Positions 1 through 64,000 of a stretch of DNA of 64,000 nucleotides are shown piece by piece. The notes beneath the pieces were generated by a model. It was not told the DNA's origin and made no database searches. It worked only from the letters and a program-made list of their open reading frames with translations. The stretch is taken from positions 4,898,001-4,962,000 of the forward strand of contig CM030332.1 in NCBI GenBank assembly GCA_017654855.1, written 5' to 3'. The translations under genes and the position numbers were made by a program. Within the stretch, counting starts at the first letter, position 1, and each line of letters starts with the position of its first letter. The DNA is from Podospora anserina (lineage: Eukaryota).

Positions 1-812
1 AGAGTCTTTGCCACTTCTCGAGTGTGCAATTCAGTGACATCACTTGTCATGTTGAGTCCCGTGCCGGGAGGACCAGACATGCACCAAGCTTGGGTGAACG
101 GGACGCCTCTTTCTCCCCCATAGGAGGTCAGAAGAAGCGAAGTGAATGTGCCTCCAGCGCTGAGTCCAAAAGAGGTAATCTTGTCGGGATCGCCTCCAAA
201 TGCTGCAATGTTGTCCTTGACCCATTGGAAACCAGCCAGCTGATCTCGCATGCCCACGTTCATAGACTTTTGGTCTTTGAGAATGGGCAGACGAGCAAAG
301 CCAAAGATGAGAATGCGGTAGTTGAGAGCCACATAGATGACGGGCTTCTTGAGAGATGTAGCCAGCGTAAGCAAGTTTTCGGGATTGTAGTGAGGGTCGT
401 ATGCAGACCCCTTGACTACGCCGCCGCCATGAAGATGTACCACGACAGGTAGCTTGTCGTCTGCTGTTGTGCCAGCTGGTCTGGAAATGCGAAGGCTGAG
501 GCAGTCCTCACTGATGTCCGGTGTATCCGCAAAGAAGGGGGGGACACCTGCTCTGTTCTGAGGGCAAGCCGGCCCCGGCGCTGAAGCGTCCATCTCGCTG
601 CCTTCAGGGGGCACGTATGGCTGAGGGGGTGCAAACCGACGATGACCAGAGGTATCGTGAGCATACTTGATGTTCTGAAAATGCTCGATGGATCCCGATG
701 TGGTGCCTCTGTAGGTGATCTTGTTCTTGGCAATGGCCACAATAGGCTCAGCAATAGCAGAAGCCGCAGTCAAGGCCAACAAGGCCGTTTGTAATCTGGT
801 TAGTAGAGTCAT
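1..812 (-). CDS. Secreted type-B carboxylesterase/lipase (alpha/beta hydrolase), 5' part; runs off the window start
   Basis: Manual translation from ATG at 812: signal-peptide-like MTLLTRLQTALLALTAASAIA, then RRFAPPQP, SEDCLSLRI, LPVVVHLHGGG (oxyanion hole), ALNYR, WVKDNIAAFGGDPDKITSFGLSAGG (nucleophile elbow). Absent from the ORF track because it has no stop inside the window. Confidence 0.92.
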   Translation of the reverse strand, partial: MTLLTRLQTALLALTAASAIAEPIVAIAKNKITYRGTTSGSIEHFQNIKYAHDTSGHRRFAPPQPYVPPEGSEMDASAPGPACPQNRAGVPPFFADTPDISEDCLSLRISRPAGTTADDKLPVVVHLHGGGVVKGSAYDPHYNPENLLTLATSLKKPVIYVALNYRILIFGFARLPILKDQKSMNVGMRDQLAGFQWVKDNIAAFGGDPDKITSFGLSAGGTFTSLLLTSYGGERGVPFTQAWCMSGPPGTGLNMTSDVTELHTREVAKT

Positions 813-1794
813 GGCGTGAGTGAGAGGAGCTGAATCGTGTGCGGGAGGGGCCACAATGGTTCCGGCCAAGAGATGGTAAAAAAAGAACAAAGACGGCCTC
901 TGTGAAGTAGTTGATTTGGGACTTCAAAAGAAGGCTGGTGTGTGGGGGGTTGAGATGTTGAGAATATGAGTGTGGTGCTACATAGGATACCTACCAGACA
1001 TGAAGCAAATGGTTGAGGTGCGCATGAATAGGTAGGTAGGCCATCGGCAATCACGGCTTGCAGGAACCCTTCTGGCCCTGATGTGGTGTGATATCGGTAC
1101 TGGCTCGTGAACGACGATCAAAAAACAGTGGAAAACATGTTGAGGATGCCGAAGGTGAAGCTGGGATGGTTGTCCAAAGGCAAGGTACTGTGCAGGAAGC
1201 ATGCAGGGGAGCGGGGGCGGAGAAGGACCAAAGCTTCGAAGAATGTTCGACACGAACTGCTATCACGTCCGAGGGTTGCACCTTCCACCAGGTAGGGTCG
1301 CCTCATGCGCACCTCCCTGATCTGCAGGCTGCATTTTGCCAGCCAAAGAGGAAGGGACGATGCCGTCTTAATTATCCCAGCCGCCCCATTGCAACCCATT
1401 CCCCTCCATGACCCAACACCATCACCATCCCGCCTCACCTGGGTAGTTCCCCGAATGGAGACAGCTATTGACCGCGGCGACCTCAGATCTTTACTTGAAC
1501 GACATCTCAAGACCCCCCAAGCCCGAGGCTAGCTATCACTCCCACCCTACCGGGGCAATGATACAGACTTGTCTTTCAGCTGGCTCTGTGATGTAGTATC
1601 TTGAGTATGCCGGTAGTCATATGAGGGACTCGAGAGCTCTGTTTCGAGGGGCTGGAATTATCATAGTCGGTGTCGATGATGCATTTATCTATCCGGCCAT
1701 CTCACCCGTTATTTCCATCTAAATCTACTCAGCATCATCTCTTACCACCTTCCTGAACAGCTCGATCATAACAGCCTCAATTTGAGTTTCCATC

Positions 1795-3092
1795 ATGAAT
1801 GAGGCTCAATATGACAACCCTGCAGCCCTTGTGGCCGGCACAGTGATCATGCAGCTGGTGACCACCGCCTGCATAGGACTGAGATTCTACTCCAGAAGAT
1901 GGAAACGTCAAAGAATCATCACCAGCGACTGGCTTGTCCTCGCCGCTTATGTCTTTGGCACAGGCTTGAGTGTCATGATGCTCTATGGCATCTCCCAAAA
2001 AGCCATAGGATATCCCCTCGGTGGAACAATCGAAGACCCGGCTGCGGTCAACAATAGACTCAACAAGGCCAAACATGTAAGTATTTCCTCATCAAGTCCA
2101 TTTGCGAGCATGAACAACACACCAACACCACACAGATGGAGCTATCATGTCTCCTCCTCGGCATCGTCGCCCTCGGCTTGATCAAGCTCTCCATCGCCTT
2201 CCTCTACTGGCACCTTTTCGCAAAAGTTATGTTCCGCCGGTTTCTCATATTCTGGATGGTTATCCTGGTCCTCTGGATCCTCGGCTTCGTACTAGCCGGC
2301 CTCCTGGAATGCGGTACACACCTCACTGCCATCTTTGGTACTCCACAAGACTATATCGACCACTGCGGCGCTGCTATCCCTGCTGGATATGGCATGATCG
2401 GATCAGACATCCTGACTGACGTTATCACCATGTTGATTCCAATTCCTGTCATTCTGAAACTGCAGATGAACAAACGGACGAGAATACTCACTCTGCTGGT
2501 CTTCTCCATTGGTGTACTGTAAGCTTGGATCTGTTGTACTTGGCCGAAGAAGGGAACAGCATGCTGACCTAGCCTGACAACCTCCAGATGCGTCGTAGCT
2601 TCGGTCCTCAAAGCCTGGATTTACATCACCGGCTCTCTCGGTCGATGGTCAATGGATGCCATCTGTAAGCTCCGGATTTGTCGAACCTTCCTTCTAAGAA
2701 CCATTTTTTACTGACACCGCTGTGTTTAAGCCGCCCTCAGTGGTATCGCCATCTGGAATCTCGTCGAGGTCCAAGTCGGCATCGTTGCCGCCTGCGGTCC
2801 TCCCCTGCGTGCGATCATGTCACGCCTTCTGCCGATTGAAGCAGCAACTATCTCCCTCCTGTCTCTTCTGGGCGTCTCGAGGCTTTCGTCAAGCAAATCG
2901 GATACTCTTCCGAGCTTTGTCAGGAGACCTTCGAAGATTGACCCTGAGGACAATCAGGGCAGTCCCATCAAGGGAACTTCGACGAGGAGCACAAATACTG
3001 CTGTTGACCATGACGAGAACGATTTAGGCCCTTGGGATCAGCCTGTGCCTGTTGTTCGTGTGGCCTCGAAAGGGAGAGGTGGTGATGTTTGA
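1795..3092 (+). CDS. PTH11-like (fungal rhodopsin-domain) integral membrane protein without CFEM; exons 1795-2076, 2136-2518, 2588-2664, 2731-3092
   Basis: Multiple hydrophobic helices; family motifs LRFYSR..SDWLVL, IKLSIAFLY, DILTDVITMLIPIP, WNLVEVQVGIVAACGPPLR; three GT..AG introns restore the frame. Confidence 0.88.
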
Positions 3093-3334
3093 TAGGTTTC
3101 TTGCCAGGTGATGATTTGTCTTGACTGGTGTGACGTTATGTTTGTATGAGTGTTGATGATTTATACCCTTGGATATGTTCATTGGATGAACTGTTTCTGA
3201 AGTAGAATACCCGCGGTTTTCTTGATTTTTTGTACTATGCGAAAAGGGTAAAATGACGCTACTTTTGATAGTACATTTCTCATATCTTGCGTGATTCCAT
3301 ATATGGCGGTTGATCCTACAAGTATCTTACACAT

Positions 3335-5821
3335 CTACCGCATGATAGCCTGCCTGTCAAACTTCATACACTCACTGATCGCCTCCTGATCCCCCTTGAC
3401 CACAATATCGTACACCCCCATCTCCTTGGACACCTCCCCAACCCACTTGTTCAAATCCTCCGGCACGACCTGCCTCACCTTGGCTTTCCTATAAACAATC
3501 TGCTCAAACACAGCATGATTCTCCTCAACCAGCTCCTCAGGCGTCATCTCCTCTCCCGGATGCCCTTGCTTGATCAGGTCTTTCCGATAACCGTGCTTAA
3601 AGTTCTCGATAATGCGGGCCCCCTCCGTCAGACGGAGCGTGTTCCTCTTCGTCTTGACCTGCAAGGAGCCAATACCTGACATCAGCTCGACAAGAAGAGC
3701 GTCTGTAGGATGGAAGCCGAAAATGCGCCTCATTGCCCGACAAGCAACGATGGCGCCAACCCAGTCCTTGGCTTTGAACATGCTGAACAGGATCGTCCTA
3801 GGCAACTGGCCAAAGAGCTCCGGGGTGTCGAATTCCCACCTGGTCTCCACCATATCCTTGAAAAATTTCCTCGCGCTGGCGACGTCGTGCTCAGTAAAGG
3901 TGGGAATGCGCTTAATAAGCCGGTTGACAGACAACGAGTTGAACATAGTCAGGAACGTGTGCCCATCTGGCTGGACACCAATCTCATCTGCCAACCTGCT
4001 GTACAAGTTCAGCGCCTTTTTGGTTTCATTCGCCTGGGAGTACGAGCGGATGAGCTGGTTCATGAGGAAGGTTGTTGGCATAATCTCTGCTTGGTCGAGC
4101 ACCCTGAACAGCTCCTCCAGACGTTCGTGAAGCCTGCGAGAGCAGTAGTTTTCCGCGAGCAGAGAGAAAGTTTCCGCCGTTGCCCTTGTCAGGCACTTGG
4201 GCTCGACTTCGTTTTTTAGTTCTTGTTTCTCGTTTATGGCATTAGGTTTGGGATTGTAGAGTGTGATGTTGTCGTTCGCGATAGACTCTCGCTTTCGCAG
4301 TTCGACAAAGTCCAGGCGGGCTTGGATCATCTGCCATGCCACTTTGTCGGCCTTTTCCAGGTTCTCAGCGGCCCCTGACCTCATCCACGCGGCGATGAGA
4401 CCATTGAGTTGGACAGGCGCTGTGATGATGCCCTTTTGCTGCAGGTAGGTTACCACTTTGTAAGCGCCGTCGAGGTCGCCCGCTCCTATAAGTCTCTTGA
4501 GCCACTTCCCGGTGAAGAAGTGGTTGCCAACCACCATTGGTAAGCGGTCCCTTCCCCGAATATCGATCGCCTCGGAGAACATCATGTCGACAAAAGCCTG
4601 AAGGCCTTGTTCGACCGCGCCGACAGTCAGGAACGAGCCAATGATTTCATCGTAGTCCTCTATCGTCATGCTGCCTCCAAGAAGCGTGCGCATATCCTGG
4701 TAACGTTCCCATGCTTCACCGAGCATTGACTCTTTGGCTGCCAGTGCTCGTACTATGGGGATGATAATTCGAGGACTTGGTGGATGTGACGACCGGAGGA
4801 GCGTATCTGCTGCCTGCTGCGCTCGTTCAACATCTCCGTGGAGCGCGCACATCCGTACTCCGAGCTCATAGTAAGGCGTGAAAGTCTCCTTGTTTGACCC
4901 AATCGTGATGACAGCCTTTTTCCATGCATCGATAGCCTCGGTTTCCCACCCCTCAATGAACATGGCTTCAATGGCCAAGAGCTGTTGCGAGTCGCTCAAG
5001 GGTACTTTGGCAGCCTGCATATCCTTTGCCAGCACGTAAGTATGTTGCATGCGGTTGGGATTGTCACAGCTGTCAAAGGACAGGACCATAAACAGAAAGT
5101 CCCAGACCTCCCGCGGAACCTTGGCCCAGTCTAGGGCAAGTGTCTTCCGCGCTGATGAATAGAACTTCCAACACTCGGCAAGGTCCTTGTGTGAAGGCAC
5201 GCCCTTTTCCAACACCTTTTCCCGTGCGAGAAAGATGTTGAGGTCTTCCACCACCCTGTATCTTGGACCGGAAAATCCTTTAATACGAAGCACTCCATAT
5301 GTCTCACCCTCGGGTCCAACTTTGCCCTTGTACTGTGCTCGAATTGTTGTCTTGAACTGTTTCCTGAGCTGGGCAGCCTTTTCCTTCTTTCCCTCCTTTT
5401 CCATCGTGTTGATTAACTTTAACGTGTCCAGCATTCGCCTTTCAAGATCTTCGATAGAAGTGAGGACTTCATGGTCAAGCCCGGTGCTGTCCTCACTAAA
5501 CTCTTCATTGGTCTGTAAAGACTTGCGCTCGCTAGTCTTGATGTTTTCTGAGAAGTACTTGATATCGAGGTTCGACTGTGCTGCGGACCCATTGAACAAG
5601 TCCTCGGCCAACATTCGCTGGATCTCGGCGGGATCAGGGTCCTTGTCTTTTAGTTCGGTTGCCGGTTTTCTCGTTCGGGATCGAAGGCTTCTGGCCGTTG
5701 AGGCCTGTCTTGCTAGCCATTGCGGGGGTTGGTTGGTCACTGGGCGCAAGTGGGCGAGACACGATTTGCAAACATAGTTGCTCGTTCGACCAAGATCGAG
5801 GGAAAGAGTTCTAGGAGGCAT
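3335..5821 (-). CDS. Mitochondrial pentatricopeptide-repeat (PPR)-like helical-repeat protein
   Basis: Long intronless ORF; probable start MPPRTLSL at 5821 with an Arg/Ser-rich N-terminus; PPR-like segments (PTTFLMNQLIRSYSQ..KALNLY..GVQPDGHTFLTMFN; VQLNGLIAAW). Confidence 0.75.
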   Translation of the reverse strand: MPPRTLSLDLGRTSNYVCKSCLAHLRPVTNQPPQWLARQASTARSLRSRTRKPATELKDKDPDPAEIQRMLAEDLFNGSAAQSNLDIKYFSENIKTSERKSLQTNEEFSEDSTGLDHEVLTSIEDLERRMLDTLKLINTMEKEGKKEKAAQLRKQFKTTIRAQYKGKVGPEGETYGVLRIKGFSGPRYRVVEDLNIFLAREKVLEKGVPSHKDLAECWKFYSSARKTLALDWAKVPREVWDFLFMVLSFDSCDNPNRMQHTYVLAKDMQAAKVPLSDSQQLLAIEAMFIEGWETEAIDAWKKAVITIGSNKETFTPYYELGVRMCALHGDVERAQQAADTLLRSSHPPSPRIIIPIVRALAAKESMLGEAWERYQDMRTLLGGSMTIEDYDEIIGSFLTVGAVEQGLQAFVDMMFSEAIDIRGRDRLPMVVGNHFFTGKWLKRLIGAGDLDGAYKVVTYLQQKGIITAPVQLNGLIAAWMRSGAAENLEKADKVAWQMIQARLDFVELRKRESIANDNITLYNPKPNAINEKQELKNEVEPKCLTRATAETFSLLAENYCSRRLHERLEELFRVLDQAEIMPTTFLMNQLIRSYSQANETKKALNLYSRLADEIGVQPDGHTFLTMFNSLSVNRLIKRIPTFTEHDVASARKFFKDMVETRWEFDTPELFGQLPRTILFSMFKAKDWVGAIVACRAMRRIFGFHPTDALLVELMSGIGSLQVKTKRNTLRLTEGARIIENFKHGYRKDLIKQGHPGEEMTPEELVEENHAVFEQIVYRKAKVRQVVPEDLNKWVGEVSKEMGVYDIVVKGDQEAISECMKFDRQAIMR

Positions 5822-6144
5822 CGGGAAGGCGTGGCTACTTGAGAGGAACAAACAAGAAAAAAGTCTCTGGAAAGAAAAAGAATGGATTGCCTGCTTCATC
5901 CCATCAATTCGCACCGGCTCACACAGCTCCGTCACTTTTTTGGCCCCACTTTTGATCCCCGGACTGCGCCAAAATCTCTTATCGGCTCCCCAATCCCTGT
6001 CGATAAGCTCTCGGCACCTCTGACCGCCCGGCAGAAACAACCTGGACCCTCCAAAATTTTGGGAGCTTTGCGACTGGCGCATCCAAACCAATCCCCCAGG
6101 CTTTGGCCAACCGCCAATTCCTCACGCATCACCACCAGCCAAAA

Positions 6145-7374
6145 ATGGCAGACTCAAAACCTCAATTCGTCCGCCTAACAGGCCACCGCGCCTTCACCCA
6201 GCGCCTCGTCCTCGCCACCCTGTCTGGCAAACCCATCCACATCACCAAAATCCGATCCACCTCCCCAACCAACCCCGGCCTCGCCCCCCACGAAGTCTCC
6301 TTCCTCCGCCTCCTTGAAGCCGTCACCAACGGCTCCGTAATCGATGTCTCCTACAGCGGCACAACCCTCGCCTACCAACCCGGCCTCATCACCGGCAGCG
6401 TTCCCGGCGCGGGCACATTCCTCTCAAACGACCTAATAGAACACACCATCCCCGCCAACAACACCCGTGGCATCACTTACTTCCTCCTCCCGCTCGCCTT
6501 ACTAGCCCCGTTCTCAAAAGCCCATATGAATGTCCGTTTCTCTGGGCCGGGTGTCATCACTTCGTCTACCAACGCCCCAGGGGATCTCTCAATCGATACC
6601 TTCCGAACCGCCATCCTGCCATTGTACGGTCTATTCGGCATCCCCCCCGCGCGTATCGAGCTCCGAGTCCTCTCCCGTTCCTGCCCAGGGCCAGGAGGGA
6701 AGGGAGGCGGCGGTGTAGTCGAGCTTCGCTTCGCCAGCCAAGTCCGTCTTCCCAAAACCCTTCACCTGAATCGCAAACCGGGGAGGATCAGGAGGATCAG
6801 AGGAGTGGCGTACTGCACGGGTGTGTCGGCGTCGCACAACAATCGCATGATCACTTCTGCTAGAGGAGTTCTCAACCAGCTGGTGAGCGATGTTCACGTG
6901 GCGGCGCAGTATGATCCTGCGCCGTTGGTGCAGGAGAAGGGGAGCACGATGAAGAAGAAGATTGGTATTGGTTTTGGCTTGTCCCTCGTGGCGGAATCGA
7001 GCGCGGAGGGGGTTATCTATGCGGCGGACGTGGTTGCCCCTCCGGAGGGTGGTGTTGTACCCGAGGATGTCGGCACGAGATGCGCGTATCAACTGCTTGA
7101 GGTGATCGCGCAGGGAGGGTGTGTCAGTGCTGCTGCTGCGCCGACGGTATTGACGCTGATGGCTATGGGGTCAGAGGACGTGGGCAGAGTGAGATTAGGG
7201 AGGGATGTACTTGGAAGGGAAGAGACAATCGGCCTGGCAAGAGATCTGAAAGCGTTTGGCGCGGCCAGCTGGGGCATAAGAGGTGCTGATAAAGACGAAG
7301 ACGAAGCCACAGGGGAACTGATCGTTTCCGTCAAGGGTACAGGTGTGGGCAATATCGGCAGGAAGGTAGCGTGA
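6145..7374 (+). CDS. RCL1: RNA 3'-terminal phosphate cyclase-like protein (18S rRNA biogenesis)
   Basis: RLVLATLSGKPIHITKIRS..PGLAPHEVSFLRLLEAVTNGS, C-terminal SVKGTGVGN; ATG at 6145 in a CAAAAATGG context. Confidence 0.95.
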   Translation: MADSKPQFVRLTGHRAFTQRLVLATLSGKPIHITKIRSTSPTNPGLAPHEVSFLRLLEAVTNGSVIDVSYSGTTLAYQPGLITGSVPGAGTFLSNDLIEHTIPANNTRGITYFLLPLALLAPFSKAHMNVRFSGPGVITSSTNAPGDLSIDTFRTAILPLYGLFGIPPARIELRVLSRSCPGPGGKGGGGVVELRFASQVRLPKTLHLNRKPGRIRRIRGVAYCTGVSASHNNRMITSARGVLNQLVSDVHVAAQYDPAPLVQEKGSTMKKKIGIGFGLSLVAESSAEGVIYAADVVAPPEGGVVPEDVGTRCAYQLLEVIAQGGCVSAAAAPTVLTLMAMGSEDVGRVRLGRDVLGREETIGLARDLKAFGAASWGIRGADKDEDEATGELIVSVKGTGVGNIGRKVA

Positions 7375-7500
7375 TCTAGAGATGTCAATATGATACCAAA
7401 GTTCAAGTCATTCCAGAGGCGTACAAAAATAGACATGATTCTTTTCGTCAAGATGATTCAAAAATCCGCTCGCTTTTTTATTGCATTAGTTAGACATCTA

Positions 7501-8588
7501 TTATGTTGGCAATGTTGTCGCCGTTCCCGGCTGCCGCAACCTAACCAGCCTGCTCCTCCTCTCAGCCGCCAAAGCTGCAAGAGTAGCGTTATAACCAAAA
7601 CTTCGCAACGAGTACGCTGCCGTATTCTGTACCCCACTTCCCACCGTCCTGACGGCATTCACAACGTGGAAATTCCCCAGCACCGCGTTGCCAGACCGCA
7701 TGATATCTATCATGTCCACCGTTGTCGTCACAGAGGCATACGGCCCCGATCCCATCCTTTCTCGTTCGTCATTATCATTGTCATTATCTCCTTCCCTCCC
7801 AGATTGGTTGAGCGGCCGCAGTTCGATCCCTTCGTTATCCACCATAAATGTCTGGTCGCTTAGCACCCCTCTCTCTTCCGCGTCGTGGTCCTGCGCTATT
7901 GCCGGGGGGACGTCTAGTTGCGCCTCGTCGCCGGGGATGATAGTTCTCAGCGAGGGGAAGACTGCCTTTTTGAGGCGCTCGCGGTCTTGGTGGACGGCGA
8001 GCATGAGGCATTGTATGAGGAATATTGTGATGTCAATGGAGAGGAAGGTCAGTCGGGTTTTGGGCGGCTGCTGGCCGATGAAGTCGATTAGGACACCGCC
8101 CTGGAGGTATCCTCGCGTTGCTTCGCCTGCGACGGGGAGGGAGAGGACGAGGTGGAAGAGTATGCAAAAAAAAGCTGGGAGGAAGATGGCGAAGAGATGT
8201 GGACGCTGAGCAGGCAGGAGGAGGCCTTCTTTTGGGGAGAGGAAGGCGAGGTGGGGAAGGCCGCGGATTATGAGTCGGGAGAGGGAGCATCTGAGAAGGG
8301 TCATATGTCAGTTGGAGCGGGCATGGGAGTAGAGGGGATGTATTCGTACTCCATGTAGTATAGTGTGCACATATACGACCAGACCAGCATGTCGAGACTC
8401 CTCTGAAGGTGCGTCACGAACTCGAGCTTCTTGGCCAAGCCCACCCGTTGCTTATTCTTGACCTCAGAATCGCTGGACTGGCCATCGTTCCTACTGCTGG
8501 CCTCTGTCGTGGACCCTTCGGAGTGATCTGGGTCTGTGGTGTGGGTGTTGGGTCGGGCCGTGGAGCTCGAGCCCGGATCATCGTTCAT
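7501..8588 (-). CDS. DUF1746 membrane protein, Dsc4/DscD-like subunit of the Dsc E3 ligase; exons 8588-8350, 8290-7501
   Basis: Spliced LYYMECSLSRLIIR; RGYLQGGVLIDFIGQ motif; QDHDAEERG; GT..AG intron 8349-8291. Confidence 0.8.
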
Positions 8589-10168
8589 AGCTCGCCGAGG
8601 TCGAAAGCAAACAGTAATGGTACATTAATGTACGTGGTCTCCTCACATCGCTGATTCCCAATGTGACAAGACAGCCATCGGTCGTTAAAAGCGGGTAGCA
8701 AGCGACGGAGAATGTTCAAGTTGGATGCTGGGCGCAAACTGCCAAACTGATGACCTTTCAAAGTGAGCTCACGCGGCCCGCCCGTTGCAAGCGAGTGCCG
8801 GTCGCGGGGATCTTGGCTGGCTTGACATTGAAGGGTTAGGGTTAGTGGGTGTTAGAACCTGACAATCTGATGATTTAGGATACGCTGCAAACATACTACC
8901 GACAATGCTTTGAGAGCTACAAGTTGTCGAGAGTATCAATGTAGAGTTGTAGTGTATTCCAAATATCGTCAAAGGGACCAAATCTATAGGCGCCGCTGAG
9001 CGCATACTTGAACCCTGCATTTCGTGGAGAGCAAAGCAATGATGTCATAGCTTCTCCAAAACCATCCCAACTTGTATGTACTCGGTGAAAGGGGAGAGAA
9101 AATAAGCAGACGGAGAAATAAGAATATTCTGACATGCTCTTGAAAGAGCTTTTCGTCTTCTTTCTGAGCATCCAAAACTACAGTAGGTATCGTGCCAAGG
9201 GTGACTCAACCTGTCTGGTTCCGGATAGCTTCAGTCAAAGGATGTCCCCTCAATTGTCGGGGACTAGCCCCAAGTAGTGTTTTCTCGACGGGCGCCAAGA
9301 GGTGCATCCAATGCTTGTTATAGTGCCATGGGTCTCTTGACTTTTGTTTTCTCGCTGTTGTCAATTGATAGTTGATAATAGAAGCCCGTCTCAAAGGTCA
9401 AGAAGGTTGAACTCAAAGTGTAAGTGGGCATTGGCCAATCAGATATTACCCCGCTATTTGTTGAGTCTGGACTTCAACGTTGCACATTCTGACTCGCGAA
9501 GAAAATTCACCGCTCAAATTCCCCTCGATTGGGTTGAAAACAGCATTGTTGGACAGATTCAGAACGGAGCCATACATGATGATGCCTGTCTATCCAGTAT
9601 TGTGTCAGCGGCTCCCAGCACGGACCCTCGTCAAAGTAATATAGCTACATTAACCTCGACATGGTGAGATATGCCACCATCGAGATCTGCCTCGTCCGCA
9701 TACATATTTGAAAAATCAGTGTGATCACGAACCATTGACGTCCTGTCCGGCGTCGGAATAATCGCTTTTTCCCACGAGGGAATATCAAATTTTTTCCAAC
9801 CATCACCACCATCTTCTGCCGGGAACCCAAGTGACTGGCACTCCCCGGTAACGGCGTCAAACCCCAGTCTGAACAGCTGCGAGTCACCGTTCTTATCGCT
9901 TATCGCTCCCCCACCCGGGCCGATCTTTTTCTTTTTGCCCTGGGCAATCGAGATCCCACAGCGTGGCTGTTGAATTCCCATCTTTCTCGTGAACTTCCAC
10001 ATCCCCACTACAAAAATACGACCAGGCGACTGCAGCGCTGCCAATTGGCGAGACGACGACGGACGAAGTGTTGCTGCCGAACCTCCAAACTGACCCAACG
10101 AGAACCCCCCGCGCCCGTTATCGCCAAAGCCTAACCCTAGCTCTCAAGGCTCGCGATAATCCCCTAAT

Positions 10169-13100
10169 ATGTTGTCGACCGTGTACAAGGCGGGTCGTGC
10201 CCCTGCCCTCCTCCGACATGGTCGACGGGTCGCCGTCGCACCACAAACCGCCCAATTGAGGCCCCTCACCTCGGGCGTCCAGAGCCTCCCCGTCCGTCAA
10301 CCAACCGAGTCGCCAATTGCTCGTCTCCAGAAGCGCTTCCTCTCAGTGTCTGCCGCCAGACCTGGTAACGCTGCCCAGTCCGCCCCTAACCCCTATGCCT
10401 ACCTCGACAGTGGCGTAATAAAGCCAAAGGAGTTTGTCGATGTGAAGAAGGTGCTTGTTATCGGATCCGGTGGTCTTGCCATTGGCCAGGCCGGCGAGTT
10501 TGACTACTCCGGTACGTCTTGAGGTGACACTTTGTGTGGTGAACAATGAGTCACACGACTACTTCACAACGAGTCCCAGCGCTGACCATACGCGCCCTTT
10601 CACAGGATCCCAGGCGCTCAAGGCCTTAAAGGAAGCCGGCGTTTCTTCCGTTCTTATGAACCCCAATATCGCTACCATTCAAACCAACCACTCGCTCGCC
10701 GACGAGGTGTACTACCTGCCCATCACCCCCGAGTATGTCGAGTATGTGATCCAGAAGGAAAGGCCAGATGGTATCTTCCTCTCTTTCGGTGGTCAGACCG
10801 CCCTGAACCTTGGTGTCCAGATGGAGAAGTTGGGCATGTTCGAGAAGTACGGCGTCAGAGTGTTGGGCACCAGCGTCAGGACGTTGGAGCTCTCTGAGGA
10901 CAGAGATCTGTTCGCCAAGGCTCTGGAGGAGATCAACATCCCCATTGCCAAGTCTATTGCCGTCAACACCCTGGACGATGCTCTAGAGGCTGCCCGCAAC
11001 ATTGGGTACCCAATTATTGTCCGCGCTGCTTATGCGCTTGGTGGTCTTGGTTCTGGTTTCGCCAACAACGAGGAGGAGCTGCGCAACATGGCTGCCCGGT
11101 CTCTGACTCTCTCCCCCCAAATCTTGGTTGAGAAGTCTCTCAAGGGCTGGAAGGAAGTTGAATATGAGGTCGTGCGTGATGCGAACAACAACTGCATCAC
11201 TGTGTGCAACATGGAGAACTTTGACCCCTTGGGTATCCACACTGGTGACTCGATTGTCGTTGCGCCCAGTCAGACCCTGAGCGATGAGGAGTACCACATG
11301 CTTCGTTCCGCTGCCATCAAGATTGTCCGTCACTTGGGCGTCGTTGGTGAGTGCAACGTCCAGTATGCGCTCCAGCCTGATGGGTTGGACTACAGAGTCA
11401 TCGAGGTCAATGCTCGTCTCTCTCGTTCGTCCGCCCTGGCTTCCAAGGCCACCGGTTACCCATTGGCGTACACTGCTGCCAAGATTGGTCTTGGACACAC
11501 TCTTCCTGAGCTTCCCAATGCCGTCACCAAGACCACTACTGCCAATTTCGAGCCCTCGCTCGATTACATTGTCACCAAGATTCCCCGCTGGGATTTGTCC
11601 AAGTTCCAGCACGTCAAGCGTGACATTGGTAGCGCCATGAAGTCTGTTGGTGAGGTTATGGCCATTGGTCGTACCTTTGAGGAGTCTTTCCAGAAGGCCA
11701 TCAGACAGGTTGACCCCAACTTTGTCGGCTTCCAGGGTGCCAAGTTTGAGGATCTCGAATTTGAGCTCCAGAACCCAACTGACCGCCGCTGGTTGGCTGT
11801 CGGCCAGGCCATGCTCCACGAGAACTACACTGTTGACCGTGTCCACGAGCTGACCAAGATCGACAAGTGGTTTTTGCACAAGCTCCAGAACATTGTTGAC
11901 TGCACCAAGGAGCTCCAGCAGATTGGCAGCCTCCAAGGCCTCAAGAAGGAGAACGTGCTCAAGGCCAAGAAGATGGGTTTCTCTGACAAGCAGATTGCCC
12001 ATGCTGTCAACAGCACTGAGGACGAGGTTCGCGCCCGCAGATTGGAGTTTGGCATCCGCCCCTGGGTCAAGAAGATCGATACCCTCGCTGCCGAGTTCCC
12101 TGCCGATACCAACTACCTGTACACCACCTACAACGCCTCGACCCACGATATCAACTTCGAGGACAAGGGTACCGTCATTCTCGGCAGCGGTGTCTACCGC
12201 ATTGGTAGCTCCGTCGAGTTCGATTGGTGCGCTGTCAGCGCCACTCGTGCCCTGAAGGCCATGGATGAGAAGACGGTCATGATTAACGTAAGTGTTTTAC
12301 CCTCCCCCAATATTCCCATCAGATCTTTCCCAAGCGGGCACCGAGTTGCAGCTATCTTCGAGCTGCCTCTCAAAGTTGTGATTTGCTTCAAGTCAGTTCT
12401 CAGTGTTTTGCTTTTTTGTCCCAGCTGTTTTCGTCCCAGCTTTTGCTTCACCAAGTCGACTTCAACAACCATTTTGCTTCCCCCCCTCCGAGCTCTAGAT
12501 TTCAACCCTTGTTTTCGAGTTGATACCGTCTGCAATGACATTCCTCATATTACATGAGTTGGCCCTTGAGCGTCACCATGTGACATGAGCCGGCTCTGAG
12601 CTTCATCATGTTACATGAACCTGGCACTGAGCCTACTTATGTCTACATTGAGCTCCCTGAGCCACCGTCAGATTGCAAGCAGATTCTGGTACAGCTCTGG
12701 TCTAAGCATGTTGCAGAGATTTTCTGGCAAATTTCGTTCGATCACATTGAACAGTTTCTCCAGATCTCATCTGATCACGTTGATTCTGTGGCGTTTTCGT
12801 CTGATCGCGTTACTATCAGCCCTCTTTGTCCAGTCTTGTTGCCGAGTTTTGGTGTACTTGTCTGCGATCAGGGTTGTTATGTAGCTTGTCATCATGGCGT
12901 ATTTGTTCTAGGTGTTCTAGGAGTTGATATCTAGTGGTAGTCAAACCTCCAGTCTGGCCCTAGTAGTCTACTCTGGCTTTCAACACCTTCCCTGCGTGCC
13001 CGGGCCTGGTTGTGCAGGACAGTATCGCGTACTTGTGCCTGTCCGATTTCTTGCTCGTGCCTGGTCTTGCCTGATCTTTCACGACAACAGCGCGCCCTCG

Positions 13101-16100
13101 AGGTCGCAGCCGCCCGTGGTCGCCTCAGGATATTGAGACCAGCAGCATTTGTCAACCCGGCTCCTGAGATGTGTCTTGAATGGCGGCAAGATCTAGTTCA
13201 TATATGTTGATCACTTCAAAGCGTCGACGCCATGTGCCTCTATACTATGACAAGTGTCAACGATCTCTGCCTTGACAGTTGCCTCAGGATAGTTATCTAA
13301 GGTTTATATGGAGCCATTGTATGTGGTATGTGGGAGGTGGGGGAGTTGAAGGGGAAGGAAGTGGTCCTTAGGGTGTTCTTACAGAATTTTTCCCTGGGAA
13401 CTTCTGCGAAGTCACCTCTCCTCTTTCCTTTCGAGACGATCTCGCTTCTGAAGTATTCCCGTTCAACACCTCTCTCTCTACTGAACCGCTACATCATCTA
13501 TTGTTATCCTTACACCCACATCATTATTCCCAAATTTTGAGCCATTCCCCCTACATTTTCGGACCAGGCACCGAATAGCCCGCCTCCGCCGTCACATACC
13601 CCCCCATCAGCGGCCATTCCTCGACATTGTCATCAGCATACCTCACATCAACGCACCTGAGTATCACTCGTTTGCAGATAGTCTGGTGTTTAGCGGCTTG
13701 CCAGCAACATTTTCGAGAGAGTTCAAACCCTCGAGTCAATCCCACCATCCCATCCTTTCGATCGTTTATCCCAGCTTTTAGCTATTTATCCCATCTTTCT
13801 CAACTCGTTCCGCCAAGTGGCCCAGATCGTGCCAACCAGCTGTCCGAGCTTCGGCCTCCTCGTCACTCCTCATACCGGTGTCCACTCCCTGTTCCTCGGC
13901 TACGTCAGTTGTCCAGCATGGACGCATTCGAAATGCCAGAGACACTGCCGCACATGATTATCTTGTGTGGATGGTATGCTTTGACCACTATATCTGAAGC
14001 TGGGACGAGGTTCCCGTCGTGTGTGCTCATGCTGCTGTCGACCTTAGCAGCGCTTGCTTACCCTCACGGCTTCGTTCGCTCCCGTCTGTTCCCTTCGCCT
14101 CCTTGCGCCCATTGCTCGTGCACAAGCGTGCCACACAGTATTACACCTGCATTTGATAATGACATGTGTTTCCATTATGTTTGTACGCATGATCCAAGAT
14201 GTTTCAAAGCCTATGGTGCATGTTAGCACACCTATTCAGCATATTTGGACACCCAAGTGGGATGTTTAGATGCCTTAACAAGATAGTCATAGACCTTTCT
14301 ACTATCTTGATAGGCCTATTTGAAATAGTTGGACACGTTTAAACTATTTTAATAGGCCTCCGAGTGATAGTTGGACGTGTTTGAACTATCTCGGGATGTC
14401 TTTACACAATGTTTTAACGCCTGAGGGGGATGTTTGGACACATTAGCACAATATTTAAACGCATGTGCAAGTGCTTGATACACCTTGGTGCTGCAGTGTG
14501 ATGCATCCACTTCGCTTCCCTACACCTGGCTGTGATATCGTCAATCATACAGCGTGTCTTTCACATTCATTCGGATTGCACTTTTGAACATTTTTCTGGT
14601 GCACAATTCTGCGAAGTTTGCAGCTTGTCCCAACATTGTCCATGCCCCTTTTTGATGGACCCATTTTTCAGGACCCCACTTTTCCCCTGATGAAGCAAAT
14701 CGTCCCCCTTTACCACCACACTTTGTTTACAACGTTTCTACCCATCTACACACACTATTATGAGGTCTATGATACTAAAAGTGGGTCTAGTATAATCCCG
14801 AGACCACGTCGACCGATTTTGACGAAGCCGGTAAGTTGATTTCCTTGACGAGGACGCGATTTGAGACTGACGAGATGGAAAACAGACCGCCTTTATTTCG
14901 AAGAGTTGAGCTATGAGCGTGTGATGGATATCTACGAGCTCGAGAACGCCAGCGGTGTGGTGGTGTCTGTCGGTGGCCAGCTTCCCCAGAACATTGCCCT
15001 TCGTCTCCAGGAGACTGGCAAGGCCAACGTTCTCGGAACCGACCCCCGTGACATCGACAAGGCTGAGGACAGACAGAAGTTCTCCGAGATCCTCGACTCC
15101 ATCGGAGTTGACCAGCCCGCCTGGAAGGAGTTGACCTCCGTCGAGGCTGCCGAGAAGTTTGCCCAGGAGGTCGGCTACCCTGTCCTTGTTCGTCCCAGTT
15201 ACGTCCTTTCTGGTGCTGCTATGACTGTCATTCGCAGCCAGGAGGACCTCAAGGACAAGCTTGAGGCTGCTTCCAACGTCTCCCCTGACCACCCCGTCGT
15301 CATCAGCAAGTTCATCGAGGGTGCTCAGGAGATTGATGTTGATGGTGTTGCCTCCAAGGGTGAGCTGATCATCCACGCCGTCAGTGAGCACGTCGAGCAG
15401 GCTGGTGTCCACTCTGGTGATGCCACCCTCGTCCTCCCTCCTGCCAACTTGGACCAGGACACCATGGACCGTGTCAAGGAGATTGCGCAGAAGGTCGCCA
15501 AGGCCTGGAACATCACCGGTCCCTTCAACATGCAGATCATTCGCGCTGAGGATCCCGAGGGAGGTGTGCCCGCCCTCAAGGTCATCGAGTGCAACCTCCG
15601 TGCCTCTCGTTCTTTCCCCTTCGTCAGCAAGGTCCTCGGCACCAACTTCATTGACGTTGCCACCAAGGCCCTTGTCGGCAAGGACGTTCCCCAGCCCACC
15701 GACCTCATGGCTGTCAAGCGTGACTACTTGGCCACCAAGGTTCCCCAGTTCTCCTGGACCCGTCTCGCTGGCGCCGACCCCTTCCTTGGCGTCGAGATGG
15801 CTTCCACCGGTGAGATGGCTTGCTTCGGCAAGAACCTCGTTGAGGCCTACTGGGCTTCTCTCCAGTCCGCCATGAACTTCCGCGTCCCTGAGCCTGGTGA
15901 GGGTATCCTCTTTGGTGGTGAGCTGAGCAAGAACTGGCTTGCCACCGTTGTGGACTACCTTGCTCCTCTTGGCTACAAGCTTTATGCTGCCGATGCCGAG
16001 GTCAAGGAGTACCTCGAGACCAAGTCCAAGCCCAAGATCAACGTTGAGGTCATCGAGTTCCCCAAGGAGGACAAGCGCGCCCTCCGTGAGGTGTTCAAGA

Positions 16101-16386
16101 AGTACGACATTCGCGGTGTCTTCAACCTTGCCCAGGCCCGTGGCAAGACTGTCATGGATGTCGACTACGTCATGCGCCGCAACGCCGTCGACTTTGGCGT
16201 GCCATTGTTCATGGAGCCTCAGGTTAGTTTCTCCCTTTGCCTTGCTAGATTGATCAACATGCTAAGACTTTCTACCAGACCGCTATGCTCTTCGCCCAGT
16301 GCATGAGCGAGAAGCTGCCCAGGCCCGAGGGTATCCCCTCTGAGGTCCGCAGGTGGTCCGACTTCATTGGTGGCAAGCCTTTGTGA
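10169..16386 (+). CDS. CPA2: Arginine-specific carbamoyl-phosphate synthetase large subunit, mitochondrial; exons 10169-10511, 10606-12287, 14791-14830, 14886-16222, 16279-16386
   Basis: [93 protein letters not shown]; Arg-rich presequence; no glutaminase, DHOase or ATCase domains, so not URA2/pyr-3. Confidence 0.97.
10547..10553. promoter_or_regulatory. Gcn4/CPC-1 (cross-pathway control) consensus site TGAGTCA in CPA2 intron 1
   Basis: Exact TGA(C/G)TCA match inside an amino-acid biosynthesis gene; further matches upstream at 9202 (TGACTCA), 9490 (TGACTC) and 9881 (GAGTCA). Confidence 0.5.
12541..12661. repeat. Four degenerate ~30-nt tandem repeats with a palindromic CATGTNACATG core
   Basis: ttcctcatattacatgagttggcccttgag / cgtcaccatgtgacatgagccggctctgag / cttcatcatgttacatgaacctggcactgag / cctacttatgtctacattgagctccctgag. 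Confidence 0.75.
14199..14471. repeat. Array of 13 degenerate 21-nt units, consensus ATNTTNNNANRCCTN7
   Basis: Units start at 14199, 14220, 14241 ... 14451 with exact 21-nt spacing; A1, T2, A9 and purine 11 in 13/13 units, T5 and T14 in 12/13, C12 in 11/13. Confidence 0.85.
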
Positions 16387-17083
16387 ATAGCGCAAGGCTC
16401 TGGTTTCCAATGTTTCTTTCTTGCTTAATGTGTTCCTATACTTTTTCTATTTGAGGGCATGGGAGGAGGACTCCAAAAAGCAGGGTGGGTGTGTGGTGTG
16501 AGGAGAAAAATATGAGCGGCGTTTGAACATTTGATGGAAGGGTTTTCGATGTCTGTATTCATTTTCACAGCGGCGGTGACATGGTTGGCAGGGAAATTTC
16601 TAGTCGGTTACTTGATATGATATGGTCTTTAAAAGTGAACATCTTATTTTTCTTTTGTTTGTGATTGCTGTGATGTTTGATGGTATGATGGTGGGTGGTT
16701 TTACAGAATGAACTATGGAATGGACTTTGAAGAGGCCTGATGGTACATTTCCAGCAATGATATTGTGTATGTAACCTTTATAAGCCAATGTGATTTCTCT
16801 CACATAGGAGAACATGTTTATGGGGGGTTTTGCTTTCAAAAGTGACATGCCGTTGCTTTTCAGGGTTAGGGTCTTTCTTGCGCCAGCAACCCTCTATCTA
16901 GCGCACGGGCTCATCTCATTCATTGCTCTTACACTCATTCCTCGTTTCATTAAAAACTCTCCTTCAACATCAAACAACGAGCACTGGCCACGACTCAAAA
17001 CATTAGCGACATCAGCCTTGTCAAACAACCTCACATACTATCCCTCAGCAGTCTACCCACCATACCAACCCCAAACCCTCAAA

Positions 17084-18052
17084 ATGAGCACCACCAACAA
17101 CAACAACCACCCCCAAGAGGAAGAAGAAGAAGACGACTACATGTCCCCCCTCTTCCTCGCGCCCCCCACAACGACCTCCTCCGCCCTCCCAATAAAAGAA
17201 TCCTCCCTCCAACGCCGCGCCCGTCTCAAGCGCGAGGCCGAGGCCCGTTCCCGCCCCAAATCAAAAGCTGAACTCGCCCAGGAAGCCGAGTTGCAACGCG
17301 AAAAAGCGCATTCTACCTCTTTGCTGGCGTCAAAACCCCAGTCGAAAGGCCTGGCGATGATGGCGAAGATGGGGTTCAGACCTGGGTCTACACTGGGGTC
17401 GAGCAGTTCTGGGTCGGCGGAGCCGATCAGGGTTTCGATCAAGGAGGGGAAGGAGGGGATTGGGCTGGAGAGTGAGAGGAAACGGAAGCTGAAGGAGTTG
17501 GTGGAGAACATGGAGAAGACGGAGAAGAAGATTAAGGTCGGGGAGGTGGATTACAGGGAGCGGATGAGGCAGGAGAGGGAGGAGCAGAGGTTGGAGGGGC
17601 AGGTTAGGGGTGCTCAAAAGGTGGCGGAGGGGTTGGATTCGGAGAGGGCTAAGGAAAGGGGGGAGGAGATGGGGAAGAGGAGGTTGAAAGGGATACCGGT
17701 TGTTTGGAGGGGGTTGGTCAAGGTTAGGGAGGAGAGCGAGAGGGATAGGAGAATGAGGAGGGATTTGGAGGAGCATGCTATGTCACGGTTGCCGACGTAT
17801 GATGATGGGGATGAGGATGCGGACGATAGGAAGGCGTTGGGGAAGAAGAAGGTGGTGTATGAGGTGGCGGAGGATTTGGATGAGGAGGATGAGGAGTTGG
17901 ATGAGTTTAATGGGTTGACGGGGGAGGAAAAGTTGAGGAGGTTGGTGGAGTATTTGAGAAAAGAGCATCATTATTGCTTTTGGTGCAAGTTCAAGTACGA
18001 GGATGAGAGGATGGAGGGGTGTCCGGGGTTGACAGAGGAGGAGCATGATTGA
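17084..18052 (+). CDS. G-patch domain + DUF4187 protein (GPATCH11/Cmg1-like)
   Basis: EEDDYMS N-terminus; G-patch SKGLAMMAKMGFRPGSTLG..EPI..K..KEGIG; C-terminal YLRKEHHYCFWCKFKY..CPGLTEEEHD; ATG in a CAAAATG context at 17084. Confidence 0.9.
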   Translation: MSTTNNNNHPQEEEEEDDYMSPLFLAPPTTTSSALPIKESSLQRRARLKREAEARSRPKSKAELAQEAELQREKAHSTSLLASKPQSKGLAMMAKMGFRPGSTLGSSSSGSAEPIRVSIKEGKEGIGLESERKRKLKELVENMEKTEKKIKVGEVDYRERMRQEREEQRLEGQVRGAQKVAEGLDSERAKERGEEMGKRRLKGIPVVWRGLVKVREESERDRRMRRDLEEHAMSRLPTYDDGDEDADDRKALGKKKVVYEVAEDLDEEDEELDEFNGLTGEEKLRRLVEYLRKEHHYCFWCKFKYEDERMEGCPGLTEEEHD

Positions 18053-18148
18053 GGTGATTGTCACAGCCTAGAGAGAGTTGAGATACTGCATGATGAACAA
18101 CTCTTCATTGCTCTCCGTTTCGCTGCCTTCAACACGCTACCCAATCGC

Positions 18149-19919
18149 TCAATACATCTCCAAAATCTCGCCAATCACATTCCGGTAGATACCATTCGGA
18201 TCAAACTTTGCCTCACAGCTTTGAACCGGGCCAGATACTAATAAACGTATTACGTTAGTCAACCACTGTGCCTCTTGTCGAGGAAATTGACTTACGTTTG
18301 GGTCCAGATGCTTCTTCGACCTCGCAAAAACCTCCCTCGTATTCTTGGTCCAATGAGGTCTGCAGGGGAACTCGTCGATCAGAGCATTGGCAACCTTGCG
18401 ATCTGTTTTCTCTCAGGTTAGCCCCCCTTGTGAAGAAAAGAGAGACAAAAAGGAGCGGCACGCACAAAACGGCTCGTTAAACCTCTTCTCATCGCCAACA
18501 CTCGGTCGGTACGAGGGAAAGTCAAACATGATCGTCCCCTTTGACCAATCCACCCCGTCAGAAGTGTTGTATGTCTGCTGCCCAAGAAAGTCAAAATAGT
18601 GCCGACCGACTGTTTACCCATTGTCAGCGCATTCTCGCCTTTTCATACACACTCAGGAAAGACATACACTTGATATTAATCCCGCTCCTATACGTACTCG
18701 TCATGATAATCCCCCTCTTCAACTCCTCATCAAATAGCCCTCTCGCTCTCTTCAACACCGCATTCGCCATCGTTACCGGGAAGGCCAGCTCAAGGGTGTA
18801 AGCCCTCAGCCCATAGTCCCACTGAGCCTTTTGGTCTGGGTAGAGACCACCGATCAATACATCATAGTTCCAACCATAAACCGGCCACTTGTCAATAGCT
18901 TTGTTCGTCGTCTTCTCCCTAAAGTTTGGCTTCTCCCACTGCCCAAAAAAGATCTCCTCCATGAGCATGTTGGATGTGGGCAAGTACTTCCCGCTGTTGA
19001 GCAGATTCTTGGCAGCAAACGCCTCAAGGTCGGTCACAGAAAAGGTGTTTTGGAAGCCTTGCTGCTCGGTGAAGTTGGCGGGGACAACATCGTAATATCG
19101 CTGGTGAAACTTTCTCTTGTAGGGCCACCACCAGAGATTCGCTGTTGCGTACGGGGCAATCATGCCGTAGATGTCGCCCTCGAGAACTTCCTTTTCGTCG
19201 AAACTGTCCTGGCTGTCAGTCTGTCGGCCGGCGGTTGATGGGGTCAAGTATACTCACGTGTTCTGCTTGGCATAAACCTTGCTGTCAGGATAGATCTTGA
19301 GTTTTATCCTCGCAATAATTCCCAACAATCCCAGACTGGTCGAAGCAGCCAACCAGTCATCATCACTTTCATTCCTTTCTACTTTTCTGATCTCCCCCTT
19401 TCCATCAATGATATCCATGGCCAACACACCCGCCGCCACCATCGAGTCTTCTCTAATCGAGCTTCTGTGAGCCCCCATCGCCACACTCCCGCCGAAACTG
19501 ATGTTCCAGTTTGTGAGGGTGTACCCAACACTGGCACCCCTATCATGGAGATACTCGGCCAGCTGGAAGAAAGTAACTCCAGCGTCAACAAGTACGGACC
19601 CATGGGGGGCCCCCTCGGGAAGGCTGAAGTCGTAGATGCCGGCCACATTGGCAGTTTGGATGATGATGGTCGAGTCGTCGCTGCATTGGGTATCGTACCA
19701 CATGTGGCCCTTTCCTGCGGCGCGGACCAAGGACTTGGACTGGATGGCTGACTTGACGACGGATTGCATATTCTCGACGGAGGTGGCGTCGTGGACCCGG
19801 GAGACATTGTGGCAGGCTGGGGAGCCTGGGCCGTCAAAGGTGTTCCATACCAAGGCTGATGCGGTGCCCGAGCAGAGGAGAAGGCTGCTCAGGCCCACAC
19901 CAAGGCCTGTGGGAGTCAT
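18149..19919 (-). CDS. Secreted FAD-linked oxidase, L-gulonolactone/D-arabinono-1,4-lactone oxidase-like; exons 19919-19258, 19203-18668, 18609-18466, 18402-18296, 18237-18149 (apparent 1-nt frameshift in the last exon)
   Basis: Signal peptide; VRAAGKGH, VDAGV, SFGGSVAMGAH, SLGLLGII FAD-binding motifs; CRPHWTK and FDPNGIY C-terminal ALO-type motifs; four GT..AG introns. Confidence 0.85.
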
Positions 19920-20058
19920 CGTTGCCGGGAAAGAAGGGATCTGAAACCGAGGACGGTAAACAAGCAATCACCTAGAGATCTGATAAGAGATCTAGGTTCA
20001 AGCCTGGTGGAGCTTTTCCCCGGATTTCGAGCCACCAAGAAGGCACACTCGCTTTATA

Positions 20059-20101
20059 TCACCCACCACCACCACCACCACCACAACAACAACAACAACA
20101 A
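20059..20101. repeat. (CAC)n(AAC)n compound microsatellite
   Basis: tcacccaccaccaccaccaccaccacaacaacaacaacaaca. Confidence 0.9.
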
Positions 20102-20574
20102 GAAGCTCTCACCCCCTCCTCTTGACTGACACGACGATGTCTCCTCGCTTCCACAAACAGTAACCTCACCTCCCACCTCCTCCAATTCACCCTCCAACCA
20201 ACCGCGGCTCCTCAAGGGACAAATTGAACGAGCGAGCGATGTCACTCCCCGCGAATCACAAACGCCAGCGCCGGGCAGCCACAAAAAAAACGCGGGGAAA
20301 TGCAGGGTATAGAGGTGACTCAGTCGGGGTTTTTACCTTGCTGTCACGGTCATTTCTTGGAATGTGGACTTGAAATAAATCCAGGAATCAACTGGTTGGT
20401 GAAGATGCTGATCCAAACGGTCACCAGTCATGATGGTGGCGAGCTGTGCTTGGTGTGCAATGAGCTTCGAATGGGAACAACCTCTGAGAAGCTAACAGCC
20501 ACCTTTCTTCTTGATCAGGGGTTCAGAGAAAGTATTCCAAACGTCTGGCTACGAGGTGGTTTTTTCCATCAATA

Positions 20575-23073
20575 TCAGCAAATCGTCACCTCCTTCTTCT
20601 CCAACCGCAGCGGATCTAGAGCGAGGTCGTTATGTCGCCTGGCCCTCCTGTCTCTCCGGACATCGTCCATAGTGAAATCGAGTGTACTCGACCTCGGAGG
20701 AGGATCCATATCCCCTTCTTCATATGGTCGGGGATATCCAACAACCTCAAAGCTCTTGAAGAAAGGGAGCCCCGTTTCCTTCATAATGGCCCCATCAATG
20801 AATCCAACCCTCTGATAACATCCATCGTCCAACCTCTTCAGCAAAAGTCCAAATCGATAGTCAACAAAGCCGTGATCCAGCACATGCGGCACACGAATCA
20901 AGAGCATTGCTGCCAGCCCGTCTGTGTCAATTTGACTATCAGAAGATGGAAAATCCGTACCACCTTCTACCCATATACAACCGTTCCTCTCAGTCTGCAG
21001 TCGATATACCCCGTCTGTGATTTCAGATCGACTTGGTGCAAGCCCATAGGCATCATTCAACGGCGGTTCCTTCTCTTGCCTTGCTTTGATCTTGGTGACG
21101 GGCAACAGTGGCCCCCTCATCGTCAAAGTGCCTCCCGCTAACCTGCCAAAGGGATCATGATCCCTCAGTTCCAGAGAGTGGGAAACATACTCTGCCAACG
21201 GCTCAAAGTCAAGGACATTCGATTTCCAAGCAGCGCGCTTCTCATACCACTCATAGACAGGAAACTGAACCTGGCCCATAACCGAAGCCCAGGACCACGA
21301 CGGGGCAACATGCTCCTTTGTCGGTTCAAGCAGTCTTTCAGGGCCAGCTCTGCACCAAAACAGCCCCTCCAGAACACCACTTTTCCACAGACCAGCCATA
21401 TACTCACCCGGCATCTCCCTCATAGCTTCGTGATCATTCTTGCTCCTAATACGCACCAGCTCCCTTGCCAACCCAGCCACAGCAGGAAACCGGTCCGTCG
21501 CCTTGGTGATATCCCGTGCAGTAAAATCCTGCACCACCCAGTACCAATCCACCCAGTTGTACCGACACCCTCCACTGACCTCCCTGTCTGCCGGTCTCCA
21601 CGTTCCATTTGAAAAAACTGTCTTCTTGACGTTTGCCGTCTTAGCAAGCCGGCTAACATGGTTCCGCTGCATGCTCAGAATATTCTGACCTACGACCTCC
21701 CCATCTTCATTTGCCCTGATGGTATTGCACTCCCAGAAAGCTTGGCGGGTTCCGTACTGAAGAGCGCGTAGGGACAGAAACCGCTCTTGCAAACACCATG
21801 CCCTTGAACTTAGAGGCTCGTTTCGGAGGTGGTCTGTATTTTCTGTTGATTTCCAGCTGTAGGTCCAGTCACGGTCGTCAAGTTGGAGGCAGAGCTTGAT
21901 GTTGGTGGTCGTTCTGGAAGATGATGGCGAGGTGGGTGGTGGTGGTGGCAGCGGCACCACATCAGGAGCCTCTCTTGAGGAAAGGAACCCCAAGGTGTCC
22001 CCAGGAGAATTCGCTCCGATGATGACCAAGTGGGCGTACCGGTAAATATCCGCCATCTGAGCCGCCTCTCGGGCCCAATCCTCTGGGTCGTCTTGAAGGA
22101 TGCAAAGACTATCAATCCACACATATCGAAGACCCAAGCTCGCCATAAGGATCACTGCATCCCGGAAGGTCTGCGGTAGCTTTGATATTTCGATTCCTTC
22201 GTGGGTGTGAAGGGCCAAGGTCTTTCGAGTTGTCATAAAAGGTGCTCCTCCAGCTCCCCAACAGTGACTTAGCGCAACAAAACGATCATCCTGATCATGG
22301 CCGTCCGAGTCGATTGACTTCTTTTCTTGCAGATATATCCTGTCTCCTCCAGGAAAGACCTCAATCAATCGCGAAGGCATCCATCTTACAGGTTTGTCGA
22401 GTGGCTGGCATGTCCTACCATGCTCATCGACACACTTGTTGAGCCATGTTTTTGCCAGCGTTAGGCTTTGTTTTGACAATGGACTTGCAGACACCAGGGG
22501 GACCACATTGATGTCCTGTCCTGTCTCTGCGCCTGGTTCGGCTTCCAGGGTAGCTTGACCGATCCGAAGCTCTTGCGGGGCACAAACTGCATCCCTATCG
22601 GCCGCCTCGGTGTCCCCCTCACCATCAAGTCTTGCAAGATTCAGATGTGCCCGAAGGCTTGGATGCACATCGAAAGAGGTGCTACTTTTCACATTACAGT
22701 TGCACACAACAGCCCAGCGGTTCGTCAGTCTGCGTCCATCATCGAGATACCGCGGTAACTTCTCCAGGGATATCTCGAACTCCGCTTCGTTTCGATAAGC
22801 CGGAATCTCGTGAATGGGACGGTGAAGGTCTGCTGGCGGGTGCTCAGCGTCATAATCGGCCTCGAGAGTTGCTCTCTCCACCTGGACGACTCTGGACTGC
22901 GACCACCCCTTTATAACGATGGTACAAAACCTGCAGGTGAAGGAGGAGGTGTGCACCTCGCCGAGAGTCTTGTGCCAGAGGGGGCTTAATGGTGTAGCCT
23001 CGGCTTCATCTGTGAATGCTTCATGTATCGTGGTGGAGAGGCTCAAGCAGAGCGTACAGAGGTCGTCGCTCAT
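20575..23073 (-). CDS. HET (heterokaryon incompatibility, PF06985-type) domain protein
   Basis: PSRLIEV, FVALSHCWG, LPQTFRDAV, LRYVWIDSLCILQDD, REAAQMADIYRYA, LSSRAWCLQER, DRFPAVAGLA, APSWSWAS; 832-aa intronless ORF. Confidence 0.93.
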   Translation of the reverse strand: MSDDLCTLCLSLSTTIHEAFTDEAEATPLSPLWHKTLGEVHTSSFTCRFCTIVIKGWSQSRVVQVERATLEADYDAEHPPADLHRPIHEIPAYRNEAEFEISLEKLPRYLDDGRRLTNRWAVVCNCNVKSSTSFDVHPSLRAHLNLARLDGEGDTEAADRDAVCAPQELRIGQATLEAEPGAETGQDINVVPLVSASPLSKQSLTLAKTWLNKCVDEHGRTCQPLDKPVRWMPSRLIEVFPGGDRIYLQEKKSIDSDGHDQDDRFVALSHCWGAGGAPFMTTRKTLALHTHEGIEISKLPQTFRDAVILMASLGLRYVWIDSLCILQDDPEDWAREAAQMADIYRYAHLVIIGANSPGDTLGFLSSREAPDVVPLPPPPPTSPSSSRTTTNIKLCLQLDDRDWTYSWKSTENTDHLRNEPLSSRAWCLQERFLSLRALQYGTRQAFWECNTIRANEDGEVVGQNILSMQRNHVSRLAKTANVKKTVFSNGTWRPADREVSGGCRYNWVDWYWVVQDFTARDITKATDRFPAVAGLARELVRIRSKNDHEAMREMPGEYMAGLWKSGVLEGLFWCRAGPERLLEPTKEHVAPSWSWASVMGQVQFPVYEWYEKRAAWKSNVLDFEPLAEYVSHSLELRDHDPFGRLAGGTLTMRGPLLPVTKIKARQEKEPPLNDAYGLAPSRSEITDGVYRLQTERNGCIWVEGGTDFPSSDSQIDTDGLAAMLLIRVPHVLDHGFVDYRFGLLLKRLDDGCYQRVGFIDGAIMKETGLPFFKSFEVVGYPRPYEEGDMDPPPRSSTLDFTMDDVRRDRRARRHNDLALDPLRLEKKEVTIC

Positions 23074-25933
23074 CTTCTGGTCAAGATGAAGAAAAGTACC
23101 GGAGAGAGTTTACCGTCATGAGGGTGGGAAATTTTGTTTCCGAGAACACTGCGGAAGAAGGCATCATCACCAACGTTCCTTCCTTCTGTTTGCCTAGCCC
23201 CTTCTGTACAAACGCCTCATAACCCCATTCGAACCCTAACCCTCTCGCGGGACATTCTCACTAAATCTCGATTTATTTTATCTACATCCCCTTGCTGTGC
23301 CATTCGACGAAGGCACGACATGTCTCTGCCATTGCCAGACATACCCACCCATTTGCGTTCAGGGTGTCAGTTGGTTGGCGTATCCGATAAACTGATGTTG
23401 TGCTGCCTTCACTTTATCTTGACAGGTTGCCCAAGACTTCTTCATCGCGCGCAATAATGACAAACATTGATGAGCCTGAGCTAAGTTGAGACAGGCCTCT
23501 GTCAGTTCCCGCCTCTGTCTTTGATTTGTCCCGTCCAGGCTAATCATGTCTCGCCTATGGCAGCATGGAGCAAACACCTCGAGAACCTCGACTATCGGAT
23601 GAAAGCACACACATGCACCACCACCTCTGAGCAAGTCCGTCAGCAGCCAACCGCCCATCCCACAGTTTCTGACTGGATGATGTGCATCCCGGTATCGGTT
23701 TCTTGAATTGTGAAGTCCTGTTAGTGAATATCAAATGCATGCGAACTGCACAGGACTCGTCACATCACAATCTCGAAAAGGCGGGGAGCACATTGGATGC
23801 CACTCTCACACACCCACCATCCGATGTTTAAATTGAACCAGTTCGGCTGACAGAGTGAGAGCGGCAGTCGTCCGAATCCTTACGTCGAAAAAGAAAAGAA
23901 CAATGTCAAAACAAGGCCAGCAAAAGATGGGATGAAAATATAAGAAACAAGACAAACCATGGGACGGGAGGGTGAACAGACTTCAAAGTCCCGAGAGTTC
24001 TGCAGGGCACAGACTTAATGGGAGTCTTAATTCTCTTGGAGACCTGCGTGAAGTTGTCTATACAAAGTCTTGTGTTATCAAAAGACTCAAAATTCCAAAG
24101 TCTTTACCCCGCCAACCTGAAAAACAGGAGTTACCCACCGCAACTGTGACAACCCCTCAGTGAGTTTTATGTCCTGCACTAAGCCACTAACACAGCACCA
24201 ACGTATACACTATTCCCTAATCCAGCGAGGCCAAATGTACTTCACAATTCCAACCTCATATGAAACCGAGGCTGATCCCAATAACCTCACTTCCTCTCTC
24301 ATCGAAATGACAGTAAACCTCTTTCAGCGCTTAGTTATCATCTCATCGCCCAGACAACCCCTCCGGAAGAAACTCCGACCATACATACCATCACGACAAT
24401 CCCCCCATCCACATCTGGGCACGCTAGAACACCCTCTCGAAGCTCTTACCCTCCCACATCTCATTCCGAACTCAACTCAACCGAAACACCACCATCCGTA
24501 GCGTCCCCGAATTCATCATCAGGCGGAATCCACGCAAAAAGAGAGAACCCCTCTCTCTTCTGTTCACTGCTACCGCCCAGCTCGTTCCCCATCCCCGTCC
24601 CCATCCCCGAAAGCCCCACGGGGAACTCCACGTTGTTGTAGATAGTGCCATCCCAATCGAGAAGAGCCAAATCCTATCCGCGGATACACTACACTAGATT
24701 AGACCCTTCGATATCTTTTGACACTAACACCGTCGTATACCATGGTGTCGGGTGACACTAAGATCACCACCAAGCCCCCCAGCTAGAGTTCTCGGGAAGA
24801 AAAAAAAAAAAAGACCACACAACAATCAATGAAGAGAGCTTGATGTCTGTGCGGGCTGGCTCTCCTGTTTTCCCTCCCTTGCTTAATCAACCACCACCCA
24901 GACAACATAACATCTCGCTTGTTTATTCTAGAACTCGGTAACCACTCGGCCGTCCCGTTCACAAATGTGTTTCTCGCCCTGGAGATTTTTGTGTGAATCA
25001 GTTCATCTCACGTTAATCCCATGTCTGGGTAGCAATGACAAACCTCCCTCGAGGTCAAGATCGTCATGCCACACCCAACAACACCACCAAAAACAGTAGA
25101 TATAGCATAAACCCATAATTGTGACAATGCACAACACCCATCCACGGCGCACCCGACCCCAGAGCACCAATTCCCCAACCCAAAAAAACCAAAAAAAAGA
25201 GGCGCCCAATACTCTGTACAACCCCATACAACCTCTTCTTTTCGGCCTTTGTCCAAAAAGCACATGTCTTTTTTTTCCTTTCCAAAGTCGTAGCGCCGAA
25301 CAGGGGCCCAACGTGGTGTGTCCACGTACCCGCTCTCGCCGCCGCCGCCGTCACTGTCACTTCGTGGGGCGTCAAAGCCCCCCCCCTTGCCTGCCCTCAG
25401 CCCATCTGCCAGAATCATCGTACTGCATCATACGGCAGTTGCACAAAGTCACCAGAGAAAACCTTTGAGTAAGGTAGAAGAGAAAACAGAACGATAGATT
25501 TGCACCTCCCGAAAAGCCGTGTGATGATATTTACAAGAATATAAAACGCCTACTGACTTTCCCCCATCGTGAGATGATAATGCTCGATGATAAAAAGATG
25601 TACTAATTAAAAAAAAAAATTTAAAAAACAACCAAAAAAATAATCCCTCCATGCAATTTTTTTTGTGTAAAAAAATAAATCAAAATCCGGCCATCCCCAT
25701 CCCGTCGCCCAATTCCCCAACGCCATGCCAAAAAAAAATTGTCAAAAATGTGTATTTGATCGATTGTAAATCTCCACAAGATTGCAATTGTTGTCTCTGT
25801 CGTAAAAATAAAAAAAAGATTCGGATGTTTGTGAAAATGATATGCAAGCCACAACTGAGGTGAGTTGAACGCTGTGTTGTGGCAACTTGAGGTCACACAT
25901 ACACACAAATAGCGTCCGTTGACCGCTTCCCCC

Positions 25934-28900
25934 CTAATTGCGCCGCATACGATTCCAGATCCGCTTCATGACCCCCTTTTCCGTCCCGTTCGGGTTCCAA
26001 TGGTCAACCCCATCAAATTTGCTCCAGTCCATGCTCTCCTTGGGGGTAACACCCTCCCTCGATCCCACCGTTCTCCCACCCTCGGCAAGGGGCACAGAAC
26101 CGCTCGCACCACCCGTTGGCCGGCGAGCATGTTGCTGGTAGCTCTGTTGCTGCTGCCGTTGCTGCCAGCCGTAAATCTCATCCTCGTGCGCGCGTAGGTC
26201 GGGTCGGGTAAGCGTCATTCGCAACGTCATCTCACGGGATGACACTGGAGCCTGGGCGTAGTTTCCAACCTCGGGCGTTCTAACACGGGCATGCTGAGCA
26301 ATGTCAGGGGAAGCGAATCGCGCGGGGCGGAGACCGCCGGCTCTGTTCTCGAATGATTCTGGTGTCTTGGGCGATTCGGGATCCGCCAGAGAATCCGGGT
26401 CGCTGTTGAGGGAAATGTTTTCGTCTTCATCTTCATCCGCCAAAAATGACTGCAAGTTTGACGGATCGTCGGCTGGTTTCTGTCGTGATTGTCGGCGAGT
26501 AGCCACGTCACCGTCACTTTCTGGCGTCGTACCCCGAGAGAGGACGTCGGCCGCAGGGAAACCAAACTCCACTGCTTCGTCAAACTTTTGGGGTGAAGCC
26601 AGATACACTCGAAGCTTGAGACGAGCTTCGGGATCCTGGTAGTGCGCCGCGGCCGGATCGATCGCCGTGATGGACTGTTGAGGGGCATGTTTTGGTGTGA
26701 TCAATGATAGAGTGCGAGATTTGCGCCGGCTGTGCGACACCGGGCTCGAGGACCCGCTGGCTGGGGGATAGTAGTTTGGTGATATGGGCGAGGTATTGGC
26801 ATCCTTGGTGGCCGGCCTGCTGATGGAAGAAAGCGATGTCCGACCAAAGGGGATCTTGGAGATGGACAGGTGGCGACGAAACGAAGGTCTCTGCTTAGCC
26901 GCCGGCATGCCCTCTCGAAGACCGGCATGGTAGTCGTCCAAGAAGAGACGAAGGTCTAGGTCCTCCTCCTCATCCAACCACCTAAAGCTGTCGATGAATG
27001 ACTGGGGAACACGGGTGTCGTCCGCCTGGTCGACAGGCCCTCTGAGACCCCGGTGTGAATCCATGCTGTGTCGTACTGGCGAGAGTGGTGATGGAAGACT
27101 GTCAACACCCGTCGTCAGGTTTCTTCGACTCGCCTGACGGTTAAGCTTATATACCGCCTCGTCAGCCGCGTCCAGAATGACACTAGCACGCAGACGCCTT
27201 GCCAGCAGAACCTGTTTCTCCCGGCTGAGCTCCGTCTCCTGCGTGGTGTCCGATCGGGTGGTGTAAGGATCAGACGAATTGGAGCCGGAGAAGTGAGACT
27301 CAATCACTGATCCCCGCCGGATATGACGAACGATCTGCTCCGAGTTGCTGCGGTCTTGACGAGCCTTCCGCCGTCTGAAACCCTTGGCTATGTCGTCGTA
27401 GTGCTGTGAGATGCCGTCGACGAGTCCGGACTCCTGGGCAAAACGCAGCCGCTCGAGCGTGGAGAAGTACTGCAAGGGAAGATTATTTCAGTGACGGCCG
27501 CGAGAAGGAAGGGTGGTGCTAGGTAGGTAGCTATATTGATATAAAAAAGAAATGAGGGTGTGAGATACAAGTCGGCGACCTCGTGCACCCCCCCCTGACG
27601 CCCCCTCTGCCCCTAGCACCAATATACGATAGCTTGACGAGCTAAGCGGGAGGGTGGCCCTGCAGAACTGTCCAGCGGTTGGCAGTCACCATTCAGGGGA
27701 GGGAGATCGAGGGGGGGCACAGGACACCAGTCTAAAAGCAGCCGCGGGACCTGCATGGTGCTGTGTGCTCAGGGCCAAAACGCGCTGCGGTGACGCTGCA
27801 AGGTGCCACTCGACTGCAAATGCCACCCTCCTCTCGTGTAAGTGTGAGCCTGGAAACCAGCTTTGGCCCAGACACAACAACAATAACACTGCAACTCATG
27901 CATGCAGCAGGCGAGCATTCAGGCACATTATGGCTGACCGCAACAAGCCCGTTCTCTTCCGCCGTCTGCGTCCCCATTTGCCAATATACCACCACCAGAT
28001 GGAGAGGGAGGGCAATCGTGGGGGTGGGCGCAAAAAAGAAGCGAAAATCTGGACGGATCACTGCTCTTGCAGCACGGCTCGGACAAAGCCCCACGGTTGC
28101 AGCGTCGGTGGACCAATTCCATTGTGATGTCTCTCAGGCAACCCGCTGGTTCGTCCTCAGAGCTTCTCAATGGTGTGGAAGTGGAATCTCGAGATGCTTG
28201 GAGGTTGCGGACGTGGCGGACTACGTAGTACCCAGATCGGCAATCCCAAGGCTTGGCCCACCCCTCCCCAAATATGCCAATCTTGCCCTGAGATTCCGCT
28301 CATCAACCTCATCCCAACCCCGAGGCAGTCAGATCTTTCTTCACATCCACTGGATGGAGATCATGACCGCCGAGCTACCACCGTCGCAACCAGGCAAAAT
28401 GCCAGTGGGCCTCCTCTTCTCGCCCTCTAATGGCCAATTTTTGTGATGTGAAAGGGGACGCGGAACGCGTAAAAGGTGCCATTTGAGAGAAAAACAATTA
28501 GTGTAGAGCGCTCCCATTGGGCGTAAGCAGTGTGCTTGTGAATTTGCATGCAGGCTCCAGCACTTGGGGGAGCCAATGGCGGGAGTGATGAGCTTGTACA
28601 ACAGTTATACGCTGCCAAGCGAACAAAACAAAAACTTGTGGCCGGGCACACGAACGCGGCTACCGGAATCTGGCAGCTACCAGCACGGCTTCAAAAGGTT
28701 GAGAGGGGGAGGGGATGACGACAGTAGAGAAGAAGAATCAAGTAGACTGCTCCTACACACCTTTCGCTGTATGGCTACCGGAAGAGCTTCAAACTCCTCT
28801 CGGGTCATCTGAGGGACAACGGCTTGAGGCTGTCGTTTTTGGATGCTGTTTGACCTCGAATGTCCAGGTCGCCTGTGGTTGTTTCTGAGGTAACCGTCCA

Positions 28901-29570
28901 TTGAGGCTCGTCCCGGCCCTGAGAGCTTTGATAACTGTCCATTAGACTGACTCTGAGGACGTTGCTGCCGCCTTGTCCATCGTGAAAAGAGGGGACTGGC
29001 CGAGCGCTCGTGTTTTCCGGTTGCTGATCTGGAGCGGATATGAGGTCTGAAGGATGCTGAAGTGTAGTCAGACGCGGGAAGGAGCGAGAATCGGATTAAA
29101 TCCGTCTCGGGTATCGGCCCAGGCATTGTGATTTGAGTTTGGCCACCCTCGTCACCGACTTCGCGGTGGTCGCCGCAAGACCAAAGGCTGGAAGTTGATG
29201 CTGATGGAGACAGGAAAAACGTGGAAGTGAGGAGGTGGGACTTGGTGTGAGCTGCGATGGGTTGTCTCGGGTCGTTTGCTGCGAGGGCGTCTGCTGAGTG
29301 ACGATCTGTGTTTGAGATGCTGTTGAAGAAAGGGAGCTGAAGACTTAAGTTGCTGTGATCGAAGCTCAATCTTGTCGGGGGAGTCGAGGGTTCTTCCAGG
29401 AACGGCGAAGAAACGTGGGCTGCCCTTGCTTCTGTGATGAGCCAGGGCATGTCATCAGCAACGCTCTGCCCCGGCGGCTCCAGGGCCATCAGCCCATTGG
29501 GAGCCGCCGGGCTTGTTCCTTTGAAAACAGCGGGCCCCGGGGTGATGGCAGGGGCATCTGGGCTGTCCAT
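25934..29570 (-). CDS. Conserved fungal Ser/Pro-rich hypothetical protein (often annotated mucin-like); exons 29570-28761 and 27469-25934
   Basis: Splicing AAG|GTGTGT..TTGCAG|TAC gives REEFEALPVAIQRK|YFSTLERLR; conserved-looking blocks YQDPEARLKLRVYLASPQKFDEAVEFGFP and REMTLRMTLTRPDLR. Confidence 0.8.
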
Positions 29571-32500
29571 CTCGCTACTGGCTCGTGGTGGCCGAGGCCA
29601 CGATGTCCCTGCTGGCAGAAATCAAGGGTCCAGCCAGTTGGGCAGCCAAGACCAGACCAGGGGGTTGCAAGCCAGGGCAAAAGCCCAAAACGTTCAAAGC
29701 AAACGTTTAAGGGAAAGCCGTCGTGCAAGTGAGCCACAAAATCGTCATTTTTGAGACCAGCCCTTGGTGATCGTGTGCGTCAAGAATGGGCGGTGGGAAT
29801 GGATGGCGATATACTCCGGAGTCACAGCTGTGAAGCTATATTGGATGAGACGGGTGATAATAGGGTTGGCCGAGCTCCCGTCGTCCCGTCCAATCCCTTT
29901 CCAGCACCGAATCGCTGTGATGTGATGGTGCTCCGTACTGGCGGTTGGCAACAGCCGTAATTATGCCGGACGTGGGTAAACAACGATGCCTGAGATTGAT
30001 GAGCGACGGCGGATGGCGATCGAACTCGCGATAAAGACGCTGTCTTTTGGGATGACCATTTCTTATCAAGTCAGCTTGACAGTTCTTGGTTCTGCAGCTC
30101 TGCAGCGCAGTCGGGTTTCAAGCTGTGAAGTGGAGGCTGGCAACACCTATGGGCTTCAACTGATGAATAAGGCGCAATTCTGGGGCACGGCAGCTACTCT
30201 TTTCTTTCCCCAGGTGGGGGACGCGAATCTGCAACATCGTAAACATGGTCCCTCCCTCTTTGGGCAGTTTGAGGGACGCCGACTCCGATTCCAAACATGT
30301 CAAGATCTCTCCGGCTTTGGCTGACTCCGTACTAAAGATGTACGGCAGAACATGATCCCAGGTCCCTGTCCTATATATATCCAGTGTCATAACGCTGGCA
30401 TTTATGAGGCTGCGGCAACTCACAGCACCAGCCCCGCACTGAAACGGTGTTCGAGACCGAGGCTCGCACCTTGGGGGCTGCCTCTGCCTGACCTTGAGTT
30501 TTCACATGTCTTGTCAAGGTATTCCCTTTCATGGTTTTTTCCTGTAATAAAATGCTTGCATAAGTAGAAAAATGTTGGCAGTGGAAAAACCGTTGTTATT
30601 GATCTCATCAGTGAGCTGGCTACGGCAACGCGGGGTGAGTGAGATCCTGCGAACTCTGTCTCCACAGCTGTCTCGCCTGACAAAACTCACCAATAGGTAG
30701 CGTCCCCCCCTCTCAGGGAAGCAAGGTGTGCGTGGGGTTCTTCAGGGGTCCCCCCCTGATGGCCTCTTGTTTCCAGAAGCAGAATTCGAAGAAACATCGC
30801 GATGCCCAGAAGGGCACTTCGCGTCTCTCTGGGCCCGATCTTCCGCATCTCTCTGCCCATGATGAAATTCCCACTCACCGACACGTGTCGTTCAGATACC
30901 GCACCTCCCTAACCCCGCAGCCTGACTGCATCTTCATCGCTCTCTTGTGCAGAGAGTTTTGAAACAGCCGCAACTCCTAGCAACCGTCTTTTCACCGTTC
31001 GCCAAACCATGTCGCCATCCAGTTGCGGGTGAAGGTCTTCGGTATCTCGGCTAAGGCAAAACTTTACCGCTCTTCCTTGGGTACCACTTTCAACCCGTCC
31101 GAGCTACGGAGTATCATTGAAGAACATCTCCACCCTTGCGGTGAAGGTAGGCTGATCGTTCTGGAATTCCTCCGGGATCGTATGCTAATCGAGTCAGTTG
31201 TTTTTGCCGAGCACTTTTCATAACTGTGCTGACATCATAAACGATGACAAGAGAGGCGAGGAACCAATATTCGGCAATCATAATCTTGTCTTGAATCTCT
31301 ATTTACCATGCCGCTGGAAGAGAACGGCTCAGCAAATACCGACAACCCCCATGCTGTTCAGCGACGCACAAGCAATGGCCGTGTTGTGTGACAACTTCAA
31401 TGTTGTGCTCGCTTCCTCCTGTTCAGCCTCGCGCTTTTCCTCCCAACTACAGACGGCAAACCCCCATTTTTTACCCGGCAAGGGGGCAGTCTCCTCCATC
31501 ATGGATCTTCCGGCCAGTCCCTTGTGGCTTAATACGGCTAACCGTTTAATAGGCGATCAGATGGGATGGGTGGACGATGGGTCCAGACATCCGGTTCACT
31601 CGGCCTGGCAGCCCCGAGATCTCGAGATCTATCAAAATAGTTGTACCTGGGTCCTATCAGCCCTTGCTAGGGGCGGCAGTCATCGACGCTGTCGTCGTCC
31701 GCTCATCCGGCACTCCGAACGCAGGGCAGTGAATTCAAGTATGTGCAGCGCAGAAAGAAGATATCGATGCTGCAGGGAACCGTAAGGAAGGCGCTGGCCG
31801 TTCGTGTGAGTATCCCAATCTCTTTCGAGGATCCCATCAGGGCCTTTGGATGGGTTGCTCAACCCCCACGACCACGGATGCCAATGTAAGGATACGAGGC
31901 GAGATCCGGCGACCTGGGAGGCCAGGCTGAATCCCTGGCGGTTGGAAGTGGCACATTCCGTCTATGAGGTCAAGATCTGGCCTCTGGTGGATGCCTAGGA
32001 GAAGTCATGCCCAGTTGGGAGTCTCGCCGGACACAAACAAAAGATACAGGGTTAGCTGTGCCGCCTGGATATTCGGCGGTGAAGTCCATCTCGAATCCTA
32101 CCTACCTATGCGGCCGTCTATGCCAATAAAAACCGGCCTTGGCATGGTTTTGAACTTGCTTCCTGTTGATGATCCTAGAAGCTCTCAGCACAGAGTGAGT
32201 GTCCCACCTTCACCGTTTCAGATAAGGTAGGCGGATTGAAGGGGATAGGATTGCAATCGTCGAATTAAGCTTCACAGATGTACGGCCGAGCGTTGATCAT
32301 GAGGTCTGCCTCAGTTGTCGCTGCTACTACGTAGCATTTCTGGGGGTTCTCAGTCTGTAGGGAAGAGCTTCAGACCAAAAATGTGTCTGGTGATTGATGG
32401 AGACCCTTGTCTTACACGGTCAGTAGCCAATCAGAGCCAAGCAATAGGTAGGTAAGTTCCCAAGGAAGCGGAAGGAGCAACCGACCACAGACAAGCAAGA

Positions 32501-32929
32501 TTCAAGTGTCCGCCATCGTGAAATTCGTCGGCAACCTACAACCTCAGGCACTGTGCGAGATGCATTTCCCTCTCATTCGAGTCAAAATTGCGTCTAGAAA
32601 ACACTGATTCCGCTCTATCGCTTGTGTCCCGCTCATATAACATGTCATAATTTGTTTCCGCCCTACCCTTTGACGCAGATTTCCACCCTCACCGGTTCCC
32701 CGCCTCTGCTGTATCAGATGCACACACTTCTGCCACTCCCGTCACGATCCAGACAAGCATCCTGGCAACCTGGTGACTGTTGCACACCAAACCTCCTCAC
32801 TTTGGCACCACATGCAAACGCCACGAAAAAAAAATACCAAAACGCTTTCCCCATTTGATCTGGCCAAAGTCACATCATCATGGCCTGTATCTCGTCTACT
32901 CGGTGTGCCCTATCTAGGCGGTCGAATCT

Positions 32930-34684
32930 TTAGTTGGGGAGAGTGTCGATGGGGTCGTAGTACTCGTAGACCTTGTTCTCCTTGTCGCGGCCCGTCACAG
33001 CCGGAGCCATGTAAGTCGATAGCCCTGTCTTGGGGTCATATGACTCGTACGAGCAGGCCAAACGCTTACCACCGCCGGCAGGAAGATCGACGACGAACTG
33101 AGGCATCATGAAACCCGCGATGGAGCCGCGGATGCGGGCCTCGAGGTCGAGAATGGTCTGCAGGGGTGTCCGCAGATGCTCAACTCTCTCCACCATGTCG
33201 CACTGGTAGACATAATACTGCGGCTGCGTCAGCAACGTTTGCTACATCACTTGCCACTGTGCATATACAGCTTGGCCATATCAGCAAGGAATTACCCACA
33301 GGGAAGACCTTGTTGTCGGCAAGATCACGGATCAGCTTCGACATAGTGTCGACATCGTCGTTCACGCCCCGCAGAAGCACTGTCTGGTTTCGGACCATGA
33401 CGCCTTCCTCAAACAACTTCTGACTAGCATCTTTGCTGATCCACGAGATCTCGTTGGGGTGGTTGAAGTGAGTGTGCCAGGCAACAGCTTTTCCAGCCTT
33501 CTTGGCCTTGTTGGATATGTCGATGAGGGCATTGACCCAACCGTCCGACTCGTCCAGGATACGGCTCGGGGCTACCGCCAGTCCCTTGGAGGCAAAGCGG
33601 AAGCGCTTGATGTTGGGCATGCCAATCAGCCTGTCGCCAATCATTCTGAGCTGATCCGGTTGCAGGTAGTAAGAGTCGCCTCCAGAGACGACAATATCCT
33701 GCAGGGCGGGCGTGTTCTCGATGTACGCGAAGGCCTCCTCCCATCTCCTGCGGGTCGGCTTCAGAGATGCCTTGGTGACAGTGTCCGTATCGGCTCCCAC
33801 AGCGTAGGACCGCGTGCAGAACATGCAATAAGTTGGGCACACCGAGGTTGCTAGCGGCTTGTCAGCGGGCCACTTTCTACACACAAAACATCGACAAACT
33901 CACGCAGGAAGAGGGCCTTGTCGCTATACCGATGAACAAGGCCCTTGACGGGGGAGTCGGCCTCCTCGTGAAGCGAGTCAAGCGCCAACTTGGGATGATC
34001 GGGAATGAGCACCGACTTGAGAGGAAGAAACTGGCGAATGATGGGGTCGTGCCGGGGGTTCTCCCAGTTGACCCGACTCAAGATGTACGGACTGAAGCTC
34101 TTGGTTAACATCCCTGGACTTTCAACAGGTTTGCGGTCAACTCACGTCATTCGTATGGCCATCGTTGCAGCAGCCACACCCTCCATAACATCCGCGATGA
34201 ACTCATCGCGAGACTGCATCTGCGTGCCCAGCTCATTCAGAGGCACTTCTTCCGGGACGACAGCCTGCAGAAACTTGAACAGCTTGGCTGTGCCCTGCAC
34301 AGTATTGGCAACCTAGGGGACATTGTGTATAAGCTCATGGCCGTGTACCGACAAAAGGAAAGTTGATGGCACCAGACTTACGCTCCAACGATATGAGAGA
34401 AAGTCCTTGGCCGACACATTCTCCCAAACAGGTACCTCGCGCCAGAACTCATCCCTGTCTTGGGGAAGCGCGGTGGCAACGGGGCGTACGATTGGAGCAG
34501 GAGTCGTGCTCTTGGCCGCACTCTTTCTGTTCATAAAGAGGGGAATTCTGCTGGTGGTAGTCTCAAGGCCTTTGCCTACATCGGCGACTTGGGCCTGGCG
34601 ATGGGGCACTGCTGTGACTGTGCGAGCCAAGGCAGGGGCGCGGAGGCAGACGGAAGGCCCGTGGCGAGACAGCAAGGACACCAT
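32930..34684 (-). CDS. kamA: L-lysine 2,3-aminomutase (KamA family radical SAM/PLP enzyme) with a probable mitochondrial presequence; exons 34684-34382, 34312-34146, 34091-33904, 33850-33300, 33217-32930
   Basis: MTPYILSRV..DPIIRQFLP, GLVHRYSDKALFL, CPTYCMFCTR (CxxxCxxC), VVSGGD, HFNHPNEI, NQTVLLRGVNDD, PYYVYQCD, VVDLPAGGGK (PLP lysine); four canonical introns. Confidence 0.95.
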
Positions 34685-36021
34685 GTTGATGGCCGGGCTG
34701 ATGAGAATATCGAAAGGCTTCTCGGTCGGCGGTTGTGAAGGAGATGTGGTTTGATTTGGGTGATCTCGAGTGTCGACTGGTAAGATATCCTATCCTCTTG
34801 CCTTGTTTCTGAGAGGAAGTGGGGGATATTGAGGCCGGGGAACAGCAAGTGCTACTTATACTCCCCGTCCAGAGCCTCAGATAGGATGGTGTGGTGACAA
34901 TACAGATGAGAGTGAATTATCCAGGTGGGTCGGGTTTCACACGGTGTCGTTGCTCTCCGCCGTCACACTATTCACTATACATGAGCAACTCAATATTCTC
35001 TGTTGAGGCGACCGAGTAAATTGACTGGTGCTCTGTGCGAGCTTCTCCTAGCAGGCACGGTGAAGCAGATTGTCCTATTATTCGCCTGATGCTCTTTCCC
35101 TCACGAGATGGTTAGCAGCCCACTCTACCCCAACGAAGTTGCGTGCCTCGGGACCGACGCACTCACCAGCTGACCGCCAGCCTGCTTGATGTTTCAAAGT
35201 TGGAGTATATATAGCCTTGGACGGTCGAGAGTCAGGAGGTTGGGCCGCACTATTCAGGATATTTGCCGCAAGTCTTAATCCCGTGTTCTTGCGATGCTCT
35301 CTCCCACTGTTTTTACAGCTCAACAATCACAAAGGACTTTGAGAATGGGCCTCTCAGATACCGTGACACTGAATCTCGCTGTCAGGTAGGACCTCTTTCT
35401 CACCAGATCTCCAGGTTTTGCTGGCCGGAATGCAGCAAGGGTTGCTTAACACCTTCCCATCCCAGACTCTCATCCAATATCTGCCCCAACGCCCCACTAC
35501 GGAGTGGTGTCAGTATGAAGAAGTGAGCGCGGGATATGCTCCTGATGGTGGGGGACAACATGCCTTGGGAGAGCGAGCCCAGGCCAGGTTTTCTCACTGT
35601 GCTCTTGGTGAAAACTGAGGCTCCTGCGGTGTATAAACACACCTCGACGCCGGTTGACCGTTGGGATCTTCGTCTCTAGACCGGAGCTAACGCGACTTGA
35701 GCACCAATCTGAGTCGGGTTTGATCGGTTTGATCCAGGGGCAGAATTTCGTCACCGTTGAGCCAGATTGTTCGCCGAGTTTTGAGTTTGTTGCCCTGCAG
35801 CTACGACCCTCATATACTTTTCCGGCCATGATGTTCGATCCGAGAGGCTCCAACACCACGACACCGCCAGCGGAAGAAACCAAGATGAAGTATGGGGACC
35901 CAATCCTGCATGCATGCAAGTAGGAGATTCAAGCGTTTAAGAAAGTGAGATCTGACAGACCCCTTGCTTCAGACATCAAGATCGTCAGTCGGCTTCGGCT
36001 CTTGCTGAAAAGCCACCGCAG

Positions 36022-37610
36022 ATGGCAACACCGGCAACCAGGGACTTGGAGTATGCAGATGTCGTTTTGGCTGCATGTCCGCCCAACGGATCGGCGCCAC
36101 AGGCCGAGATGGATCGGGGTTGGCGGCCATGGAAGGTCGTGATAGGCTCTTACTGTCTATCGGTGGCCGTTTACGGACTGTTGAGCACCATCGGTCTCTT
36201 TCAGACACACTGGAAAGAAGACATGCTCAAGGAATACACAGACAGCGAGATCTCGTGGATCATATCCATGTTTGGCTTTCTGGACTGCTTCGTAGCGGCC
36301 CCGGCAGGCATTGTATTCGACCGATATGGTTCAAGGTGGGTCTTGGCGGTCAACAGCATGGCATATCTTGCGTCCTTCGTAGGTCTGGCTTTCTCGTCAA
36401 CCTATAGCGAGCTGATGGGTTGCATGGTGGTGGCAGGAGTCTCATCTGGTACGTGGCTCATCAGAAGCAAGTTTGGGAGTAGCAACATACGCGGGCTAAC
36501 ATGAGCGGTGTAGCAACTATCACGACAGTCGCCTTTGCAGTCGTGAGCCATTGGTTCAAAGAGAAGGCCGGCCTCGCCACGGGGTGCGTGACCGTCAGTG
36601 CGGCATTGGGCGGAATGTTCTTCTCACTTGTGCTCCAGAGTCTGTTTGACCGGCTGCAATGGAGGGATGCAGCCTTGATCTTGACTCTCATCCTGGCCGT
36701 GTTTGTCACGTTGGGCAATCTGCTCGTTGAGATCAACCTACCGCCGCAATCTAAGACGCAGGGAGAGCAAAGGACGGCAGGAGAAACGGAGATCTCCCGG
36801 AAGGCATGCGGCACATGGCAGTCGATACTGGGGATCATCCAAAACCCCAAATTTTGGCTCATTACTTATGCCATATTCGGTGAGTGACCTTGGTGGTCCA
36901 GAAAGACGTCGACTGGGCAATACTAACTCAGACATTTGTGCGCAGCATACGAACTTGTCCTCTTCATCCAATGGGGGTCGATCCCCCCTTACGCCGTGGC
37001 GACCAACTTTGGGGAGAAGCAGTTCTACCTCATGATGTCGTACAACATTGGCGCTGCATTTGGGAGAATCTTGCCACCGTTTGTGTCCGATAGGTTGCTT
37101 GGTCCGCTGAACACAACCATAGCCATGAACATTTTCACATTGACAGCGGTACTTGCCATCTGGCTGCCGGCGGGAGCGAGTTCCATCGACATGCTCTATC
37201 TGGTGGTTGTTCTTATGGGCATCGGCACAGGAAGCTTTGTGCCTCTAGGCGGTAGGATTTCAGGAAACATATTCCTGGCTTGAAGACTTGCTGACGTTTC
37301 AGTCGTGTAGTGGCTTGCATGGGTGCTCTTTGTAAGCCTCAAGACATGGGGAAATGGCTAGGCTTCGCCTATGCAATTTCGGGGTTTGCGTAAGTTCTCC
37401 AGATTTTTCTGATCACTTATCTCTCTATACTGAACAAAACCTCTCAGGACTTTGATAGGGAACCCCGCAACCGGAGCGATCCTTGACAGACACGGATCTA
37501 ATGGCCTCGTGGCGTTCCTCGCAGCAGTTCTCGCTTCTGGCCTGATCAGCATAGGTATCCTCCGATGGCAGTGCAATGGCCGGCGTTGGTTGGTGATGGG
37601 CAAGATCTGA
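36022..37610 (+). CDS. MFS transporter, monocarboxylate-permease-like (MCT/Mch family); exons 36022-36448, 36514-36879, 36946-37251, 37311-37389, 37448-37610
   Basis: GLFQTHW..EISWIIS, GIVFDRYGSR (motif A), SHWFKEKAGLATG, GRILPPFVSDRLLG, LIGNPATGAIL; many hydrophobic segments; four GT..AG introns. Confidence 0.9.
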
Positions 37611-40080
37611 TGTCGGTTTACCTGGTTGGCTATGCCCTCGTGATGGGTAACACAGCAGGACGGGGAAGGGGAGGGGGGTGGTTGCCCGGTAGAGGTGGGA
37701 CCGAACACCAGAATCTCGTTAGTTAGTAACAATATCTAACTTTTGGGATCTGAGATCTGGACTGCTCATCAATGTAACAAAAGTCAAGGTAGGGAGAGAG
37801 GTTTATTTTTGAGACTGACTTTGTGTCTATGGGTAACAGGATGACAGCGCGGGTAAGGAGAGACAGAAGTGAGACAGACCCACGGGAATTGGACAACTGA
37901 CACCGGAGAATGTCGACCCGATTCTCCGACTTGTAGTTATCTGCGCAAATTCACACCGGAAGACGGGGGGGCTTTTCGACTACAACACCACCACAGCAAG
38001 CGCCCCTCAAAAGTGTACGACTGCTTCGCCGGGTTACGCAAGATCCAGATACCCGGTTTGGAACCATGTAGTTTGCTGGTACGCCTCTCTCAACCTCTCA
38101 TTTCTTGCGCAGCTTTTATTTCCCGGAAAATTTTATGACAGATCGGAAATCAGAAATCTGAGGAGTACATACAGCTAGGAAACTATCCGTGAGATGGGGA
38201 CGGGAGCTAATCACCCGTTTTATATGGGGGGGGGGGTTTTGGGGAGCGGTTGGGGGGGAACGAGCGGCTAGCCCCGGAATTTTCGTTTCTCGGAGATGTC
38301 ACAATCGGTTTTGTTGTTGCTAGAGGCCGCAGCGGTACTATACACCACCATCTTTCCCTCTTTTTTCTCCCGCATCCACCTTGACATCGGGACCTGGCAT
38401 GATCTTGGGGGGTACAAGTGGTGGGGAGGAGGGTGGTATGCCTATTGTAACGAAGATCGAGTGGAGGAGATCGAGATGGTTGGTTCGTGGATGGGGTGGG
38501 ACAAAGATGTAACCCGTCCGTCTTTTCTGCCCGGTTACCTATGAGAAGGTGTGATGAGTGCAAGTGTACCCAGAAAAGCGAACCGGACATAATTATTGCG
38601 TTTGTGGTGATGATGGTTCAGCTAGTATTGGAACGCCATCGACGTATATACGAGATGTCTCTGGTACTTTACACACACAAGCAGACGCATGGAGTTTATT
38701 GACAGCCTTACTTCTGTTATCGTGTGTCCGAGGATCGGGAGGGGGAGCTAGATATGCTCGCAGCCTTGCCGTTGGTTAGACAGGACATCTCTTTTTTGGC
38801 TCCTCCTCCCTCTCACGTTTAACGCTTGTTTTTTTTTCTTTTTCTTTCAGGGAGAATACCCATCAAAAGCCTGGCTGATGGCATAAACTATCATTATGCC
38901 AAATAATATCATGCAGCAAGAAATACCAGGTAGTGGCATGATCGTGCTTGTAGCAGATACGATCCCGCGGCTTTTCGGAGATCGACACTGTCATCGGTGG
39001 GAAGAAGCAAAAAGAAAAAAAAGAAAAAAGGAAGAAAAAAAAGAGCAAAAATTTGACAATCCCATATCATGATGAATGTTGGCATCGATCGTACCAGATG
39101 ATGCGTGGTTGGTTTAGGGGGGGTTGGCGGTGAGAAATACATGCCGTAGTGGCATTCATGTCTTTGAGCTTGGGCTTTGAGGGGTGTTGATCTTTTGGAT
39201 GTTATCGCCTCCGCTCTACCGTCAGGCCGCTGTCGTTGGTCCGTAATGTTTTGGAATATTGCTGTAAAACCTGCAAGTTGAGACCGGGGAATTTTTGGGT
39301 ATTGATATGACGGAAGCGCACCAGTCAGATGGCAAGGGCAGATGGCCGGGCCAGTCAAAGATAATAAGCGAAAGATCCAGACAGAGAAAAGAAAGGTGTG
39401 ACTTGCGATCTTCCGAGAACACTGATGGTTTGTTATGTGTGTCTCGGTTGAGCAGTTATCCGGAAGAGGGACGGGGTGATTTTGAACTGACAGCTGGGCG
39501 GGTGTTCTAAATAGGACATTGGACTTACACGAGGCTGTAGGATTCTTACATCCGAGACAAGGCGGAGGTATCATGCCCAACGGGCGGAGAGATATCCCTC
39601 TATGCTGAGCTTGTGATGGGCGGAATTAAAAGCACTTCGCAAAAGATAGGAAGAGGAAGAGGCATACGTCGAGATTGAGCCGGTTTGGACACGACTTCAA
39701 TCTCCCATGTAGCTGCACACCCGGCGCTCTGTGAAGACTCTGGGTGCATTACCAAACACCCGAAGAGATGGACAAAAGAAAACTTATGAACCGAAGCTTC
39801 TCCTTCACCTCATGTCTGACGGGGAGTGAGCCACCCACAACGCCAGGTGAAATGTGGTGTGGGATAAGTCGTGCTTGCCAGGACCATGAGCGCAGGTGCC
39901 ATCCGTAACCGACATCTAATCCTCTCTTGTGATCTCATTCCACAGGCTCACTCCATAACACCCCCTTCAACAACAGAAAAGCAAAGGCAACCCAGACTCA
40001 AAACAGGTCTCCAAGAAGCACACAAGTCACCACGAGCACTGAGCCAACTGGAGTTCGTTCACATAGAATCCCATTTGTTC

Positions 40081-40875
40081 CTACGGTTCCAATGTCTGCT
40101 CTACTATCTGGGATGTCAGGTGATACGAGACTATTACTTCCATTGTGCCAAAGTCAACAACATGAACTAGATCCTTTCCTTCCGGAAAGCTATCGCCCAT
40201 CGGCTCCTTGCCAAGTAAAAAAGGGAGGACCTTCCTCCAAAGGTCACCATGGGTTTCTGTCGGTAGCTCCATCCCGGTGACGATATGAACCGCGTTCACA
40301 AGTGTAAATACGCCACAATCGTGCTTGTCTGCTTGGGGTGCGCACTTTCCGACCTCTACTGACCATTCAGTTCCTAGTTCATGCTGGCCGATGAAATGAT
40401 CGATCGGCCTCGTGGCAGAGCCATGGTACAACTGGGAAGCAGAAGAATCGTATATAACGGCCTTGTGGGTGTCTTTTGTCCAAGTGTCCCAGAACCCAGT
40501 GCTCGTTTCGAATGTTAATGGCCACCAAGATATTTGCCTCTGGGCTCTTGGAGCCTGACGGGGTGTGAAGCTTCCCAAAATATTTGCCGTCATCCTCGAC
40601 GAGAACGGGGTCGATGGTCGAAAGTCGGGCCCACAAAGTACCAGAGGTGTCAGAACATCATGGATGGCCTTGTCATCCAACCAACGACCATCTGACCAAC
40701 AATCTGAGCAATTGTCATTGCGCTATGGCTCTGGACAATGTGGTTTGTTTTCTTCGCCTTTATCATTGGTGACCGTGACCGGCAGTTTCCGCTTCAATCC
40801 CCCTTGGTTGGAAGCGGCTGAAAATTCGAGTTCGTCTGTTACCTCATTGTTAGATAAACTGTCATAAGCACTCAT
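40081..40875 (-). pseudogene. Disrupted Ulp1/peptidase C48 (SUMO-protease-like) gene
   Basis: RWLDDKAI..., then in another frame STIDP..INIRNEHWVLGHLD, back in frame AVIYDS..PQADKHDCGVFTLVNA (His/Asp/Cys triad motifs); in-frame TAG at 40725-40723 and two frameshifts near 40620 and 40475. Confidence 0.75.
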
Positions 40876-41291
40876 CGGGGCTTTAGGATGTGCAAACTAA
40901 TCTGGCAAGTCCACGTTGCTGAGCGGCCCAGTTGGACGTTTGGTCGCAATGTCCCCGCTTAGAGCCATCTTGTCGTTTGTCGTTGGGGCCGTCTCTTGCC
41001 AGTCGGTCATTGCCCACGGGAGTGTCGAAAAGTAGACTGCCTGGCAGCAAGAAAGGAGATGTCGATGATTTGGTAGAGTCGGGGTGGAGGTATGCGTCAC
41101 CTCTGCTTCTGAAGCAGGTGCGGATCGAGGTACCACCATCGCAGGTGGGCAACGTACCTGCCGACAGAAGCAACTATCACTTTGTTAAGCTGATGGAAGG
41201 CAGGAACGACCTCACCTCCCCATCCAGTCCGAGCTCCGCTCTGAAGAAGCCTCAGGCTCGGCTTTAACCCATCTATCAGCGGCTGGAAAGA

Positions 41292-41455
41292 TTGTCAACA
41301 CACCTCTCGACTATCTTAAACCACCCCCAAGCTATCTTTAAAGACCTATGATATATATTCAAGAGCCCTTTATTATTCTTAAACGGCCTATTAAGTATTT
41401 TGGGAGGCCTTGGGCTATCTTTGAAGGCCTTGAATTATTTTAAGGCCCTGAACTA
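41292..41455. repeat. About 8 degenerate 20-21-nt AT-rich tandem units resembling the CPA2 intron array
   Basis: atcttaaaccacccccaagct / atctttaaagacctatgatat / atattcaagagccctttatta / ttcttaaacggcctattaagt / attttgggaggccttgggct / atctttgaaggccttgaatt / attttaaggccctgaact. Confidence 0.7.
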
Positions 41456-44400
41456 ATCAGCAGACCCAACTTCTCTGTTCGCGACGTGGCAGTATATTTG
41501 CTCTATGATAACATGCCCCCTTTCTGCCTGACACATGATCCGGGTGAAGAGGAAGCAGAGGAATGCCTGACCATCCTATCATGTGTGCAGGTCGACATAT
41601 CAAACGCTTACCAAGACTGAGCCCAAAGCATTGAGATTTACTTCCCCCACGTTTTCTGTTTCCATAAAATGGCCAAACAAATGCCACAACACCTTCAGCA
41701 CTGGAGGTAAACGGCATCTCAGATGTCCATCAAAAATTTCACCCAACCTGCGGCCCTCAGCGTCACCACGTTAGCACCTGCTTCGCCGTGACCTCGTTCA
41801 CTACACCAGCTTCTTTTGCTCAACCAGTAGCACTGAATCATTCCACACCTACTTTCCCTATTCTGGCTCCAACTGAGATATAACCGTCCATTACCCCCCT
41901 TTTAGCAAAACAAGAATACATCATGCACACCATCTCCCAGAGACGTCCCACTGTGTAACACAAATCCTTCAGCGCTTACTCTCTCTCTCCTCGACGCCAA
42001 CTGATAGTATATCAGCCACCCATCCGCATAACAGCATCTCTAGGCGGTAGCACAGGTACAACCAACTCATAATGTAAGTTGGCAGATAGCAGGAGGAGCC
42101 GGGCACCAACTCCGGATCCGGCACGGGGAAAGAAACTCCGGGCGGATTCTGAAACTGGAGACTCGGGACTCGGCGATGTTTTGTGCGAGAAGCACATGTT
42201 TTGAGACCGATGGCTGAATATTGTCCAACACACTCTCTCTTGTGGGTGTACCAGTGTGTGGGCTTGTGATGACATGGTGATGACAGCAGACAGCCCAGAC
42301 CAATCTCAACACATGTTTCATCAGTCGTGATACTAACATCTCACCTCCGGCTCCAAACATCTACCGAGCTTCTAGTCCCATCAAGCACCGAACGTCATTA
42401 TTTAGCCCCAATCAGTTGATGACGCACAGTAAGTCTTTCCTCCGTATATCCTCATGTGACGACAATGAGTAAGCAGCCCTCCCTCCCACAAGCCAAAACC
42501 AGCCCCATGAAACATCCCATTCTTCTCTATCACTTCCCAACTCGGACTTTATAAGGCTCAGTATTACTCAGCAGTATCACCACACCGGCATCACCACCCT
42601 AGATCGCGATCACTTTGTCTACTTTCTCACATCTCACCACCACCACCACCACCCACCCCCCCAATCCTCCCGTCTCATCCCAACTCTGCTCTCTGCTGCA
42701 CGCCGTTGTACATATATGTCAAACTATCGACAGCCCTACACACCATACCTACCCACCGTCCAACACACTAACACCAACATCCTCCCCACCCGTCACCATC
42801 CCCCCTCAGCGGCACGGCGCGGCACCGGCACCGGAAGACACCAGACAAACTTCGATGACACACATGCAGGTACACTCCCAAGCGGCTGCTCAAAAGGGGA
42901 ATAAACCGAACAACTCGGCACGTCAGCTATACACCTGCGGCACCTAGCGGCGCAAAGGGGCACAGCAACAGCAGCAACCGCCCCTTTCGTACTCACTGTT
43001 TTGCCCCTCCCCCGCCTTGTGTCTTCCCAATTGCCCCGCGGTGGATTTGTGTGAAAAAAAAAAAATCCGGATTGCGTACGCGTTATGCCGGTGGGTTGAC
43101 AGTTGGCTTTTGATCTGGGCTCCGGCAACGATGGGGTGGCGTATACGAGACACGAGACGTTGGTTTGTTCAGGTTTCATGACTTTGGTCTCCCCCACTGA
43201 ATAGACGTTGCGAGACGGTAGGTATGTAAATGTTGGTGATTTTTGGGATGGTGGTTGAGATGGGGTATAGCAGCGCCCCCCTCTCGTCATACCAGCCCTT
43301 AACGTACCTATGTCCTACCCTATCTCCCTGCGCTCATGTGGATGAAATGGGGCTGGCGGCGAATGCTGTGGAAGCCAAACAATGAAGCAATACCAATAAT
43401 GATCCGTATAGACGAATAGGTAAACTGCCGTTGACCCTACCGAGACGATAAACGTCTGTATCAGACGGACTAGGTAGGCATGCCGACAGTTGAGCTTATA
43501 CCGTTTAGCCTCCGTTCATCATGCCACAACTAGTCTTGATATCAGATCTGTGGCTGCCTGGCGGCTACTTGACCGTTTAGGAGGAGGTGAATTGAATGGC
43601 GGCTTGGCTTTCAGACTTTGGTTACTTGAACAAGACTCTCACGTGGCAGGCTTGAGGCCTTTCCCCCGTAAAGTCCCAAAGAAATGCATGATGATGAAAG
43701 ACGAAAAGGTAAACTGAAGTCCAACCCCCCGCCGTTGCAGAAACCTAACCACCCGAGTCCCGTAAGGTGGAAGTGAAAAGCCGCTCGGCTTCGTGAGACC
43801 TGGCCGTCAACTCGGACTTTTGAGAGTATCTTCTCGACTCAGTCGAGTTCAACAAAGTGAGTCTTGAGGCACGCATGATGACAGATAGACTGTGTGAAAG
43901 TAAAAGAGAAAGATATCGACTCAAACCGAGATGTCTTCACCCACCATCTGTCAAGACCAGGCCCAAAGACACCGAAATGCAAACGACGAGTAGAATGAAC
44001 AAAATCTGCCGAGGTGATCTCCAGATTTACCGCCCCGTCAAGACCCAACAACCGGCCGGTTGGCTGTGCATCTCCATCGTGGACCGGAAGGGGGGGGGGC
44101 CGAGATCACGGCCGGTCCCCCTCGGGAGGTCCGTCCATCAGTCATTACTCACAATGATCTCCCACTACAGCCCAGCGATAGCCATAAAGGTACTCTACTG
44201 GGCAGATCAGAGCCGCCTAAAAGCAACTCCCTTAGGGCTGGGGCTGGCACCGTGGATCCGTAGATCAACAACCATCACCCCTCGGTACAGTATAAATCAG
44301 AAAAGTTACCTCCTGCACGCCTCCGTCGCCTCCAAAAGGGCAGTGCTTGAAACAACAAGCAAGCAAGCATGTGAGCTCCAACGAGTCGTCGTCCCGAGTC

Positions 44401-47400
44401 AAGGCAGTTTTTGCGGGGATGATGACGATATGCATGCGGAGAAAGCTGGTTTGTGGGGAGGCTTTCTCAAACCAAGGGGATGCCCGTTTGCCTTTTTGCT
44501 GCAACATCCAAGGACGAACAACAATTGGCGATAGAATCCATGAGGAACTCTTCCCAAAAGGCAACCTCCCGACGATTGGACAATTGGTGTAAGAGAATGG
44601 CGGTGACAAGACATGAAACAAAACCCACGACTATCTGCAATGTACTGCACTGCATCTTACCCTCTCTAACCAACGTCTCGGGAACATATCCCACTGGAGT
44701 GATGAGATGCCTCACCCTGCAGCTTGGGGGAAGAAAAAAAACTCTGACAGCCCCTGACAGATACAACACAATTGTTTGTTGGTTGTGGTGGTCGGCTTAC
44801 ACAAGGCCCTTGGGTGGCAAATTCTGGTCGGTAAACGCAACAGACAGGTGACAATGAACAGGAGCGACGGCCATACTGCGGTAAAGAAGCTAGAGTCAGT
44901 TCGTGGTACCGGCCATGCAACTGAACGGCGTCGAGCCATCGTCGGCGACTGGTTACTGGTCCGGCAGAAGGAATGACGGCAGCCAGTTCTCCCCTCTCAA
45001 GAAACCCGCCGGCCGGGGGTTTGATGGCCAATGACAACGGAGCCGCGGGTGCTTTCGCCGTGTTGCGTCGTGCCACTGACGGCGTTTTGCTGGAAAAGGC
45101 TCCCATTATCAGGCACGCAACCGCAACGTGCATGAAACTACTGTACGAATATGTATCCGTATGCGAGCTGTGAAGTTGTTAGTCGAGGGCACGATAAACT
45201 AGGATAACAGATGGCTGGAAACTGCTCAACTCGAGTGTGTGCCACGGCTCAAAACGTACGGCCCAACCCCCACTAATTCCCTCTTTGGTTTGTGGCACAA
45301 CGCTGAAGTGATACTCGGAAAAGCCATGCGTATATTATCGTTGGCTTGCTTCGTGGGATGAAGTTGACGTACCCCCACAACTGCGTGTTTTACATGTGTG
45401 TGTCCCAAGATGGCTTGAAGATCCTGAAAACCGTCGACTCTTTGTCAACATCAATAAAAGAAATGGTGTCGAGCAATCCCTTCCGCCACGTCAATAGTCG
45501 TGCCTCGAGACCGTGGAAAAACAAACAACATCTTCGCCGCGTATGCAGTCCGTGTTTGACGCTATCACCAAGCACACTCGCCACCTGCTGCCCAGGCTCT
45601 GCTAGAGTCCTCTTTCTGTCAAAGCTGTCAACACGCTTGGCCTGCAGAGTCTTATCTCAGGACCCCCAAATCCCGCTTATCATATCACGAGAAGCTGCTG
45701 TGTTTCTTCATCAACAGAAGGATCCGCAAGTTCTGCCGATAGCGTCTTCTTCTGGCCAGCATTGCTGTCCACACGTTCCAAATCGTGGGGTTGCCGAGGT
45801 CGTCTGGCGCACCCGGCGCCCGGCCAGTCCTCACGCTAACGCTGGCCATGTCCCAAGAGGCAAAGGCCGGGCTGCTTGGCAAGCCAGCGAGACATCGCGT
45901 CGGAGAAACTGATATTCATAGCTGCTTTACGTAAATCTGCTGCTGATCTGTGATGCGAAAAGACAGACGATCTTCGATGCCAATTGCTGTCGGCAGCACC
46001 CTGATGGGCTGCTGGCTGCTTGGTGTGGGTGTCTGATGTACCTACCGAGCATCATATGTCGCAGCTTCAGGTGGTACGAGAAGCCAGTGGATTCCCGCAT
46101 GTGCCTCTTTCCGTCTGACTTGACAGTTGATGGATGGATGATGGAGAGAGTCACCGCCTGCCTGCTGGCGTCCTGGGCGGTCTGGTTTATCGGTAACTTC
46201 CAAGAGTCCAAAAGGTCAAGCTGCTGAAGAAAAGAGGTCCGTCCGTTGCTCCGTCGTGCGGGGACACTGGGACCCTGAAACCTTCGAGAAGACCCATTGA
46301 CATGGGACGCGGGGGCAGCCCATTGGACGAACCTAAAGCCCGTTCCTGCATGAATGGGGTCTCTCGCGCGGTGGATCGCCACCGGCCAAACACTTGCTCT
46401 GCTGTTCATTCCAAAAAAATCCATCGTGGTATCGCGCCATCGACAACTAAAGAAAGATTGGCAGTTTCTGGACATCAACACACAGATAATCATTGCCCAC
46501 AGCTGTACTAGCCAGCAGCTCGGTGTTATTCTGGAGGAATGGATGATTAGTTCGAACACCAAATCTTGAATTGCTCAGGATTCGAGACCGCTTCTACCGT
46601 GTCATCCGTCTGTGACTCGGTGCTGTTTTGCTGAAGTCTTGTCTGGTATCCAGTGTGCCGAAACTGCACTGTGGCATCCGTCTAACCTCCGTTCGGCGTA
46701 GGTAGGAACCAGACCGTCGGTGAAGCACTAACGGTGCCAAAAGATACCCAAGGCTGGGGGTCGGAAGATTCTGTGCTTCGAAATGGCGGTGGGAGACTTC
46801 TCTACCGTACCCAAGAATGGCCAATCCCACCTCGCAATAAGCACAAGCAAAGCATTTTCTGCCCTTTGATCCATCCGCAAATCCGGGGCGGGACACCGAG
46901 GCGGCATGAGCGCCATTTTGGGGTCCGTAGCCCGTTGTTATCAGAATCCCTGGGAGGTACGGCCCCAACCCGCGGCCCGTCAACAACGGTCCATACCAGA
47001 TTTCCAGAGAAGAATCCAAGCCTTTTCTACCCTGGAACCGAATCGTCTCGAAGCCCGGGACATCCGCTCGTGGCGAACCAGGCATACGAAAGCAACAACA
47101 TGCGGTATTTTGTTCAGGTAGATCCTTTGACATGCGTTATATGTAGGGCGCACTTTACTTTCGTGCCTGATGTCATGCTCGCCGAGCTCTTGTTTCGAGA
47201 CGCATGTACGTGCCAAGGACACATGGCAGATCTGAGGAACAAAACGAATGAAGTTTGGCGTCGTAGTCCCGTTAGAGCAACCTCGCTGCTAAGCTCCATA
47301 GTGCATTGCTGGCCGACGCCACTAGCAGATCCCTCGACGTTACGAAGAAGACGGTGAAGGTCAATCTCTGGTTGGGGCCCGCCCGGATCTGGTTCCGTTC

Positions 47401-50400
47401 TTTGAATCCATAGCGTTGCACACACCGACTGGGTAACATTTTCCATGGGCCTATTCCAGACGCAATCGCCAGACAGCAGCTCTCGATACACGATATTGCA
47501 ACATTCTGGTTGCTGTTTGGGGAAGCAGAACCCGGGCGGAGGAATTTCCAGAGCTTCGGTGCTGTGTATCAGCTCGTCCCAGCTCCGTGGTGGCGAAGAG
47601 ATAGTGCTGTGCCAAGGAAGACCAGATAACTCACAGCTCCGATTCGGCCCTGTCAAGGTTTCAAAAGAAGGACCAGGATGGGGAAAAGCCCTCAGGAACC
47701 GTCCCGGATCAGGATGCCGTTTGTGTCCGAGGCCTGCAGGTCCACCAACGCTTAACAGTTCCAAGTGGGGAGGGAGGGGTTCGCTGCTGTTCTGGCGGTA
47801 TCACAAGGGACCCTTGGAGCTCATGATTGGGAAATGGTCCAAACTGTTAACGGTATGGTACGATGGACGATGGGTGGATGGGTGATGCTTCCAGACGGAA
47901 CGGCCATCTTTTCGTGAAAAGGCCACCGCAACGAAGAAAGCAACGCAGACTTTGACAGCGGCAGCAGTCTGTTGCTGCACCCAAGACAGGAGGATGCGAC
48001 GGAAGCTGATAGAGATTTTCCCCAGGCACAATTCGTTTGGCTGAAATGGTGAAAAAGCATTCGTACCTGCATGTTGCAGCTCGTGGCTGCAGTAGCTTCG
48101 TCGTGCTCTGCAAGGCACAGCTGCCGGAAAAAGGCCAAAGTACCTCTGGGCTGCCTGGTACATGCGGTCAGTTTTGCCACTGGGTCTGGGGAACAGCCGT
48201 GCTGCCGTGATAGCTTCTCGTCCTTCTCCCATCGTCTGATGTGTCTGATGGATAGTGGGGTGCAAGTGGAAACGGTAGAAGGCATCATCACCTCGTCTGT
48301 ATTGAATCCACCGTGACGGAGCGGGTTTGGAGACATCATGTACGTAGGTACCGGTACCTGGGTGTGATGAACAGACAGGATCGAGTCGAATACGGAAATG
48401 CTTGTCGTACAACACGCAGCTTTCGTGTTATGCTGGACGCGCGGTCGTGTTGTTCTCATTGTCTGAAGCTGAGGGCAAGCTCTGCCGATGATGATGATGC
48501 TGCTGATGATGCTCGGAGAGATAGGCTTGATTTGATAGTCCAGGCATTAGTCGTTTCCAGAAGGCAGAAATGATAAATGATATGTCGGAAACAAGTTGAT
48601 TGCAACTGCAACGCTGGATAGTGCTGTCTCGACGTTTCGGGAACACGACGATGTGACTGCAAAGCTGTATGAAACAGCTCTCTCCCCGCTCAGCATTTGC
48701 CTCGACCTATGGGGGAGGACATGTTGTTTTCTCAACCGCTGGACGCGTTGTTGTGGATGGTGGCGGACCGGAAGAGAATAGCCAGAAAGATGGCCATGAT
48801 CGTCCAAAGAAGCAATGAGACAAAAGCTGGATGGCCTCGAATCCATCAATTCAGACAGGACCGTGAGGACCGGCTGGTGATGATGGCCCTAGGGTTGATG
48901 CAGGCTGCCGAAGCTGGGCAACACGTGAACAGGATTGTATGTATCTGGACAGCCAGACAGTGTCAAAAATAGCGACAGATTCATGCAACGCCCTCTCAAA
49001 ACCAAGCGAGAAAAGCAAAGGACATGCAGCGTAGCATGCCACCTGACCGCTCCGATCCGTCCAATCCATGACAGGTAACACGCACAAATTATGTATCAGT
49101 TCTCAGCCCAGCAACTCCAGCTGCTGTCTATACGAAGCTGAGGAGGAGCAAAAAAAAGATTGAGAGGTGATACCTACCAATGGTAGAATCTGATGGGAGA
49201 GAGAGTACGTGGAGAGGGACGAAAAAGGCATCATAGGCAGGGTTGTAAAGTGGTTGCATGGCGGGGCAGTCAAATGCGTGTCTGCTATTGGCTCTTGGGC
49301 CCACCTCTCTTCCGAGTGGCCTCTCGCACTCTCACTGTCCTCCCATCCCACCTCATCACTTTTTACCCCGCGGTTGAGAACCTGAAGGCGACTCTTTCTC
49401 ACGATCGACGGCCGACTCGCAGCCTCTCGGGTGTTTCATGTTTCTCCTGCACAGCGACTGAGCCATCAGGCTCACCATTCCCCTCACTCGGTCGGTGGTC
49501 CGCGCGGGACCTAAGACCTGCAGCATCACCTTGGTACCGCACGACACGGACACCCGGCGCAGGTCAACGCGATCGGGACAGTCTTCGATTCGCCCGCCTG
49601 GAGAGGATGAGGATGCTATGGCCGCCTTCCAACTGCATGATTTCGAGTGTAGTCCATCGGCAGTTTGTCCGTTGTTGGTCTTCCCACGCCGCAGACTATG
49701 ATGGATAATTCGAGAGAGGGACACCGAATTGTCATCATCAACCACCCACCCCGCTTCTATTTTTCAAAAGTGAGCAGACGGGAGAACAATATCGCCCTGG
49801 TGACGCTGGATGATGTGGGAATCTAAACCGGGATGCATCGACAGATAAATAAAGACCAACATACGTCCAACATCTGGTTTTCCTGGTTGGCAGAGTTTTA
49901 CAAAAAAGGAAATGCATGAATTCAACCGGCGGCCTGTCCCGGACTGCCAGCTTTAATGCCCCTCGATCGTCAGCTGACGGAAGAAGAAGGTGAGGTGATG
50001 GGCAGTCTTGCCGTCATTCGCCTTCATCCGCCTGCCATGGCGGTTATTCGAGTGTCCTGTTGCGTATCGTCGTCGAGGGCATTCACATCGTCACATCGTC
50101 ACCTGGACTCTGGATCTGATCTGAATAGTTGTTGCCAACCAGCGGCGGCGCGACGCCGTTTCCCTGGTGGTCACCCTCCAAGTTCAGGTTGCCTCTCGGG
50201 GTGTTTCGTGCCTTGCAGTCACCCACCTGCGGTCCCTACTGGTCGGGGAGCAGAGGGGCGAGATGTGACCTGACACAATGCAGCGAATAGCTGTGCCTGG
50301 ATTGTCGTCGGACACCGCGCTTGCCCACCGCGCCTCGGCCAGAGACTTTTTTGTGCACAGTTTCTGTGGGCGACATTGTTGGCCCTTCAGCCTATCACGA

Positions 50401-52002
50401 CTGCAGAGACGGTCTCGCGGACGGCTTCGACAATGTACATGCATGTGCTCGTCACCCTCGTTGGTCAAAAGCGTGTGTGTCTCTCTGCCTCGAACCCGCG
50501 AGCGAGGAACAACTTACCCAGTGGGTGTGTACGACGCCCAAGCGTCGTTCTGAATCCCGAATGCCATTTCTTCTGCTGCTCAGTTTCCCCACCCATCATT
50601 ACATGAAGGCCTCGCTTTCGGCCAGCTAGCGGATGCCACTGACAGAAAAGAGACACCGTCCTCCGTCCGGCCCTCAGTCTCTGCGGGACCCGGCCGGCCT
50701 CGGCAGCTTGGGGGAATGACAACTGATGACAAGCCTGGAGCTGGCTTACTTGACAGCTCAACTCCACCGTAGCGGCGAACAGTGCGTTGGACCATCTATC
50801 TCTAGTAGAGAGAACAGCACAGCTCATCAGCTACCTTGTTACAGACCTACCAGCGGAGCTACACTAGCAGAGGCCGCTTTTCCCCCTCACGTCTTTCTCT
50901 CTGTGGTGCTGCTCAGTGCTGCTGCATGCTGCATACGCAGGCACCGCAGCTTAGTGCCTCTACCAGCAGAGGGGATGATTGGTCGGGGGAGAGGAGGGTG
51001 GCCGCCCAGAGGGTACCATTCTCGCAGCGGTACATCCGTCGTGCTGGCAGACTAATCCGCATTTAGCACATTTATGACTGCGCCTGGTGAGTGGGGGGGG
51101 ATGGCGCCCACAAGTCCATTCGTCGAAGCCGGCCACCCACCATCTGATGTTGCCATCCACCCACATGCCCCAGAACACCATTAACAGACAGGGGCCCTTG
51201 TCACTTGGTCCCTCCCGGCCCTTGTCAATCCAAGACCCAAGCGAACCCGCGCATGGTGGACATGGTGGGCTGGTGCGGATTGGAGCGACCAGGATTAAGT
51301 GCCAGTCGAGGATTAGGTGCCCAGTCGAGAGAGGGTCGAGAGAGCCCACACAGTCTATCGCCTGCCTGTCTGGCACCTCGCTGGCCGTTGATCGCTTTAG
51401 AGTGGGTTAGGCCCATCCGTACATATCCTCCATGGGCTTCCCACCCTGACGCTCTCTTCTCTCCACAATCGGCAAATCGGTCGACCTGGACGCGTGATTG
51501 CCTCGCTCTCTCTCTTTCTTGTTCATTTACATATTGGTTCTTGTTTCTTTTAGGACTCGACACTTTTGGAACATCTTGTTCCTTATTACCCTCTTTCAGC
51601 CCCCTCAAGCACATACACCAACTCGTCCTCTCTCGTCTACCTCCTCCGTCCACCTCAACCTCCTCCATCCTCACCAACCTCACCCTCAGCTGTGGACGAT
51701 AAGACGAGTTCATGTACAACAGCAGCAAATATCGAGAACTTTGAACCCGGCTGGTTGTTGATCATCATCATCACAACTGCCAGACATTCATTACCAAAAG
51801 AACCAACCATCACCATCTTTAGGCCACAGCCCAACAGCAAGCAATACTCGCTCCATACAACAGCAACCTGTACAATAAGCCCGATATATACTTAATACCT
51901 AAACCACAGCAACCGAACAACGAAGAACAACAACAACAACAAGTCCAGGTGTCTTGACTGGTGGGTAACCGCAACGATCTCTAGAGTGGAACCTGGACGC
52001 TG

Positions 52003-54023
52003 ATGGACTGGAATAGCAACCGCAACAACAGCAACAGTAACTGCCATAGCTCGCCCAACATGTCTACAGCACCATCCTACTTCTTCTACCGGCCTGGTCC
52101 CAGTGTCGAGAGCAGACCAACCCACTTTGTCCAGCAGCCTTTCCACCCAGCTTTCCAACAACAGCAGATGATGATGAACCTTCCCGTGGTGGCTCCTCTT
52201 CCCTCGACGCCTGTCTACTCGCGGCCAACATCATCCTGCTCGTCGCAGCAAGGGCCGCTGCTCTCACACACATTCAACGGCACCACCATCTCACCTGCCG
52301 TGCTCACACCGGCGGCTTCCCCACAGCCCATCAATTACAAGTCACTGCTTGCGCTCGACACGGGACTCAACGAGTTCGATGGACTCCGGTCCCCGTCGAC
52401 TCCTGCGCTCTCGTGCTCCGGCAGCACTGTCAGCAGCCCCGGCAGCACCTATGAGATGCTCGCCACACCGCTCAACCCTATGCTCTCTGGCCTTGACGGT
52501 TTTGAGACCAAGGGCAAGAGGGAAGAGGAGGGGCTCGAATGCTTCCCTGACCTGGAGCCATGGTCCTCCAGCTGCTCCTCACCTCAGCTTGTGCCTGGTT
52601 AGTGATTTTTTATGATTTTTTTGGGGATTTTATTTGTGAATGTAGATGCAGTGAGTCAGGGTGGATGGACTGAATTGAATGAACGGGCGGGCCAAGTGGC
52701 CCCTGCTTTTGAGATTTTGGGCGGTTGCGCGGTTGAGCTTAGCGGGGTTCTCAGCTGGGCTGCTTTTTTTCTGGGTGCTGGAGCTGACCAAAACTCTGCC
52801 TGTCCACAGTGTACCTTTCATCCCGCGCACAGGCTCCCCAGACTGCCACTGCCACGCTCAACAGACAAGCCAGCAACGACCTCCTTTCTCCTGCATCGTG
52901 CCCGTCACTTTCTCCATCACCCTCCCCTTACGCGCGTTCAGTGTCTTCCGACGACAGCTTCTGCGATCCGCGCAATCTGACTGTCGGCTCTGTCAATTCC
53001 ACTCTTGCTCCAGAATTTGCGGCTCTCCCCGCTTTTTGCCTGGGTGAGGAAGAGGATCAAAAATTCGTGCTCAGGGGCGATTCGTTTGCCAGCTCCCACA
53101 ACGCGTCCACCATCTTCACCAGCCAGGACCTGCACCGCACCCTTCCCTCCAGCTTCACTACTGGTGACCTGTCAGACTTTGACTCTGACGACGAGTTCCA
53201 AGGCCTTGCCATCTTGAGCGAGCCCCTCGTGTCCCAGGCCAGCAGCCGGTCGCGTTCCTGCAGCGAGACCAGCTTCAACTGCGAGGAAGACTTTGAGGAC
53301 AGCGACTCCTTTGCTGCCAGCTACCTGCCCAGCCCACCAAGCTCGTGCGAGGACGCCGACGAGCATCAACCCAAGAGGCAAAAGAAGTCTGCCGACAGCT
53401 GCTGCAGCAAGCCCGCCATGAACGTCGCTGCTGAGGCCGAGGCCCAATCAGGGGCTGCTCAGGACCAGTCCCAGACCCCGGCCAACCAGGACAACACCAC
53501 CAGCGAGGCCCAAAACATCAACTCGGGTGTCAACTCCGCTTCTCCCGATACCGCTGACACCCCCTCCGGCACCCCCGCTGCTCCCACCAACCGCCGTGGT
53601 CGCAAGCAGTCCTTGACCGAGGATCCCTCCAAGACCTTCGTCTGCGAGCAGTGCAACCGCCGGTTCCGCCGCCAGGAACACCTCAAGCGTCACTACCGTT
53701 CTCTCCACACCGAGGACAAGCCCTTCGAGTGCCACGAGTGCGGCAAGAAGTTCTCTCGCTCTGACAACCTTTCCCAGCATGCCCGCACCCACGGAGCCGG
53801 CGCCATCTCTCTCGACCTTCTCGATGGCTCCGACATGGCTGCCGCCGCCGCCGCCGGTCACCTAGGTCAAGGGTATCCACACCCTCACGGCATTTCTCTT
53901 GCTCCCGACTACCACACGCTCGGCCATGTGTTGTTCCAAATTAGTGCTGAGATCCCAGGCAGCGAGTCGTCGTCGGATGAGAGCACCGAGTCCAGCAGGA
54001 AGAAGCGCAAGAGGTCAGAGTAA
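52003..54023 (+). CDS. seb1: Msn2/4-like STRE-binding C2H2 transcription factor (Seb1/MsnA); exons 52003 (or 52060)-52597, 52810-54023
   Basis: [76 protein letters not shown] and [12 protein letters not shown]-terminal motifs; intron GTTAGT..CACAG. Confidence 0.92.
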
Positions 54024-54732
54024 TGGAACGCAAAACTTGCTCGATCAACCTTTTATCTATTCAATTCTCTGCACACTCTTCACAATGTCGGTGGTTCTCG
54101 CATTAGAACGTACCGTCGCCATTGATGCCCGGATATGACTGCCACGACGCGTTGTTTCATCGGGCCTGGGTCAACACATCAACATTTACATATATACACT
54201 GGGGGGTTTGCTCTTTTTCATCAAGACAAAGCGAGGCGGTGGGACACTATTTGGGATTCTTTTTTTATGGCGCAGACGTTTTTTCGCCTTTTGGCAGGAA
54301 CTCAGCAGGCAAAAACGATGGGTTGGTGTTTTTTTGTTATTTTATATCTTTTTTAGTCTTCATGTGTGTGACATTTGTTTTTTTGTATCAATGTCCACAA
54401 ACACTTCATGTACCACCACCAACTCCTGTCACCAAACCAGCATCACCGCGTCCCATGGCTTCTTCTGTGAAGTCATGGGAGCAGGACGGCAATCACGATC
54501 AAAACAAAAGCGCGCTTTTTCATTGGGGATGGAGGGAAACGCGACCAAAAGCTCGAGGAGCCAAAAAATGACAGTGAAGAAGGGAGAAGAAATATGACGA
54601 TCTGATTGTACGAACTGGAGAAGAAGAAGAGAACATACACACGATTTGCATTGGGAAAGGAGGATCCGATTTTCACCACAACCTCATTTGACGTGGTCGA
54701 TATCATCAAAGCATACTCTCTTGTCTCTCTTT

Positions 54733-54756
54733 GTCTCTCTCTCTCTCTCTCTCTCT
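54733..54756. repeat. (CT)n microsatellite; a (GA)n tract also lies at about 55325-55344
   Basis: Direct reading of the dinucleotide runs. Confidence 0.85.
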
Positions 54757-57196
54757 TCGGGAGAGAGATAGGTTCAACCAGCATGGTTTCGGGATAATAA
54801 TTTTAGTACATTTTTTTGAACACTTTTTTTTCGTCTCTCTGTCTTGCGGGAAGGAAACCAAATGTTTTGTGCTTTTGGCGGATATCCCACTTGTCTCTGT
54901 TCTTTTACTTCTTTGACATGCATGTGTGTGTGTTTGATGATTTTGATATGAAGGTTGTATTTTTGGCTGTATTATTGTTTCGTTTGTGTGTTTTTATGTC
55001 TTTCACTTCTCGACTTTCGTTTTTGCTCTTTCTGTCTTTTGTGCGCTACGCTAAAAGGAAAATTGGCTTTTTGTCGTTTTTGTCTTGCTATTATCTTGCC
55101 GGTCATGATCTTCAAGCCAAGGAAAGCTTTTTTTTCCTTTTACGGGGTGGGCACAGACAGACGATTTGGAGCACCGTCACGTCTTTTGAGCTAGCCTTTG
55201 GTGGTTTTTTTTTTTAACATGATGGATGGATGGAATGAGATTATTATCCGACTGGGAACCATGTACAATATTTTGCCTTTTTTGCTAGGACGCCAGTAGA
55301 TCAGCAGCGATGAAATTTGAACACGAGAGAGAGAGAGAGAGAGAGGATGCCTGTTTCACTACAGCAGAGAAGAAGAAATCATGTGAATGGAAGTGTGTGA
55401 ATCAGGATGGTTAAGCGCCGGAGCCGACGAGAAATAGAGAGAGAACTAGATTGATCGATCGACGTGTTCTGGGCTGCAGAAAGAACCCGAGACATTGGAT
55501 CTTTCTTTCTTTCTTTCTTTGCTTCTTTTTGGTGTTGTACACCCACCACACACAACACTGGAAAATGAAGATCGCGGTAGCGGGTTATTTCCCCCGGTGA
55601 CGGACTCTGTTAGTCCCACGTTCTCCATTCTTGTGGTGGACTTCTCTCAGAGGTTTGCTTTTTTCCAGTTGGAATTATTGGCGGTGTCCTCCGAATGGAT
55701 CGCGGCGGTGAAGGGAAAACTGAACATGGTGTTGGGAATGAGTGGGCACTCACAGTGGGAGCTAGAGATAACTACCGCCGTTGCCGAAAACGAGAAGGGC
55801 CAAAAAAAATGGGAACGGAACGTGCCATTGCCCAGGGTGGTGGTGGATCTGGGTCATCTTCTGGAACTTCTTTGCCGGGGGACGATGTCGGCATCTGATT
55901 TGGATCCTGGGGGGTTTGTTTACCATCGTGGGAAAGATGACTGGGTGGATTTGTTTGGTGTGGTCACAGTGAGTGGACGCTGAAGAGCAACGGGGGGATG
56001 GATGGATGGATGGATGTTCGAGGCGAGATTATCTTGTGAGGGATTCACACCTGCCAGATGTGGTCGTTTCCACTACATATCTCAACTTTGGCACTTTGGC
56101 AATATCTTGACGTTCATTCGCCCGGCTCTGCTGGGACATGGTCATCTCCAAAGGAGAAAAAAAAGGATGCAGCGGGACCACCCAACGACCCGGGACCGGG
56201 AATTGAACATTGTGGCATTGTGCTTTTTTGGAATTGGGTGTTCCCACCGACACCGAAATTATCTGGAGGGTCCCTCCCTCACCTTGAACGGCTCCACCTC
56301 CCGAATGGCCGGGCGAGCCCCCCCCGTAACGCGGAAGCCAGGAACAGCTCGGCGGGCGGCGTGGATCCCCGAATGGGACAAGATGGGAAAAAGACCCCAG
56401 AATCGGACGACAAAGTCGGTGCCGGTGATGGCGGTGGTTCGAGGGTTCATCAAAACGACGGTGAAGGAGAAGATCCCCGAAGATTCCATCAACCATGTGC
56501 CGGTGACGGAGCTAGCAGAAAAGAATGACTCGCTAAGGCGATGTGATGAGATTGAGGTGAGTGATTGTGCCGATATTGACAGCGACACCGACAGCACGGT
56601 TGTGGGAGGAGCACTAACTAGGTTTGAGGGCTTCACCGGCAGTTGCAAAGGTAGGTGAGGGAACTGAGGGCGGACGTGAGACCTTTTTTTGCATATAACC
56701 GTGCTTTACATAATTGTATCTTACACAAACATTTCATCACAGCACAAAACCCCACCATATCGCTGATCTGTTTGGAGCCCAGAGCTTCATCGAGCTTCAG
56801 CTCGAGCTCTAGGAGCTCCGACCCTCCCTTCATCAACATGATGGAGCCATATTCAGGCACCCGCTCCAAAAACTCCAGCATTAACCTTGCCAAATCATAA
56901 TTTCCGTCGTACTGCTATTTTTATGCCAAAATCCGTGCCCGGAGGAAATTTCACAAGTTTATTCCCCCAAAATAGTGGGGATGGTGGACCACGTCTGTGT
57001 TGTCTCGGTCCACGATAGTAGTCTGAAGATCCACACTCCAAGTCTCGACCGACATTTTGGCTTCTGTTGCTGGAGCCCGATTCATCTCGTCACTCTCACG
57101 ATAGTAGAAGAAGGTCCACTCCATCGCGATAGCCCCAAGAGGAAAACAAGATAACCCGATAACCCGATAACAAGCCCGCCCTATCATTTCCCCAAT

Positions 57197-59547
57197 ATGG
57201 CAACCACACCGTCACCGTCACCACAGGCGGAGAAGCTGAACGTAATCGCCCTCATCTCCGGCGGCAAGGACTCGTTCTATTCCCTGCTTCACTGCCGGGA
57301 GAACGGCCACCGGGTCGTGGCCTTGGCTAACCTCTTCCCCTCCGCCGCGGGAACGGGAACCGGCACAGGCCGGACAAGCCCGTCGTCTTCCGTATCCGAC
57401 GATGCGGCCCCACCTCCCGGAGCTACCATCCCTGATCAAGAGGATGAGGACCTCAACAGCCACATGTACCAAACCGTGGGCCACAGCATCATCCCCCTCT
57501 ACACCGAAGCCACCGGCATCCCCCTCTACCGGAAGGCTATCAGCTCCTACGGTGCGACCCAGCGCGGGAAGGATTACTCGCACTATGTCTCCACTCCGGA
57601 GGAGGTCAACGAGAGGAAGCATGACGAGACGGAGTCGATGTTCTGTTTGCTCAAGGGGATCAGGCAGAGGCATCCAGAGGTGAATGCGGTTTGTGCGGGG
57701 GCGATTCTCAGCACGTATCAGCGGACGAGGGTTGAGTCGGTGGCTGTGAGGTTGGGGTTGACGCCTTTGGCGTACTTGTGGAAGTTTCCTACTTTGCCTG
57801 CTAGTCCGGGGGGTGATGATGGGCAGCTGTTGCTGGATATGGAGCAGGCCGGGTTGGAGGCGAGGATTATAAAGGTTGCGAGCGGGGGGTTGGAGGAGGG
57901 GGATTTGTGGGTTAATGTTGCGAGTAGGGAGGGAAAGGACAAGGTGGAGAGAGGGATGAAGAAGTATGCTTTTGGGGGACGGTTGGATGAGGGGGCCGTG
58001 ATTGGGGAAGGAGGTGAGTTTGAGACGTTGGTTGTGGATGGGCCGGGGGGGTTGTTTAAGAAGAGGGTTGTGGTTGAGGAGGAGGGGAGGAGGGTGGTGA
58101 GGGAGGGGGGGGGACAGCTTGGCTGAGTATCACTGGGGCGAGGTTAGAGGTGAAGGAGGAGTTGAGGCATGGGAAAATCAGGGTGCCTGAGATGTGGGAT
58201 AACAAGTTTCAGGCTATCCTTGATACTTTGGCATCGAATGATGAACTGCCAATACAGGATTTGAGTCTTGAAGACGGTCAAGGCAACACCGACGCTGCCC
58301 TTCCCGACCTCACCAAGCTCCAACCCTCCAACATCCAGCACCTAATATTCACCTCCATCGACCACCCATCCGTTCAAGACGAAACAACCTCCGTCACCAC
58401 CCTCATCGAGGCCTACCTCGCCTCCCAATCCCTCCCCTCAACCGTCATCCTCTCCACCACCATTCTCCTCCGCAACATGTCCGACTTTGCCACCATAAAC
58501 CCCATCTACGGCTCCCTATTCCCCTTCCCTAACCCCCCGTCCCGAGTTTGCATCTCCTGCGGGGATCTCCTCCCCAAAGGCATCAACATCGTCATCGCCC
58601 TAGCCCTCTCGGCCACCCCAGACATCCAAAGAGAGGGCCTCCACGTCCAGAGCAGATCCTACTGGGCACCGGCCAACATCGGCCCCTATTCCCAAGCAAT
58701 CACCACCCCTCTCTTTCCCAACTCCCAAGCAAAAGCAGTCAGGATCGCGGGTCAGATCCCCCTCATCCCAGCAACCATGACCCTTCCCCCACCAGAAGAA
58801 GACCTCAACACACAACTCGTCCTCTCCCTGCAGCACCTCTTCCGAATCGGAGTCGAAACCGGCGTGCAGCTGTTCACCTCGGGAGTGGCCTTCTTCCCTC
58901 GCTCCTCCTCCGGGAACATGCAAGAAAAGGTCAAACTTGCAGCCAAAGTTTGGGAGTTGGCACATGCACTCCCCAAAAATGAGGATGATGATGATGAGGA
59001 GGAGGAGGAGGAGGAGGAGGAGGATGAAGATGGTCCAGATATTTGGGATAGGAAATATAACTCGACTTATACCTCGTTTGCCTCGGCCGGCCAGGCCACC
59101 CAGGGGCCGCGGCTCCCAGATTGGAGCGCGGTAAAGACCAAAACTACCATTCCGCCTGTCTTTGTGGCTGAGGTGGAGGAGTTGCCTAGGGGAAGTGGAG
59201 TGGAGTGGCAGGGTCATCTTGGGATTGCCTCTGCTGGGGAAGATAGTGTGGAGATTGTGAAAAGGGGGGAGAGTATCTGGCAGGTTGTGGTGGAGGAGAG
59301 GTTTGTTCAGACTGTGGTTGTTGAGAGGGTGGATAAAGACAGTGTTGATGAGGGTGTTGGGGCGGTGGTGAAGGAGTTGGAGGGGAGGTGGTTGGTGCCT
59401 GTTGTTACCTATTTGGATAAGGGGTTTAAGTACAGATTGGGCGAGGAAGGGAAGGGGTTGGTTGTGCCGTGTAGGAGTTTGTGGGATGGGAAGGGGGGGA
59501 GGGTGGGGATGGTGAGGGTTTGGGAGGGGGTTTTGAGGGAGGATTGA
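57197..59547 (+). CDS. DPH6: Diphthine-ammonia ligase (N-terminal ATP pyrophosphatase + C-terminal RidA/YjgF-like domains); apparent 1-nt frameshift in the G-run at 58105-58113
   Basis: IALISGGKDS, MYQTVG, GAILSTYQRTRVESV, IIKVAS, GEGGEFETLVVDGP; second half LHVQSRSYWAPANIGPYSQA, IAGQIPL, VEELPRGSGVEW. One extra G joins the two ORFs (VREGGGTAWLSITGA). Confidence 0.92.
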
Positions 59548-59660
59548 TGGGGAAAGGATATACATTGGGTAGAAGGGTAGACGGAGGGATGGGATATGAA
59601 TGCTATTTTTTATGACTTTTAGATGCACGACGGGTCTATAGAGGTAAAAGTTGAATGAGT

Positions 59661-59692
59661 AATGTGTTAATGTGTTAATGTGTCAATGTGCT
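59661..59692. repeat. 8-nt tandem repeat (AATGTGTT)x4, degenerate
   Basis: aatgtgtt aatgtgtt aatgtgtc aatgtgct. Confidence 0.7.
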
Positions 59693-61806
59693 GATTGGTG
59701 GCTGGAATGAGCAGCTTCCTCATCCCCAGATGGAAGGAGCAAACCCAGGGCTGGCGCCTGCCTACAATACCCTCGTCTGATGTTGGCGCCTTCCCACATC
59801 AAAGTACACTTGACCACCTATACCTTCCTCTTCTCAGGTCATGGTTGTCATAATTGGCAGTCACGACACACAACATCAAGTCCATGATTTTGTGGCACAC
59901 CTCACCTGGTGTTGTTCATGACTTGTTCTCCGCCATGGTGATTTTGTATACCTAGTCTCCGCTCATTGAAGTTGGGTGAGGGGGGCCAGCCTACCATTGA
60001 TGCCGACAAATCTAGCACGGATAGACATCTTACCTATGTAACACCTCCCCGCTGACTTGGATCGTGTCGCCTGAAGTATCTTCACCGCACGAGGGGTTTC
60101 GAGTGTGTTACAAAGCATGTGTATGACCTATCGACATGGTCATTCCCACCAGCAATGTCAATGAACATGATGCGCGGCCGCCCGAGAGGATGAGGCAAGG
60201 ACAAACTACTTATATATCGGGGTCCGCGGCCCTCTAGTTTTACCTCCTGCCCTGTATCTAAACCTCAGGCCATTCAGATTCCTATATCTGGCAGCATCGT
60301 ATTTCGTAGCTTGATCCTACCTTGGACTATCATCTACCTTTCTATTTATGCTACGGAACTTGCTATCAACCATCGTGGCCTGTCACCCAATACCCACCAA
60401 TGTTTACTGAATCTTTAACAGCCAGGACGGTATGGAGGCATGACCTGAAGAGTGCCAGTACATTGATTCGAAAACCAACGTGACATGTGACAAGGTCTCT
60501 TCGAGATTTGACCCTGCCACGAAAGCTCACATTCGAGAGTTCCACTCTGGAGGCAATCGTAAGCTAGAAGAAGAGGCACTCGAGAATTTACCCTCAGGCA
60601 TGGAGCAGATCAACGCAGAATACAACACATGGGGGGAAATCTTTCCGAAGTCAACCTCCCCGAGAAAGTGTGCCTGAAAATGAACCTCTGGAAAGAGAAA
60701 GGCCTCGCAGAAGACACCGCCACTGACGCAAGGAGGCCCAGGACGATCCAGAGCCGCGAAGGGAAGAGAAACCCAGCACAAAGCGCCGCCACAGAGATAA
60801 GCCGACCACTCGCGACGATCTAGAGCCTCCGAGAGAAGAAAGGGCCCACAGAGAAGACCGTCACAGAACCAAGGAGGATGCGCGGTATCCTGGCGTAAGA
60901 GATTCCATCTCGACGCCAAGTTCTTCTCGGGAGAAGAAATCCGGAGTACTTTGGGCACCTTTGATACCCCCGGGAGTGAGGAGCACTTTGTCGTAAGTGG
61001 CTATTGATCATCGCAATGGTAGGAAATATAGAAACGGTGGTGGGTTGCAAACGAGAAAGTAAGCCGGATGCGGTTTGGACGAACAGGATTTTTTTTGATT
61101 TTAAGAGGTCTCAGATTGCTAGTCAGCTGCTTGGAGACGAGGAATGGTATGGAGATAGCTTGGAAAAATATGATGTTGAGCTGATCTCGATATAGAGGTG
61201 CTTCGAAGATATTCTTGATAACTGTGACTGGTTATGGAGCTTTGATTTCTCTGCAGTTCAAGCAGCTGTATGGTATTTGATAGTTCTCATTCATAATAAT
61301 GAAAATCAAATAAAATCTCTTGATCATCTTCCAAGGCCTGTTCTTCTTTTAAAAAGGCGTAGGTTGATAATAATTACGACAGAAGTGGTCGTGTTTGTTG
61401 GTGTGTTTGGCAAAGGTTTGTTACCTTCCATGCTTGGCTTCGGGGTTAGTCACGCGGCGGCAGGAGGAAAAGAGGAAAGAGGGCGCCTGCATGATGTTTG
61501 AGGCTGACCAGTTTTTGTTGGCCGTTGAGGCACCCGCGCTATTGGTGCACAGCTTGCAGCTTTGTTGATCCAGAGCCTCATCCCGTCGTCTGCGCAGCAG
61601 CTGCAGCTGGCGTAAGTCTTCACCGCTGCAGCCTGGAAATCTGCCTAGTCACGAGCGGATCCCTCTTTTCAACTTCATCTCTGTTTTCCATCTTATACCA
61701 TTGATATCTTCATCGCAACCGCTCACTCAAGGTTTTGGCTTCATTTCCTACCGTACCTTTCCGGTCCTGATAACCCCCGCACATAAATTCAAACATGGCC
61801 CCAATC

Positions 61807-64000
61807 ATGGACGACAACCCCTCCTCCACCAACCCCAACCACCCCGAATCCTCAGAATCAGAGTACGATGGATCATTCATGTCGACACCCGTCGAAGCAG
61901 ACACGGATTCGTCCGACGACAAGAAGCTGACCATCAGCAAGGTCGCCGTGGTGGAAGTTTCCCCATCGCCGGACACCGATAACGCCACTCAAACCATTAA
62001 CCCACCCACAAGCAGGCCACTGTTGGACATATCAGACCCAGGATCTGTTATCAAGGCCGCCAAACTGATTGCGACCTTTGCGAATGAGATCGAGAGACTG
62101 GGCGGTGTCAAGTTTCTGGAGGATCTCGAGAAGATCAGAAACAATCAAACACCACCGAAATCAAACACAGACCCACCAAGTACCTCCATATCTGCCGATC
62201 CAGAGAATCCAAAGCCCGAGGAAGCCAGTGGAAGCCAATCTGGCACCTCCCAAGCCCAGGAGACCAAGGAAGCCCAAACCAGCACAGCCACGGGTGAGAC
62301 CGTTGCCATCAAGGACCACGACGTTCCCGCAAAGGCAGAAGAAATCACTGCCAAGGATCAGGCGGTTCAAGCAGTGCCTCCTGAGAAGGAGAAATCCTCC
62401 CCAGAAGAATCCCCGGCGAAGGACGATGACACAGAAGGTGCCAGGGAGTCTTCCAAGGAAGACCCTCCTAAGGACGCTTCTCTAGACACCACGACAGAGA
62501 AGAAAGATCGGGAATCCTCCGTGGAAGATGGCAAAGAGGATGGCAAGGAAGATGTAATTCCGGAGGGCATAGAAAAGAAGGACGAACCCCAGAAGGATGA
62601 AAGTCCAAAGGAGGAATCTAAGGCGGAGCCCACTGATGATGATCCCAAAGAGACTGATAGTGAAGTCAAGGAGGAAGGGACTAAGGAGGAGGAGGGGGAG
62701 GCGAAGGAGAGCGACGTTAAGGATAAGGCCAAGGAAGGAGAGACCAAAGAGAGCGAGGCCAAGGAAGAGATGACAGATGAGAACAAGCCAGAGGAAGCCA
62801 AGGAGGAGGCTAAGGAGGAGGTCAAGGAGGAAACCCCAGAAGAAGTCAAGCAAGAACCCCCACCAGCGCCGGCGCCCGCTCCGTTACCTTTGCCCGATCC
62901 TCCACACGACCCTTTCAAAGGTGTCAGAGCCGACCCCACCGAAACAGAAGAGATACCCTTGGATGCCAACGGAAAACCAAAGCCGAGCGCCAGCCGGCCG
63001 GGTATGCCCATTCTTCCCGCCCTCGGTCGGAGATGGGTGGCTAAGGAATCTGACGGCGTCGAACTGTTGGCCCCTGAAAAGGAATGGGAGCGCCGCAAAA
63101 AGGAACTGGGCGAGAAGAGCTTAGCGATTGACCAGCTCATGGCCATGGTTGGTCTTGAACAAGTCAAGTCAGAATTTCTTGCCGTCAAGTCTACCATTGA
63201 CGCGGCAAAGAACAGAAGAGGGATGCTTCGAAGACAAGAGTTCAATCTTGCGCTGATCGGCAATCCGGGAACGGGCAAGAAGACGCTGGCGACTATCTAC
63301 AGGACTTTGCTCAAGGAATGCGCCGCATGGTCTTCTGTCAACAGCCCGCACAATGAGAAGCGGTCCGGATTTGACTTTCAGGCGGACAAGGATATTGAAG
63401 GTTTCCACCTGGTGCTAAACAACTACGGCGAGAACTCCAAGGTCTTTGTCTTTATCGACTCCATCGAGGGGATGACGGGTTCCCTCAGGGCAGACCTCTT
63501 GTACACACTGGACCGTCATGCCGAGCGTCTTCGGCTGGTGGTTGTCATTGCTGGTACCGAGACGGCGATGAACAAGCTTTTGGCTTCGCGACCGAGCGGG
63601 AGATGGCAGTTTCCTCGACGGTTGACGATTAAGGATTACGATGACGAACAACTGCGTCTGATCTTTCTCCAGATGGTCCGACACAATGGATTCACCATCG
63701 AAGGGGGGGAGACCGGGCCGTACCCTCGTATTGTGGCCAAACGGGTTGCTCGGAACCGAGAGTCTGGTGGTTTCGCCAACGCCTATGATCTCGTGCTGGC
63801 TTGGGAGAAGATACTGGACCGACAGGCGGCAAGGCTTGACCTGGAGCACGCGGCGTGGAAGGCTGCCGAGGACAAGCGAGTCGAAGAGTGGGAGGCGGTG
63901 CTGGAAAAGAAGCGTGCTAACCTGAGAGAGCTGCTCAAGGAGAATCAGTCTCTGCAGGCAACTAAGGAGTGGTTGACAGAAGAGCTAGAGGTCGCGACTC
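61807..64000 (+). CDS. CbxX/CfxQ (SpoVK-like) AAA+ ATPase-domain protein with a long acidic disordered N-terminus; runs off the window end
   Basis: Open frame from ATG at 61807; IDQLMAMVGLEQVKSEFL, LIGNPGTGKKT, FVFIDS, VVVIAG, FPRRLTIKDYDDEQLRLIF, GGFANA; E/K-rich low-complexity region about 62300-62860. Missing from the ORF track because there is no stop in the window. Confidence 0.85.
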   Translation, partial: MDDNPSSTNPNHPESSESEYDGSFMSTPVEADTDSSDDKKLTISKVAVVEVSPSPDTDNATQTINPPTSRPLLDISDPGSVIKAAKLIATFANEIERLGGVKFLEDLEKIRNNQTPPKSNTDPPSTSISADPENPKPEEASGSQSGTSQAQETKEAQTSTATGETVAIKDHDVPAKAEEITAKDQAVQAVPPEKEKSSPEESPAKDDDTEGARESSKEDPPKDASLDTTTEKKDRESSVEDGKEDGKEDVIPEGIEKKDEPQKDESPKEESKAEPTDDDPKETDSEVKEEGTKEEEGEAKESDVKDKAKEGETKESEAKEEMTDENKPEEAKEEAKEEVKEETPEEVKQEPPPAPAPAPLPLPDPPHDPFKGVRADPTETEEIPLDANGKPKPSASRPGMPILPALGRRWVAKESDGVELLAPEKEWERRKKELGEKSLAIDQLMAMVGLEQVKSEFLAVKSTIDAAKNRRGMLRRQEFNLALIGNPGTGKKTLATIYRTLLKECAAWSSVNSPHNEKRSGFDFQADKDIEGFHLVLNNYGENSKVFVFIDSIEGMTGSLRADLLYTLDRHAERLRLVVVIAGTETAMNKLLASRPSGRWQFPRRLTIKDYDDEQLRLIFLQMVRHNGFTIEGGETGPYPRIVAKRVARNRESGGFANAYDLVLAWEKILDRQAARLDLEHAAWKAAEDKRVEEWEAVLEKKRANLRELLKENQSLQATKEWLTEELEVAT

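Follow-up and report, generated by a model that had tools for sequence, protein, structure and literature searches.

The window, as we call the whole 64,000-nucleotide stretch of Podospora anserina DNA analysed here, contains a KamA-family gene on its minus strand between positions 32930 and 34684, with five exons and a coding sequence of 1497 nt that specifies a protein of 498 amino acids. The gene model, the contigs that cross it and the alignment of its product to lysine 2,3-aminomutase (PDB 2a5h) give the following features, in window coordinates.

32930..34684, minus strand: whole coding region, start to stop codon (gene model); the product is identical to database protein P0138, and the region is spanned by spliced contigs from X6 and X9
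34382..34684, minus strand: exon 1, residues 1-101, the variable N-terminal extension and the beginning of the conserved core (model and contigs)
34451..34684, minus strand: residues 1-78, a non-conserved, basic, predicted-disordered extension, of which the first ~30 residues are a putative mitochondrial presequence (pLDDT and composition)
34313..34381, minus strand: intron 1, 69 nt, GT..AG, skipped in X1, X6 and X9
34146..34312, minus strand: exon 2 (model and contigs)
34092..34145, minus strand: intron 2, 54 nt, GT..AG, skipped in X6 and X9
33904..34091, minus strand: exon 3 (model and contigs)
33851..33903, minus strand: intron 3, 53 nt, GT..AG, skipped in X1, X6 and X9
33300..33850, minus strand: exon 4, radical-SAM core (model)
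33816..33839, minus strand: CPTYCMFC, residues 224-231, the [4Fe-4S]/SAM cluster motif, followed by R233 (translation and alignment to 2a5h)
33218..33299, minus strand: intron 4, 82 nt, GT..AG, spliced to the second AG of an adjacent pair, skipped in X1, X6 and X9
32930..33217, minus strand: exon 5, including the stop codon (model and contigs)
33197..33217, minus strand: YYVYQCD, residues 404-410, D410 aligning with clostridial D293 (translation and alignment to 2a5h)
33065..33088, minus strand: DLPAGGGK, residues 447-454, D447 corresponding to D330 and K454 to the PLP lysine K337 (translation and alignment to 2a5h)

This gene is real, spliced and expressed. The five-exon structure proposed in a preliminary description, made from the letters alone, stands: all four GT-AG introns are absent, with exact junctions, from contigs of runs X6 and X9, which belong to two studies and whose RNA nature is deduced from the intron-less contigs, the runs having no RNA record. 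The preliminary description needs one correction, at intron 4, where the acceptor in use yields the reading ...KVFPYYVYQCD, in agreement with the database models. An in-frame stop codon at 34792, 36 codons upstream, sets the upstream limit for the start codon. The window protein differs at 4-7 residues from each of five named P. anserina species complex proteins, and its four differences from that of P. pseudoanserina are confined to residues 46-117. The gene is nuclear and is the orthologue of Podospora Pa_1_13090, and a Neurospora protein (P0019) is 84% identical over 380 aligned columns. Orthologues are present in at least 120 fungal clusters, mostly as a single match and in many Dikarya orders among the matches listed.

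The product passes the cut-off of the KamA family model (TIGR00238, 224.2 bits against 199.2) and lies below those of the equivalogs for KamA/AblA (TIGR03820, 233.4 bits against 525.4), EpmB (TIGR03821, 169.5 against 369.3), arginine 2,3-aminomutase (TIGR04468, 181.6 against 600) and glutamate 2,3-aminomutase (TIGR04368, 167.8 against 650). Its sole PDB sequence match is lysine 2,3-aminomutase 2a5h (E 6e-61), and Foldseek searches with the AlphaFold model (mean pLDDT 70.8, core mostly >85) find the same structure (E 1.4e-28, TM 0.72), the next match being at ~1e-4. HMMER alignment places R233, D410, D447 and K454 at clostridial R134, D293, D330 and K337, which we take to be the carboxylate-binding residue, the two residues that bind the lysine epsilon-ammonium group and the PLP lysine, respectively; the cluster cysteines are C224, C228 and C231. 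Thus the intact CxxxCxxC motif, the PLP lysine in DLPAGGGK, the YYVYQCD motif and both lysine-binding Asp residues of the clostridial enzyme are all where the preliminary description had put them, and its view of a fungal KamA-family gene with a full set of catalytic and lysine-binding residues is upheld. Both Asp residues are replaced in glutamate 2,3-aminomutase. Within the subfamily alignment described below, 16-17 of 18 fungal and all 37 bacterial rows have the Cys triad, and the equivalents of R134, D293, D330 and K337 are conserved in 17-18 of the fungal and 34-37 of the bacterial rows.

Clostridium subterminale KamA (2a5h; TIGR03820) has the same fold and domain order, the CxxxCxxC and GGD motifs, the PLP lysine, the carboxylate-binding Arg, the two epsilon-ammonium-binding Asp residues and an N-terminal W-rich helical region, but the window protein is only ~32% identical to it in the Foldseek alignment, belongs to a separate clade, and has insertions of ~7 and ~11 residues and a targeting-like N-terminus. 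It also lacks the last ~85 profile positions, which carry the Cys/Zn region. Its match to the 417-position KamA/AblA profile is confined to positions 43-330, and its tail after the PLP lysine has 44 residues, of which C458 is the one Cys; the clostridial C-terminal Cys region is thus missing, as had been noted from the letters; the equivalent of the Zn ligand Cys268 is Asp385. Near the cluster and the active site, the window protein has Tyr235 in place of the Arg seen in 48 of 59 other KamA rows, and His345 in place of the Asn or Ser seen in 41 of 59. These are signature residues of the subfamily, common to its bacterial members, and because it has its own residues at these places its substrate specificity or stereochemistry could differ.

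A tree of KamA-family proteins that includes EpmB puts the window protein in a separate short-tailed KamA subfamily (SH-aLRT 100, stem length 1.22). The fungal clade is nested in this subfamily, whose named non-fungal members are bacteria; 20 representatives of tree rows were looked up, of which three supplied organism names (Zalerion, Plenodomus and a member of a Vibrio metschnikovii cluster), the others being metagenome proteins. Because of this nesting a bacterial origin of the fungal gene, raised earlier as a possibility, is plausible, and the subfamily was probably acquired from bacteria. The bacterial members come from Eremiobacterota/Vulcanimicrobiota, Acidiferrales, Fimbriimonadaceae, Cyclobacteriaceae and some Pseudomonadota including V. 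metschnikovii; they are 44-50% identical to the window protein over residues 79-496, fungal-type C-terminus included, but have neither the N-terminal extension nor introns, and show operon-like linkage to one of two other genes, Kdd or AblB. EpmB (YjeK), the aminomutase of EF-P beta-lysylation, is likewise a KamA-family protein without a long Cys-rich tail, but no row of the tree lies farther away than the EpmB found in genome G004 (L081, 464 bits), and G004 has a fungal-type gene separately.

Twenty-five bacterial loci of the subfamily provide gene contexts. At 19 of them, largely from the Eremiobacterota/Vulcanimicrobiota lineage and so not independent, an L-erythro-3,5-diaminohexanoate dehydrogenase-like (Kdd) gene lies directly upstream on the same strand (one such Kdd scored 246.7 bits against a cut-off of 200), and one more has a weaker Kdd homologue downstream on the opposite strand. 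Two have an AblB-type beta-lysine acetyltransferase gene after the KamA gene (306 bits in one, against a cut-off of 205.1, and 184.8, below it, in the other), and three have neither. Two genomes with the Kdd context that were searched also encode a lysine 5,6-aminomutase alpha subunit and a BKACE/Kce protein, and both of these are absent from three other bacterial genomes searched. As the Kdd and AblB contexts both use beta-lysine, lysine 2,3-aminomutase would be the best reading of the activity. A search for fungal Kdd homologues with the Eremiobacterota Kdd protein gave at least 120 matches; those listed have bacterial names or none, and so say nothing about fungi.

A divergent MFS transporter gene adjoins the Podospora gene (35956-37283), and its other neighbours are a HET-domain gene and genes of housekeeping type (CPSase, RNA cyclase, PPR, diphthamide synthase). 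There are no Kdd, AblB or other beta-lysine-using genes within the 64-kb window, and of 253 ORFs neighbouring the bacterial sister genes, compared with the window by tblastn, none matched anything except the KamA gene itself. No NRPS, PKS or tailoring-enzyme domains occur in 44 ORFs of 118 aa or more from the whole window.

The N-terminus quoted in the preliminary description as Arg-rich and acid-free was given correctly, the first acidic residue being at position 35, with five R/K among the first 40 residues; residues 28-31 (HRQ|A) form an R-2 type motif, and pLDDT is below 50 for residues 1-73 of the AlphaFold model. The composition of a mitochondrial presequence, also proposed earlier, holds across 77 fungal homologues, in which the extension before the core has a median length of 80 aa: 62 are free of D/E over their first 30 residues, 69 carry a net charge of +3 or more, and a composition like that of the window protein recurs in 62-71, all by composition counts, a heuristic measure of targeting. 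Cleavable matrix presequences are basic, acid-free segments rich in hydroxylated and hydrophobic residues with an R-2/R-3 cleavage motif, and the window protein agrees with this in composition and motif. A minority departs from the pattern, eight having a net charge below +3 and the Psilocybe protein two acidic residues in its first 30. Bacterial relatives begin at the core. From these features the window protein is probably imported into mitochondria.

We therefore consider it fairly probable that the Podospora protein is a matrix-imported lysine 2,3-aminomutase of a short-tailed, bacteria-derived subfamily; the substrate (lysine), product stereochemistry and mitochondrial location are what we infer. 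Such an enzyme would make beta-lysine by shifting the alpha-amino group of L-lysine to C3 with the help of a [4Fe-4S] cluster, S-adenosylmethionine and pyridoxal phosphate. It would be made with a basic presequence of ~30 residues followed by a poorly conserved linker, and import would most likely be into the matrix, which offers Fe-S assembly, SAM and PLP. The subfamily, without a C-terminal Zn/Cys region, was probably gained from bacteria.

Two departures from this reading seem unlikely to us, and to about the same degree. One keeps KamA-type chemistry and changes the substrate or product, to another basic amino acid, to the opposite beta-lysine enantiomer, which EpmB makes, or to protein- or carrier-bound lysine. 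The scores below every equivalog cut-off, the depth at which the subfamily separates, the signature changes Y235 and H345 and the loss of the Zn/Cys tail found in the clostridial enzyme all lean that way. They are countered by the retention of Arg233 and of the Asp pair that glutamate 2,3-aminomutase has replaced, by the occurrence of bacterial members in two separate beta-lysine contexts, and by the distance of EpmB in the tree. The other accepts a lysine 2,3-aminomutase and places it in the cytosol or elsewhere, the extension being a linker or regulatory tail; a presequence alone would seldom reach its ~78 aa, the N-termini of a few homologues are acidic, and the literature searched gave no experimental localisation. 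Yet the composition of the extension is conserved without conservation of its sequence, the R-2 type motif is in place, and bacterial relatives, which start at the core, have no counterpart.

Two further readings were rejected. Bacterial KamA homologues often supply beta-amino acids for secondary metabolites, and the adjoining transporter gene would fit a role of this gene in feeding such a cluster, but with no NRPS, PKS or tailoring domains in the window, neighbours of the housekeeping and HET-domain types, and conservation mostly as a single match in many Dikarya orders among the matches listed, we regard this as very improbable. That the gene is a bacterial contaminant, a pseudogene or an annotation artefact has in its favour that the closest non-fungal relatives are bacterial; four spliceosomal introns removed in transcripts, a position among fungal genes, an intact reading frame with its catalytic residues, and orthologues in at least 120 fungal clusters leave it with next to no likelihood.

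In bacteria and archaea beta-lysine takes part in lysine fermentation, in the synthesis of the osmolyte N-epsilon-acetyl-beta-lysine, in EF-P modification and in antibiotics. According to PMC8085122, the next step of the fermentation route, which depends on B12, is confined to prokaryotes, and Dikarya lost the use of B12 at their base, so a fungal pathway would have no known continuation. The novelty of the gene was overstated in the preliminary description. Many fungal database records already read L-lysine 2,3-aminomutase or KamA family protein, and a Neurospora gene of that name, NCU02663, has expression data and a knockout; the fungal pathway itself appears uncharacterised in the literature searched, which contained no paper on the function of any fungal KamA, only annotation mentions and that one Neurospora expression and knockout note, and no localisation, proteomic or enzymatic data on the fungal enzyme. 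The gene is thus publicly annotated and biochemically uncharacterised. Among other papers retrieved, PMC10886707 and PMC4022528 proved to concern glutamate-1-semialdehyde aminomutase, and PMC8262920 mentions only alanine 2,3-aminomutase.

A broader proposal, which we put forward tentatively and hold to be possible rather than probable, is that Dikarya have a B12-independent mitochondrial beta-lysine pathway built on the bacterial-derived short-tailed radical-SAM enzyme at work in an aerobic eukaryote and placed, in Neurospora, under white-collar/VVD light control, its product being a solute derived from beta-lysine, an intermediate of nitrogen catabolism or a modification new to eukaryotes. 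A conserved, expressed and probably mitochondrial lysine 2,3-aminomutase in many Dikarya points to a part of fungal amino-acid metabolism with a name in databases and no chemistry, and it would lengthen the short list of radical-SAM enzymes working in eukaryotic organelles.

NCU02663 is presumably the orthologue of the window gene; N. crassa gave one cluster (P0019). According to the portion of PMC3364853 consulted, which includes no enzymology, expression of the gene is ~50-fold higher in a vvd deletion than in white-collar mutants. Since a Neurospora deletion strain exists and Podospora is genetically tractable, the question is testable at once; the same portion of PMC3364853 describes that strain, FGSC16318, as viable and without a cellulase phenotype.

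The gene at 32930-34684 could be followed from start codon to stop codon with all splice sites located, and its product is a genuine member of the KamA family, within a short-tailed subfamily that stands apart. The preliminary description had assigned it five exons and an intact CxxxCxxC motif, and this is correct; the coding sequence is 1497 nt (498 aa) and is arranged as follows.

32930-34684, minus strand, aminomutase gene, start to stop codon
34684-34382, minus strand, exon 1
34312-34146, minus strand, exon 2
34091-33904, minus strand, exon 3
33850-33300, minus strand, exon 4
33217-32930, minus strand, exon 5

The four introns (69, 54, 53 and 82 nt in gene order) all have GT..AG ends. Contigs from the public sequencing runs X6 and X9, which come from two studies, are co-linear with the window except at exactly 33218-33299, 33851-33903, 34092-34145 and 34313-34381, where the gap ends read CT..AC on the plus strand and hence GT..AG in the sense of the gene. 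None of the listed runs is recorded as RNA, and the RNA nature of these contigs is inferred from the missing introns; because they skip precisely the four predicted introns, the gene is evidently transcribed and spliced as modelled. There is an in-frame stop 36 codons 5' of the start codon, and the 436 nt inspected upstream contain a single, four-codon ORF. The database sequence P0138 matches the predicted protein at every letter, and belongs to a 90% cluster whose representative is Podospora pseudoanserina QC764_113090, with P. anserina PODANS_1_13090 and sister-species proteins as further members; five named 498-aa proteins of this cluster differ from ours at 4-7 positions.

The three motifs reported earlier are all present: CPTYCMFC (224-231), YYVYQCD (404-410) and DLPAGGGK (447-454). 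The only solved structure matched in a sequence search is 2a5h, the lysine 2,3-aminomutase of Clostridium subterminale (E 6e-61), and R233, D410, D447 and K454 align with its R134, D293, D330 and K337, residues that in the clostridial enzyme hold the carboxylate and the epsilon-ammonium group of lysine and carry PLP. The position of clostridial Cys268, a Zn ligand, is occupied by Asp385. The tail beyond the PLP lysine is 44 residues long with one Cys, and the KamA/AblA profile (417 positions) is covered at 43-330 only; on these grounds the C-terminal Cys cluster is absent, as had been stated. An AlphaFold model built from a 12-sequence fungal alignment (mean pLDDT 70.8, below 50 for residues 1-73 and above 85 for the majority of core blocks) finds 2a5h in Foldseek at E 1.4e-28 (TM 0.72 on the target), followed by generic radical-SAM barrels at E ~1e-4. 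With 224.2 bits the protein clears the 199.2-bit cut-off set for the KamA family model TIGR00238, and Pfam gives sub-threshold radical-SAM and LAM_C matches and nothing else. Every NCBIfam function-level model is missed by far.

Scores of the Podospora protein against function-level models (bits; cut-off), all below cut-off
KamA/AblA: 233; 525
AblA-like-2: 204; 396
Arginine 2,3-aminomutase: 182; 600
EpmB (EF-P beta-lysylation aminomutase): 170; 369
Glutamate 2,3-aminomutase: 168; 650

Among the best 120 of 4763 matches to exon 4, the organism-named entries are fungal (Sordariomycetes, Leotiomycetes, Dothideomycetes and the agarics Psilocybe and Galerina) save one labelled Quercus suber, and many already carry the names 'L-lysine 2,3-aminomutase' or 'KamA family protein'. 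The Quercus entry (P0116; 68% identity over exon 4) ranks among Dothideomycete-level matches and is probably fungal contamination of a plant assembly. Among 1.84 billion cluster representatives there were 4624 matches at E <=1e-3 and 446 at E <=1e-30. In a prokaryotic scan with one genome per species, 25 loci are 44-50% identical over residues 79-496, the entire core including the fungal-type C-terminus, and the remaining loci kept are only 30-38% identical. Hosts of the 25 are Eremiobacterota/Vulcanimicrobiota, Acidiferrales, Fimbriimonadaceae, Cyclobacteriaceae, one gammaproteobacterium and one Rhizobiales MAG.

A phylogeny was run on 114 rows (13 of 127 being removed for incomplete core coverage) and 382 columns, using IQ-TREE in quick mode with LG+C20 and an EpmB root. 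It places the Podospora protein in its own clade of 55 rows (SH-aLRT 100, stem 1.22 substitutions per site), apart from EpmB, two AblA-like-2 rows and a 44-row clade containing all eight rows that pass the KamA/AblA equivalog. The 18 fungal rows form one group (support 99) amid bacterial and metagenomic rows of the 55-row clade, and a cluster holding a Vibrio metschnikovii protein is part of their sister group (support 96); organism names were available for 3 of the 20 representatives looked up, so that nesting among bacteria refers to the named rows only. The suggested bacterial origin of the fungal gene is plausible on this nesting, although a quick tree with an outgroup root falls short of proof. 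Two Psilocybe (Agaricales) proteins join Pseudogymnoascus (Leotiomycetes) within the ascomycetes (P0075, P0083 and P0085; SH-aLRT 98), which hints at fungus-to-fungus transfer or a quick-tree artefact.

Catalytic and substrate residues are kept across the short-tailed subfamily.

Conservation in 18 fungal and 37 bacterial subfamily rows
Cys triad: fungal 16-17/18; bacterial 37/37
R233: fungal 17/18; bacterial 37/37
D410: fungal 17/18; bacterial 34/37, the other three Glu
D447: fungal 18/18; bacterial 37/37
K454: fungal 17/18; bacterial 36/37

Two positions are subfamily-specific: Tyr235 is Arg in 48 of 59 other KamA rows, and His345 is Asn or Ser in 41 of the 59.

At 19 of the 25 bacterial loci, mostly from one phylum and so not independent, the gene immediately upstream on the same strand encodes an L-erythro-3,5-diaminohexanoate dehydrogenase (Kdd) homologue; the one scored gave 246.7 bits (cut-off 200). 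One further locus has a weaker homologue downstream on the other strand beside an ATP-grasp gene (148 bits, below cut-off), two have a putative AblB-type beta-lysine N-acetyltransferase gene 3' of the KamA gene together with transporters (306 bits in L002 and 184.8 in L001, above and below the cut-off of 205.1), and three have neither gene alongside. The lysine 5,6-aminomutase alpha subunit scores 790 bits in G001 and 785 bits in G005, the two Kdd-context genomes searched, and both also encode a BKACE/Kce enzyme (330 and 339 bits); a genome search found neither in the two AblB-context genomes or the gammaproteobacterium. The subfamily thus occurs in lysine degradation contexts as well as in those of N-acetyl-beta-lysine synthesis, the two classical settings for beta-lysine. 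No stronger argument is available for lysine 2,3-aminomutase activity of the fungal enzyme as well, and that activity is the best-supported inference for the Podospora protein. The bacterial fermentation route past beta-lysine would not be expected in Podospora, because passages of PMC8085122 describe cobalamin use as probably lost at the base of the Dikarya and lysine 5,6-aminomutase as confined to prokaryotes.

The gammaproteobacterial MAG (G004) encodes both a true EpmB (L081, 464 bits) and a fungal-type KamA (L006/L086), the latter having an ATP-grasp gene and one for a Kdd-like dehydrogenase as neighbours; in view of this setting the two are clearly not redundant. Canonical bacterial KamA proteins also occur as fusions, with AblB acetyltransferase (P0344), D-Ala-D-Ala-ligase-like ATP-grasp domains (P0331, P0338 and P0350) or a muramoyltetrapeptide carboxypeptidase-like domain (P0385).

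Bacterial relatives start at the core, whereas the fungal proteins have an N-terminal extension (the first ~78 residues in Podospora) that is conserved in composition and not in sequence. Across 77 fungal homologues with at least 15 residues ahead of the core motif, the median extension is 80 aa, residues 1-30 lack Asp and Glu in 62 and have at most one in 71, and net charge is at least +3 in 69. In the Podospora protein the earliest acidic residue is 35, five Arg/Lys lie within residues 1-40, and an R-2 type motif (HRQ|A) is at 28-31. By these counts the extension bears the signature of a predicted cleavable mitochondrial presequence; import is fairly likely, and a mitochondrial location is the best-supported reading. 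The literature searched (main text of the papers) yielded no proteomic or microscopic localisation evidence.

Many fungal genomes already have the gene annotated under the lysine 2,3-aminomutase name, so that the newness is in unexplored biology and not in the gene's existence. Within the same literature we found no study of any fungal KamA enzyme. An 'l-lysine-2,3-aminomutase' of Moniliophthora roreri is a table entry (PMC3948071). For the Neurospora gene NCU02663, presumably the orthologue (P0019), PMC3364853 reports expression about 50-fold higher in the vvd deletion than in the white-collar mutants, and normal cellulase activity in the deletion strain FGSC16318; no other paper naming NCU02663 was found in the literature searched. 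The Podospora protein would be a eukaryotic, organelle-targeted member of an already known family.

Pfam searches of the 64-kb window, covering 44 ORFs that are 118 aa or longer, matched, among others, a carboxylesterase, a PPR protein, RNA 3'-phosphate cyclase, carbamoyl-phosphate synthase large subunit, G-patch, HET-domain and C2H2 zinc-finger proteins and diphthamide synthase. HET domain genes are typical of Podospora.

35956-37283, plus strand, MFS transporter gene split into three or more ORF pieces, divergent from and upstream of the aminomutase gene
20578-23109, minus strand, large ORF with a HET (heterokaryon incompatibility) domain

Because no NRPS, PKS, Kdd, AblB or BKACE genes were found in the window, the aminomutase gene lies outside any recognisable biosynthetic cluster. 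Contigs from runs X1 and X14 pass directly from 34780 to 35056 (gap 34780-35055). The gap ends are GT..AG when read on the plus strand, the opposite strand to that of the aminomutase gene, which suggests a plus-strand transcript that begins no more than ~100 nt from the start codon of the aminomutase and has an intron of ~275 nt; it could be the MFS gene 5' UTR or a non-coding RNA. Run X1 also has unspliced pieces spanning aminomutase introns 2 and 4. One X1 contig omits 71 nt within exon 5 (33011-33081; GT..AG on the plus strand) and another of 1976 nt reaches exon 5 from ~1.5 kb to the left, so that the 3' end of the gene seems to be overlapped by a convergent neighbour or an antisense transcript.
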